A DNA stretch of 64,000 bases from Squalus acanthias (GCA_030390025.1 CM059431.1:95916001-95980000); one strand, 5' to 3'. Numbered from the stretch's first letter, positions 1-64,000 are shown. Notes: generated by a model from the letters alone, not told the origin. A program made the numbers and translations.

Positions 1-321
1 CTGCCATGCTAAGCTCTGTGCTAGGAGCACAAGATCATAAATTTATTCCAGTGTTCTTCATTACAATATATATAATGGATATTAGTACCATGGAAAGGAC
101 ATGGTACAGATTCACTAGAATGATCCCCTGAGTGAGTCAGGAGAAAGTGGTTCTAATAGAAGTTTTAAAAATTATGAAGGGTTTTGGAATGTAATTAGTA
201 AAGGATTACTTCCATTGGTTGGTGAATCAGTCACAAGAAGACAATAATTATCATTAGAAGGGTGAAGGGAGTAGTTAGAAGAAATGTTTACACAGTTATT
301 TGAATATCGAATGCTTTGCCA

Positions 322-1257
322 CCATATTAATGACCTGGACTTGGGTATACAGGGCATAATTTCAAAGCTTGCAGATGATTCGAAATTTAGAAATGTTGTA
401 AACAATGAAGCGGATAGTAACAGATTTCAGGAGGGCATAGACAGATGGTTGAAATGGGCACACACATGGCAGATGAAATTTAACGCAGAAGTGTGAAGTG
501 ATACATTTTGGTAGGAAGAATGAGGAGAGGCAGTATAAACTAAATGGTACAAATTTAAAGGGGGTGCAAGAACAGAGAGACCTGGTGGTGTATGTTCACA
601 AATCTTTGAAGGTGGCAGGACAAGTTGTGAAGGCTGTTAATAAAGCATACGGGATCTTTGGCTTTATTAATAGAGGAATAGAGTACAAAGGCAAGGAAGT
701 TATGCTAAACCTTTATAAAAACACTGGTTAGGCCTCAGCTGGAGTATTGTGTACAATTCTGGGCACCACACTTTAGGAGAGGGTGCAGAAGAGATTTACT
801 AGAATGGTACCAGGGATTAAGGACTTCATTTATGTGGAAAGACTGGAGAAGCTGGGGTTGTTCTCCTTAGTGCAGAGAAGGTTAAGGAGAGATTTGATAG
901 AGGTGTTCAAAATCATGATAGAGTAAATAAAGAAAAACTGTTTCCAGTGGCAGAAGGGTCGGTAACCGGAGGACACAGATTTAAGGTGATTGGCAAAAGA
1001 ACCAGAGGCAACATGAGGAAACATGCTTTTAACACAGCAATTGGTTGTGATCTGGAATGCACTGCCTGAGAGTGGTGGAAGCAAATTCAATAGTAACATT
1101 CAAAAGAGAATTGGATAAATACTTGAAAGGCAAAAAACTTAAAGGGCTATGGGGAAAGAGCAGGGGAGTGGGATTAATTGGATGGCTCTCCCAAAGAGGC
1201 ACGATGGGCTGAATGACTTCCTTCTGTACTGTATCATTCTATTATTCTGTGATTCTA
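322..1257 (+). mobile_element. CR1 LINE, 5'-truncated and frameshifted 3' part of ORF2 plus 3'UTR
   Basis: ORF pieces INDLD..SKLADD..WQMKFN and HFGRKN..GFINRGIEYK are CR1 RT motifs; ends in ATTCT-type tail at ~1236-1257. Confidence 0.9.
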
Positions 1258-1259
1258 AG

Positions 1260-1380
1260 TGGCTATTGTGGCAGAGACTATAACATCATTTGAAAGGGAA
1301 TTGGATGAGTATTTGAAAAGAAAAAATGTAAAAGGATATGGGGAAAGGGCAAGGAAATGGGTTAGACTAGACAGCTCCTT
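1260..1380 (+). mobile_element. Short degraded CR1 3'-end fragment
   Basis: tttgaaagggaattggatgagtatttgaaaag...ggatatggggaaagggc resembles the CR1 ORF2 terminus (FKxELD..GYGE). Confidence 0.65.
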
Positions 1381-1495
1381 TTAAAATGGGATTAGAATAG
1401 CCAGATCCAGTTAAAATGGGATTAGAGTAGACAGTTCCAGTTAAAATGTGATTAGAGTAGACAGCACCAGTTAAAATGGGATTAGAGTAGATGGG
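1381..1495 (+). repeat. 30-bp tandem repeat, about 4 copies
   Basis: TTAAAATGGGATTAGAGTAGACAGnnCCAG units start at 1381, 1411, 1441 and 1471. Confidence 0.9.
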
Positions 1496-2020
1496 CACAA
1501 AATTCCACAGCGCCACAAACACAACGCAATGGGGGAAGATGGGATCAGAAATAAGGGCAGGACGCAGTTACACAGACTCCCATCGTTTTCCCACCCATCG
1601 GAATATCTGGCAGTAGTGTGTTGCAGGCGCAATGCATGCCACCATGCGATTGAGAGAAATATGTCAGATGAAACATTTGCCACCATTTGTGCCTTAGCAA
1701 CACTGGGCAAATGGGATACCTGTGTGTATCTGGCATCTAAAAGATCGGTTTCACTACTGCTTTTGATTGAGCCCATCTAAAAATTTTGCCACAAATAGAG
1801 GGCACACCTGTTCTGTGGCAACGCACCACAGCAAAGTCCTTCCCCCTCCCCAGTGGCGTGGGCACCTGCTCAATATATTTAACTGCCTCTGACACTAGGA
1901 ACTGAGTCAAGTTCAGGGATGCAACGTCTAACCACATTAACCTTACACTGACAGAGCGGGAACAGAGGAGACTGGGGCCAAGAGCTCCTGTTGAAGAGCG
2001 AGCATTGGCACAGTCACAAT

Positions 2021-3409
2021 GGCACCAATCCTATCTGGGAGACATGCAGGGAGCGGGGGTGGTCCGATATCGTGTAGAAAACCCGGAAATATGTTAAACG
2101 CGTCTGTCAGTGGCTTTTTAACGCAGCCACCTCATTATTATTTTACTTCCGGGTATCTCGTCCAATCAGCGGCAGCGGGCATGATGAGGTCCCGCATGAT
2201 GTGATCTCAACTCCAGTATTTAAAGAGAAAATGCAAGGATGCAATTTGGAGGTGTTGGAGTTCAGGAGAAGAAAGGAGGAAGGTGACGAATGGAAGCAAG
2301 ACGTGCAAAAGCTGCACCCCTTTTCTGACTGGCATCATTGCAGGCAAAGTTAACATAATTGGCAGCCCTGGCGAACAAGCCATCAGACACATGTTTTATG
2401 CATTTCTGGGCTGCCGACTGCAAGATCCTGCAAATGTCTCCAGCAGAGCACTGGAAGGATCCAGAGGCAAAATAGTTGAGGGCGGTGGTGATTTTGACAG
2501 CCACTGGTAAAGCATGGCTACCAGGTCCAGCTGGCAGCAGGCTGCAGATGTCTGCCACCACCTGACGTGACAACCTGAGCCTCCTGAGACACTGCCGTTC
2601 CAACATGTCGAGGAAGCTGATCCTCTGCCTGTAGACCCTGAGTGGCGGGTATGGCCTCCTGCGAGCTGCACCTCTCTGCTGCTCCCCTCTCTGCTGCTGC
2701 CCTCTCTGCTGCTGCCCTCTCTGCTGCTGCCCTCTCTGCTGCTGCCCTCTCTGCTGCTGCCCTCTCTCCTGTACAGCTACAGGTTTGTGACCAGTAGGCT
2801 GCTGCTGGTGCTGTTGCTGGACATCTTGGTCCTCATCTGAGGTTCAATCTAAGGCAGCATAAGCAGCACCCATCCTGATCTACATAGGATATACGGCACA
2901 GAAACAAGCCATTCGGTCCAACCAGTCCATAACAGATCAAACCTCCAAAGTGTAGATCAAACCTACAAAGTGTGGAAGAAACCGCCAAAGTGTAGAAAGC
3001 CAACTCTCAGCAAAAGTACTCTGAACACTGTTTCCGACTAGCAGGTAAGAAAGCAGTTGTGAGTACTGAGTATGCCGTGCCATATTTCCATGAGATGGAT
3101 TGACCCCCTCAGTTGCTGCTGTGTTCTCGCCTTGCTTTCACTGGCGAGTTTCAGGAAGCCCAGGAAACCCATGGATGACACGTTAAGCTGAAAAATCGGT
3201 GTCAATATCGCTCTAATAGAGCGATTAACATACGTTAATTGCTAACCCGTCTATCCCAAGGGGGTTGCAGGCACACAGCCTAACGCATTGGAGTAAAACC
3301 TGGAAGTTGGCTGGTTAGAGTCGGCTTCCCGACATGCTGTCAATTTCACCAGCTTTAACCTCCCACCCGTTCCCAAACCCACGTGCTCCTCCATATTAAA
3401 ATTCCCGCC
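2021..3409. mobile_element. PIF/Harbinger internal-deletion derivative, same family as the element at 37708
   Basis: AAT on both flanks; 2021-2280 aligns by eye to 37708-37970; carries a transposase 5' fragment; right end ...TTAAAATTCCCGCC. Confidence 0.8.
2285..2873 (-). pseudogene. HARBI1-like Harbinger transposase N-terminal fragment
   Basis: ORF 2262-2606(-): CLRRLRLSRQVV..ALPVAVKITTALNYFASGSFQ..AGDIC; collinear with 43000-43637. Confidence 0.85.
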
Positions 3410-3639
3410 AATGGCTTCCACCTATGTTGTGATTTTGATGAAAATATAAATATATATATTTCCATTTCTCACAATTCAAAGTTGCTTAAATTTGAATTAA
3501 CTGATAAATCAAAAAAATTAGCCCAAAATTCCCACTTTGTCGTGTTATTTATGTTGCTTAATTCAAACTTTGAATTATATATATTTACTTAATGCAATTG
3601 GTAGACAGAAACTCATGAAAATAATATCTAAATCAAAAC

Positions 3640-3768
3640 ACAACAGCACCTCCAACAATGCCGCACTCTCTCACTAGTGCATTGAAGTCCCAGTCCTGAA
3701 GTGGGGCTTGAAACTCACAACCTTTGATTCAGAGGCAGGAGTGCTACCAATTAAGGCAAACTGACACT
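3640..3768 (-). mobile_element. tRNA-derived SINE head fragment (SacSINE1/DeuSINE-like)
   Basis: Reverse complement resembles the 5' part of the SINEs at 6878 and 51815 (TGGTAGCACTC..GGTTGTGAGTTTCAAGCCCCAC). Confidence 0.7.
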
Positions 3769-5867
3769 TCATTGCAATATAAGAAAGAATCACATCAGAC
3801 ATCCTTTAACAAATTTGGTGACAATCCTGCAAGACACTGGCAAGCTGATAAGTTCAAGTGTAACTGTTCAACTACTTGCTCACACAGCGCCACTTTTAAA
3901 CTCAGAATCACTTGTCAAGTTCAGTCAAAAGAAAACAAATAAACAAATTTGCCTGCTGGATCAGTCAGTAAATACACTGCATGATGTGCTGCTACGTTAT
4001 CCATCTTGATCTCTGGCTGATTTTAACTTGGGCAACCATAGGGGCGCTACAATTGGCCTTAGCCTCTAAGCTAAGAGAAGCAAGTATCAACCAAGGTTAC
4101 CACTCATCATTGCAATTCAGTGACCCCTGTTAGAAAATGCACGTGCCAATAATGGTGCCTGTGTTGCTGCACTGTAGCATGAAAGTAGCCTTTAGCGGTA
4201 GAGGAGGAGAAGGAAATAAATCTCTATGAGCAAGTCTGAATGGCATCATTAGTTAGACATGCATGCAGTTCACTGAGGAATGTTTTAAATGGTACTTAAT
4301 GGGTTGGGGTGGTGGGCCATGATCCCTGTGAAGTTTGTTTAGAACCTGATTGATAAGTTATCAACGCAAATTAGAGTCCACAGCCAGAAACTCTGAATGA
4401 CAGAAAAATGGCAGACAGCACACCTGATGGAGTGAGACAGGATTAAATAAAAAAAGTGAAATTAATCTTCTATTATAATATTTGATACTATACTTTCTGG
4501 AAATTATTGTTTCTTTCAAGGTTAGTTAGTAATTAAAAAACATTTATCATTATGCAACATGCTGATGAAATGATCAGCTTTTCATGAAGTCGCTTAAAAT
4601 TTTCTTAATTCGAGACAAATTCTAATGCTTGATTTTCCTTTATTTTAAGTTGGGGATTTTTTGCTGAGAGTAAACTAGAATGAATCTGCTTACCTATCCC
4701 AAGTTGCTTTGCATTTCAGCACATCGCAAATCAGGCAAGCGGTTTTCTTTCTCAGCCAGGCCAGCCCTATAAACAAGCAGACACGGTTGGAATGCAGCTC
4801 TCTACATTATGAGCCATTTTGATTTTGGATAAGGTACACACTGATCTACATGTCTGTCCCTTGAGTGCTGATTAGTGAGGATAATAATGCTCGACACCTG
4901 CAATACAGGCAACTGCACAAATACCCCTGTCACAGCAGAAAAATTAACATAAATAGGAAAGAAAAAAACAAGATACTGAAGAGTAAAAATAAGGAATTTT
5001 TGAGTATGTAGGATCCCCAGACTCATAGCCGACCCAGTGTCACCAGACGATGACAAATACTAGATTAATGTGCACAGCTGATGTCAGTGACAAATCACTG
5101 TTTATGTTTCACAGGCAGAGCTATCTACACTGGAGCAATTTACAACGGCTGCTCCACCCACCTTGGCACGCACACAAGTATCAGCCAGACACCATTAAAG
5201 GAGGAGGCCACACCATACATCTTCCTGCATCACATTTACATTTGATTAAGAGCTCCCGTGGCCCTTTCTTCACAAATTGTGCTGGTTAAGGTCCAGGTGA
5301 ATATCACTGATTTGCAATAAACCCTGTGTGAAGCGCCTGGTAAAAACATGAATCCTCCTCAATGAGTGGATTGTTGCTCTGCTAATAGAAAGTGTTTGAA
5401 AAAAAGTCAAAAGAAATGCACTGAAACAGTGGGGTGTGGCGGATCACCACCTAAAACGGGCATAATCCACTCTTCCGTCTGTGGACAAATTTCCAGCACC
5501 TTCCCCTTTAAGGCACATTACCTTTAAGGCAGAAGGGGGCGGGGCCTCAGGTTTTACCCAGAGAATTCTGGGAGCAGCTCTCTCAGCCATTTTTGTGTGC
5601 CATGCAGTGAATTAAAGTTTTCTTGTTTTCCACATATGGATTCAGCCTCCATTCGTGTTTCGCGGCAGCCTCAACATGGGGTAAATTTTGCAAGGCTTTG
5701 TTCCTGGCACAGCACGGGTCAGAGAGAGGGCTATAACTCCACAGGCCTGATTCGCCAATCAGCACTAATATATACACCTCGGTAAACTAAAGCTAAGTAT
5801 GGACAAATATAACCATGCACAAAACCAGAAGGAAACATGCAGAACTAAAAAGTGATACATCCTATAT

Positions 5868-6042
5868 GCACATAAGAACATAAGAACATAAGAAGTAGGA
5901 GCAGGAGTAGGCCATACGACCCTTCGGGCCTACTCCACCATTCAATAGGATCATGGCTGATCTGAACCTAGACTCATGTCCACTTCCCTGCCTGCTCCCC
6001 ATAACCCTTAATTCCCTTATCAGCTAGGAAACTGTCTATCTC
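5868..6042 (-). mobile_element. CR1 3'-end fragment
   Basis: (ACATAAGA)n tail and conserved 3' motif GGAGCAGGAGTAGGCCAT; related to the element at 57028-57330. Confidence 0.85.
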
Positions 6043-6830
6043 ATACATAATTACATACACAATTCTCAATGCACGACTCCCCCATGCCCACCCGTCGCAA
6101 TAACTCACCTACCAACAATCTGCACCAATCATGGGGCACATCTTCCATTCCTAGCCTCACCTCACCCCTTTGGAGGAGATAATGCAGGCCATTCTTGGCA
6201 GGGGCATGGCTGAGCCCTTGGCCAGCAGCAGGGCTGAAAGGATACAAGATGCTGGTATCCTCATACGTGATCCTCCTTCTGGCATGCACCTCATGCTTTC
6301 CCACCCTCCCCTCACCACAACTCCACCCTTGTGCCTTCCTCATTTCACACACCCAAGAAATGCAGCCTGCCCAGCCAGTGGTTGACCAAGAAGAGGGCGA
6401 GGAGAGTGAAGAAGAAGAAGAAGAAAAAGACAATTCATTTAACACTCCCAGCCACCAGCTCCTCAAGGTCGACCAGCAAGGCCATTTGCAGTGTCCCCCA
6501 CTGAAAGTCAGCAGCCTTCCACCAGCCATGCTGCAGCCACTGGGGTAGCACTGTGTGACATCAGTAGGATAGGCAAAGGCACACACAAGACAGGCACTAA
6601 CAGAATGCATATGGGTGATGAGTTGATTTCTTGATGGCATATTGGATGGAAAGATGAATAAAGTTGGGACTGCTTTGTGGTGGTTTTTATTTCAGCATTG
6701 TAGCCAACAGGACGCTGTGATGGTTCGTAACAGAGGGAAGGTAAGGTGTGGGACTAATGTTGAAAGGGGAATTGGGGATGTGGTCCGTTTATAATGGCAG
6801 GGATAGACCAACTGATCCATATCCTGGCCT
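6043..6830 (+). mobile_element. Harbinger Myb/SANT-gene remnant
   Basis: C/A-rich intron-like tract, LEEIMQAILGR exon-like piece, acidic EEEE tract and CAGCCTTCCACCAGC 3' segment parallel the gene at 45432-47330. Confidence 0.6.
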
Positions 6831-6877
6831 GATGTAACTCTTTCCTTAAATCCAAAGATGGAAAAGAAGCTGTATAT

Positions 6878-7290
6878 TAGTGGGTAGCACTCTCACCTCT
6901 GGAATCAGAAGGTTGTGGATTCAAATCTCACTTCAGGGACTTGAGCACAAAAATCAAAGCTGACACACCAGTGCAGTACTGAGGGAGTACTGCACTTTCT
7001 TTCGGATGAGACATTAAACAGAGTGGATGTAAAAGATCCCATGGCACTATTTCGAGTTATTCCCTGTGTCCTGGCCAATATTCAAACCTCAATCAACAGA
7101 ACAAAAACAGATTATCAGGTCATTTTCACATAGCTACATGTGGGATCAAGTAGTGCGCAAATTGGCTGTCTTGTTTCCTACATTACAACAATGACTACAC
7201 TCCAAAAGTAATTCATTGGCAGTAAAGTGCATTGAGACGGTGGTCGTGAAAGGCGACATATAAATGCAAGCCTTTAATTCTTTCTTACAA
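6878..7290 (+). mobile_element. SacSINE1/DeuSINE-like SINE
   Basis: tRNA-like head, Deu-type core (GATGTAAAAGATCCCATGGCACTATTTCG..GTGCGCAAATTGGCTG), L2-like tail GTGAAAGGCG..ATATAAATGCAAG; TATATTAGTG at 6873-6882 and 7291-7300. Confidence 0.85.
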
Positions 7291-7846
7291 TATATTAGTG
7301 AGATGTGCTGGCGCTATATATTTGTGAGATGTGTTAGTGCTATATATTAGTGAGATGTGTTGGTGCTATATATTAGTCGGATGTGTTGGTGCTATATATT
7401 AGTGGATGTGTTGGTGCTATATATTAGTGAGATGTGTTGGTGTTATATATTGGTGAGATGTGTTGTTGCTATATATTAATGGGATGTGTTGCTGCTATAT
7501 AATAGTGAGATGTATTGGTGCTATATATTAGTGAGATGTGTTGGTGTTATATATTAGTGAGATGTGTTGGTGCTATATATTAGTGGGATGTGTTGGTGCT
7601 ATATATTAGTGGGATGTGTTGGTGCTATATATTAGTGAGATGTGTTGGTGCTATATATTAGTGGGATGTGTTGGTGCTATATATTATTGGGATATGTTGG
7701 TGCTTTATATTAGTGGGATGTGTGGGTGCTATAAATTAGTGAGATGTGTTGGTGCTATATATTAGTGAGATGTGTTGGTGCTATATATTAGTGAGATATG
7801 ATGGTGCTATATATTAGTGAGATGTGTTGGTGCTATATATTAGTGA
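7291..7846 (+). repeat. 26-bp satellite, block 1
   Basis: Unit GATGTGTTGGTGCTATATATTAGTG(A/G). Confidence 0.97.
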
Positions 7847-8615
7847 GATTATTATCTGAATGGCAATATATTGGGAGAAGGGGAAGTGCAACGAGACCTG
7901 GGTGTCCTTGTGCACCAGTCGCTGAAGGTAACCATGCAGGTGCAGCAGGCGGTTAAGAAGGCAAATGGTATGTTGGCCTTCATAGCGAGAGGGTTTGAGT
8001 ACAGGAACAAGGATGTCTTGCTGCAGTTGTACAGGGCCTTGGTGAGACCACACCTTGAGTACTGTGTGCAGTTTTGGTCGCCTTATCTGAGGAAGGATGT
8101 TCTTGCCATGGAAGGAGTTCAGCGAAGATACACAAGGCTGATACCTGGGATGGCAGGAATGACGTATGAAGAAAGATTGGGTCGATTGGGCTTATACTCG
8201 CTGGAGTTTAGACGAATGAGAGGGGATCTCATTGAAACTTATAAAATTCTGACAGGACAGGACAAACTAGATGCAGGAAGGATGTTCCTGATGGTCGGGG
8301 AGTCCAGAACCAGGGGTCACAGTCTAAGGATAAGGGGTAAGCCATTTAGGACGGAAATGAGGAGGAATTTCTTCACCCAGAGAGTGGTGAACCTGTGGAA
8401 TTCTCTGCCACAGAAGGCAGTAGAGGCCAATTCATTAAATAGATTCAAGAAGGAGTTGGATAGATTTCTTAAGGCTAAAGGGATCAAGGGATATGGGGAG
8501 AAAGCAGGGACAGGGTACTGAATTTGGATGATCAGCCATGATCGCATTGAATCCCGGAGCAGGCTAGAGGGGCCGAATGGCCTACTCCTGCTCCTATCTT
8601 CTATGATTCTATGAT
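7847..8615 (+). mobile_element. 5'-truncated CR1, copy 1 of a duplicated pair
   Basis: Open 216-aa ORF 7871-8521 (RPHLEYCVQFWSP..FFTQRVVNLWN..GYGEKAGTGY), 3'UTR and ATTCTATG tail. Confidence 0.95.
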
Positions 8616-10992
8616 GAGTTGGTGATATATATTAGTGAGATGTGTGGGTGCTTTATATTAGTGAGATGTGTTGGTGCTGTATATTAGTGGGATGTGTTGG
8701 TGCTATATATTAGTGAGATGTGTTGGTGCTATATATTAGTGAGATGTGTTGGTGCTATATATTAGTGAGATGTGTTGGTGCTATATATTAGTGGGATGTG
8801 TTGGTGCTATATATTAGTGAGATGTGTTGGTGCTATATATTAGTGGGATATGTTGGTGCTATATATTAGTGGGATGTGTTGGTGCTATATATTAGTGGGA
8901 TGTGTTGGTGCTATATATTAGTGGGATGTGTTGGTGCTGTATATTAGTGAGATGTGTTGGTGCTATATATTAGTGAGATTTGCTGGTGCTATATATTAGT
9001 GGGATGTGTTGGTGCTATATATTAGTGGGATGTGTTGGTGCTATATATTAGTGAGATGTGTTGGTGCTATATATTAGTGGGATGTGTTGGTGCTATATAT
9101 TAGTGGGATGTGTTGGTGTTATATATTAGTGGGATGTGTTGGTGTTATATATTAGTGGGATGTGTTGGTGCTATATATTAGTGGGATGTGTTGGTGCTAT
9201 ATATTAGTGAGATTTGCTGGTGCTATATATTAGTGGGATGTGTTGGTGCTATATATTAGTGGGATGTGCTGGTGCTATATATTAGTGAGATGTGCTGGTG
9301 CTATATATTAGTGGGATGTGTTGGTGCTATATATTAGTGGGATGTGTTGGTGCTATATATTAGTGGGATGTGTTGGTGCTATATATTAGTGAGATTTGCT
9401 GGTGCTATATATTAGTGGGATGTGTTGGTGCTATATATTAGTGGGATGTGTTGGTGCTATATATTAGTGAGATGTGTTGGTGCTATATATTAGTGAGATG
9501 TGTTGGTGCTATATATTAGTGGGATGTGTTGGTGCTATATATTAGTGAGATGTGTTGGTGCTATATATTAGTGAGATGTGTTGGTGCTATATATTAGTGG
9601 ATGTGTTGGTGCTATATATTAGTGGATGTGTTGGTGCTATATATTAGTGGATGTGTGGTGCTATATATTAGTTGGATGTGTTGGTGCTATATATTAGTGA
9701 GATGTGTTGGTGCTATATATTAGTGAGATGTGTTGGTGCTATATATTAGTGAGATTTGCTGGTGCTATATATTAGTGGATGTGTTGGTGCTATATATAGT
9801 GGATGTGTTGGTGCTATATATTAGTGAGATGTGCTGGTGCTATATATTAGTGGGATGTGTTGGTGCTATATATTAGTGGGATGTGTTGGTGCTATATATT
9901 AGTGAGATGTGTTGGTGCTATATATTAGTGAGATGTGTTGGTGCTATATATTAGTGGGATGTGTTGGTGCTATATATTAGTGGGATGTGTTGGTGCTATA
10001 TATTAGTGGGATGTGTTGGTGCTATATATTAGTGGGATGTGTTGGTGCTATATATTAGTGGGATGTGTTGGTGCTATATATTAGTGAGATGTGTTGGTGC
10101 TATATATTAGTGGATGTGTTGGTGCTATATATTAGTGGATGTGTTGGTGCTATATATTAGTGGGATGTGTTGGTGCTATATATTAGTGGATGTGTTGGTG
10201 CTATATATTAGTGGGATGTGTTGGTGCTATATATTAGTGGATGTGTTGGTGCTATATATTAGTGGATGTGTTGGTGCTATATATTAGTGGGATGTGTTGG
10301 TGCTATATATTAGTGGGATGTGTTGGTGCTATATATTAGTGGGATGTGTTGGTGCTATATATTAGTGGGATGTGTTGGTGCTATATATTAGTGGGATGTG
10401 CTGGTGCTATATATTAGTGGAATATGTTGGTTCTTTATATTAGTGGGATGTGTTGGTGCTATATATTTGTGGGATATGTTGGTGCTATATATTAGTGGGA
10501 TGTGTTGGTGTTATATATTAGTGGGATGTGCTGGTGCTATATATTAGTGGAATATGTTGGTGCTTTATATTAGTGGGATGTGTTGGTGCTATATATTAGT
10601 GAGATGTGTTGGTGCTATATATTAGTGAGATGTGTTGGTGCTATATATTAGTGTGATTTGCTGGTGCTATATATTAGTGGGATGTGTTGGTGCAATATAT
10701 TAGTGAGATGTGTTGGTGCTATATATTAGTGAGATTTGCTGGTGCTATATATTAGTGAGATTTGTTGGCGCTATATATTAGTGGGATGTGTTGGTGCTAT
10801 ATATTAGTGAGATTTGTTGGTGCTATATATTAGTGAGATTTGCTGGCGCTATATATTAGTGGGATATGTTGGTGCTATATATTAGTGAGATGTGTTGGTG
10901 CTATATATTAGTGAGATGTGTTGGTGCTATATATTAGTGAGATGTGTTGGTGCTATATATTAGTGAGATGTGTTGGTGCTATATATTAGTGA
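8616..10992 (+). repeat. 26-bp satellite, block 2
   Basis: Same unit; about 90 highly homogeneous monomers. Confidence 0.97.
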
Positions 10993-11761
10993 GATTATTA
11001 TCTGAATGGCAATATATTGGGAGAAGGGGAAGTGCAACGAGACCTGGGTGTCCTTGTGCACCAGTCGCTGAAGGTAAGCATGCAGGTGCAGCAGGCGGTT
11101 AAGAAGGCAAATGGTATGTTGGCCTTCATAGCGAGAGGGTTTGAGTACAGGAACAAGGATGTCTTGCTGCAGTTGTACAGGGCCTTGGTGAGACCACACC
11201 TTGAGTACTGTGTGCAGTTTTGGTCGCCTTATCTGAGGAAGGATGTTCTTGCCATGGAAGGAGTTCAGCGAAGATACACAAGGCTGATACCTGGGATGGC
11301 AGGAATGACGTATGAAGAAAGATTGGGTCGATTGGGCTTATACTCGCTGGAGTTTAGACGAATGAGAGGGGATCTCATTGAAACTTATAAAATTCTGACA
11401 GGACAGGACAAACTAGATGCAGGAAGGATGTTCCCGATGGTCGGGGAGTCCAGAACCAGGGGTCACAGTCTAAGGATAAGGGGTAAGCCATTTAGGACGG
11501 AAATGAGGAGGAATTTCTTCACCCAGAGAGTGGTGAACCTGTGGAATTCTCTGCCACAGAAGGCAGTAGAGGCCAATTCATTAAATAGATTCAAGAAGGA
11601 GTTGGATAGATTTCTTAAGGCTAAAGGGATCAAGGGATATGGGGAGAAAGCAGGGACAGGGTACTGAATTTGGATGATCAGCCATGATCGCATTGAATCC
11701 CGGAGCAGGCTAGAGGGGCCGAATGGCCTACTCCTGCTCCTATCTTCTAAGATTCTATGAT
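10993..11761 (+). mobile_element. 5'-truncated CR1, copy 2 of a duplicated pair
   Basis: ORF 11017-11667 differs from 7871-8521 at only two amino acids; both junctions are the same. Confidence 0.95.
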
Positions 11762-13008
11762 GAGTTGGTGCTATATATTAGTGAGATGTGTGGGTGCTTT
11801 ATACTAGTGAGATGTGTTGGTGCTATATATTAGTGGGATGTGTTGGTGCTATATATTAGTGAGATGTGTTGGTGCTATACATTAGTGAGATGTGTTGGTG
11901 CTATATATTAGTGAGATGTGTTGGTGTTATATATTGGTGGGATGTGTTGGTGTTATATATTAGTGGGATGTGTTGGTGCTATATATTAGTGAGATTTGCT
12001 GGTGCTATATATTAGTGGGATGTGTTGGTGCTATATATTAGTGGGATGTGTTGGTGCTATATATTAGCGGGATGTGTTGGTGCTGTATATTAGTGGGATG
12101 TGTTGGTGCTATATATTAGTGAGATTTGCTGGTGCTATATATTAGTGGGATGTGTTGGTGCTATATATTAGTAGGATGTGTTGGTGCTATATATTAGTGA
12201 GATGTGTTGGTGCTATATATTAGTGGGATGTGTTGGTGCTATATATTAGTGGGATGTGTTGGTGTTATATATTAGTGGGATGTGTTGGTGTTATATATTA
12301 GTGGGATGTGTTGGTGCTATATATTAGTGGGATGTGTTGGTGCTATATATTAGTGAGATTTGCTGGTGCTATATATTAGTGGGATGTGTTGGTGCTATAT
12401 ATTATTGGGATGTGCTGGTGCTATATATTAGTGAGATTTGCTGGTGCTATATATTAGTGGGATGTGTTGGTGCTATATATTAGTGGGATGTGTTGGTGCT
12501 ATATATTAGTGGGATGTGTTGGTGCTATATATTAGTGAAATTTGCTGGTGCTATATTGTAGTGGGATGTGTTGGTGCTATATATTAGTGGGATGTGTTGG
12601 TGCTATATATTAGTGAGATGTGTTGGTGCTATATATTCGTGAGATGTGTTGGTGCTATATATTAGTGGGATGTGTTGGTGCTATATATTAGTGGGATGTG
12701 TTGGTGCTATATATTAGTGAGATGTGTTGGTGCTATATATTAGTTGGATGTGTTGGTGCTATATATTAGTGGGATGTGTTGGTGCTATATATTAGTGGGA
12801 TGTGCTGGTGCTATATATTAGTTGGATGTGTTGGTGCTATATATTAGTGGGATGTGCTGGTGCTATATATTAGTGAGATGTGTTGCTGCCATATATTAGT
12901 GAGATTTGCTGGTGCTATATATTAGTGAGATGTGTGGGTGCTATATATTAGTGAGATGTGTTGGTGCTACATATTAGTGAGATGTGTTGGTGCTATATAT
13001 TAGTGAGA
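11762..13008 (+). repeat. 26-bp satellite, block 3
   Basis: Same unit. Confidence 0.97.
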
Positions 13009-13521
13009 TGTAGGGAATAGGTGGGTCAGTGGCAGCTTGGATAAGGAATTGGCTTAAGGACAGAAAACAGCGAGTTGTGGTAAATGGCTGTTTTTCAGAC
13101 TGGAGCATGGTAGACAGTGGTGTTCCCCAAAGGTCAGTGCTGGAGCCACTGCTTTTTTTGATATATATAAATGACCTGGATATTGGAATACAGTGTATAA
13201 TTTTAAATTTGCCAATGACACCAAACTTGGGGGTGTGGCAAACAGTGATGATGATACCAATCGACTGCAACAGGATTTAGAAAGACTAGCAGAATGGGCA
13301 GACAAGTGGATGATGGAATTTAATACAGAGAAGTGTGAGGTGATGCATTTTGGCAGAAGGAACAGGGAGAGGCAATGTACATTTAATGGCACAGTTTTAA
13401 AGAGTGTGCAGGGACAGAGTTACCTGGGAGTTAATGTGCATTGGTCCCTAAAGGTGGTGAGACATATTGAGAGATTGGTTAGCAAAGCATATGGGATCTT
13501 GGGCTTCATAAATAGAGGCCA
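13009..13521 (+). mobile_element. CR1 family A, left part (continues at 17549)
   Basis: WIRNWLKDRKQRVVVNG..SGVPQ..YINDLD..GFINRG; same family as the copies at 28253 and 31061. Confidence 0.9.
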
Positions 13522-13575
13522 TGATGCGGAGATGCCGGTGTTGGACTGGGGTGGACAAAAGTGAGAAGTCGCACA
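13522..13575 (-). mobile_element. Penelope-type short element, left part (split by CR1 family B)
   Basis: GATGCGGAGATGCCGGTGTTGGACTGGGGTGGACAAAAGTGAGAAGTCGCAC is not CR1 sequence and reads on into AACACCAGGTTATAGTCC at 17472. Confidence 0.7.
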
Positions 13576-13576
13576 G

Positions 13577-14437
13577 TGCGGGAAGTGTGTCCAGCTGCAG
13601 CTCATGTGGGACCGCATGACGGCCCTTGAGCTGCGGATGGACTCACTTTGGAGCATCCACGATTCTGAGAGGGTTGTGAATAGCACATTTAGTGAGTTGG
13701 TCACACCGCAGGTTAAGGCCAGAGTAGATAGTACATGGGTGACCAAAAGGCAGAGCAAGGGCAGGAAGGTAGTGCAGGAATCCCCTGGGGTTGTCTCCCT
13801 CAGCAACAGGTTCACCGCCTTAGGTGCTGTTGTCGGGGGGGATGACTCATCGGGGGAAGGCACCAGCAGCCAGGCTCATGGCACCATGACTGGCTCTGTT
13901 GCAAAGAAGGGAGGGAAAAAGAGTGGCAGGGCTATAGTAATAGGGGATTCGATTGTAAGGGGATTAGATAGGAGTTTCTGTGGTCGCGACCGAGACTCCA
14001 GGATGGTAATTTGCCTCCCTGGTGCAAGGGTCAAGGATGTCTCGGCACGGGTGCAGAACATTCTGGAGGGGGAGGGGGAACAGCCAGTTGTCGTGATACA
14101 TGTTGGTACCAACGACGTAGCTAAAAAAAGGGAAGAGGTCCTACAAGTAGAATTTAGGGAGTTAGGAGCCAAGCTAAAAAGTAGGACCTCGAAGGTAGTA
14201 ATCTCTGGATTACTACCAGTGCCACGTGCTAGTAAGAGTACAGAGAACAGGATAGTTAGGCTAAATACGTGGCTTGAGCAGTGGTGTAAGAGGGAGGGTT
14301 TTAAATTTTTGAGGCATTGGGACCAGTTTTGTGGTAGGTGTGACCTATACAAAAGGGACGGTCTACACCTGTGCAAAGATGGAACTGATGTTCTCGGGGT
14401 AAATTTTGATAAAGCAGTTCGGGAGCATTTAAACTAG
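13577..14437 (+). CDS. CR1 ORF1 (partial): CxxC remnant, coiled coil, SGNH/GDSL esterase-like domain
   Basis: CGKC; VIGDSIVRG, LPGARV, HVGTND and DGLHL blocks; ends HLN-TAG. Confidence 0.9.
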   Translation, partial: CGKCVQLQLMWDRMTALELRMDSLWSIHDSERVVNSTFSELVTPQVKARVDSTWVTKRQSKGRKVVQESPGVVSLSNRFTALGAVVGGDDSSGEGTSSQAHGTMTGSVAKKGGKKSGRAIVIGDSIVRGLDRSFCGRDRDSRMVICLPGARVKDVSARVQNILEGEGEQPVVVIHVGTNDVAKKREEVLQVEFRELGAKLKSRTSKVVISGLLPVPRASKSTENRIVRLNTWLEQWCKREGFKFLRHWDQFCGRCDLYKRDGLHLCKDGTDVLGVNFDKAVREHLN

Positions 14438-17379
14438 TATGGCAGGGGGCTAGAAACCCATGTAGTGAAATAGAGGAAAGTGAAAGGCAGACAGAAATAA
14501 ATGGTAAAAAGGAGAGGAACAAAAAACAAAGGGCCAAACTAATTCATAAAAAATGTGAGCATAAAAAAAGCCTGAGGGTTTTATACCTTAATGCGAGAAG
14601 CATCAGGAACAAGGTAGATGAATTAGCTGTGGAAATAGAGGTTAATAATTATGATCTAATTGGGATTACGGAAACATGGTTGCAGGGTGAGCAGGGCTGG
14701 GAGCTTAACATACAGGGGTATTCAGTATTTAGGAAGGATCGACAAAAAAGAAAGGGAGGAGGGGTAGCATTGCTGGTAAAAGAGGGGATAAATGCAATTG
14801 AAAGGAAGGATATTAACTCAGTTAATACAGAATCTATATGGGTGGAGCTAAGAAATAGCGAGGGGCGAAAAACATTAATAGGAGTGGTATATAGGCCTCC
14901 AAATAGTAAAATAGAGGTTGGGGAGGGCATCACGAGGGAAATTAGAGAAGCGTGCAATAAGAGCACAGCTGTCATCATAGGTGACTTTAACTTACATATA
15001 GATTGGACTAGCCTAATCAGTAAAAATAATGAGGAGGAGGAATTCCTTGAGTGTTTAAGGGATGGTTATCTGGATCAATATGTCGAGGAACCAACTCGGG
15101 AACAGGCTATATTGGACTGGGTACTGTGCAATGAGAAGGGACTAATTAGTAATCTTGTTGTACGGGGACCCTTGGGTCAGAGCGATCATAACATGATCGA
15201 TTTCTCACTCGAAATGGAGAGCGAAGAAATTGACTCAGAGACTCAGGTCCTGAATTTAAACAAGGGGAATTATGATGCCATTAGACGGGAACTGAGTAGG
15301 TCTGATTGGACAACGTTCCTGGGAGGACTGGAGGTAGATAAACAATGGCAAGCATTTAAAGATAGAATGACAAAATTGCAAAAATTGTTTATACCAATCT
15401 GGCATAAAAGGAAATCTAAAAAGGTGACTCAACCGTGGATAACAGGGGAAATTAGAGACAGCATAAAATCCAAAGATAGGGCGTATAAAATAGCCAAAAA
15501 ACGCGCCAGAGCGGAAGATTGGGAACAGTTTAAGATAGAGCAAAGGAGGGCAAAGGGCTTAATCAAGAAGGGCAAAATAGCTTACGAAAGCAAGCTGGCG
15601 GAAAATATAAAAACTAACTCCAAAAGCTTTTATAAGTATATCAGGAGGAAAAGACTGGTGAAAACCAAAGTTGGTCCATTGCAGTCAGATACGGGGGAAT
15701 ATATAATGGGAAATAAGGAAATGGCAGACCAACTAAATGCATACTTTGGGTCAGTCTTTACGAAGGAAGACACAAAAAACCTCCCTGGGATATCGGGAAA
15801 AATAGGGACATTGGCAAAGGAGGAACTGACGCAAATCAATATCTCTAAGGATATGGTGTTAAGGAAGCTAAAGGGATTGAAGGCGGACAAATCCCCAGGG
15901 CCTGATAACATGCATCCTAGGGTACTGAAGGAGGTGGCCCTAGAGATAGCGGATGCACTAAGCATGATTTTTCAGAATTCATTAGACTCGGGAACAGTGC
16001 CCATGGATTGGAGGGTAGCTAACGTTACCCCACTATTCAAAAAGGGGGGTAGGGAAAAAGCAGGTAATTACAGACCTGTAAGCCTTACATCAGTTGTGGG
16101 CAAAATGCTGGAGTCCATCATTAAGGATGAAATAGCCGAGCACTTAGCAAATGGGGACAGGATAGGACAGAGTCAACATGGATTTACAAAGGGTAAATCG
16201 TGCTTGACTAATCTATTGGAATTTTTTGAGGGAGTAACTGGTAAAATAGATGGGGGAGAGCCAGTAGATGTGGTGTACCTGGACTTCCAAAAGGCCTTCG
16301 ATAAGGTCCCACATAAAAGATTAGCATGGAAAATTGAAGCTCATGGGATAAAGGGGAAAGTATTGACGTGGATAGAGAACTGGCTGTCAGATAGAAAACA
16401 GAGAGTTGGAATAAACGGCTCATTTTCTGAATGGCAGGCAGTAACAAGTGGGGTACCACAGGGATCTGTCCTGGGTCCCCAGCTGTTCACAATTTATATT
16501 AATGACCTGGATCAGGGAGTCGAATGCAGCATTTCCAAATTTGCAGACGACACTAAACTAGGAGGGGGGGTGGGCTCAGAGGAGGAGACCAGGAAGCTCC
16601 AGAGCGATTTGGACAGACTGGGTGATTGGGCGGATAAATGGCAGATGCACTATAATGTGGACAAGTGCGAAGTTATCCACCTTGGGTGCAGGAACGGGAG
16701 GGCAAATTATTATTTAAATGGCAATAAATTGGGAGAGGGGGAAGTACAGAGAGACCTGGGTGTTCTTGTACACCAGTCACTGAAGGCGAGCATGCAGGTG
16801 CAACAGGCGGTCAAGAAGGCAAACGGTATGCTGGCCTTCATAGCAAAAGGGTTGGAATACAGGAACAGGGATACCTTGCTGCAGCTGTACAGGGCACTGG
16901 TGAGACCACACCTCGAGTACTGTGTACAGTTTTGGTCGCCTCATCTGAGGAAAGATGTTCTTGCCATGGAGGGGGTGCAGCGGCGATTCACCAGGCTGAT
17001 ACCAGGAATGGCGGGATTGACCTATGAGGAGAGACTATGTAGTTTAGGGATGTACACACTGGAGTTTAGAAGATTGAGAGGGGACCTCATAGAAGTGTAT
17101 AAAATTCTGACAGGTCTAGACAGATTAGATGCAGAAGGAATGTTTCCCTTGGCGGGTGAGAACAGAACTAGAGGACATAATTTAAGGATAAGGGCTAAAC
17201 CATTTAGGACAGAAATGAGGGGGAATTTCTTCACTCAGAGAGTGGTGAACCTGTGGAACTCATTGCCACAGAGGGCAGTGTACGCCAGCTCATTAAATAT
17301 ATTTAAGAGGGAATTAGATATATTTCTACAGGCAAAAGGGGTTAAGGGTTACGGAGAGAAGGCGGGGACGGGATACTGA
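14428..17379 (+). CDS. CR1 ORF2, APE endonuclease plus reverse transcriptase, stop-free (983 codons from 14428)
   Basis: LYLNARS, GITETW, GDFN, SDH (APE); KSPGPD, YRPVSL, LDFQKAFDKV, GVPQGSVLGP, FADD (RT); frame opens after TAA at 14410-14412. Confidence 0.95.
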   Translation, partial: FKLVWQGARNPCSEIEESERQTEINGKKERNKKQRAKLIHKKCEHKKSLRVLYLNARSIRNKVDELAVEIEVNNYDLIGITETWLQGEQGWELNIQGYSVFRKDRQKRKGGGVALLVKEGINAIERKDINSVNTESIWVELRNSEGRKTLIGVVYRPPNSKIEVGEGITREIREACNKSTAVIIGDFNLHIDWTSLISKNNEEEEFLECLRDGYLDQYVEEPTREQAILDWVLCNEKGLISNLVVRGPLGQSDHNMIDFSLEMESEEIDSETQVLNLNKGNYDAIRRELSRSDWTTFLGGLEVDKQWQAFKDRMTKLQKLFIPIWHKRKSKKVTQPWITGEIRDSIKSKDRAYKIAKKRARAEDWEQFKIEQRRAKGLIKKGKIAYESKLAENIKTNSKSFYKYIRRKRLVKTKVGPLQSDTGEYIMGNKEMADQLNAYFGSVFTKEDTKNLPGISGKIGTLAKEELTQINISKDMVLRKLKGLKADKSPGPDNMHPRVLKEVALEIADALSMIFQNSLDSGTVPMDWRVANVTPLFKKGGREKAGNYRPVSLTSVVGKMLESIIKDEIAEHLANGDRIGQSQHGFTKGKSCLTNLLEFFEGVTGKIDGGEPVDVVYLDFQKAFDKVPHKRLAWKIEAHGIKGKVLTWIENWLSDRKQRVGINGSFSEWQAVTSGVPQGSVLGPQLFTIYINDLDQGVECSISKFADDTKLGGGVGSEEETRKLQSDLDRLGDWADKWQMHYNVDKCEVIHLGCRNGRANYYLNGNKLGEGEVQRDLGVLVHQSLKASMQVQQAVKKANGMLAFIAKGLEYRNRDTLLQLYRALVRPHLEYCVQFWSPHLRKDVLAMEGVQRRFTRLIPGMAGLTYEERLCSLGMYTLEFRRLRGDLIEVYKILTGLDRLDAEGMFPLAGENRTRGHNLRIRAKPFRTEMRGNFFTQRVVNLWNSLPQRAVYASSLNIFKRELDIFLQAKGVKGYGEKAGTGY

Positions 17380-17471
17380 ATTGAAGGATCAGCCATGATC
17401 TCATTAAATGGCGGAGCAGGCTCGAAGGGCCGGATGGCCTACTCCTGCTCCTATCTTCTATGTATCTATGT

Positions 17472-17548
17472 AACACCAGGTTATAGTCCAACAGCTTTAT
17501 TTGAAATCACAAACTTTCGGAGCGCTGCTCCTTCGTCAGGTGAAGTCA
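17472..17548 (-). mobile_element. Penelope-type short element, right part
   Basis: Non-CR1 sequence between two CR1 pieces; contains a hammerhead core on the minus strand. Confidence 0.7.
17507..17543 (-). ncRNA. Minimal hammerhead ribozyme-like motif, possibly degenerate
   Basis: Minus strand TCAC-CTGACGA-A-GGAGC.AGC.GCTCC-GAAA-GT-TT-GTGA. Confidence 0.65.
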
Positions 17549-17918
17549 GCTGATGGGTTTGGATAGGCTGGGCGGGGAAAGACTGTTCCCACTAGTTGAT
17601 GGTACAAGGACTAGGGGACACAGATTTAAGGATTTGGGCAAGAGATACAGGGGGGATGTAAGGAATATCTTTTTTACGCAGCGAGTGGTGAGGACCTGGA
17701 ACTCACTGCTAACGGAAGTGGTGGAAGCGGAGACACTCAATGATTTCAAGGGGAGACTGGATAGGCATTAGAGGGAAATAAACTTGCAGGACTACGGGGA
17801 TAGAGCAGGGGAATGGGACTGACTGGATTACTCTACCGAGAGCCGACACGGAGTGAATGTGCCAAATGGCCTCCTTCTGTGCTGTTATGACCCGATGACT
17901 CTATGTTATGACTCTATG
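17549..17918 (+). mobile_element. CR1 family A, right part (3' end)
   Basis: MGLDRL..RTRGHRFK..FFTQRVVRTWNSL; GACTCTATG tail. Confidence 0.9.
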
Positions 17919-19380
17919 TGCTTTCTATTAGTGGGATGTGTTGGTGCAATATATTAGTGGGATGTGTTGGTGCTATATATTAGTGGGATGTGTTGGTGCT
18001 ATATATTAGTGGGATGTGTTGGTGCTATATATTAGTGGGATGTGTTGGTGCTATATATTAGTGAGATGTGTTGGTGCTATATATTAGTGGGATGTGTTGG
18101 TGCTATATATTAGTGGGATGTGTTGGTGCTATATATTAGTGAGATGTGTTGGTGCTATATATTAGTGGGATGTGTTGGTGCAATATATTAGTGAGATGTG
18201 TTGGTGCTATATATTAGTGAGATATGTTGGTGCTATATATTAGTGAGATGTGTTGGTGCTATATATTAGTGGGATGTGTTGGTGCAATATATTAGTGAGA
18301 TGTGTGGGTGCTATATATTAGTGAAATTTGCTGGTGCTATATATTAGTGAGATGTGTTGCCGCTATATATTAGTGGGATGTGTTGATGCTATATATTATT
18401 GGGATGTGTTGCCACTGTATATTAGTGAGATGTGTTGCTGCTATATATTAGTGAGAGTTGTTGGTGCTATATATTAGTGGGATGTGTTGCTGCTATATAT
18501 TAGTGAGATATGTTGGTCCTATATATTAGTGGGATGTGTTGCCGCTATATATTAGTGGGATGTGTTGATGCTATATATTAGTGGGATGTGTTGCCACTAT
18601 ATATTAGTGAGATGTGTTGCTGCTATATATTAGTGAGATTTGCTGGTGCTATATATTAGTGAGATGTGTTGGTGCTATATATTAGTGAGATGTGTTCGTG
18701 CTATATATTAATGAGATGTGTTCGTGCTATATATTAGTGAGATGTGTTAGTGCTATATATTAGTGAGATGTGTTGGTTCTATATATTTGTGAGATGTTTT
18801 TGTGCTATATATTAGTGGGATGTGTTAGTGCTATATATTAGTGAGATGTGTTAGTGCTATATATTAGTGAGATGTGTTGGTGCTATATATTCGTGAGATG
18901 TGTTGGTGCTATATATTAGTGAGATGTGTTAGTGCTATATATTAGTGCGATGTGTTAGTGCTATATATTAGTGAGATGTGTTGGTGCTATATATTCGTGA
19001 GATGTGTTGGTGCTATATATTCGTGAGATGTGTTAGTGCTCTATATTAGTGAGATGTGTTGGTGCTATATATTAGTGAGATGTGTTGGTGCTATATATTA
19101 GTGAGATGTGTTGGTGCTATATATTAGTGAGATGTGTTAGTGCTCTATATTAGTGAGATGTGTTGGTGCTATATATTAGTGAGATGTGTTGGTGCTATAT
19201 ATTAGTGAGATGTGTTGGTGCTATATATTAGTGAGATGTGTTAGTGCTCTATATTAGTGAGATGTGTTGGTGCTATATATTAGTGAGATGTGTTGGTGCT
19301 ATATATTAGGGAGATGTGTTGGTGCTATATATTAGTGAGATGTGTTGGTGCTATATATTAGTGGGACGTGTTAGTGCTAT
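17919..19380 (+). repeat. 26-bp satellite, block 4
   Basis: Same unit with more variants. Confidence 0.97.
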
Positions 19381-19699
19381 AATCTGAACTTCAGATACCG
19401 GGATGGGAAAAATCATGCTCATTAGTACTATTACTTACTTGTTAACTTTCTGTCAGTTTGATGCCTATCTGTGCATCTACAACATAGACAGACAAACTGG
19501 CACCTTGTGTAGAAGGGCTGAACTCTGTATCATACTGGGTACCATCTGCGCCACGAAAATAGAATGGAACTCATTAGGTTTTGTTGGCACTGGAGAGTAG
19601 GGCAGCTCCAATTGGATCTTATCTTCACCAGCAGTAACCAAACCAAAAAAAATTGGCATCAACTCAACAGTGCTTTCAACTTCCCTGCTTGCTGTGCAG

Positions 19700-20116
19700 T
19701 AATTCTTGAAAAGAGAAGGCTGAGGGGTAACCTAATAGAGGTCTTTAAAATTATGAAAGGTTTTGATAGAATTGACAGAGATATTTTTTTCATTTGTGGG
19801 GAAGACCAAACTAGTGGCCATCAATAGACGATAGTCACCAAGAAATCAAATTGGGAATTCAGAAGAAATTTCTTTACTCAGCGAGTGGTGAGAATGTGGA
19901 ACTCGCTACCACAGGGAGTAGTTGAGGCAAATAATATAGATGCATTTAAGGGGAAGCTAGATAAGCACATGAGGGAGAAGGGAATAGAGGGTTATGCTGA
20001 TAGAGTTAGATGAGGAAGGATGGGAGGAGGCTCAAATGAAGCATAAACGTCTGCATGGACTGATTGGGCCCAATAGCCTGTTTCTGTGCTGTATATTCTA
20101 TGTTAATCTATGTAAT
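19700..20116 (+). mobile_element. CR1 3' fragment, another family
   Basis: LEKRRLRGNLIEVFKIMKG..TTCTTTACTCAGCGAGTGGTG; ATTCTATG tail. Confidence 0.85.
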
Positions 20117-21529
20117 TCCCTACCCCTACTGCTCAGAGATACCAGAAAACCCACTTCAACAGTAATTTGCCATTTATTACCTCCTGAAAACGTTTTTTTT
20201 TTAAATGCAGAATAATTGTGCCCATTAAACCTGGCATATACATGGACATAGCCCATTGTCCCACTCCAGAGTACTCATTTGTGCCCTTGTGTATTAATTA
20301 AGAACCAACCTGCACTCTCAGCAGGGAGCGATGCTTGAAGGAAACGTCTTAGAGATTTGGCCCAACTGTGTTGTAAACTCCATCTCTGACCCATGCTCCA
20401 TTTGAGTGTAGCTTCCCAGTGGGAGTGCAGGGTTAGTGAACTTAGTCTATAGTGCATCACCCATAAATTAGCCTTAAACAGCAGTATGAGTTTCTCATTT
20501 CATCCAAACACTACAAAAATACAGTGGCATTTGTAAATGCAGAGCAGATTTGTAGGACAAGTGAACACTTCACATTTTTCGAAGTAATTCCTTCTTTTGC
20601 TTATTTTCTTCTATTTGTTACAATCTTTCTTTCTCCCCACTTTTGACACTTCTTTCCCCCTCTGTGCAGAATTGTAAAAATGTTGCGGGGGGTGGTGGGA
20701 AGAGGCAGTGGTTGTCCCATCCCATCATACACTAATCAGGCAGGCAGAAAGCTGACTTTCTCCCTGATCTACATCACTTCCCCTGTGCAAATAGCTTGCA
20801 CTGGCCTTGGGGCAGAATTGCTCTCTGATCCCTTTTAGAAACTCTGAATCCAGAGTGGAGTCTCACTCAATCAGACTGTGGACTGGAGAATCGGTGAATG
20901 CTAGTGCGCTTGATTTGTGATACTTCCAATCTTTCAGTCATTAAAATTAATCGTGACCTCTGCACCTGATTCTCTGATCTGCACTGGGAGTGTGGGATGC
21001 AAATATTTACCCTCTTGTATCTTCAATGCTCAGCTCTCTATTTCTTCCCCTCCTTTCTGGAAGATGGTGAATCAGGTAGCATCCCAACAGAGCCCAATGC
21101 TGTCCCTACCCAATGCATTTTACATAACAGCCATAGATCAATAGCAGAAACACCAGCCAGAGCACTGAGGCCAATCACATCACAGCAAGCCCTCGGTTTA
21201 CAGATGTAATGTCCTACAAGACACTGCACACAGAAAAGGGTGATATTGCAATCAAACCCTCCCCACCTTCTTCTCTGCTTCTATCCACACACCTGAGACA
21301 ACTGACCTCAAATCAAGCTGGGGCCTCTGTCTTTGCTAAGACTGTAATGAAAAGAAAGGTACTCACCAACCAACCAAACAATGATACGGTGCTAAAGCCT
21401 TAAAATGTTACCTTCACAGGAAGGAGACCCATGCCTGCTGCTCACCCACCATCACCCTGCCTGACTGGTCAGCACAGCCAAGAACCTCAACATACATGGC
21501 ACTCTGGGCTGGGCCTTACTTGGTGCAAC

Positions 21530-21760
21530 TGTAAATATGGAATATAATACTTAATTATCTAACTGAGCAAAGTGTAAATATGGAATTCATTATCTAACTC
21601 TGACAGACTGCAAGTATGCAAAAATTCATTATCTATTGGTGACAAACCGCACATATGAAATAATTTATTATCTGACTGTTAGTGGGAATAATCTGAAAGT
21701 ACATAGTATGTGTGGAAGCATTAGCTAATTGTGGCATATGGAATAATTTATCGCAAAGCA
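21530..21760 (+). repeat. Degenerate ~40-bp tandem repeat
   Basis: Recurrent (GTAA)ATATGGAAT...ATTATCTAACT motifs. Confidence 0.55.
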
Positions 21761-21955
21761 GCTTATAATCAGGTTGAATTCATTAGCAAACTGGGACAGA
21801 TTATGCATGAGAGGCATACGGAATTGGAGACATATAGAAAGACATGGTGAATTTCCTTGGGCCTTCGCCTGTTTTGCCACTGTAACTTAGGCAAATTTGC
21901 TGCTGCCTCCCATGTTCCACTGGTGTCAAGCTGCGAGAGGGTAGCTTGAGGCCTG

Positions 21956-22627
21956 GCAGCTCAGAACAGAATGTAAAGCTGCAAGTTTGGTGAGTGAGGG
22001 AGTGAATATTAAAGATTAATCTCTTTTTTTATAAAATCTAGTCTTGTGTGCTTGCAATTAGCATTTAACTTAAATTTAAATTTACTGTTTCAAGTTTTAA
22101 GTTTCTTCCAGGCTTGGGCAGGGCGAAGCAAGCTCTGTGCTGGAGAGCAGGTGAGAGTAATTAATTAATTAACTGGTCTAATCTGGTTCTGTAACTGCCA
22201 GAGAGCTCACTTATTTAAATCTCAGCAGTATAAATAAGGGAGGCTAGAGTGCAGTTTGTCACGGAGTGCAGCTCAGAACAGAGTGTAAAGCTGCGAGTTT
22301 CGTGAGTGAGGGAGTGAATCTTAAAGGTTAATCTCTTTTTTTAATAAAATCTAGTCTTGTGTGCTTGCAATTAGCATTTAACTTAAATTTAAATTTACTG
22401 TTTCAAGTTTTAAGTTTCTTCCAGGCTTGGGCAGGGCTAAGCAAGCTCTGTGCTGGAGAGCAGGTGAGAGAAATTAATTAATTAACTGGTCTAATCTGGT
22501 TCTGTAACTGCCAGAGAGTTCACTTATTTAAATCTCAGCAGTATAAAAAAGGGAGGCTAGAGTGCAGTTTGTCACGGAGTGCAGCTCAGAACAGAGTGTA
22601 AAGCTGTGAGTTTCGTGAGTGAGGGAG
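21956..22627 (+). repeat. Tandem 312-313-bp monomers (2 full plus 1 partial) in the CR1 5'UTR
   Basis: GCAGCTCAGAACAGA starts at 21956, 22268 and 22581; TATAAA near the end of each full monomer (22229, 22542). Confidence 0.9.
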
Positions 22628-22966
22628 TTCGGGAAGGGAGGTGTTCCTTTCTTTTTCTATCTTTGTCAGCTTCCATGAGAGCAGGAGTTAAAAAGCTGCA
22701 CAAGAGGGGACAGAGAACCAGCAGGAGTTCAGCTCTGTGACACCCCGCAACCGCATCTGGAGAAAAATAAAAGGTGACATCACAGGGAAAAGGGTAAGTG
22801 ATTGGTTAGTGAGTATTTTGCTCACTTCCCTTATCTTTTCAAGCCCAGGAAATGTATTAGTAATTGTAAGGTTTCATTAGTACTAGTTTACTAGCAGTAA
22901 TAAATCTTATTAGGTGTAGTAGGGTTTATTAATTAATAAAAATAAATTAATTAAGACTCAATAAAG

Positions 22967-23846
22967 ATGGCAGGGCAGGTGATGTGCTGCGACTGCAGTA
23001 TGTGGGAGCTCCTGGACGCGAGTGTGATCCAGGATGAACGCGTCTGCAGTAAGTGTCTGTGGCTTGAGGAGCTTCGGCTCAGAGTTGATGAGCTGGAGGC
23101 CGAGCTGCAGACACTGCGATGCATCAGGGAGGGGGAAAGTTACCTGGACACTTTATACCAGGAGGCAGTCACACCCCTTAGGATAGGGTCTTCTGATTTG
23201 GTCAGTGGTCAGGGACAGGAGGATGTGACTGCGAGTGAGGCAGGTATGTGGACCCAGGAGGTGGAGGAGCCTCAGCCTTTGCAATTGTCCAACAGGTTTG
23301 AAGTTCTTGCGGCCTGTATGGATGAAAGCACTGGCTTAATAGGAATGTAGTGGTAATTAGGGACAGCATAGTCAGGGGGGTAGATACAGTTCTCTGCGGC
23401 CAAGAGCGAGAGTCCAGATGGCTGTGTTGCCTGCCAGGGTTCGGGACATCTGCTCTGGGCTGGAGAGGAACTTGCAGTGGGAGGGGGAGGAGCCAGTGGC
23501 CGTTGTCCATGTAGGTACCAACGACATAGGTAGAACTAGGAAAGAGGTTCTGCTGAGAGAGTATGAGCAGCTAGGGGCTAAATTAAAAAGCAGAACCTCA
23601 AGGGTAATAATGTCTGCATTATTACCTGAGCCATGAGCAAATTGGCATAGGGTAAATAAAATTAGAGAGATGAATGCGTGGCTCAAAGACTGGTGTGGGA
23701 GAAATGGGTTTCAATTCCTGGGGCACTGGCACCAGTACTGGGGAAAGTGGGATCTGTATCGGTGGGACGGTCTTCACCTGAACCATGCTGGGACCAGTGT
23801 TTTGGCGAGTCGTATAACTAGGGCAGTAGAGAGGGCTTTAAACTAA
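22967..23846 (+). pseudogene. CR1 ORF1 (zinc finger, leucine zipper, esterase), disrupted
   Basis: MAGQVMCCDCSMW..CSKCL..LRVDELEAELQTL; GDS block, HVGTND; ends GCT TTA AAC TAA. Confidence 0.9.
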
Positions 23847-26800
23847 ATATTGGGGGCATGGGATCAAATTTGGGAAGATGTGGTAATTCAAAGATTAGAG
23901 ACAAAGTAATAGAGAAAGGTATTAATATGGGAAATGATAAACAGACCATGACAGGAAGTGATAGAGAGTACAAATCTAAGAGTAAATCAACAGATAAGAC
24001 TCGAGGTTACAAAAATAATAAAAGGACAAAACTAAAGGCTCTGGATCTGAATGCACGTAGCATTCGAAACAAAACAGATGAACTGATAGCGCAAATAGAA
24101 ATAAATAAATATGATCTGATAGCCATTACAGAATCATGGCTGCAGGATGACATAGATTGGGACCTGAATATTGAAGGGTACATGTCATTTAGGAAGGACA
24201 GGAAGGTGGGAAAAGGTGGAGGGGTGGTTCTGTTAATTAATGATGGTATTAGCACAATAGAGAGGGATGACCTAAGTTCAGGAAACCAGGATGTAGAAGC
24301 GGTTTGGGTAGAGATGAGAAATAATAAAGGCAAGAAGTCACTTGTGGGAGTGGTGTACAGGCCCCCTAACAGTAACCACATGGTAGGATGGAGTATAAAG
24401 GAAGAAATAATGGGAGCTTGTCAGAAGGGTACGGCAATAATCATGGGGGATTTTAATCTGCATATAGACTGGAAAAATCAGATGGGCAAAGGTAGCATAG
24501 ATGAGGAGTTCATGGAATGTTTTCGGGATAATTTCTTACAACAGCACATTCTGGAGCCAACCAGAGAGCAGGCTATACTAGACCTGGTATTGTGCAACGA
24601 GATAGGATTAATTAATGACCTCATAGTGAAGGCGCCCCTAGGTAGCAGCGATCATAATGGCCCAAAAATTAGTGCCGCTACGCGAGAGTACGCACTGCGT
24701 ACTCTCGCGTATTCTGTCTCCAATTGCCGGTTTTCTGCATGCACTGCGCATGCGCTGAAAACCGGCACTTGGTGAATGGAAAAGGCGGCCGGGTCCTAGG
24801 TGAACCGCGTGCGCGCTACAGGCTGCGCGCACGCTGTGCACTTAGTGGTTTCAACGCGCAGGTAAGTACGGAAGATTCTACACATAAAAAAAGGAGGAGT
24901 AAGACCCACTTTTAACAAGGTAAGTAGTGAATTAAGTATTATTTTGAATTTTTTTTTAACAGGTATATCTTTTTTAGAGACTTTAAAGACAGGTAAGTTT
25001 ATTTTTATAACTTTTTAAAAGATTTTAAATTTTTTCAAAAATTTAATTTTTTATTTAAAATGGTTAATTTATTTAACTATACTTATTTTATTAATGTGAT
25101 GGTTTAAAAAAAAAATTTAATTGAGGTTTAGCGGTTCTTTTGGGGGGCTATAGTATTCATAACTTTCACAGCACTTATGTGAAAGTTATGAATGGAAGAT
25201 GGTGTGCTGCCATTGGCTCTAACTGAGTCACGTGATCCCACAGCTCACACGAATTAACTACGCCGGTGGGATACGCAAGCCCAGCACAGCAGCTGTCCAG
25301 AACATCAAGTTCGTGCGAGCTGGAACTGAAAAAGCCAACGCGGAGTGAGAGATCGCGGGGAGGCCTTACCCTCGCACGAAGGCTTCCTCACGAATTTTTG
25401 GGCCAATATGATTGAATTTTACATTCAGTTTGAGAGAGAGAAGAGTGGGTCCAAGACTAGTATTTTAAACTTAAATAAGGGCAATTATGAGGGCATGAAA
25501 GCAGAGCTAGCTAAAGTGAACTGGCAAATTAGGTTAAGGGATAGGTCAATAGAGTTGCAGTGGCAGACATTTAAGGGGATATTTCAAAATACACAGAATA
25601 TATACATTCCAACAAAAAATAAAAATTCCAAGGGGAGGAACCACCATCCGTGGTTAACTAAAAAAGTTACAGATAGTATTAAACTTAAAGAAAAACCATA
25701 CAATTGCGCAAAGATGGGTGGCAGGTCAGAAAATTGGACAGAATATAGAAAACAGCAAAGAATTACTAAAAGATTAATAAGGAGAGAAAAATTAGAGTAC
25801 GAGAGAAAGCTAGCTAGAAATATAAAAACAGATAGTAAGAGTTTCTATAGATATTTAAAAAGAAGAGTTAACAAAGTGAGCGTTGGTCCTATAAAAAGTG
25901 AGTCTGGGGAATTAATAATGGAAAATAAGGAGATGGCAGTTGAATTGAACAGATATTTTGCATATAGAGGATACAAGTAACATCCCAGAAATAGCTGTAA
26001 ATCAGGAAATGGAAGGGAGGGAGGAACTCAAGAAAATTATAATCACCAGGGAAATGGTACTAAGCAAATTGTTGGAGCTGTGGGCTGACAAGTCCCCGGG
26101 TCCTGATAAGTCCCCGGGTCCTGATGGACTTCATCCTAGGGTCTTAAAAGAAGTGGCTAGTGAGATAGTTGATGCGTTGGTTTTAGTTTTCCAAAATTCC
26201 CTACATTCGGGGAAGGTTCCATTAGATTAGAAAATAGCGAATGTAACTCCTTTATTCAAAAAGGGAGGGAGACAGAAAGCAGGAAACTACAGGCCAGTTA
26301 GCTTAACATCTGTCATAGGGAAGATGTTAGAAGCTATTATTAAAGACATTATAGCAGGGCACTTAGAAAAGTTCAAAGTAATCAGGCAGAGTCAACATGG
26401 TTTTGTGCAAGGGAAATCATGTTTAACCAATTTATTGGAGGTCTTTGAGGAAGTAACATGTGCTGTGGATAAAGGGGAACCGGTGGATGTACTGTACTTA
26501 GATTTCCAGAAGGCATTTGATAAGGTGCCACATCAAAGGTTATTGCGGAAAATAAAAGCTCATGGTGTAGGGGGTAACATATTTGAATGGATAGAAGATT
26601 GGCTAGCTAACAGGAAACAGAGAGTAGGCATAAATGGGTCATTTTCTGATTGGCAAGATGTAATGAGTGGTGTGCCACAGGGATCAGTGCTGGAGCCTCA
26701 ACTTTTTACAATTTATATAAATGACTTGGATGAAGGGACCAAAGGTATGGTTGCTAAATTTGCTGATGACACAAAGATAGGTAGGAAAGTAAATTGTGAA

Positions 26801-27579
26801 GAGGACATAAGGAGGCTACAAAGGGATATAGATAGGTTAAGTAGTGGGTAAAGATCTGGCAAATGGAGTATAATGTGGGAAAATGTGAAGTTGTCCATTT
26901 TGGCAGGAAGAATAAAAAAGAAGCATATTATCTAAATGGTGAGAGATTGCAGAGCTCTGAGATGCAGAGGGATCTGGGTATCCCAGTGCATGAATCGCAA
27001 AAGGTTACTATAAAGGTACAGCAAGTAATTAGGAAAGCTAATAGAATGTTATCGTTTATTGCGAGGGGAATTGAATACAAAAGTAGGGAGGTTATGCTTC
27101 AGTTATACAGGGCACTGGTGGGACCACATCTGGAGTACTGTGTACAGTATTGGTCTCCTTATTTAAGGAAGGATGTAAATGCGTTGGAAGCAGTTCAGAG
27201 AAGGTTTACTAGACTAATACCTGGAATGGGCGGGTTGTCTTATGGGGAAAGGTTGGACAGGCTAGGCTTGTAACCGCTGGAGTTTAGAAGAGTAAGAGGT
27301 GACTTGATTGAAACATGTAAGATCCTGAGGGGTCTGGACAGGGTGGATCTGAAGAGGATGTTTCCTCTTGTGGGAGAATCTAGAACTAGGGGTCACTGTT
27401 TAAAAATAAGGGGTCGCCCATTTAAGACAGAGATGAGGAGAAATTTTTTCTCACAGAGGGTCGTCAGTCTTTGGAACTCTCTTCCTCAGAGGACGGTGGA
27501 AGCAGAGTCTTTGAATATTTTTAAGGCAGAGGTAGATAGATTCTTGGTAAGCAAGGGGGTGAAAAATTATCGGGGGTAG
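23837..27579 (+). pseudogene. CR1 ORF2 (APE-RT), disrupted by a MITE, stops and frameshifts
   Basis: ORF pieces 23858-24658, 25405-25980, 25958-26230, 26324-26851, 26863-27273 and 27304-27579 are collinear with the ORF2 at 14428; 18-bp duplication encodes DKSPGP twice. Confidence 0.93.
24659..25404 (+). mobile_element. Harbinger-type MITE, copy 1
   Basis: TIRs GGCCCAAAAATT...AATTTTTGGGCC; AAT duplicated, and removal restores CR1 S-D-H-N-M-I. Confidence 0.92.
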
Positions 27580-27699
27580 GCGGGAATGTGGAGTAATCGG
27601 ATCAGCCATGATCTTATTGAATGGCGGAGCTGGCTCGAAGGGCTGAGTGGCCTACTCCTGCTCCTAATTCATATGTTCGTATGTATGTTCGTATGTTCG

Positions 27700-28250
27700 T
27701 ATCTGCTGCTGTCCTGAGAGACAGCAATATCATGCTGCTGCGATTCCTGGGTGGCTTGGGCATCTTGATCATCTTCGCCATCATCATCTTCCTCCTGACT
27801 GTTGCTGTTGTGGATCTGCATGGAAGGAGACTATAAGTTAAGAATTGGTGATCATCCCTAGGATTAGGGAGACAGTGAAGTCAGGCGGTGGTGGGGGGGC
27901 TGCGGAGGGGAGAGGGGAGATTCCGTCTGTGTGGTGCTTCACGTGGATGCCAGGGTGACAGTGCTTGAGCTCAGTCAGTCACCTGGTGCTAGGAAGATCC
28001 TGTCAACCTCACCATCTCCCATGGCAAGAGCTGAGTGCCTCCCCACGAGCTCCATGGCCTTCATCTTAAAGCGGGTAAGGTGCTTAAGGTTGGGGAACCC
28101 CCTGTGTTGCCCTGCCTTTGGTGGGCAATGTGTACCAATTTCTCCTGTAACAATATAGAGTAAATATAGAGCAGCAGCCTGCCAAGAGGCATGAGAGAGG
28201 TGAAGTAAGAGATGTGGGGAATGTGGCTGTTAAAGTGGAGGAAGGGTCAA
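27700..28250 (-). mobile_element. Probable Harbinger Myb-gene remnant, 3' part
   Basis: Antisense acidic tract and CTGTCTCTCAGGACAGC segment resembling 47056-47080. Confidence 0.4.
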
Positions 28251-28252
28251 AG

Positions 28253-29283
28253 AGTCATAGTCATAGAGTCATAAAGGTACAGGAGGCCATTCGGCCCATC
28301 GAGTCCGTGCCGGCTCTCTGTAGAGCAATCCAGTCAGTCTCATTCCCCCGCTCTATCCCCGTAGCCCTGCAAGTTTATTTCCTTCAAGTGCCTATCCAGT
28401 CTCCCTTGAGTGTCTCCGCTTCCACCACTTCCGTTGGCAGTGAATTCCAGGTCCTCACCACTCACTGTGCAAAAAGTTTTCCCTCACATCCCCCCTGGAA
28501 CTCTTGCCCAAAACCTTAAATCTGTGTCCCCTAGTCCTTGTACCATCAACTAGTGCGAACAGTCTTTCCCCGTCTAGCCTATCCAAACCCATCATAATCT
28601 TGTACACCTCTATCAAATCACCCCTCAACCTCCTTTGCTCTAATGAAAACAAATCCAGCTTTTCCAAACTGTCCTTGTAGCTAAGATCCCCCATCCCCGG
28701 AAACATTCTGGTAAATCTTCTCTGCACCCTCTCAAGGGCCTTCACATGCTTCCTAAAGTGTGGTGACCAGAACTGGAAGCAATACTCCAGCTGTGGCCTA
28801 ACCAGCGCTTTATAAAGGTTCAGCATAACTTCTCTACTTTTGTACTCAATACCTCTATTTATGAAGCCCAAAATCACATATGCTTTACTAACCACTCTCT
28901 CAATATGTCCCGCCACCTTTAGGGACCTATGCACATTAACTCCCAGGTCCCTCTGTCCCTGCACACTCTTTAAAACTGTGCCATTAAGTGTATATTGCTT
29001 CTCCCTGTTCCTTCTGCCAAAATGCATCACCTCACACTTCTCTGTATTAAATTCCATCTGCCACTTGTCTGCCCATTCTGCTAGCCTTTCTATGTCCTGT
29101 TACAGTCGATTGGTATCATCCTCACTGTTTGCCACACCCCCAAGTTTGGCGTCATTGGCAAATTTAGAAATTCTACTCTGTATTCCAATCTCCAGGTCAC
29201 TTATATATATCAAAAAAAGCAGTGGCCCCAGCACTGACCCTTGGGGAACACCACTGTCTACCATCCTCCAGTCTGAAAAACAG
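28253..29283 (-). mobile_element. CR1 family A, 5'-truncated
   Basis: ORF 28455-29057(-) is the RT C-terminus; tail GAGTCATAG on the plus strand. Confidence 0.93.
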
Positions 29284-29700
29284 GGGTTTTATGGTTGTGT
29301 AATTTGTTTGAGGGGAGCTGTGTGGCCATAGAGCAAGATGCTGAGCTAAAGGCCCCCCTTAACCAAAGTACACTGTGAAGAATTAGTTGAGCAAGCCTTC
29401 CTTTAAGAGGGTGAAGCGTGTGCTGGAGTCCAGAGTAGGCAAGGTGTGTTGCCTTGCTTGCCCAGAAGAGGATGTGGAACATTTTGCAGCACTGTTCTAC
29501 AATCCTGGGGATAAGGGAGTTGGCTGTCAGTGCCAATGCCACCGCCATTCAGGTGGCACGAGTAATAATTCTGAGTGATTTGGTGGCACGCACACCCTGT
29601 TCATCCTGCCTTCAATGCCCTCCAGGCAGGCTTGGAGGTCTGAAAGAGTGAAATTGTGCATTCTTCTTCTCTGGCTTGGTGCCATGTCCTGCTGCCCTAT
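29284..29700 (-). mobile_element. Probable Harbinger Myb-gene remnant, 5' part
   Basis: MAPSQRRRMHNFTLSDLQACLEGIEGR resembles the N-terminus of Harbinger Myb/SANT-like proteins. Confidence 0.45.
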
Positions 29701-29857
29701 GGGTCTACATGGTGCTTGCATGTTCATTATGCCATACAAGTGTATGAAAAATATTGCTAAGACATACAATGAAGTTATTAGAGAGTGAAGTGAAAGAGCC
29801 AGGCACTGTTCCTCTCTTATTGGCCTGTACACCAGATGCAGGCTGAACTGTCTTGTT

Positions 29858-30660
29858 GACAACAACACCAACTTTTATTTATATAGCGCCTTTAACGTAG
29901 TAAAACGTCCCAAGGTACTTCACAGGAGTATTATAAGACAAAAAATTTGACACCAAGCCACATAAGGAGAAATTAGGGCAGGTGACCAAAAGCTTGTTCA
30001 AAGAGGTTGGTTTTAAGGAGCATCTTAAAGGAGGAAAGAGAGGTAGAGAGGTGGAGAGGTTTAGACAGGGAATTCCAGAGCTTAGGGTCTAGGCAACAGA
30101 AGGCACGGCCACCAATGGTTGAGTGATTATAATCAGGGATGCTCAAGAGGACAGAATTAGAGGAGCGCAGATATCTCGGGGGGTTGTGGGGCTGAAGGAG
30201 ATTACAGAGATAGGGAGGGATGAGGCCATGGAGGGATTTGAAAACAAGGATGAGAATTTTGAAATTGAGGCATTGCTTAACCGGGAGCCAATGTAGGTCA
30301 GTGAGCACAGGGGTGATGGGTGAACGGGACTTGGTGCGAGTTAGGACACGGGGCAGCCGAGTTTTGGATCACCTCAAGTTTATGTAGGGTAGAATGTGGG
30401 AGGCTAGCCAGGAGTGCGTTGGAATAGTCAAGTCTAAAGGTAACAAAGGCATGGGTGAGGGTTTCAGCAGCGGATGAGCTGAGGCAAAGGCGGAGACGGG
30501 TGATGTTACGGAGGTGGAAAAAGGTGGTCTTAGTTATGCTGCGGATATGTGGTTGGAAACTAATTTCAGGTCAAATATGACACCAAGGTTGTGAACAGTG
30601 TGGTTCAGCCTCAGACAGATGTTAGGGAGAGGGATGGAATCAGTGGCTAGGGGATGGAGT
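29858..30660 (-). mobile_element. L2-clade LINE 3' fragment
   Basis: LHWLPVKQ..FKILILVFKSLHG..PPYL..GGRAF..PKLWNSL; tail GGCGCTATATAAAT shared with the DeuSINEs. Confidence 0.9.
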
Positions 30661-30974
30661 TTTATAGGCTGCACACAAGTTTGCTGGTTGTTCAGCTGCC
30701 GACACCAATGCCTGCACGAAAGGGTATGCAAATAAGCAGAAATTCATGTGTACAGATGCCAGCAGCGGGTGTAACAATAGAGAATAATGCGAAGTAGTGG
30801 AAGAATTTGCAGGCTGATTCACAGTCTGACAGGCTGCAACATGAACACTCACTCCATCTTTATACCAGCCAATAACGTGGTTACTCCTCTATGGCGGGAG
30901 GGTTTTATGGGCTCCCAAGACCCAAGCAATAAAGATGGGCCACCCACACCCACGGGACACAAGTATCTCCGCTA

Positions 30975-32180
30975 GAATATATATCATCGTTCCTTCATCG
31001 TCACTGGGTCAAAACTGGAACTCTCTAACTAACAGCATTGTGGGAGTCCCTTCACCACATTCATAGAGTCATAACGGCACAGAAGGAGGCCATTCGGCCC
31101 ATCGAGTCCGTGCCGGCTCTCTGTAGAGCAATCCAGTCAGTCCCATTCCCCCGCTCTATCCCCATAGCCCTGCAAGTTTATTTCCCTCAAGTGCCTATCC
31201 AGTCTCCCTTGAAAACATTGAGTGTCTCCGCTTCCACCACTTCCGTCGGGAGCGAATTCCAGGTCCTCACCACTTGCTGTGTAAAAAAGTTTTTCCTCAC
31301 ATCCCTCCTGTATCTCTTGCCCAGAACCTTAAATCTGTGTCTCCTAGTCCTTGTACCATCAACTAGTGGGAACAGCCTTTCCCCGTCTAGCCTATCCAAA
31401 CCCATCATAATCTTGTACACCTCTATCAAATCACCCCTCAACCTCCTTTGATCTAATGAAAACAAATCCAGCTTCTCCAACCTGTCCTTGTAGCTAAGAT
31501 CCCCCATCCCCAGAACCATTCTGGTAAATCTCCTCTGCACCTTCTCAAGGCCTTCACATCTTTCCTAAAGTGAGGTGACCAGAACTGGAAGCAATACTCC
31601 AGTTGTGGCCTAACCAGCGCTTTATAAAGGTTCAGCATAACTTCTCTACTTTTGTACTCAATACATCTATTTATGAAGCCCAAGATCCCATATGCTTTGC
31701 TAACCACTCTCTCAATATATCCTGCCACCTTGAGGGACCTATGCACATTAACTCCCAGGTCCATCTGTCCCTGCACACTCTTTAAAACGGTGCCATTAAG
31801 TGTATATTGATCTTCCCTGTTCCTTCTGCCAAAATGCATCACACTTCTCTGTATTAAATTCCATCTGCCACTTGTCTGCCCATTCTGCTAACCTTTCTAT
31901 GTCCTGTTGCAGTCGATTGGTATCATCATCACTGTTTGCCACACCCCCAAGTTTGGTGTCATCGGCAAATTTAGAAATTCTACTCTGTATTCCAATATCC
32001 AGGTCATTTATATATATCAAAAAAAGCAGTGGCCCCAGCACGGACCCTTGGGGAACACCACTGTCTACCATCCTCCAAACTGCAGCAGTTCAAGCAGAAG
32101 GATCACCAGAACATTCTGAAGGGCAACTAAGCAATAAAAGCAGACCTTGCCAGTGAAGTCTACATCCCGAGAATAAATAT
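30975..32180 (+). mobile_element. 3' end of a second LINE lineage (as at 32950), split by the CR1 at 31061-32078
   Basis: 30975-31060 and 32079-32180 align by eye to 33305-33500. Confidence 0.75.
31061..32078 (-). mobile_element. CR1 family A, 5'-truncated
   Basis: ORFs 31796-32071, 31453-31842 and 31187-31540 (-) carry RT motifs; very similar to 28253-29283. Confidence 0.93.
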
Positions 32181-32241
32181 ATTAAAAAATATTTGGACCA
32201 CATGGACACAGGTCTCACGGAAGTACGCTGGAGGATACATT

Positions 32242-32790
32242 GGGGCAGAAATTCGGGTCTCCACGGGTGAGTACGCGCTGGGTACTCACCCGTAGACGCA
32301 ACGAAAGTGCCAGTTTCGCGCATGCACTGCGCATGCGCTGGAAACCGGAACTTCCGTTCCCCTGAAGGAAGGGGTTCAGAGGTCGAACGCGTGTGCCGGA
32401 GAGGCAGCGCGCACGCAGAGAACTTCGTTTTTTTTTTCAGTTTTCTCCGTGAGGGTAAGTACGGAGAAGCTGCATGGGGAAAAAGGAGGCGCAAGGCCTG
32501 CTTTTAACAAGGCAAGTGGTGAATTAAGTACAATTTAAAAAAAATTTCAACAGGTTTATCTTTTGCACATACTTTAAAGAAAGGTAAGTTTATTTTTAGC
32601 ACCGTTAAAAAGTGTAATTAATTTTTTCAAAAATTTTAATTTTTGTTTAAAGTAGTTAATTTATGTAATTTATAGTTATTTTAAAAATGTGATGTTTTTT
32701 TAAAATTTATTTGAAGTTTTAGTGAGGTTTTGGGGCCGATCTCTATTCATAGATTTGAAAGGTCTTCCTGTTAATGTCAATGTTAATGCA
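32242..32790 (+). mobile_element. Harbinger-type MITE, 3'-truncated copy (subfamily of 55018)
   Basis: ATT|GGGGCAGAAATTCGGG; collinear with 55018-55535. Confidence 0.88.
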
Positions 32791-32949
32791 GCCGCATGAT
32801 GTTTGCCCATGTACTCACACCTAATTTTGCCTGCACAATGGCCCTGACTTATTCCTGTATATCTTAATAATGCAAACTTCTACATCCAATTCTAATGGCA
32901 GACTCATATGGGAGGAGGGCCCATTCATTCTTTTGAAGCAACAACTCTC

Positions 32950-33510
32950 AGACTATTTATCTCACCTCCTGACTCCCCAAAGCCTTTCCACCATCGACAA
33001 GGCCCAAATCAGGAGTGTGATGGAACGCTCTCCATTTGCCTGGATGAGTGCAGCTCCAACAACACTCAGGAAGCTCGACACCATCCAGGACAAAGCAGCC
33101 CGCTTGATTGGCACCCCATCCACCACCTTAAATATTCACTCCCTCCACCGTGGCTGCAGTGTGTACCATCTACAAGATTCACTGCAGCAACTCGCCAAGG
33201 CTTCTTCGGCAGCACCTCCCAAACCCACTACCTCTACCACCTAGAAGGACAAGGGCACCACCTCCAGGTTCCTCTCGAAGTCTCACACCATCCTGACTTG
33301 AAAATATATCACCGATCCTTCATCGTCGCTGGGTCAAAATCCTGGAACTCCCTCCCTAACAGCACTGTGGGAGCACCTTCACCACACGGACTGCAGCGGT
33401 TCAAGAAGGCAGCTCACCACCACCTTCTCAAGGGCAACTAGGGATGGGCAATAAATCCTGGCCTTGCCAGCGACGCCCCCATCCCATGAACGAATAGAAA
33501 AAAAAAAACA
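32950..33510 (+). mobile_element. LINE 3' fragment (CR1/L2 group, distinct lineage)
   Basis: KAQIRSVME.SP.AWMSAAPTTLRKLDTIQDKAARLIG..KSWNSLP; poly-A end. Confidence 0.8.
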
Positions 33511-33854
33511 AATGGGTGGGGAATAGGGAAACTGGACCCCTCCCAAGCTGAAGGTTAGTACTATCTCTCTCCTCACTCAGCCACTCACTGCCACTACTGC
33601 ACGTACTCGAGTGGAAGAAGCTGTGACACAGCCCACCTGTTATAGAACATTTCCAATTTTTATTCCATTGCAATAACCATCAAATGTTGGGGCAATCCAC
33701 TCCACCAGATTACGCGTTAGGTGTGGAAAACAAAAATCTACCCCACTTTAAATCACGAGCAAATATTTTCAAAATCCTTTCTGATTGTCATTGGATGATT
33801 TAGGCAGTTGCCGAATGTCCCCAAAATGCAGTGGAGATGTGAGAAGAAAAAAGG

Positions 33855-33952
33855 AACTTGGATTTATATACAACAGCAACTTATATATACAACTTGCATT
33901 TATATAGCGCCTTTCACATCCTCAGGACGTCCCAAAGTGCTTCACAGCCAAT
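33855..33952 (-). mobile_element. L2/DeuSINE 3' tail fragment
   Basis: ACTTGCATTTATATAGCGCCTTTCAC..GACGTCCCAAAGTGCTTCACAGCCAAT. Confidence 0.75.
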
Positions 33953-34254
33953 TCTTCACATCTTCAATTTGAAACTGCACTGATTTTTGTTGAGTGGGAA
34001 TGATCAATCTGTAAATATAAATTGATTTAATAAGTCATATTTTGCATGCAATTATAATAAGTGTTTGTATGTGAAAGGCGAAGCATAGTTTACTGAATTA
34101 CGTCCTAATCCAGAGTGTTATTGAGGGAGATGTCGGTACGTTTAGAAATCTGCTTTGTCACAGACCTGGGGGAATTTCATTGTGAAACAGGCATATCTCC
34201 TTTTGCAACCGTGTTTTCAGATTTATTTACAAACCACTAAATCTCACACTTGTA

Positions 34255-34985
34255 CACAAATGGTGCTTTTGAAGGTGGCAGGACTAGTTGATTAGGCTGT
34301 CAAAAAAACATATGAGATCCTTGGCTTTATAAATAGAGGCATAGCGTACAAAAGCAGGGAAGTTATGGTAAACCTTCATCAATCACTGGTTAGGCCTCAG
34401 CTAGCGTAGTGTGCCCAATTCTGGGCAGCACCCCTGCTCTTTCCCCAGAGCCCAGCAAATTTCTCCTTTCCAAGTATATATCCAATTCCCTTTTGAAAGT
34501 TACAATGAATCCACTTCCACCACCCTTTCAGGTAGTGCATTCCAGATCGTAACAACCCGCTGTGTAAAAAAAATTCTCATTTCCCCCCTGGAGCAGAGAT
34601 TACGGGTAGATTTAATAGAGGTGTTCAAAATTATGAGTTTTTTTTTAAATAGAGTAGATGAGGAGAAACTGTTTCCACTGATAGGAGGGACAGTAACCAA
34701 AGGACACAGATTTAAGATAACTGCCAAAAAATCTAGGGGGGACATGAGGAGAATTTTTTTTAATGCAGCAAATTGTTAGAATCTGGAATGCATTACCTGA
34801 AAGGGTGGTGGAAGTGGCTTAAATAGTAACTTTCAAAAGGGAATTAAATGTATAATTAAAAAGGAAAAATTTGCAGGGCTATGGGGAAACAGCAGGGGTT
34901 TGGGACTAATTGGATAGTTCTTTCACAGAAGCAGCAGAAGCACAATGGGTCAAATGGTCTCCTTCTGTGCTATATGATTCTATGA
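34255..34985 (+). mobile_element. CR1 3' fragment with an internal inverted segment (~34430-34588)
   Basis: Sense RT C-terminal sequence interrupted by an antisense copy of a CR1 3' end. Confidence 0.8.
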
Positions 34986-35713
34986 CTGTTTGCCAATGGA
35001 AAAAACGATGAGAAGCCTTTGTGGGTTTCTAAAAAAAAGATATAGGTGCTCTTGGATGGCCTGAGTAAAGCATATAGAGGAAATTAGTCAGGGAGGTTCG
35101 CTCCTTGGGCACAACCTGTAAGTTAGACCCGAAAATGCGCCCAATGTCATGTACATTTTACTGATGTCAAGTTACACCCAAGTATCCTTCCAATCTCATT
35201 AGAATACACCTAAGGAAAGCTCTCGTTGTATATTTCTTCTTCAAGTATGAAAATTTAAGTTTCAAATCGTTTAACCATCATTTATGCACATCAGGGACAG
35301 CACGGAGAAGCTATTCAATTTTAACGTGACTTATACTCATGGCATAAAAATGCATTAAAAGAAACAGAAAATACAAAGCAGATCTCAGTGAGGTTTTTTT
35401 TTTAAACTCTCAAAAAATTGCAATAAAACACCAGCTTACTTTTTTTCTGCTGGTCACAATGTGAAGAGACCACCTAAGAACTGTAATTGGAGGATACTCA
35501 CATTTGAGAGTTGGGACATGGGCAGTTATGTGGGCGGAGAGTGATTCAGTTGGAGGGATTGACAGCTGGAGGAGACTTGGGTGTATTGTTATGCCCAAAT
35601 GTCTGTGATCTAAGCCACGTAATTGGTTTGCAGCCAGATTACTCACATCTCTGGGCACAAATGTGGAGGAAACTCCAGGCCATGGAATGCTGAACTTAGG
35701 CACACAACACAAT

Positions 35714-36455
35714 GGCCCAGAAATTAAAGACGGAGCCTTCCTGCGGGGGTAAGGCTTCCCCACGATATCTCACTGCGCGCCTGCCTTTTCCTTCCGAGTT
35801 CACACGAACTTTAGTTTCAAGGCTGCAGCTGTGCAGTGTGTGCGTATCCCACAGACGCAGTTAATTCGTGCGAGCTGTAGGATCACGTGATTCAGTTAGA
35901 GCCAATGGCAGCACACCATCTTTCATTCATAGTTTTGACAGCAAGGGCTGTCAAAGCTATGAATCTATACCCCCCCAAAAGAACAGCTAAACCTCAATTA
36001 AATTTAAAAAAAATCATCACATTAATAAAATAAGTATAGTTAAATAAATTAACCACTTTAAACAAAAAATTAAATTTTTGAAAAAATTTAAAATCTTTTT
36101 AAAAGTTATAAAAATAAACTTACCTTTCTTTAAAGTCTCTAAAAAAGATATACCTGTTGAAAAAATTTTAAAATAATACTTAATTAACTACTTACCTTGT
36201 TAAAAGAGGGTCTTACGCCTCCTTTCTTTATGTGCAAAATCTTCCATGCTTACCTGCGCGTTCAAAGCACTAAGTGCACTGCGTGCGCGCAGCCTGTAGC
36301 GCGCACGCGGTTCACTTAGGAACCGCCCTCTTTTGAGTTCACCAAGTGCCGGTTTTCAGCGCATGCGCAGTGCATGCAGAAAACCGGCAATTGGAGACAG
36401 AATACGCGAGAGTACACAGTGCATACTCTCGCGTAGAGACACTAATTTTTGGGCC
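35714..36455 (-). mobile_element. Harbinger-type MITE, copy 2 (opposite orientation to 24659)
   Basis: AAT|GGCCCAGAAATT...AATTTTTGGGCC|AAT; near reverse complement of copy 1. Confidence 0.92.
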
Positions 36456-37129
36456 AATGAAACAGTTAATGAAGGGTACATAACGCCTCAATTTTGGAGA
36501 CTCCGTTCCTAACGTGGAGTGTCACTTGTGGAGAGCACGGATCAAACTGAGGTGAGTGCGCCCGATTACACCAGGGGTGGAATGTCTGAAAATACACAGA
36601 AAGGTAGTTCAGAGCCTGCCTACTTTCAAAAGGCACCTAGCTTCTGCGTCAGTTGGGGGCATAACCTAGGAACTTTGGTTTCATACTGATCAAGCATGTT
36701 CAGAATATGTAGGGTAACAAAAATCATCTATTTCTAATGTAGCTGGAGGGGGTGTGAAGAAAGATGGAAGGAGGACTATTCAAAAATGTAGCCATCTGGA
36801 ATTTTCGCCTTCAGGACTGTGCTTGAATCTCAGTAATGGACTATTTCCACACAGGAGTGCAGGTACTTTTACAGAAGATCTAAAGATGCTGGTCCCAGAA
36901 ATGGAAATTAATTCTTTTCAGGCTAGCCCTGATTGACAGCATCTAGGCACCCAGACTGTCCCATGTGCGGTCTGATTCACATGGTCTGTACGTGGCCAGT
37001 CATTACCGATATATGTTTTCCCTAGTCCAGCAACCAGGAGGTTCAACTGGAGACTCTGATACTGGGGGTAGAGTGAAGGAGATTCCTGTACAATCAGCGT
37101 GAAGTAAAAACTTGGGTGGGACTGTCAAC

Positions 37130-37500
37130 AATTTTTTAACCATTAAACTCAGGCAACACTGCCCAGTTTTCTAACCATTAAACTCAGGTGTGCATTGTCC
37201 ACAGTTTTCTAACCATTAAACTCAGGTGACAGTACCTTCAGGTTTTATCGACATGGAATTGGATAAATACATGAAAAGGAAAATTTTGCAGGGTTATGGG
37301 TAAAGAGTAGATGAGTGGGACTAATTGGATAGCTCTTTCAAAGAGCCAGCACAGGCACACTGAGCCAAATCGCCTCCTTCTGTGGTCTATGACTTTATGA
37401 ACACTGCCCATAGTTTTCTAACCATTAAACTCAGACATTACGCTCTAGTTTTCTAACTATTAAGCTGATTCATTGTCCACAGTTTTCTAACCATTAAAAT
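37130..37500 (+). repeat. ~35-40-bp tandem repeat interrupted by a CR1 tail (37255-37400)
   Basis: TTTTCTAACCATTAAACTCAG recurs about 6 times. Confidence 0.8.
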
Positions 37501-37507
37501 GTCGACA

Positions 37508-37707
37508 TGGAATGCACTGCCTGAAAGGGTAGTGGAAGCAGATTCAATAGTAAGTTTCAAAAGGGAAATGGATAAATACTTGAAAAGCAATAATTTGCAG
37601 AGATATGGGGAAAGAGCAGGCGAGTGGGACTAATTGGATAGCTCTTTGTAAGAGCAGGTACAGGCACAATGGGACAAATGGCCTCCTTCCCTGCTGTCTA
37701 ATTCTAT
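37508..37707 (+). mobile_element. CR1 3'-end fragment
   Basis: TGGAATGCACTGCCTGAAAGGG..GGGGAAAGAGCAGG..ATTCTATG. Confidence 0.85.
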
Positions 37708-38132
37708 GACCCCGATATTAACTGGGAGCTGCGCTGGGAGCGGGAGGGTTCAATATCGTGTGGGAAACCCGGAATTCTGTTCAGCGCATCTGTCAGTGGC
37801 TTTGTAACGCAGCCACCTCATTATCGAATTACTTCTGGGTTCCCTGTCCGATCAGCAGCAGCGGCGTGATGAGACCCGCATGACACGATCTCAACTCCAG
37901 TATTTAAAGGAACAATCCAAAGATGCAATTTGGAGGGGTTGGACTTGGAAACAAGAGAAGAGGAAGTTAAAGAATGGAGTTGAGACATTCCAAGACTATG
38001 CCCTGATTCACTAATGCCTCCCTTGATGTGCTGCTGGGGGCTGTGAGGAGCTGGAGAGACATAATATTCCCCAACAATGGGAGGAAGAAACCTGCAGCAG
38101 AAACATACGGGGCAGAATTCTGGGAAACAAAT

Positions 38133-38895
38133 GGCCCAGAAATTCGGCCGAATACGGGAGAGTACGCACTGTGCACTCTCGCGTATTCGGTCCCGAAGTG
38201 CCGGTTTCCTGCATGCACTGCGCATGCGCGGGAAACCGGCACTTCCGATATTGCGAAGTGGGCGGTTCCTAAGTGAACCGCGTGCGCACTACAGGCTGTG
38301 CGCACGCAGCACACTTAGGTTTTTTTTCAGATTTCAACGCGAGGGTAAGTATGCAAGATTATACACATGAAAAAAGGAGGCGTAAGACCCCCTTTTAACA
38401 AGGTAAGTAATTAATTAAGTATTATTTAAAAAAAATTTCAACAGGTTTATCTTTTTTAGAGACTTTAAAGAAAGGTAAGTTTATTTTTATAACTTTTAAA
38501 AAGAATTTAAATTTTTTCAAAAATTTAAATTTTTGTTTAAAGTGGTTAATTTATTTAACTATAGTTATTTTATTAATGTGATGGGTTTTTTTTAAATTTA
38601 ATTGAGGTTTAGCTGTTCTTTTGGGGGCAAGTTGTATTCATAGTTTTGATAGTTCTCATGTCAAAACTATGAATGAAAGATGGTGTGCTGCCATTGGCTC
38701 TAACTGGCCCACGTGATCCCAGAGGTCGCATCGAACTAACTGCGCCTCTGGGACACGCACACACTGCGCGCCGGCAACAGGGAGAGGCCAGGAACTGAAG
38801 TTCGTGTGGGCCCGAACCATAAAGGCAGGCGCGGAGTGCGATATCGCGGGGCATCCTTACCCCCGCGGCAACCATCGAAGTCTAATTTCTGGGCC
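38133..38895 (+). mobile_element. Harbinger-type MITE, copy 3
   Basis: AAT|GGCCCAGAAATT...AATTTCTGGGCC|AAT. Confidence 0.92.
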
Positions 38896-38898
38896 AAT

Positions 38899-39795
38899 AA
38901 CATAAGAACATAAGAAATAGGAGCAGGAGTAGGCCATTCGGCCCTTCAAGCCTGCTCCGCCATTCAATGAGATCATGGCTGATCTTCTGCCTCAACTCCA
39001 TTCACCGGCCCTATCGCCATATCGCTTGATGCCTTTACTAGTCAGAAATCTATCGACTTCTGTTTTGAATATACCCAACGACTGAGCCTCCACAGCCCTC
39101 TGGGGTAGAGAATTCCAAAGATTCAGAACCCTCTGCGTGAAGAAATTTCTTCTCATCTCAGTCCTGAATGGCCTACCCTTTATCCTGAGGCTGTGACCCC
39201 TGGTTCTAGACTCCCCAGCCAAGGGAAACATTCTCCCAGCATCCACCCTATCAAGCCCTTTAATAATTTTGTATGCTTCAATGAGATCCCCTCTCATTCT
39301 TCTGAATTCAAGAGAATACAGGCCTAGTTTACTCAATCTCTTCTCATACGACAGTCCCGCCATCCCAGGAACCAATCTCGTGAACCTTCGTTGCACTCCC
39401 TCTATGGCAAGTATATCCTTCCTGAGGTAAGGAGACCAGAATTGCACACAGTACTCCAGGTGTGGTCTCACCAAGGCCCTATATGATTGGAGTAAGACTT
39501 CTTTACTCCTGTACTCAAATCCTCTTGTAATGAAGGCCAGCATACCATTTGCCTTCCTAATGGCTTGCTGCACCTGCACATTCACTTTCAGTGACTCGTG
39601 TATAAGGACACGCAGGTCCCTTTGAGCATCTGCATTCCCCAATCTTTCACCATTTAGGAAATACTCTGCCTTTCTGTTTTTTCTACCAAAGTGGATAACT
39701 TCACATTTATCCACATTATCTTCCATCTGCCATGTTCTCGCCCACTCACTGAACCTGTCGAGATCCCCTTGAAGCCTCTTCACATCCTCTTCAAA
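38899..39795 (-). mobile_element. CR1, 5'-truncated
   Basis: ORF 38992-39849(-) is the RT C-terminus; (ACATAAGA)n tail. Confidence 0.92.
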
Positions 39796-39805
39796 GAAGG
39801 TGTGT

Positions 39806-40372
39806 AGAATCATAGAATCATAGAAAGTTACAGCACGGAAGGAGGCCATTTCGGCCTATCATGTCTGCGCCGGCCAACAAAGAGCTATCCAGTCTAATCC
39901 CACTTCCCAGCTCTTGGTCCGTAGCCCTGCAGATTACAGCATCTCAAGTGCACATCCAAGTACTTTTTAAATGTGGTTAGGGTTCCTGCCTCTACCACCC
40001 TTTCAGGCAGTGAGTTCCAGACCCCCACAACCCTCTGGGTGAAGAAATTTCCCCTCAAATCCCCTCTAAACCTTCCACCAATTACTTTAAATCTGTGCCC
40101 CCTGGTTTTTGACCCCTCTGCTAAGGGAAATAGGTCCTTTCTATCCACTTTATCTGTGCCCCTCATAATTTTATACACCTCAATAAGGTCTCCCCTCAGC
40201 CTCCTCTGTTCCAAGGAAAACAAACCCAGCCTATCCAGTCTTTCCTCATAGCTAAGATTCTCTACTCCAGGCAACATCCTTGTAAATCTCCTCTGTACCC
40301 TCTCGAGTACAATCACATCTTTCCTGTAATGTGGTGACCAGAACGGCACGCAGTACTCTAGCTGAGGCCGAA
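39806..40372 (-). mobile_element. CR1, 5'-truncated, different family
   Basis: ORF 39894-40415(-) VRPQLEYCV..GYGPRAGKWD; (AGAATCAT)n tail. Confidence 0.92.
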
Positions 40373-42334
40373 CAAGGTTGCCCAGGAGGTGAGCAGCAGG
40401 AGCCAACTGCCACACTCCTGGATGCAGTAAAGAAAGCGGTTTAATGACATAAATAGGTCAGGAAAGGTATGTACAGTTCCACATTCACCTACATCCTGCT
40501 GTGTGCATCACTCCAACCCCTCAATCTGCCTTCTCAAGGATAATCCATCGCATCACTCCTCACACCCACTTAACTTGCAGGTGCACCTATCTTTCTCTGT
40601 CTATGCACTTCCTCACATCCGCCATTCATCCACCACTTCCACGCACCCTCATCGTTATGCAATTTCCTGCCTCTCCCTGATACTCACCGTCACCGAATGA
40701 ACTCCATCCATCGGCTGAACACATGCCATTATGCTCACTAATAGATCTGTTATTTCCCTCGTTGCAGAAGAGAGCACAGAACAACTGGGAGAGAACAGGA
40801 GGTGGCCCTCCAGCCAGCTCACAACCAACAATTGCAGAAGAGGAGGCAGTGGAGATCCATAGAGTTTCAATGTGCCTGGCCATCGGAGATGGGGAGACGG
40901 GGAGCTACCAGCTACCTTGTGACACAATTAAATATCAGCCACCCACGTGTCATACGGCACTCAACATGTTGATTTCAACAGCGAGTGAAATATGATTATA
41001 TTGATAATGATAACTTGCAACATTCTTAACTTGGCAGTACTCATTCATGTCTTTTATCTCCGACAGGGCCTTCACGCGTGCAGCAGGAGTTGCTGGAGGT
41101 CGCGGACGACGATTCCTCAAAAGATTTGAATCCTTCTGAGGATGCACTGTGACAGGACTCATGCAAAACATGCATCAGGTTAGATACTTCGGTGGGACCG
41201 CATAGACCGATAGTTGGGTTTTCACCTGGTGACTCACACTTCGCAAATGAGCAAGAGCAGAAGGTGGTGACGGGGACAGCAGTGGAATGTCCACGTTGGA
41301 GAGCGCAGCCCTCTCCAAGCCCTGCTCAGCTGGAGATAGAGATGCCGTCGATGAAAAGGAGAATCATTGAGCAGCAGCAGATAATGGACGATGCACTGAC
41401 AGGCCTTTCAATCCCACTCACCATGATTGCACAGAGAATGGAGGAGTCCACCTGAAGCATGAGTGGGGTGCTGTCACAGGCTATTGAGATGATGTGTTCT
41501 TCCATGGATAGAGTGGCCAGTGCTGTGGAACATCAAATGCTCCAATCAAATGAGTCATGTGCGCCTTGACCACAGTCATACAGACTTTGGATACCAACAT
41601 GTCTGCCACCAATAGGATGACAGATACCTTAGCTTTGGCCTTATAGTGTCCCACTGATCTGCACCAAAGTGCTCTCCAGCACAGTGGCAGCAGTCAAATG
41701 CGGTTGGGCAATGAGACGGATGATAGCGAAAGATGACATGGAAGTGGGGACTCCACTCAGAGCACTTCCACTTTTCACCCGTTGCCTCTCCCCACTCAGT
41801 CAGTAGCCCACATGCTGCCTTGTCTCCCAATGGCCGAGTCTGCCCCTGAACAGGTGCAGGTGGAGCAGTCTTTGGCGGGGCCCTCACGGGCTCCAAAACC
41901 CATAGGTCGTCGGCCAAGAGTAACCTAGCAGTCAGAGCAGGGATCTGAGAAGCCTGCCTCTACCTCTGCTCAAGCAGGAGTTGCACAGGAGTTGTAGAAA
42001 AACAAAAGGGTATAGCTTTGTAGTTGCACAAGTGTATGCACATGGATGTATGAGAAAATGTTGTGTTGTTAAGTTTCTGTCCTTTAGTTAGGTCACATAA
42101 ATATTATTCTTTTGCACCACTTTTCTGTATTGTGTATTTTTGGGTGCTGGTGGCTAGTCGCTTTTTAACTTGTTTGATGATGAATGGGAAAACATGAATT
42201 AATGGGGATAATGGGGATGATCAAGGTGTGATTGGTTGTTTGCAGGACTGCTTTATGTCAGTGGCATTGGGGAGAGGGGGGGGCAGGAAGAGTGGCTGTT
42301 GCATGTGCTTGTGACAGGCGGCCACTAGTGCAAC

Positions 42335-43637
42335 CTAAGTGAACCTTGCATTAATAAGGGCATCCCTGGCTGTAATGTGAGCAGCTGGGGGTGTACTGCC
42401 GTCATCACCTTCCTCCTCCTCATCTTCCTCCCACTCCAAATCATCTGAAGAGGATCTGAGTTCTTCGCCTTGTTCCTCCTGCAGGTGCAAACCTCGCTGT
42501 AGCACAATGTTGTGCAGAGCGCAGCAAACCACGACCATTCTGGAGACCCTGGCTGGTGCGTACTGAGGGGCACCTCCAAATCTGTCTAGGCACCTGAAGC
42601 GCATCTTCAGCATGTCGATGGCTTGTTCGATCACACATCTGGTGGCCATGTGGCATTCTTTGCAGCGCTGTTGTGCTTCATTTGTCGGGTATCTGAGAGG
42701 TGTCATCAGCAAAGTTTGAAGTGGGTATCCCTTGTCTCCTAGCAGCCACTCCTCAAGTGTGCTTGCAGGTCCGAAGATGTCAGGGAGCTTGGACTGCCGC
42801 AGGACAAAAGCATCATGGCAGCTCCCCGGAATCTGGCTCACACCTGCTGAAATACCTTTTTGAGGTTGCACACCAGCTGCACATTGATGGAGTGGAAGTC
42901 CTTGCAGTTGATGACTACTTCTGGGTGATCTGGGGGTGCTCTGATTGGCACGTATGTACGATTAATGACAGCCTGCACCTCTGGAAAGCCAACCAGAGCC
43001 GCAAACCTGAGCATCCGCTCATTCTAACTGGCGTCATCGCAGGCGAAGTTGACATAATTGCCGGCGCTGGTAAACAACACATCAGTCACCTGTCTTATGC
43101 ATTTGCAGTCCGCCGACTGGGAGAACCTGGATATGTCTCCGTCAGAGCTCTGGAAGGATCCGAGGCAAAAAAGTTGAAGGTGGTGGTGACTTTGATAGGC
43201 ACTGGTAAAGCGTGGTCACCAGGTCCAGCAGGGAGCAGGTCTTCTTCTAGGAGTCTGCAGATGTCTGCCACCACCTGACCCAACAATCTGAGACACTGGT
43301 GTTCAGACATATCAAGGATACTCAGCCTCTGCTTGTAGACCATTTCGTGGGTAGTGCCTCCTGCGAGCTGCTCCCCTCTCTGCTGCTCCCCTCTCTGCTG
43401 CTCCCCTCTCTGCTGCTCCCCTCTCTGCTTCTCCCCTCTCTGCTGCTCCCCTCTCTGCTTCTCCCCTCTCTGCTGCTCCCCTCTCTGCTGCTCCCCTCTC
43501 TGCTGCTCCTCTCTCTGCTGCTTCCCTCTCTCCAGTGCAGCTATAGATCTGTGACCAGCAGGCTGCTGGTGCTGCTGCTGCTGGTCATATTGCTCCTCAT
43601 CTGAGGTCCAATCTAAGGCAGCCAAAGCACCTCCCAT
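42335..43637 (-). pseudogene. HARBI1-like Harbinger DDE transposase, frameshifted
   Basis: [44 protein letters not shown], acidic C-terminal tail; N-terminus carries RGEQQ repeats. Confidence 0.92.
43365..43532 (-). repeat. 15-bp in-frame minisatellite encoding about 11 RGEQQ units
   Basis: CTGCTGCTCCCCTCT units on the plus strand. Confidence 0.95.
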
Positions 43638-43679
43638 CTTGATGTGATAGAAAAAACCTCTAATGTGTAGAAAGTGAAC

Positions 43680-43800
43680 TAGGGTAACCAGACGCCCCCA
43701 TTTTCCGGGGACAGTCCCCGGATTAGGTAATGTGTTCCCAGGCAAACAATGTTCCTGGAAGAGTCCCCGGTTCAGGAAACTCATCCCTGAATAAAATGTT
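43680..43800 (+). mobile_element. hAT (Blackjack-like) non-autonomous element, left end
   Basis: TAGGGTAACCAGACG.CCC.ATTTTCCGGGGACAGTCCC terminus; related copy at 60389. Confidence 0.6.
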
Positions 43801-44363
43801 CAGTGATTATAATTAGTTATCACAGGTGTGGCTGATGTTTACAGTCAACAACCTTGGTCGTCACGTGCTGGTGGTGCCGCCAACTATATTGTCAAGTCGG
43901 GGTGACTAATGATTGATGGCGGAACTGACCAATCAAAGCAGGGGGAAGTTGAGCTGCATCTATGTCATAAATAAATTTGACGAATGAAGTGCAGGCAGAG
44001 GCATGATTATCTGGTGAAAGACAGAGGGCTAGGGGGTGGTGTATTTGTGAAAGAGCAAAATAAGACTGAAGTAAAGAAAGCGCGCCAAATTTAAGAAAGT
44101 AAGTTTTTTTAACCAGTATCTTTAAATACTTCGATATGTTGTGAACTTACTAATTGAGCTGCTTTATTCAACCCCTAGTTCTAAAGAATTCTGGCCCCAA
44201 AAATGTTATTGATTTTAATAGTTGCTGATTGAGCTGTTTGGGCCAGAAATTCATTATAGCCCAGGAATGGGCAGTTTCATTAGAAAAGTTGGAGAATTAG
44301 TGCCAGGCGCTAATGCTTTAGACTGCACGCAAAATTCGTGCTCACTGCTCAAAGAAATATTTG

Positions 44364-45256
44364 GGGGTAAAAATTCAGTTGGTTGCGCCTCCCGTTAGCG
44401 CCTTAAGAGGGCGCTAATGGGGCGCAAAGCCGCTAACGCCCGGGCGCAGCGATGTTTGCGCCGCTCGGGAACTTAACTTGACATTGTGCGGCGGCGCTAA
44501 AACTTACCGCTGCGACCACCTGCGCGCGCAGATTGTGACGTCATTCCATGGTGCAACGCCCTTGTGGCGCCCCGGAGCGGAAATTGAGTGGCGCCCCCTG
44601 CCTTACCGCCTGGCGCTTCCAACGACCAGAAGACTGGAACGCTATCAATCGCTGTGGGGCTGGGGGGGGCGCTATTTAAAGGGGGCCTCTTCCTGTCTTT
44701 TATTGTTGGTGGCATTTTTGAACTATGCATTCTGAGAGAGAGAGGGAGAGACTTCTGGAGAGATTCAACATTGTGTGAAGGAGTTTTGGGTACTGAGCAG
44801 CACTTTGCAGGTTCACTTTGATTTGCCATTCCTTGTATCGATTTAGCAGAGACTGTGGGAGCTGCACTCTGAGCTCTTTGCCTGGTACTCTCCATTGTTC
44901 TTTCCAGCACATTTGATGTGCAAGTCTCTCCAGGCCGAGATTCAAGGCTGCAATGAACAGGATGTGGATGGAAAGCAAGATTAACCATCCCCTTTAAGAA
45001 CTGGCCCGTGCCATTGTGTGTGTGTTCCATTGCTGACTGACATTACATGAGCTTCGCCAGCGCTCTGAGGTAGCACCTCACTCCTTGGCCTTTGCGCCTT
45101 AAGACAGGTGTGCAGCGCCTGATTTAGCGCTCCACTCACCTCCTGGGGCGGTAAAAGTGAAGTTTCCAGTCAGTGCCGATAATTAGCGCCAGGCGCTAAT
45201 ATTTGCGTCCAGACGATATTTGCGCCCCAAATGGGGCGCGACCTAATTTCTACCCC
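44364..45256. mobile_element. Harbinger non-autonomous element nested in the 44240 element
   Basis: TTG|GGGGTAAAAATT...AATTTCTACCCC|TTG; GGCGC-rich subterminal repeats. Confidence 0.85.
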
Positions 45257-45431
45257 TTGGATTCCTAATTCAAGTCTTTAAGCCCAAGCTCATTGGCATT
45301 ACAGTCAAAGGGTGGACCAATATCAGGTGCAGTCTAATCCAAGTCATGATTGCCACAGGCCTTTTTCAGTACTTAAAAGTGAGGTTCATTGATGCTGCAG
45401 AACCTCATTCTCAGCATTGCTGGCTGTGCCG

Positions 45432-47300
45432 ATGTCTCAGCAAGCAACAGCAGGTCAAGGAGAAGGAGCCAGAGGACTGAAGCAGCTGTACTCATGGCAG
45501 AGCCAAATCCCAGGGAGCGAGCCAGCAGATTCTGAGCTGAAGCATTGGAGGCGTTGGTATTCGCTGTGGAGAGACGGAGGGCGGTGCTCTACCCAACAAG
45601 TGGCAGGAGGCCCTGGCCACAAATCTTCCGCACTATGTGGAGGGTGGTAGCGCAGCACATCTCGGGCAGCACTGTGGTCCCCAGGACCCACACACAATAT
45701 AGGAAGAAATTTAACGACCTCACTCGGGTGGTCAGGGTGAGTGAATGCTTCAACAAATGATACATACCACCATCTGAACCACACTCTTCACACACTGCCC
45801 AAAGCACCACACCCCCAGCACTCACCCACCAACAATCTTCACCTACCAACACTCACACCCACATCTCACACCTTGCACACAATGACAGCTATTCAACTAT
45901 GGCAGGCACATCACCCAAACACATTGCTCCACATTCACTCATACACTTTCCATTCTCTTGCAGGCCAAGGTGGCTCACAACAGGAGGGAGCAGGAGCGCA
46001 CAGGCGGGGGACAAGCCAACACCCAACCACTGTCTGCGCTGGAGAATAGAGTGCTGCAGATTATTGGGCGCCAGGTGGTGGGCGCCGTGGCCAGTGGCAA
46101 TGCTGACACCCTTGGGGACAACAACAGTATGTTCATCCCTACTCCTTCTCACATCCCACTTCCCCCTCACCCCACAAGCGTTTCGCACTTTCCAGCTAAT
46201 CATGCTGTATGCATACATTTTTCCTTTCCTGCCCCCCTCCCCTTGCCTTAACCTGAATCTTGTGCCTTTATGCTTTCAGATAATCAGCAAGCACCTGAGC
46301 AGCCTGTCCCTGAGGGCACCGTTAGAGAGCAAGGCGGAAGAGGAGGAGGAAGAAGAACACACCGCATCACTGCATCTCTCACCCGCAGACACCAGCTCAG
46401 ATACTGGCACTATGCGTTCTTTAGAGGCTAGTACAGTAGCGGGATCTGCACAGGGTGAGGCACTGGGGACGAGCGGGCTGCAGCAAGGCCAGGGGGAGAG
46501 GGTAGCTCGGGGGCCAGCTCTCCGGAGGGCAAGTTTGTGCGCGAGTTCTGCTGCACAGGACTCAGATGAGGAACTTGATGGGGAGGCACTTAGAAGAAAG
46601 CATGCACACGGAGATGATAAGTGCAATGGCAAGGGTGCCCGAGAGCCTCTCGGCAATGATAAGGAGCGTGGAGGAGTCCGCCTCCAACATTGCACAAGCC
46701 TCTGCGCACACCATGGAGCCCATCATTTCCAGTCTGCAAAGGCTGGTAGACTCCCAGAGAAACCGTGGCGACCCAGACCTCATGCCGCGTGTGATGGCCG
46801 ATCTGGCAGCTTCCATTGCAGCACAGGCGGAACCCATGCAACGTCTTACTGCTGTAATGGAGTCTATGCTTGGCGGCATCCAATCTCAGACTGCTCTCAT
46901 GCAGTCTCAACATGATGCCATGCAAGGTCTGACTGCTACCATTGTGACTGGGCCTGCCACTGTCAACTGAGGCTTTCAAGGTGTTCCAACAGATTGCTAG
47001 GGATGCTGAGGTGCTGCCCCGGGGGAGTGGCAGTGGATCAGTGCAGCAGGAACCTGCTGTCCTCTCTCAGGATGACAGCATTCCTGCTCCCACCACTGCC
47101 ACTCTGCTGCCTTTCATCCAGCCAGCCCAGACTGCTGCCACCCATGCTGAGATGGTGCAGTCTACAGCGGGCCTTCCAGGCCCAGAGCTAGTCGAGGGCA
47201 TCCTGCAAAGCCATCTGAAGTCTCCCGCATGGACATTCAGCAGCCTTCCACCAGCCCTGCTGCAACTACTTGGCCAACACTTCGTAGGAACACTAGAGTA
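45432..47300 (+). pseudogene. Harbinger Myb/SANT-like gene, three exons (..45736; 45964-46126; 46280..)
   Basis: LEALVFAVERRRAVLYP..W..VA..RKKFNDL|GTGAGT; CAG|AKVAHNRREQERTGGG..|GTATGT; TTTCAG|; contains stops and frameshifts. Confidence 0.88.
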
Positions 47301-47519
47301 GGCAAAGGCACAGTAATGACAGGCACTAAGGGATTGCACAAGGGTGAATAGTTAATATTTTTGTTTTCCATATGTGTTCACTGATTTTTGATAAATTTAT
47401 TAATTCAGTTTGGATTCTTTTATGGTGTGTCTCATTTCAGCTTTGCGCTGTGATATGGCCTGTGACAGGGATGGAATGATGGGGATGTAGTGAGCAACAG
47501 GGATCTGGGGTTTAATTCA

Positions 47520-48672
47520 TTCGAACCGCAGTCTGATGAGGCCATTCCAGAAGGCCGATTGAATAGCTGCCTCCTACCTCACTCATGTTCCTCGTCCTCC
47601 TCCTCATCCTCCTCCTCTTCCTCTTCGTCGTCCTCCTCCTCCTCTCCCTCTTCCTCCTCCTGAGGTGGTTCCACAATCCCTGGTGGCAAGGGCTGGGCCC
47701 TCATGATGGCCAAGTTGTGGAGCATCCAGCAGACCACCACGAAATGGGACACCCACTCAGCCGAATACTGGAGGGCTCCTCATGAGTGGTCAAGGCAGCG
47801 GAACCGTTGCTTCAGCAGGCCGATGGTCTGCTCGATGATGTTTCTGGTGGTGGCATGGCTCTCATTATATGAGTGATGAAAAGGAGTGTTGGGGTTGTGG
47901 AGGGGAGTCATGAGCCAGGTGGAGTGCGGATACCCCTTGTCTCCGACCAGCCAGTCACAAGCTTTATGTGGTGGCTGGAAGAGTGCTGGCAGGATGAAGG
48001 CATTGTGGCTGCTGCCAGGATAGCGGGCATTGACACTGAGGATTCACTGTCTGTGGTCGCATACCAACTGCACATTAAGTGAGTGGTGGCCTTTGCGGTT
48101 ACGGCGGAACTCAGGATTGTTATGCTGTGCCCGCAAAGCCACGTGGGTGCAGTCAATGGCATCCTGCAACATGGGGAATCCCGCTATCCTGGCAAAGCCA
48201 CATGCACATTCGTCCTGCTTCTCTCAGGTGAAGGAAATGTAGTCCCTTCTCCTACTATAGAGAGCCTCTGTGACCTCCCGGATGCAGCGATGGATGGCGA
48301 ACTGCGAGATGTTAGCTAAGTCTCCTGTTGCAGACTGGTAGGATCTGCTGGCGAAGAAATTGAGGGCAACGGTGACCTTGACTGCCACTGAGAGAGCTGT
48401 GGTCGCCCTAATCTGAGGCTGGAGGTCTGGTTGCAGGAGGTGGCAGAGTTCTGTGACCACCTCCTTGGTGAAGCAGAGCTTTCTAATACACTGCTCCTCG
48501 CTTAATTGGAGGTAGGAGAAGTGCTCTTGGAATACCCTTGGAGGGTAAGGCCTCCTGTTGAGAGCCCTGATGGCCCTCCTCCCCCGAGTACATGTTCCAG
48601 TCTTTCTCGCTGCCTCCGCTCCCTCCACCAAAGATCCTGGAGGGCGAGGTCAACTGCCAGTACAGCCCCCAT
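47520..48672 (-). pseudogene. HARBI1-like Harbinger DDE transposase, disrupted
   Basis: [68 protein letters not shown]. Confidence 0.92.
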
Positions 48673-49175
48673 TAACGTAACCAAGTGTAGCAGTTTGATT
48701 TTTTAAGAATAAATATAGCTACTTTTTAGTTGCCACAACACTCCTGATACTAAATAACCTTTCAATTATGGAGACTGTTGGACTATGTGAAACTGACAAG
48801 AAAGCACTGAAACTCCACTAACCTGACAGCTGCGAGTCATTACTTTAAATAACGTCCCTGGAGCCGGCTTCCTGCTGCTTCACGCCAGCTCTCCCTGTCG
48901 CTGTTTACTCCAGGCGCTAAGGTAGGTGGCGCCAATCAATTTCGCAGATCGGGTGCTCAGTGAGCGTTGCACACTCACTGATGTCACGATCCACCTGGCG
49001 TTGAGGCACCCGGGTGATAATTGTTAGCGGTGGCGCTGCGGGGGGCAGGATTTGACGTGCAGTGTTGGATTCGCCTCGCCCCATCGATAATGCTTTAGCG
49101 CCCCATTAGCATCATCTGCTGGCGCTAATGGGAGGCGCTAAGGTACCAAATTTTCCCCGTTTGTCCGAAACCAAG

Positions 49176-51410
49176 ATCAAGCTATCCCACTCCCTATCAT
49201 TCTGGTGTGCTCCATGTGCTTATCCAATAACCGCTTGAAAGTTCCTAAAGTGTCCGACTCCACTATCACAGCAGGCAGTCCATTCCACACCCCAACCACT
49301 CTCTGAGTAAACAATCTACCTCGGACATCCCTTCTATATCTCCCCCCATGCACCTTATAGTTATGCCCCCTTGTAACAGCTACATCCCACCCAAGGAAAT
49401 AGTCTCTGAACATCCACTCTATCTATCCCCCTCATCATCTTATAAACCTCTATTAAGTCGCCTCTCATCCTCCTCCGCTCTAAAGAGAAAAGCCCTAGCT
49501 CCCTCAATCTTTCCTCATAAGACCTCCCCCCCAAACCAGACAGCATCCTGGTAAATCTCCTTTGCACTCTTTCCAATGCTTCCACGTCCTTCCTATAGTG
49601 AGGTGACCAGAACTGCACATAATATTCCTAATGTGGTCTCACCAAGGTCCTGTACAGTTGCAGCATAACCTCACGGTTCTTAAATTCAAACCCCTTGTTA
49701 ATAAACGCTAACACACTATAGGCCTTCTTTACTGCTCTATCCACTTGAGTGGCAACCTTCAGAGATCTGTGGATATGAACCCCCAGATCCCTCTGTTAGA
49801 AAACATAGAAACATAGAAACTAGGAGCAGGAGTAGGCCATTCGGCCCGTCGAGCCTGCTCCACCATTCAATACGATCATGGCTGATCATCCAAATCCAGT
49901 ACCCTGTCCCTGCTTTCTCACACCGAATCCCCACATCGAGCCTGCACCTATCCCACCCTATCCCCGTAACCCCACGTATTTAATTCCCCCTAACATATCC
50001 CATCCTATCCCCATAACCCCACATATTTAATCCCCTCCTAACACTAAGGGTCAATTTATCATAGCCAAATCAACCTAACCCGCACATTTTTGGACTGTGG
50101 GAGGAAACCGGAGCACCCGGAGGAAACCCACGCAGACACGGGGAGAATGTGCAAACTCCACACAGACAGTCACCCGAGGTCAGATTCGAACCCGGGTCCC
50201 TGGCGCTGTGAAGCACCAGTGCTAACCACTATGCCACCGTGTTGCCCTCCACGTTCCTCAGAACCCTGCCGTTGACCCTGTAATCCTTATTCAAATTTGC
50301 CCTACCAAAATGAATCACCTCGCACTTATCAGGGTTAAATTCCATCTGCCATTTTTCGGCCCAGCTCTGCATCCTATCAATGTCTCTTTGCAGCCTACAA
50401 CAGCCCTCCACCTCATCCACTACTCCACCAATCTTGGTGTCATCAGCAAATTTACTGATCCACCCTTCAGTCCCCTCCTCCAAGTCATTGATAAAAATCA
50501 CAAACAGCAGAGGACCCAGCACCGACCCCTGTGGCACACCGCTGGTAACTGGTCTCCAGTCCGAAAATTTTCCATCCACCACCACCCTCTGCCTTCTATG
50601 AGATAGCCAGTTACTTATCCAATCGGCCAAATTTCCCTCTATCCCACAACTCCTTACTTTCTTCATGAGACGACCATGGGGAACCTTATCAAACGCCTTA
50701 CTAAAATCCATGTATACGACATCAACTGCTTTACCTTCATCTACACACTTAGTTACCTCCTCAAAGAATTCAATCAAATTTGTTAGGCAAGACTTACCCT
50801 TCACGAATCCGTGTTGACTATCCCGGATTAAGTTGCATCTTTCCAAATGGTCATAAATCCTATCCCTCAGGACCTTTTCCATTATCTTACCAACCACCGA
50901 ACTAAGACTAACCGGCCTATAATTACCAGGGTCATTCCTATTTCCTTTCTTGAAGAGAGGAACAACATTCGCCACTCTCCAGTCCTCTGGTACCATCCCC
51001 GTGGACAGTGAGGACCCAAATATCAAAGCCAAAGGCTGTGCAATCTCCTCCCTTGCCTCCCAAAGAATCCTAGAATATATCCCATCTGGCCCAGGGGACT
51101 TATCGACCCTCAGGTTCTTCAAAATTGCTAAAACATCTTCCCTCAGAACATCTACCTCCTCCAGCCTATCCACCTTTATCACACTCTCATCCTCAAAAAC
51201 ATGGCCCCTCTCCTCGGTGAACACTGACGAAAAGTATTCATTCATCACCTCTCCTATCTCTTCTGACTCCATGCACAAGTTCCCACTACTGTCCTTGACT
51301 GGCCCTACCCTCACCCTGGTCATTCTTTTATTTCTCACATAAGAGTAAAAAGCCTTGGGGTTTTCCTTGATCCGACCCGCCAAGGACTTCTCATGCCCCC
51401 TCCTAGCTCT
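49176..51410 (-). mobile_element. CR1 family D, 5'-truncated, interrupted by a SINE
   Basis: 384-aa ORF 50229-51383(-) RT core, plus ORFs 49361-49618 and 49177-49413. Confidence 0.93.
49798..50247 (-). mobile_element. HE1-type V-SINE with a CR1-derived 3' tail
   Basis: tRNA-like head (TGGCATAGTGG..GGTTCGAATC), V-domain GTGTGGAGTTTGCACATTCTCCCCGTGTCTGCGTGGGTTTCCTCCGGGTGCTCCGGTTTCCTCCCACA. Confidence 0.92.
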
Positions 51411-51619
51411 AACGCAAAAGTTGAGAGCAATGGACCAAGTAGCACATCTCAGTCACAGCCTCCCCAGTAAACCTGAGCCTTTTCGTACACTGCAACTTTG
51501 TTCACACTCAGGTGACTGACTGCCACAGTACAGCTGTTGCTGTTGTGGTACCTACTGCAAGCTCTCCCCAACATTTATCGCTCAATATAATCACTAGAAA
51601 CCCTGGCCATTTGTCTCCA

Positions 51620-51715
51620 TTAATGTTTGTGCGACCTTGAGATTTTGCTGTGCGCAAATTGGTTGTCGAGTTGGCTGCATTACAAAAGTGACTACGCCTC
51701 AAAAATACTTAACTG
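51620..51715 (+). mobile_element. DeuSINE 3' fragment
   Basis: TTGCTGTGCGCAAATTGG..CATTACAAAAGTGACTAC. Confidence 0.65.
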
Positions 51716-52445
51716 GTTGCATTTATATTGCGCCTTTAATTTAGTAAAACATCCAAAGGCGCTTCAATGGAATGTTATCAAGCACAATTTGACACCGAAC
51801 CACATAAGGAGATAGTGTCAGCTGTGGCTCAGTTGGTAGCACTCTCGCCTCTGAGGCAGAAGATTGTGGGTTCAAGTCCCACTCCAGAAATCCGAGCATA
51901 AAAATCTAGGCTGACACTCCAGTGCAGTATTGAGTGAGTGCTGCACTATTGGAGATGTCGTCTTTCGGATGAGACATTAAACTGAGGCCCTGTCTGCCCT
52001 CTCAGGTGGACATGAAAGATCCCATGGCACTATGTCAAAGAAGAGCTGCGGAGTTACCCTGGCCAATATTTATCCCTCAATCAATATCACAAAAAAAATT
52101 ATCTGGTCATTATCACATTGCTGTTTGTGAGAGCTTGCTGTGTGCAAATTGGCTGTCGTGTTTCCTACATTACAACAGTGACTACACTTCAAAAGTACAA
52201 ATGGGCTGTAAAGTGTTTTGGGACGTTGTGAAAGGTGCAATATAAATGCAAGTCTTTCTTTCTTTAGGACAGGTGACCAAAAGCTTGGTCAAAGAGGTAG
52301 GGTTTAAGGACCGTCTTAAAGGAGGATAGGTAGAGAGTCGGAGAGGTTGAAGGAGGGAATTCCAGAGCTTAGAGCCTAGGCAGCTAAAAGCACGGCCACC
52401 AATGGTGGAGCGATGAAAATCAGGGATTCACAAGAGACCAGGAGG
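51716..52445 (-). mobile_element. L2 3' fragment split by a SINE
   Basis: 51716-51814 and 52264-52445 are collinear with 29870-30150. Confidence 0.85.
51815..52263 (+). mobile_element. SacSINE1/DeuSINE-like SINE, full length
   Basis: A box TGGCTCAGTTGG, B box GGTTCAAGTCC, Deu core, tail AAGGTGCAATATAAATGCAAG(TCTT)n. Confidence 0.9.
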
Positions 52446-53279
52446 AGCACTTATGTGGTGCAAATGTTATCTGCTGTAAGGAAAGGGTTAATCAGATTGT
52501 CCTGAAGTCTACTAATGTTATACTACTATTGATTTCTCTTTATATTGCAGTAATATTATCCTTTAGACTTTACTTGTTAAGCAAGGAAGTATGCCAATTT
52601 AAAGTGGTGACCACTAAGCAGTTGAACCAAGGTGAAACTGATCATTGCTGTAGGTTGAATCCTACAGCAATGGTCAGTGTTCGGATAAAGTAATCAAGAA
52701 TGTAATTAAAGACGTGCCATTGTATACTGGCTCCTACCATTTTAGAGAACTTTAATCATTTGATAATGAATGCAGGAAAACAGTTCATTCTGCAAAAGGA
52801 AAACATCTGGGCATACATCATCCTTTTTAATTGGGGTTTCTGTCGTACCGAATGACACTGAATCAAAAGTATAATTAAATGTATCACTTAATGCAATAGC
52901 AATTATATGTAACAAGAGTGAAACTATTGATAAGATAACAAAGTAAACGAGTTGTACCAATCTCATTAGTCCAATGGAAAAGGAGCTCATTAAGTAACAA
53001 AATTAGTTTATTGATAAAGTTATTGATAAAGGACAAGCTCAATTAAATTCTCCTTATAGAGCTGTGTTTTAACTTTAACTATAATCATGTAATGCAGAAA
53101 CATGTGGATTGTCAAGTAGAGGAGGTGAAAGAAGATCTCAGATACTGAGCTCAGAACTCTAACACGTTTGAATCTTCAACCAAACCTTGATTGGGTGCGG
53201 TAATAAGTACGATCTTTTAAGTGTATTTTTAAGTACTATTGCATGTACTGTATGCTTAATAAAGCTATGACTTTGATAG

Positions 53280-54050
53280 GGCCGTAACTGACCAGGTTAG
53301 ATTTGTTCTGCTTTTTGTGGATAGGATATACCTGGGCAATTTTCAACAGGTAGATGTCAGTGTCACAGCTGTACTGGAATAGCTTGGCTAGGGGTGACCC
53401 CTAGTTCTTGTGTGGAAGTCTTCAGCATTATAGCCAGCTTAGTCTTTGATGAGTCCAGTGCATTAAGCCACTTCCTAATATGACATGGAATGAACTGATT
53501 TGGCTGGATACCGGCATCTATGATGGCGGGGACTCGGGAGGAGGTCGAGTAGAATCGTCCACTCGGCACTTTTGGATGAGGACACTGTAAGCAGTTCAGC
53601 CTCATCTCTTGCACTCACAAGTCAAGCTCTCTGAAGGTGGTAGCTGGAGTTATTCATGGAGCCACCTCCTCCCATTAATTACCTGGTTGCCCGCCACCAT
53701 TCTTGTCTGGATGTGGTAGGGCTAGATCTTTTGCTAGGACCACATAGTTCAGTCCACAGCATATATATACTATATGGTATCAGAGGAAGCACACCTCAAA
53801 ACATCACATGTCCATAACAAGAGCTACCTGAATGCTAAACAGCTATATAGCAGCAGGCTATAGACAAAGCTATGCAGTCCCACGACCAGTAGATCAGAGC
53901 AAAAGATCTGTACCCCTGTCAAGTCCAAACAAGAATGGTGGTGGGAAACCAGGCAACTGTTTGCAAGAGGAGGCTCTATGAATGGCACTTCCAAATTTCT
54001 GATCCACTGACCTACACACCAATTCTCCAATCTCTGCACCAGTCGGGCAA
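53280..54050. mobile_element. Old LINE remnants
   Basis: Minus-strand translation IRKWLNALDSSK..IMLKT..EL resembles a pre-RT segment; heavily decayed. Confidence 0.5.
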
Positions 54051-55017
54051 GACTCTGTACTGGGAATGGGGAGTCAGAAAATAATTTGCCCTACAATGTG
54101 TATATAATACTGTGTATTTATAAAATGCTGCACCCATATAGTCAGTGTACAGCAGAGTGTGCGCATACAGTCCACATGGAGGGAGCATGTGAGAGGCATA
54201 GAGAGAGAGAAAGAAAGGGAGTCAGAGTGGGAAAAGTGGGTTGTAGGAAAAATTGGAGCAGTAGGCAAGTAGACAGTTACAGAGAACGGGAGAATTATTT
54301 TTTTTCTCCAAGATCAATGTCACATGAGATCCGACTGTAGTACAAATGAAAAGTGATGGAGCTGCTCCTGGCTCTATGCCAAGCTTGCCATTTTGGATCA
54401 GCATCAACTCTGGGAGCACTTCCATGTATCTGCATCTTGACCTCATTTCCTTGACAGCGTGTGGTACAGGGAAGGGAGTTATAGGTTCACCATTCAACCT
54501 GTCAGGGAACTCAGTGCGATCCAGATGAATATAGAGGGTGCTGTATTTAAAGGTACACATATTCAACTTTTATTTGCAGAAAAAAGGGAACAGGGAACAA
54601 TCTGACCTTTAAAAATTAAATCTTACAAACAGAAGGCAGACATAACTCCACCTACAATGTGTTGTTACGCCGAACAGATGGGTTTAAAATGGTTCCTACA
54701 GGGCTACTTCCCTGCTGTGTCTCATCACTGCAGTCTGTCTACAGTGGCACTGCACAAGTTCAGATATTTGCTACATGCCAGTCCATATTGACAGAACTTT
54801 TGCCATTTGGCCGAAGTTTACTTACTGCAACTTGTCTGCAGATGATCACGTGCAGAATTATGTAAAAATGCAGCCAGCTGCAGAGAAAATTGCAGGGAGC
54901 TGCAGTTCAGCAGATCAGAGATTGCCCTGTGAATGGAGCCATTGTGCCCTTTCCGTATAACCTTTTAGACACCATTTTCAGTCAGGGCCAAATATTTGTG
55001 TAACCAAAAATTATAAT

Positions 55018-55757
55018 GGCCCAGAAATTCGGGTCCCCACGGGTGAGTACGCGCTGTGTACTCACCCGTAAGGCCAACAAAAGTGCCGGTCTCGCGCATG
55101 CACTGCGCATGTGCTGGAAAGCAGAACTTCTGTTCCCTTGAAAGAAGGGGTTCACAGGTCACACGCGTGCGCCGGAGAGGCAGCGCGTAGACATGGAACT
55201 TCGGCTTTTTTTACAGGTTTCTCCGTGCGGGTAAGTCCCTAGCAGCTGCGCGTGGCTTTTAACAAGGTAAGAGGTGAATTAAGTAAAATTGAAACATTTT
55301 TTCCACAGGTTTATCATTTTTAAATACTTTAAAGAAAGGTAAGTTTATTTTTAGCCCCGTTAAAAACTTTAATTAATTTTTTCAAAAATGTAAATTTGTT
55401 TAAAAGAGTTAATATGTAATTTATAGTTATTTTAAAAATGTGATTTTATTTTTAAAATTTATTTGAAGTTTTACTTAGGTTTTGGGGCCGATCTCTGTTC
55501 ATAGATTTGACAGGTCTTCCTGTCAAATCTATGAATGGAGATTCCCTGCTCCGATTGGCTCCCCATGGCCCACGTGATCCCAGGGGACGCTGCGAACTAG
55601 CTTCGCCGCTGGGATACGCGAGCACTGCACACCGGCAGCTGGAGGAGGCCCAGGATCGGAATCCCACGCGGGCTCACAGCACAACGGCAGGCGCGCTAGG
55701 TAAGTGCAGGTTGGGGGCTTGCGCCCGCAGGAAGCCTCCAACCCAAATTTCTGGGCC
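55018..55757 (+). mobile_element. Harbinger-type MITE, copy 4
   Basis: AAT|GGCCCAGAAATT...AATTTCTGGGCC|AAT. Confidence 0.92.
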
Positions 55758-55985
55758 AATAAAAACTGCTGACCTTCGTCACTCCCCTTTACACGTTAAA
55801 CAAACAATTAATGTTTGAGATCTTAGAAAATACCATGTCAAACAGCAAATTAAAAAACTTGTGAATGGTGCATTAATGTGTTTCAGGCCAGATATTTGCA
55901 AGTAACTGTATTCTCAATGACATACTAGCCTTTCACTATTTTCAGTTACCAGTTAAATCACTAAACAGGGCAGATAGGACATAAT

Positions 55986-56765
55986 AGGTGGAATTTTGCA
56001 GTCAGCAGCGAACGAACAGTGCCAGCTGTTTGTTACTTGCACTTGCTCATAGTTTCTGTGGACTTTTGCACTGGTAGTTCCTGTCAGTCAACTATGGAAA
56101 AAGCACAGTGCCCCCTACAGAGCATATGGCACCTGTGTGAACAGGGCAAGCAACTGTACTTCTCCTTAACCAATCAGATTGAAGAATTGTTAATGAGCAG
56201 CACAGTGTCTGAACCTGGAAGTGTCAGTTATAATAGTTGATTCAATGCCAAATCAGGTACAGAAAGCAAAATAGAGAGAGGAAAAGAAAGATTGGATTAA
56301 GAGCAATAAAGGAGACAGAAAGAAAAGTAAAAGAAAAAATGTATTTAATTTTTATTTTTTAAATCTCCAATAATAATTAAAATCTGAAGGAATGAGACTC
56401 CATGCTTGTTAAAGTTAATTTTCAGTGCCAGAGAGGTTGTTTGGCATTAATTAATACTTGCCACGGCATTAAAAGGGTACTTACACTGGAATGGAAAAGC
56501 CCTAACTTTTTCTGGCGAGTTTAGTCTGTATCTATGAGGTAAGTACAGCAACTTCATGCTGTTCAATGTATTTGAACGGTGAGTCAGACAGCAAGATACC
56601 ATTATAGCGCAGCTTTTGGAGGAGCAGGGCATCTCTTGACAGCAAGTTCCGGATTTTTGTGTTTAACTGCGCAAAAGCGGTCACTGGAAGTTGCTGTCCG
56701 ATTTCCATGTAAATAATGGTGAGCGCGGTTAGCCTCACTGTTATTTCTACTGCAAAATCCGTCCC
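55986..56765. mobile_element. Older MITE of a different family
   Basis: AAT|AGGTGGAATTTTGCAG...CTGCAAAATCCGTCCC|AAT, imperfect 16-bp TIRs. Confidence 0.7.
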
Positions 56766-57027
56766 AATACCATTGTATTGCAGCAGAGGTCAAATGGCAT
56801 GGTCACCTAGGCAACCCTAGCAGCTGTAATTAAGGCCCAGCGGGGCAAGTCAGGAGGTTTACCATCCATTCCTGTAATCTGCCAAAGTGTTCACTCTTTC
56901 TGCAGCCCACAGGTGGCCCATTCTGCATTCCATTAATGGCTGTCTTATATTCTTGAAAAATCAGGAAAGGAAATGTACTTGTTTATCCAGCAGAAGTCAA
57001 AATTGAACACTTGAGAACAAGTGAAGA

Positions 57028-59245
57028 AATAAGAACATAAGAAATAGGAGCAGGAGTAGACCAATTGGCCCCTTGAGCCTGCTCCGCCATTCAATAAGAT
57101 CATGGCTGATCTGATCCTAACCGCCAATCTACTATCACAGAACCATCTCCTGAACCTAACAGAATTGGACACACGAAATAGGAGCAGGATCAGGCTACAC
57201 GGCCCCTGGGCCCGCTACGCTACCCACAGGGCCATGACCGATCCGAACCTAGACTCATGTCCAAATTCCTGCCCGCTCCCCGTAACCTTTAATTCCCTTT
57301 ACTTCTAGGAAACTGTCTATTTCTGTTTTAAATTTATGTAATGATGTAGCTTCTACAGCTTTTTGGGGCAGCATATTCCATGGACCTACCACCCTCTGAA
57401 TGAAGTAGTTCCTTCTCATCTCAGTTTTGAAAGAGCAGCCCCTTATTCTAAGACTATGCCCCCTAGTTCTAGTTTCACCTATCATCGGGAACATCCTCCC
57501 CGCATCCACCCGATCCAACCCCTTCACAATCTTATATGTTTCAATAAGATCGCCTCTCATTCTTCTGAACTCCAATGAGTAGAGTCCCAATCTATCCAAC
57601 CTCTCCTCATATGTCCATCCCCTCATCCCTGGGATTAACCGAGTGAACCTTCTTTGTACTGCCTCGAGAGCAAGTATGTCTTTTCTTAAGTATGGACACC
57701 AAAACTGTATGCAGTATTCCAGGTGCGGTCTCACCAATACCTTGTACAACTGCAGCAATACCTCCCTATTTTTATATTCTATCCCCCTAGCAATGAAAGC
57801 CAACATTCCATTGGCCTTCTTAATCACTTGCTGCACCTGCATACTAACCTTTTGAGTTTCGTGCACCAGGACCCCCAGATCCCTTTGTACTGCAGTACTT
57901 TCCAGTTTCTTGCCATTAAGATAATAACTTGCTCTACTATTTTTCCTGCCAAAGTGCAGAACCTCACACTTCCCAGTATTGTATTCCATCTGCCAAATCT
58001 CTGCCCACTTACTTAGCCTGTCTATGTCCCCTTGCAGATTTTTTATGTTCTCCTCACTCACTACTTTCCCTCCCATCTTAGTATCATCTGGAAACTTTGA
58101 TATGTTACACTCGGTCCCCTCCTCCAAATCGTTAATATAGATTGTAAAGAGTTGGGGACCCAGCACTGACCCCTGCAGAACACCACTAGTTACTGATTGC
58201 CAGTCTGAGAATGAACCATTTATCCCAACTCTCTGCCTTCTGTTAGATAACCAATGCTCTATCCATGCCAGAATATTACCCCCAATCCCGTGATATTTTA
58301 CCTTAAGCAATAATTTTTTGTGTGGCACCTTGTCAAATGCCTTTTGGAAGTCTAAATACACCACATCCACTGGTTCCCCTTTATCCACCCTGTATGTTAC
58401 TTCCTCAAAGAACTCCAGCAAATTTGTCAAACATGACTTCCCCTTCATAAAACCATGCTGACTTTGTCCTATTAAATTATGATTATCCAAATGTCCCGTA
58501 CTGTCTCCTTAATAATGGACTCCAAAATTTTACCTACCACAGATGTTAGGCTAACCGGTCTATAGTTGCCAGCCTTCTGTCTACTGCCCTTTTTAAATAA
58601 GGGTGTTACATTAGCAGTTTTCCAGTCTGCCGTGATCTTTGCTGAGTCCAGGGAGTTTTGGAAAATTATTACCAATGCATCCACAATCCCTACCGCCACT
58701 TCCCTCAAGACCCTAGGATATAAGCCATCAGGTCCAGGTGATTTATCCGCCTTGAGTCCCATTATTTTACCGAGTACCACTTCCTTAGTGATTTTGATCG
58801 TGTTTAGCTCCTCCCCCCCTATAGCCCCCTGTTTGTCCAGTGTTGGGATATTCTTAGTGTCCTCTACTGTAAAAACTGATACAAAATATTCATTCAGTGT
58901 ATTTGCCATCTCCATATTTCCCACCATTAATTTCCCAGTCTCATCCTCTAAGGGACCAACATTTACTTTAGCCACCCTTTTTCTTTTTATATAACTATAA
59001 AAACTCTTACTATCTGTTTTTATATTTTTTGCTAATTTACTTTCATAATCTATCTTCCTTTTCTTAATCAATCTTTTTGTTATTTTTTGCTGTCTTTTAA
59101 AGTTTTCCCAATCCTCTATCCTCCCACTAGATTTGGCTCCTTATATGCCCTTGTTTTTAGTCGAATACTATCCTTAATTTCTTTACTTAGCCATGGATAA
59201 CTGTCTTTTCTTTTACACCCTTTTCTTCTCAGTGGAATATTTTTT
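57028..59245 (-). mobile_element. CR1 family E, 5'-truncated, one frameshift, long duplicated 3'UTR
   Basis: ORFs 58472-59071 and 57255-58490(-) cover the RT (FPDD in place of FADD). Confidence 0.94.
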
Positions 59246-59646
59246 ATTTTTTTTTACGTACAGGGAGCGATTTAGTATCACGACCGCCCCATTTGTGATT
59301 AAAAATGGGATCAAGATTACATGACTGGTGAAAGTGCCAATTTATTGTGAAATTGCTGTTCAGGCGGACCTCCATCCAGGCGGGTGAAGCACCTGTTGGA
59401 AGCAGGTGGGCGGCTCCTACATATATGCAAATCGGGGTCAAATGGCAAAGTTAAAACCACGGATGCCATTTTCGGCGCGGCCCACCTGACTACCACCAGC
59501 TCCAGCTTCTGCCCACCAACCATGAGAGGTACATCGGGAGGCGGCCATTTCTAGTGATATTTAAAGGGATTTTCATCTGTACACATGGTGCCTGCTGCTG
59601 TAAAGTGCTGCTTCTATTCATTCCCATGCTAATACCCCTTCCTTTC

Positions 59647-59750
59647 ATAAATAAAAAGAGAAAATGTTGGAAATACTCAGCAGGTCAGGCAGCATCTGTG
59701 GAGATAGAAACAGAGTTAACGTTTCAGGTCGATGACCCTTCATCAGAACT
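59647..59750 (-). mobile_element. Penelope-type short element with target-site duplication
   Basis: TCCTTTC at 59640-59646 and 59751-59757; hammerhead core at its 5' end on the minus strand. Confidence 0.75.
59714..59750 (-). ncRNA. Minimal hammerhead ribozyme-like motif
   Basis: Minus strand AGTT-CTGATGA-A-GGGTC.ATC.GACCT-GAAA-CG-TT-AACT. Confidence 0.75.
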
Positions 59751-60388
59751 TCCTTTCCCATTCGGCAGCCCCACCTGATTTCCCTGTTGCAGCATATTGG
59801 GGAGCGTTTTTCGTGCTGGCAGCTTGCCGACAGCATTCTAATTAAACAAGGACTAAAAATGATTGGCTTCCATGCTGACCAATCTGGACAGCTGTCATTT
59901 ACTGCCCACAGCTCGTCCAAATAACACTCAAAATTAAAACCGCAGGCTGGATGGACAAATCGGTCTTTTCCTGTCCGCTATTGTCGTATTTTTGTAAAAT
60001 GACTTCCTGTACACAAACCAATTTTCTGGCCAGAACTTCAAAAATTATGGGGGTCACCTGACTGTGACCCATTGAGGCCAGGCTAACTTTATAGGTGACA
60101 ATAAACACACTTTTTTGACTAGCATTTTTACTGGAGGAACTGTATAATATTATACTCCATGACAAGTGTGTGTGCTTCTACCCCCCACACTCCATCCACC
60201 CCCAAACCCCGCCAAAAAAAACGCATCAAGAACTTGACCAGTTCTTCCGTATATTTTTCTTATTTGCCAAGATTTTCATTTTTAGGCAGTGTCATTGTAC
60301 ATATTTTGGTCAGAAGGTGCATAGCTGAAGTGCAGGCTTGGTTCAAAAACATAAACGTGGTAAAAGGTGCCACACAGACCATGTAGGA

Positions 60389-60500
60389 TAGGCTGGCCAT
60401 ACGTCCTCGTTTTCCGGGGACAGTCCCTGGATTAGGGACTGTGTCCCCGGGCAAACAACATCTCCGGGAGAGTCCCCTATTCAGGAAACTCGTCCCCAAA
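60389..60500 (+). mobile_element. hAT (Blackjack-like) end fragment
   Basis: Aligns by eye to 43680-43790. Confidence 0.6.
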
Positions 60501-61913
60501 TACAGCCATATTCATTGGTCCGCTGCTCGGCAGGAGATGGATTTTAACTTTATGTTTAGATAAACTGGAAAAATTCAATCTTTGGTTTTTTAAACATGAA
60601 TGTACAGAAACGGGGGCAGCTTCTCATCCCATTTGCGCCCGGTTTGAGCCCAGGAATGGATTCCAAGAGCCGGCTGAACAGAGGCGACTATGGCAGCCCC
60701 ACCTTCCCACAATGCAACATGGCGGAGAAAAGGCACCATCGATAGCTCAGTCCGCACTGCACTCTGGGGATTGAGTCACCTGACCCCGTGTTTTGGCCAA
60801 TAATAAAAATCTATTCCTGTATTCAAATTGGAAAAGCAGCTGGTTTCTTTAAGTGAATGTTCTAGATATATGTATTTTAATTACAAATTTTAGTTCTTAT
60901 AGTACATTTTAAATAGCTTTGCTGCTGTAAATTAAAGTATAAAAAACTCTGATTTGTACCATTATTTGAGAAGAAGGTAGTTTTGTGTGTGATATTTTTC
61001 CCCATCCGAAAACAAAATCGTAACCCGACAAAAATTCCTGTAAGTTACTACAATCAAGGTTAATTGTCAGGTAAAGATGTGCCGCATGCCTCCAATCAGA
61101 AAAGTATTTCACCATGGAAACTATCATCAAGCCATTTAAACAAGAAAGTGTATTTGAAAAGGCTGAGCTGTAACATTCTCCCTTTCTCACTTCATAACCT
61201 GCCTGAGTGTGGGATTTGCAAATGCCTTTTCATAGAGGCAGGGCTAACCCAGAAAATAGAGCAACGGTGAAAAGTCTCTATTCAAAATTATAGGCCCTGC
61301 TGGATGCTAAGCGAGAAAGCAAGGTACATTGCTGATACCCTGGATGGACATGTGCAATTCTGATCCCGAGGTGATAAATCACAATCCTGTGTGAGTCTCT
61401 TTTTTGCAAATCAGTGAAGGATGCTGGAAAAGGTGAATAAATAATATTTTTTGTAACACTTGGGAGGGGTCATTCCAATTGAAACAAAAACCATTTTAAT
61501 GAGGAGCACGAATCAGGCCTGATCTATTAGGAGTATTGAATCGGAAAATTTACCACACTAGCTCTCTTCCTGATCAGATTTGGACTGGCATCGCAACGAA
61601 AAGAGTAAATCATAAAACAGCTCCAAATCATTCTTTTCAGCTACAGAAAAAAATAAGTAAATTTTTCAAGTTGATTTTCCATTCAGAGCAACATGGGCTG
61701 CACAACCACGATTTGCCAAGATACGCTCCATGATTGTCACTTCCCATAGGGAGCACGAAATTGCAGTATCACCCGATTAACCCGTCTTCTCTTTCTAGTT
61801 GCTGACATGCTTGTTGCGCATTTCCAGCATTTTTAGTTTGCATTACAGATGGAGTAGTGAAGCTCCTTCACAAAGAGTGAGGAACCAGACATAGTAGGGA
61901 TTACCGAGACATA

Positions 61914-63270
61914 GGGCAGGATTTTCCCTGCGGAGGTGGGATGGCGGCGGGAGAGCTGGTTAGCGGGTTCCGGTCCCGTCTGTAGCCGCTCTCTGAAAAT
62001 GATTTTCTGTAGATTGGCCTTGCTAAGCCTGCCCTGCGGGGTTCCTGGCCAATTAACAGGAAACGGGTCATTTGATGACGTGCCATCAGCCGGTTTCCTT
62101 AAAGGGACCACGGCCACATTGATTTTGACAGTTGTGCTGTCAGTGTTCTGCAGCATTGAGGTGCTGCAAACACGGACAAGCACTGCACAAAAGTGCACGT
62201 CTGCACACAGGCTCACACATGACTACCTCCAGCATGCAGGGAGGTCCTCTTCCCTTCCCTTGGGCGAAAGAGACCTCCACAGGAGATCAACGCAGTCTAT
62301 TTGCACATTGCACAGGACACAAGCAGGGATGTCATCAGGAGCCCCTGGCTGCAGTGGTGCCAACCTTTCAATGATCTCAGTAGATCACGAAACGTTACTG
62401 CAAAGCCACACTCAAACTCATCCTGCTGTGCCACGCATCACATCCCCATCACTCTGCCTTCCCTACCCTACTCCTGCACATCCTTACTCACACCACCTTA
62501 CCTTGCACCTCCATCCATCACCCATCCCTCTCTATCTACATTATCACTTCCCCATCTCACTAGCCACCCCTCACACTCACCCTCATCCTACTGCAAGCAT
62601 ACCAACGAACAACACACAAGGGTAGGCACTTGAGAGGTTTAGCAAATGTTCATGTGAAGTTTCTGTGAATGTGTTGTCAAACATTGAAATCCATATTTTC
62701 AACACTTCACCTTATTGGACAGATCTGTGAGCACCTTGAGAAATGTCTTAGTGAGTTCTAGTGAATGTTAAGGCATAACTCCCCTCCCCCCCCCCTCACT
62801 ATTGTGATGGGTGTGAAAGAAATGGCTTGGACATTATATGGATTCTTTATGGTGCTGGTGTGGGATGGTGTCAACCTGGCGCATCATGTGGCAGCCAGGG
62901 TATACAATGTCAAGTGAAGTAAATCTGGCCATGGTGATGCCATCGCTGGCCTCCCAGACAGCAATGTTGTCAGGTGCTGATGCCCTGTGTAGCATCAAGT
63001 GATGCTGGAGAAGGTTGGTGTTGTTGTTGGCGATGTTGTTAGTGTTGTTGTTGGCGATGTTGGTGTGCCTGGTGATGTTGGTGTTGGGGCTGATCGTGGA
63101 AGGATTCAGGGGACGAAGGTGTGATTTTTCCAAGGGCCGATGTTGCTGGAATAGATGGCAGCTGCAGTTGAGATGACAGAAGCGTTCTGTCAATGGTGAG
63201 AGAGGTTGTTCCAATGAGGTGTCACTGGATATACAGCTGGCTCTAAACACTTGCAACCTAAATAAATCGC
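61914..63270 (+). mobile_element. Harbinger remnant: left end and decayed Myb exon/intron
   Basis: GGGCAGGATTTTCCC terminus; TGG..CAGTG..TTCAATGATCT Myb-like segment followed by a C/A-rich intron-like tract. Confidence 0.6.
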
Positions 63271-63273
63271 TAT

Positions 63274-64000
63274 GGCCGCGATTTTATCATTGGTGGCGGG
63301 TTGGGTGCGGGTCAGGTGGTCGGTGGGTTCTGGTCCCACCGCCGCTTTCAGCTGGTCAGAAATAGCAATTTTACCTTAATTGGCCTTCTTGAATCCCTGC
63401 GTGCGTGCTACCCGGGCCAATTAGTGGTTTCGGGTCTGCTGCTCACCTCTGCTGACGTCTGTCAGCCAGCTGCATTTAAGGGGCTCATGCAACATTGTTT
63501 CATTTTCATCCTTTTATGTTGGTTTTCATGCTGTCAACTGCTCCCATGACTGCTGCAAGAGCCAAGGCGTCTCCCCACTTTGATGATGACTCCCTCATCA
63601 CGGGCAGCAATATGCTCGTGTGCTGCTTGAGCTGGCTCATCCGCCTCCGCAAGGTCTTCCTCCTCCTCCTCCTCTATGCGCTGAGCCACTTGTTCCTCAG
63701 GCAGCTGCAAGCCACGATGCTGTGCGATGTTGTGTAGTGCACAGCAGACCACGACGATTCTGGAGACCCTGGCTGCTGAGTACTGTAGGGCTCCACCTGA
63801 TCTGTCAAGGCCTCAATCGCATTTTGAGCAAGCCAATGGTTTGTTCGATGATGGCTCTGGTGGAAATGTGGCTGGCATTGTCACACTCCTCAGCTTCGTT
63901 TGATGGCCTCCTCAACGGCGTCATTAGCCACATCATCAGGGGATAGCCCTTGTCTCCAAGTAGCCATCTGGAAAGTTGGGTTGGCGGATTGAAGAGCGGA
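63274..64000. mobile_element. Harbinger deletion derivative running off the window; transposase C-terminus on the minus strand (~63595-64000)
   Basis: GGCCGCGATTTT terminus; Myb start MTAARAKASPHFDDDSL fused to the transposase end ([38 protein letters not shown]). Confidence 0.8.

Follow-up and report, generated by a model that had tools for sequence, protein, structure and literature searches.

We propose that a CR1-group LINE lying in a 64,000-nt stretch of Squalus acanthias DNA (the whole of which is called the window here) most likely makes its ORF2 by -1 programmed ribosomal frameshifting, as an ORF1-ORF2 fusion. Judging from the sequence analysis, we put the probability of this reading at about two in three. 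The parts of the element to which the argument refers are the following.

13565..14437, + strand: ORF1, a GDSL/SGNH esterase of a CR1-type LINE, ending ...REHLN-TAG (Lipase_GDSL_2, PF13472, E 8e-12)
14413..14437, + strand: ORF1/ORF2 overlap of 25 nt; by frame analysis, the sole stretch in which a ribosome shifting out of ORF1 would find the -1 frame open
14413..17379, + strand: ORF2 frame, 988 codons between stops (ORF and Pfam search)
14428..14434, + strand: candidate slippery heptamer T_TTA_AAC in X_XXY_YYZ phase, made of the last base of a His codon and the Leu and Asn codons; invariant in 12/12 lineage representatives
14434-14589, + strand: Met-free linker of ORF2 (frame check)
14435..14437, + strand: ORF1 stop TAG, adjoining the heptamer; TAA or TAG stands at the same place in relatives
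14441..14450, + strand: G-rich element GGCAGGGGGC, with GGGGG at 14445-14449, 6 nt after the heptamer; candidate stimulator
about 14590-15189, + strand: APE endonuclease of ORF2 (Exo_endo_phos, residues 60-259; PF03372/PF14529)
about 16048-16680, + strand: reverse transcriptase (RT) of ORF2 (RVT_1, PF00078, residues 546-756)
17380..17472, + strand: 3' UTR with a CR1-style end, a terminal 8-nt tandem (TCTATGTA x2) at 17457-17472

The window LINE is a recently active element of the CR1 group in which ORF1 encodes an esterase and ORF2 an APE-RT protein, the assignment to CR1 being suggested by the kind of ORF1, the order of the domains and the form of the 3' end. No A-run is present at that 3' end, which carries the two TCTATGTA units instead; a short tandem repeat (of about 8 nt) in place of poly(A) is a CR1 hallmark. 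An octamer mentioned in PMC2612034 lends partial support to this hallmark. The window copy is itself 5'-truncated (the first ~26 codons of ORF1 are missing) and is unable to express ORF1 by starting within the element; a full 315-aa ORF1 beginning MAVELGPV is found in 12 of 30 fetched copies that are identical over the junction. ORF1 homologues are present in sharks, rays and alligator. We also looked for contaminant vertebrate contigs among prokaryote genomes, where all 17 matching loci proved to be ordinary bacterial GDSL hydrolases.

At the junction, ORF1 closes with CAT TTA AAC TAG, so that sequence and frame check agree on TTTAAAC at 14428-14434, phased T|TTA|AAC, with the TAG at 14435-14437 directly behind it, which bears out the U_UUA_AAC proposed for this place by a sequence-only reading. 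The same reading had placed ORF2 in the -1 frame with a 25-nt overlap and a first ATG at 15193, beyond the whole APE domain, and the frame check returns exactly this arrangement: the ORF2 frame is open over 14413-17379, at -1 relative to ORF1, and its earliest ATG (residue 261) falls just behind the endonuclease match, which ends at residue 259. Because a TAA at 14410-14412 closes the -1 frame, a productive shift could occur only at 14413-14437; the other two in-phase heptamers of ORF1 both lie upstream of that stop, and no second slippery site exists within the 25-nt overlap. The ORF2 frame has no ATG from 14413 to 15193, no overlapping or adjacent stop/AUG restart codon, and no near-cognate start at 14413-14470. 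A single ATG lies near the ORF1 stop, at 14439; it belongs to the +1 frame and heads an ORF of four codons. Reading on after a -1 slip gives CUA-GUA-UGG..., that is LVWQGAR..., and the translation thus matches the transframe peptide that had been anticipated. Among the matches listed for contigs of four public runs over 14100-14800, neither a splice joint nor an indel was seen at the heptamer, nor any variant at 14409-14459; this comparison was of contigs, in which rare variants get dropped, and X10 and X12 barely cover the interval.

The junction is conserved well beyond the window copy, in DNA that comes mostly from one genome and metagenome contigs, other named species entering through protein C-termini only. 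In-phase TTTAAAC followed by TAA or TAG, with ORF2 at -1, is common to four CR1 families of the Squalus acanthias genome whose ORF1s share about 52-64% identity, and the same junction recurs in a distant lineage on metagenome contigs that is 26-40% identical. TTTAAACTA is invariant in 12/12 representatives, in which the 60 nt upstream average 54% pairwise identity. At the level of loci, family 2 reads GGT TTA AAC TAA in 29 of 30; family 3 keeps the heptamer junction in 5/12 loci of one set and 6/7 of another, the rest having G-run indels or rearrangements; family 4 reads GCT TTA AAC TAA in 5/7 fetched loci and TTTAAAA TAA in the remaining 2/7; and the metagenome lineage reads [GT]CT TTA AAC TAG in six loci. 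ORF2 is at -1 in every scorable locus of these families and lineages, and no stop interrupts its frame between the heptamer and the endonuclease domain in the representatives of families 1 (that of the window), 2 and 3 and of the metagenome loci, as well as in 2/4 copies of family 4. The test proposed with the original observation, namely conservation of TTTAAAC-stop, of the -1 phase and of the synonymous sites, thus came out favourably in the four diverged families of CR1 as well as in the distant lineage. We considered that TTTAAAA-TAA might mark a propagating slippery subfamily of family 4, and dropped this idea: its exact 24-mers number 18 genome-wide against 1491, which fits random decay plus local duplications.

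Protein C-termini agree with the DNA. Among ORF1 homologues of elasmobranchs or alligator whose C-terminus is complete, 32/33 end in LN and one in IN; in 31 of these 32 the position before LN holds G, T, A, D, S, C or Y, all residues with NNU codons, and three more alligator-type proteins end in ALN. A search for longer, fused proteins gave six matches, among them two stingray gene models that read GG-FKL across the junction, as with one base added, and a catfish model (P0107) with the esterase behind the RT. We set the fused stingray and catfish models aside as uninformative about natural decoding.

The absence of an AUG before the endonuclease domain, on which the sequence-only reading had leaned, stands in part: none is found in the window's family or in family 2, while in family 3 an ATG lies seven codons ahead of the domain, so that the statement is not general. 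Linker Met codons also occur in several family 4 and metagenome copies, at places that are not conserved, and together with the family 3 ATG they make AUG-dependent starts possible in some families. The ORF2 frame, for its part, follows the type of signal at the end of ORF1. It is at -1 in 5/5 loci with TTAAAC-TAG, and at frame 0 in 22/26 loci of other esterase-ORF1 lineages in which ORF1 ends in TGA, 17 of these 22 being without any further stop. The single in-frame TGA often stands in the context TGA-CTA, and two loci have TGA-CTAG with an open frame into the endonuclease start. Since the frame tracks the signal, the pattern fits recoding rather than reinitiation. Taken with the conservation and with the lack of an AUG in families 1 and 2, the frames of the TGA lineages give the claim of a gag-pol-like fusion support in silico, short of proof.

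Could ORF2 nevertheless be reached by termination-dependent reinitiation or from some other non-AUG start, with a 40S subunit or 80S ribosome retained after the UAG and restarting at -1 near the stop? The conserved junction would then be a restart signal, on the models of human L1 ORF2 and the UAAUG of SART1, and passages of PMC5972666, PMC3708506 and PMC3894237 give this as the textbook view for LINE ORF2. Such a mechanism would sit well with a stop codon no less conserved in position than the heptamer, with a conserved G-run just downstream (SART1 requires a downstream element) and with the family 3 ATG just before the endonuclease domain. At the junction itself, however, it would have neither a stop-start overlap nor, given the frame and length of the ORF at 14439, a usable AUG close by; no AUG or near-cognate is conserved, the codons after CUA being GUA, AUU, ACU, AAU, GGU, GCU, GAC and GAU. 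It also leaves unexplained why NNU-UUA-AAC is kept at synonymous sites in the slip phase, and why ORF2 is always at -1 with the heptamer and in frame 0 with TGA. We regard reinitiation as unlikely, while giving it real weight.

The heptamer might also be a bystander, either of slippage by a polymerase or of chance. If RNA polymerase II or the element's RT added a base to a homopolymer, ORF1 and ORF2 would become one frame for a normally decoding ribosome; families 2 and 3 do carry 7-13 G directly before TTTAAAC, the length of this run varies among genomic copies (L045, L063, L065, L068-L070), the two stingray models look as if one base had been added, and one copy has ORF1 and ORF2 fused through a 5-nt deletion. 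The heptamer is kept, however, where the overlap has no homopolymer, as in the window's family, family 4 and the metagenome lineage (GAG CAT TTA AAC; AGG GCT TTA AAC), and the listed four-run contigs, which drop rare variants, hold no indel at 14413-14437; we judge polymerase slippage very improbable. The same slight credence goes to hitch-hiking, by which ORF1p would need a C-terminal Leu-Asn, the heptamer would be a by-product, and ORF2 would be made otherwise or ORF2p supplied in trans. LN is indeed conserved as a peptide, TTTAAAC occurs 15 times in the window on both strands, and with in-phase X_XXY_YYZ heptamers at 8/1274 codons of the window LINE, the chance of one in the 8-codon overlap is about 5% for a single copy. 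That chance is modest, and it is conservation across families that takes the junction beyond it. TTA, AAC and the preceding NNT are fixed in 12/12 representatives, although in the window LINE Leu is written TTA in only 18% of cases and Asn AAC in 42%, and NNT makes up 22% of all codons. If amino acids alone mattered, NNT-TTA-AAC would be expected at about 0.017 per independent lineage (since the lineages are related by descent, the probability figures assume saturated neutral sites). Among the same 12 representatives a Leu that is conserved 22 codons ahead of the stop is written CTG, TTG, CTT or CTA, the residues before LN vary freely except for the NNU constraint, and the ORF2 frame and stop position co-vary with the motif, all of which speaks against a by-product.

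The signal, its phase, the frames, the missing AUG of the window's family and the conservation are shown; that ribosomes slip here, and how often, is inferred. The proposed steps would run as follows. At the end of ORF1 the ribosome would have UUA in its P site and AAC in its A site, the last two sense codons, and a share of ribosomes would slip back one base onto UUU and AAA. These would then read CUA-GUA-UGG..., crossing the Met-free linker and going on through the endonuclease and RT. From full-length copies they would yield an ORF1p-ORF2p fusion of about 1,300 aa, while unslipped ribosomes would end at the adjacent UAG and release free ORF1p. With the rest stopping at UAG, the slip rate would set a high ORF1p:ORF2p ratio, like that of retroviral Gag:Gag-Pol.

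A bare slippery heptamer usually shifts only at low rates. Besides the heptamer junction, just one further feature is conserved: five or more G in a row, 7-10 nt past the heptamer, in 12/12 representatives; the window's GGCAGGGGGC at 14441-14450 is the G-run that had been described as starting 6 nt downstream, and the accompanying caution about weak pairing there was right. Folding predicted no stable structure in the 100 nt behind the heptamer (RNAfold, z -1.53 to +1.15 in 15 representatives) or in the window's own 133 nt (z -0.19), and no stable fold that includes the G-run; there was no Rfam match at the junction. These structure tests address local, unknotted folds of the RNA by itself. 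With G-quadruplex terms, two-tier G-quadruplexes were predicted in only 4/15 representatives. The metagenome lineage has a hairpin (GGCUC/GAGCC, CCAGGC/GCCUGG) some 28 nt downstream, which we rejected as too distant and as absent from the window's family. The conserved G-run may help the slip.

The arrangement has precedents of several kinds. Rous sarcoma virus has a slippery site directly adjoined by the gag stop codon. Like retroviral and LTR-retrotransposon gag-pol sites (and also coronavirus U_UUA_AAC and PEG10), the CR1 junction combines an in-phase X_XXY_YYZ heptamer with a startless -1 enzyme ORF, and the proposed product would likewise be a structural-protein/polymerase fusion at a set ratio; unlike them, CR1 is a non-LTR LINE without a protease, and its junction shows a G-run without predicted structure in place of a hairpin or pseudoknot 5-9 nt downstream. 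U_UUA_AAC is described as a classical eukaryotic shift site in the Atkins 2016 review (PMC5009743). According to a passage in the review PMC5911963, Dictyostelium TRE5-A and TRE3-A need a -1 frameshift to translate ORF2. Compared by description only, these are, like the window LINE, APE-type LINEs; they differ in LINE clade and host and in having no esterase ORF1. SART1 and human LINE-1 share with the window LINE a bicistronic RNA and the coupling of ORF2 translation to the end of ORF1, SART1 (UAAUG stop-start) depending on a downstream RNA element and human LINE-1 using unconventional termination-reinitiation according to passages of PMC5972666 and PMC3708506. In contrast to both, the window LINE has no overlapping AUG, a synonymously conserved in-phase heptamer, and an ORF2 strictly at -1.

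Our full-text search, which older CR1 papers lay outside, found no earlier report of a frameshift junction in CR1. Haas 1997, Kajikawa 1997, Poulter 1999 and Kapitonov and Jurka 2003 are among these older CR1 papers and may mention the overlap. Where reviews address ORF2 translation from bicistronic LINE RNA, they call it unclear, and reinitiation, IRESs and 2A peptides are discussed with frameshifting absent from the passages concerned (PMC3894237; PMC3708506); in the text of PMC3894237 that was available, 'frameshift' occurs 0 times.

A wider reading, which we offer only tentatively and hold to be doubtful as a whole, is that recoding at the ORF1 stop is a general and ancient polymerase expression route of esterase-ORF1 CR1/L2-group LINEs. 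Sharks, rays and alligator-type CR1 would use the stop-adjacent U_UUA_AAC for a -1 frameshift, and insect-like and teleost-like metagenome lineages would read through an in-frame UGA, often in the form UGA-CUA(G). ORF2p would normally arise as an ORF1p-ORF2p fusion, as in Gag-Pol but with no protease. The frameshift would be boosted by a novel type of stimulator, the unstructured G-run ~10 nt downstream rather than a hairpin or pseudoknot, with rRNA, a G-quadruplex or a bound protein as the mediator.

CR1-group elements are named the dominant retrotransposons of most vertebrates in a passage of PMC13343379, and how LINEs translate ORF2 is a long-standing question, for which the conserved stop-adjacent U_UUA_AAC and its frame logic provide a concrete, testable hypothesis. 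The conserved G-run without predicted structure may point to an unusual frameshift stimulator. If the ORF1p-ORF2p fusion is true, it would explain a fixed low dose of ORF2p, it would link the RT in one molecule with the esterase/membrane-binding ORF1p and so with the RNA of ORF1p, with a bearing on cis-preference, and it would bring LINE expression close to that of retroviral Gag-Pol.

The window holds one copy of a CR1-type LINE, identified by its ORF1 type, domain order and 3' end, and the features of this copy are as follows.

13565-17472, + strand: CR1-type LINE
13565-14437, + strand: ORF1, matching GDSL-type esterases (PF13472, E 8e-12)
14413-17379, + strand: ORF2 frame, with APE endonuclease (residues 60-259) and reverse transcriptase (RT, residues 546-756)
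14428-14434, + strand: TTTAAAC heptamer in T_TTA_AAC phase, the ORF1 terminus being CAT TTA AAC TAG
17457-17472, + strand: 8-nt tandem TCTATGTA x2, the element's 3' terminus

No poly(A) is present at the 3' end. ORF2 lies in the -1 frame relative to ORF1 and opens at 14413, so that the two frames overlap by 25 nt; the earliest ATG of ORF2 stands at 15193, directly 3' of the endonuclease match, and 14413-14470 contains no near-cognate start codon. The sequence-only reading had described the heptamer, its phase, the -1 ORF2, the overlap and the ATG, and each of these statements was correct when checked against the sequence. On both sides the element is bordered by pieces of other CR1 copies (from the RT and the C-terminal part of ORF2), at 10993-11667, 13014-13564 and 17473-17918, and because this 5'-truncated copy directly meets an RT fragment belonging to another copy at 13564/13565, the region is a nested LINE pile-up. 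Directly behind a second CR1 3' end, a 26-bp tandem repeat (unit GTGCTATATATTAGTGGGATGTGTTG, 26 copies, 91% match) occupies 17918-18593.

The 401 nt round the junction occur at 100% identity at 40 or more sites of the 3.7-Gb genome (at least 40; 40 of 734 candidates were scored). Among 30 fetched copies, 12 carry a complete 315-aa ORF1 starting MAVELGPV, the rest being 5'-truncated at differing points, and in 28 the ORF2 frame meets no stop before the fetched sequence runs out. The family is thus young, and the window copy, which lacks the first ~26 ORF1 codons, was itself dead on arrival. Since identical copies are uninformative on selection, we sought diverged relatives by running ORF1 proteins from other species against the genome and extracting the junctions, which yielded three further families with ORF1s roughly 52-64% identical to that of the window.

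ORF1 ends in diverged CR1 families of the Squalus acanthias genome
Family 2: GGG GGT TTA AAC TAA tttgtcaggggg; 29/30 loci
Family 3: GGT TTA AAC TAA cttggcagggggatggg; 5/12 loci in one set, 6/7 in another
Family 4: GCT TTA AAC TAA atagtggggggaggg; 5/7 copies

In family 2, ORF2 is again at -1, with an overlap of 118 nt and the first ORF2-frame ATG 491 nt downstream. The remaining family 3 copies are either rearranged or carry indels in the G-run ahead of the heptamer, and the other 2/7 family 4 copies read TTTAAAA TAA, a form that we treated as decay because it is rare genome-wide (18 vs 1491 exact 24-mers for the TTTAAAC form). The G-run that directly precedes the heptamer in families 2 and 3 (7-13 G) differs in length among loci (L045, L063, L065, L068-L070, L160), and these changes often shift the heptamer out of phase, marking the run as a mutational hot spot, possibly through polymerase slippage. 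In one family 2 copy (L167, G000:C14:54879100-54879600, ~base 155), a 5-nt deletion removes the heptamer end and the stop and joins ORF1 and ORF2 into a single 1270-codon open frame.

Beyond this genome, metagenome contigs searched with a profile yielded 80 loci of 22-56% identity, six of which (L077, L078, L081, L084, L085, L088) end ORF1 with [GT]CT TTA AAC TAG followed by gaagggggaagggga, with ORF2 at -1 wherever the contig extends that far; in L073 (TCG TTA AAC TAG) the first heptamer position is altered. Two proteins with the same C-terminus as this lineage (P0113, P0114) share 37-39% identity with an alligator ORF1. The C-terminus is complete in 67/103 ORF1 protein homologues, of which 33 are elasmobranch or alligator; Leu-Asn is the terminus of 32 of these 33 and Ile-Asn that of the other. 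Apart from Glu, every residue that precedes Leu-Asn (G16, T4, A4, D3, S2, C1, Y1, E1) has an NNU codon. Three further alligator-type proteins end in ALN, and cyprinid and characin homologues terminate otherwise (ET, QT, KP and others). Two stingray gene models (P0028, P0104) read ...GG-FKL-(N/D)(L/V)QGAG... over the junction, as if one extra base stood before the heptamer, for which an indel copy in the genome or the annotation pipeline are candidate sources. LINE ORF1 sequence also appears under unrelated names (P0006, P0049, P0050, P0083, P0104, P0108), among them a 'Pseudomonas aeruginosa SGNH/GDSL hydrolase' on a 4-kb contig and, in fish and rays, 'transmembrane protein 204', 'ABHD14A-like', 'hydroxyacid oxidase 2' and 'PPE54' isoforms, probably through contamination or because gene models have taken in transposon-derived exons.

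When 12 representatives were anchored on the heptamer, nine columns (TTTAAACTA) formed the sole block of their length that was invariant in 12/12, against a mean identity of 54% (range 30-85%) in the 60 nt upstream; TTTAAAC-stop is thus kept at synonymous sites too, the excess conservation to which the sequence-only reading had looked. In the same 12 sequences a conserved Leu 22 codons ahead of the stop is written CTG, TTG, CTT or CTA, and in the window element Leu is encoded by TTA in 18% of cases and Asn by AAC in 42%, T stands third in 22% of codons, and there are in-phase X_XXY_YYZ heptamers at 8/1274 codons. From the invariant columns, the variable Leu codons and the codon usage, it follows that the terminal NNT-TTA-AAC is kept at the nucleotide level and in slip phase, a constraint beyond amino-acid conservation. 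A need for C-terminal Leu-Asn purely at the protein level would leave this codon choice unexplained.

For metagenome loci that allowed placement of the ORF1 stop as well as the endonuclease start, we compared the frames. ORF2 was at -1 in 5/5 TTAAAC-TAG loci, and in the same frame in 22/26 loci whose ORF1 ends in TGA, 17 of these having no further stop before the endonuclease. The stop context is often TGA CTA, TGA CCA or TGA CCC, and at L075:1081 and L076:1315 it is TGA CTAG, with in-frame reading open and Met-free to LKLGLLNIRS, the endonuclease start. UGA-CUAG is the classic leaky-stop context. In these other esterase-ORF1 LINE lineages, the single TGA between same-frame ORF1 and ORF2 (L079, L094, L097, L099, L101, L102, L106, L109, L111, L120, L123, L127, L129, L133, L134, L136, L145, L152) looks like programmed stop-codon readthrough. 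A lone in-frame stop in some lineages and a heptamer with -1 ORF2 in others is what recoding predicts; reinitiation needs neither pattern.

The missing stimulator is a main weakness of the frameshift reading. Across 15 representatives, the predicted folds of the 100 nt behind the heptamer were no more stable than those of shuffled sequences (z -1.53 to +1.15), the window's 133 nt (-14.7 kcal/mol, z -0.19) form no stable fold and Rfam has no match at the window junction, which bears out the earlier caution about weak downstream pairing. Besides the heptamer block, conservation is confined to a run of at least 5 G, which starts 7-10 nt downstream in 12/12 representatives and mostly has a second G-tract behind it; read in the ORF2 frame, the run is always Gly as GGG, which suggests nucleotide-level constraint, and our guesses at a stimulatory role are that it forms a weak G-quadruplex, contacts rRNA or binds a protein. 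In the metagenome lineage (L084, L085, L077, L088), a 5-6 bp hairpin (GGCUC/GAGCC or CCAGGC/GCCUGG) lies about 28-55 nt after the heptamer, behind the G-rich stretch, which puts it too far from the slip site to be a stimulator of the classical kind; the shark families lack it. The claim that no AUG precedes the endonuclease holds for the window family but fails in family 3, where an ATG lies seven codons ahead of the domain; in other lineages the linker contains Met codons, at positions that differ.

Termination-reinitiation, to which most of the remaining probability falls, is the standard idea for LINEs in passages of PMC3894237, PMC5972666 and PMC3708506, but the junction has neither a stop-start overlap nor a conserved start-like codon, and synonymous-site conservation and the frame rule are both left unexplained. 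For families 2 and 3, polymerase slippage is a conceivable alternative, given their long, length-variable G-run before the heptamer; however, the overlap contains no homopolymer in the window family, family 4 or the metagenome lineage, and contigs of four public runs, which hide rare variants, show no indel or joint at the junction.

In the literature covered by full-text search and targeted passages, no statement was found that CR1 ORF2 is made by frameshifting, although older CR1/L2 papers beyond this scope may describe the overlap. A 2026 CR1-group survey (PMC13343379) has 0 occurrences of frameshift, overlap or slippery, and no such claim is made by Schneider 2013 (on the ORF1 esterase), by Metcalfe and Casane 2014, or in the passages covered of Luke 2013 (PMC3894237), Odon 2013 (PMC3708506) and the Atkins 2016 recoding review. 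According to sections of one review (PMC5911963), a -1 frameshift is required for ORF2 in Dictyostelium TRE5-A and TRE3-A, and part of the Atkins 2016 recoding review (PMC5009743) mentions frameshifting inside HeT-A gag.

Frameshifting, as the sequence-only reading proposed, is the interpretation best supported by the heptamer constraint and the match between frame and signal. With a probability of about two in three, the conserved U_UUA_AAC next to the ORF1 stop serves as a -1 frameshift signal in the window's CR1 family, and apparently also in a wide elasmobranch/crocodilian-type group of CR1 elements, and would join ORF1p and ORF2p in one fusion protein.
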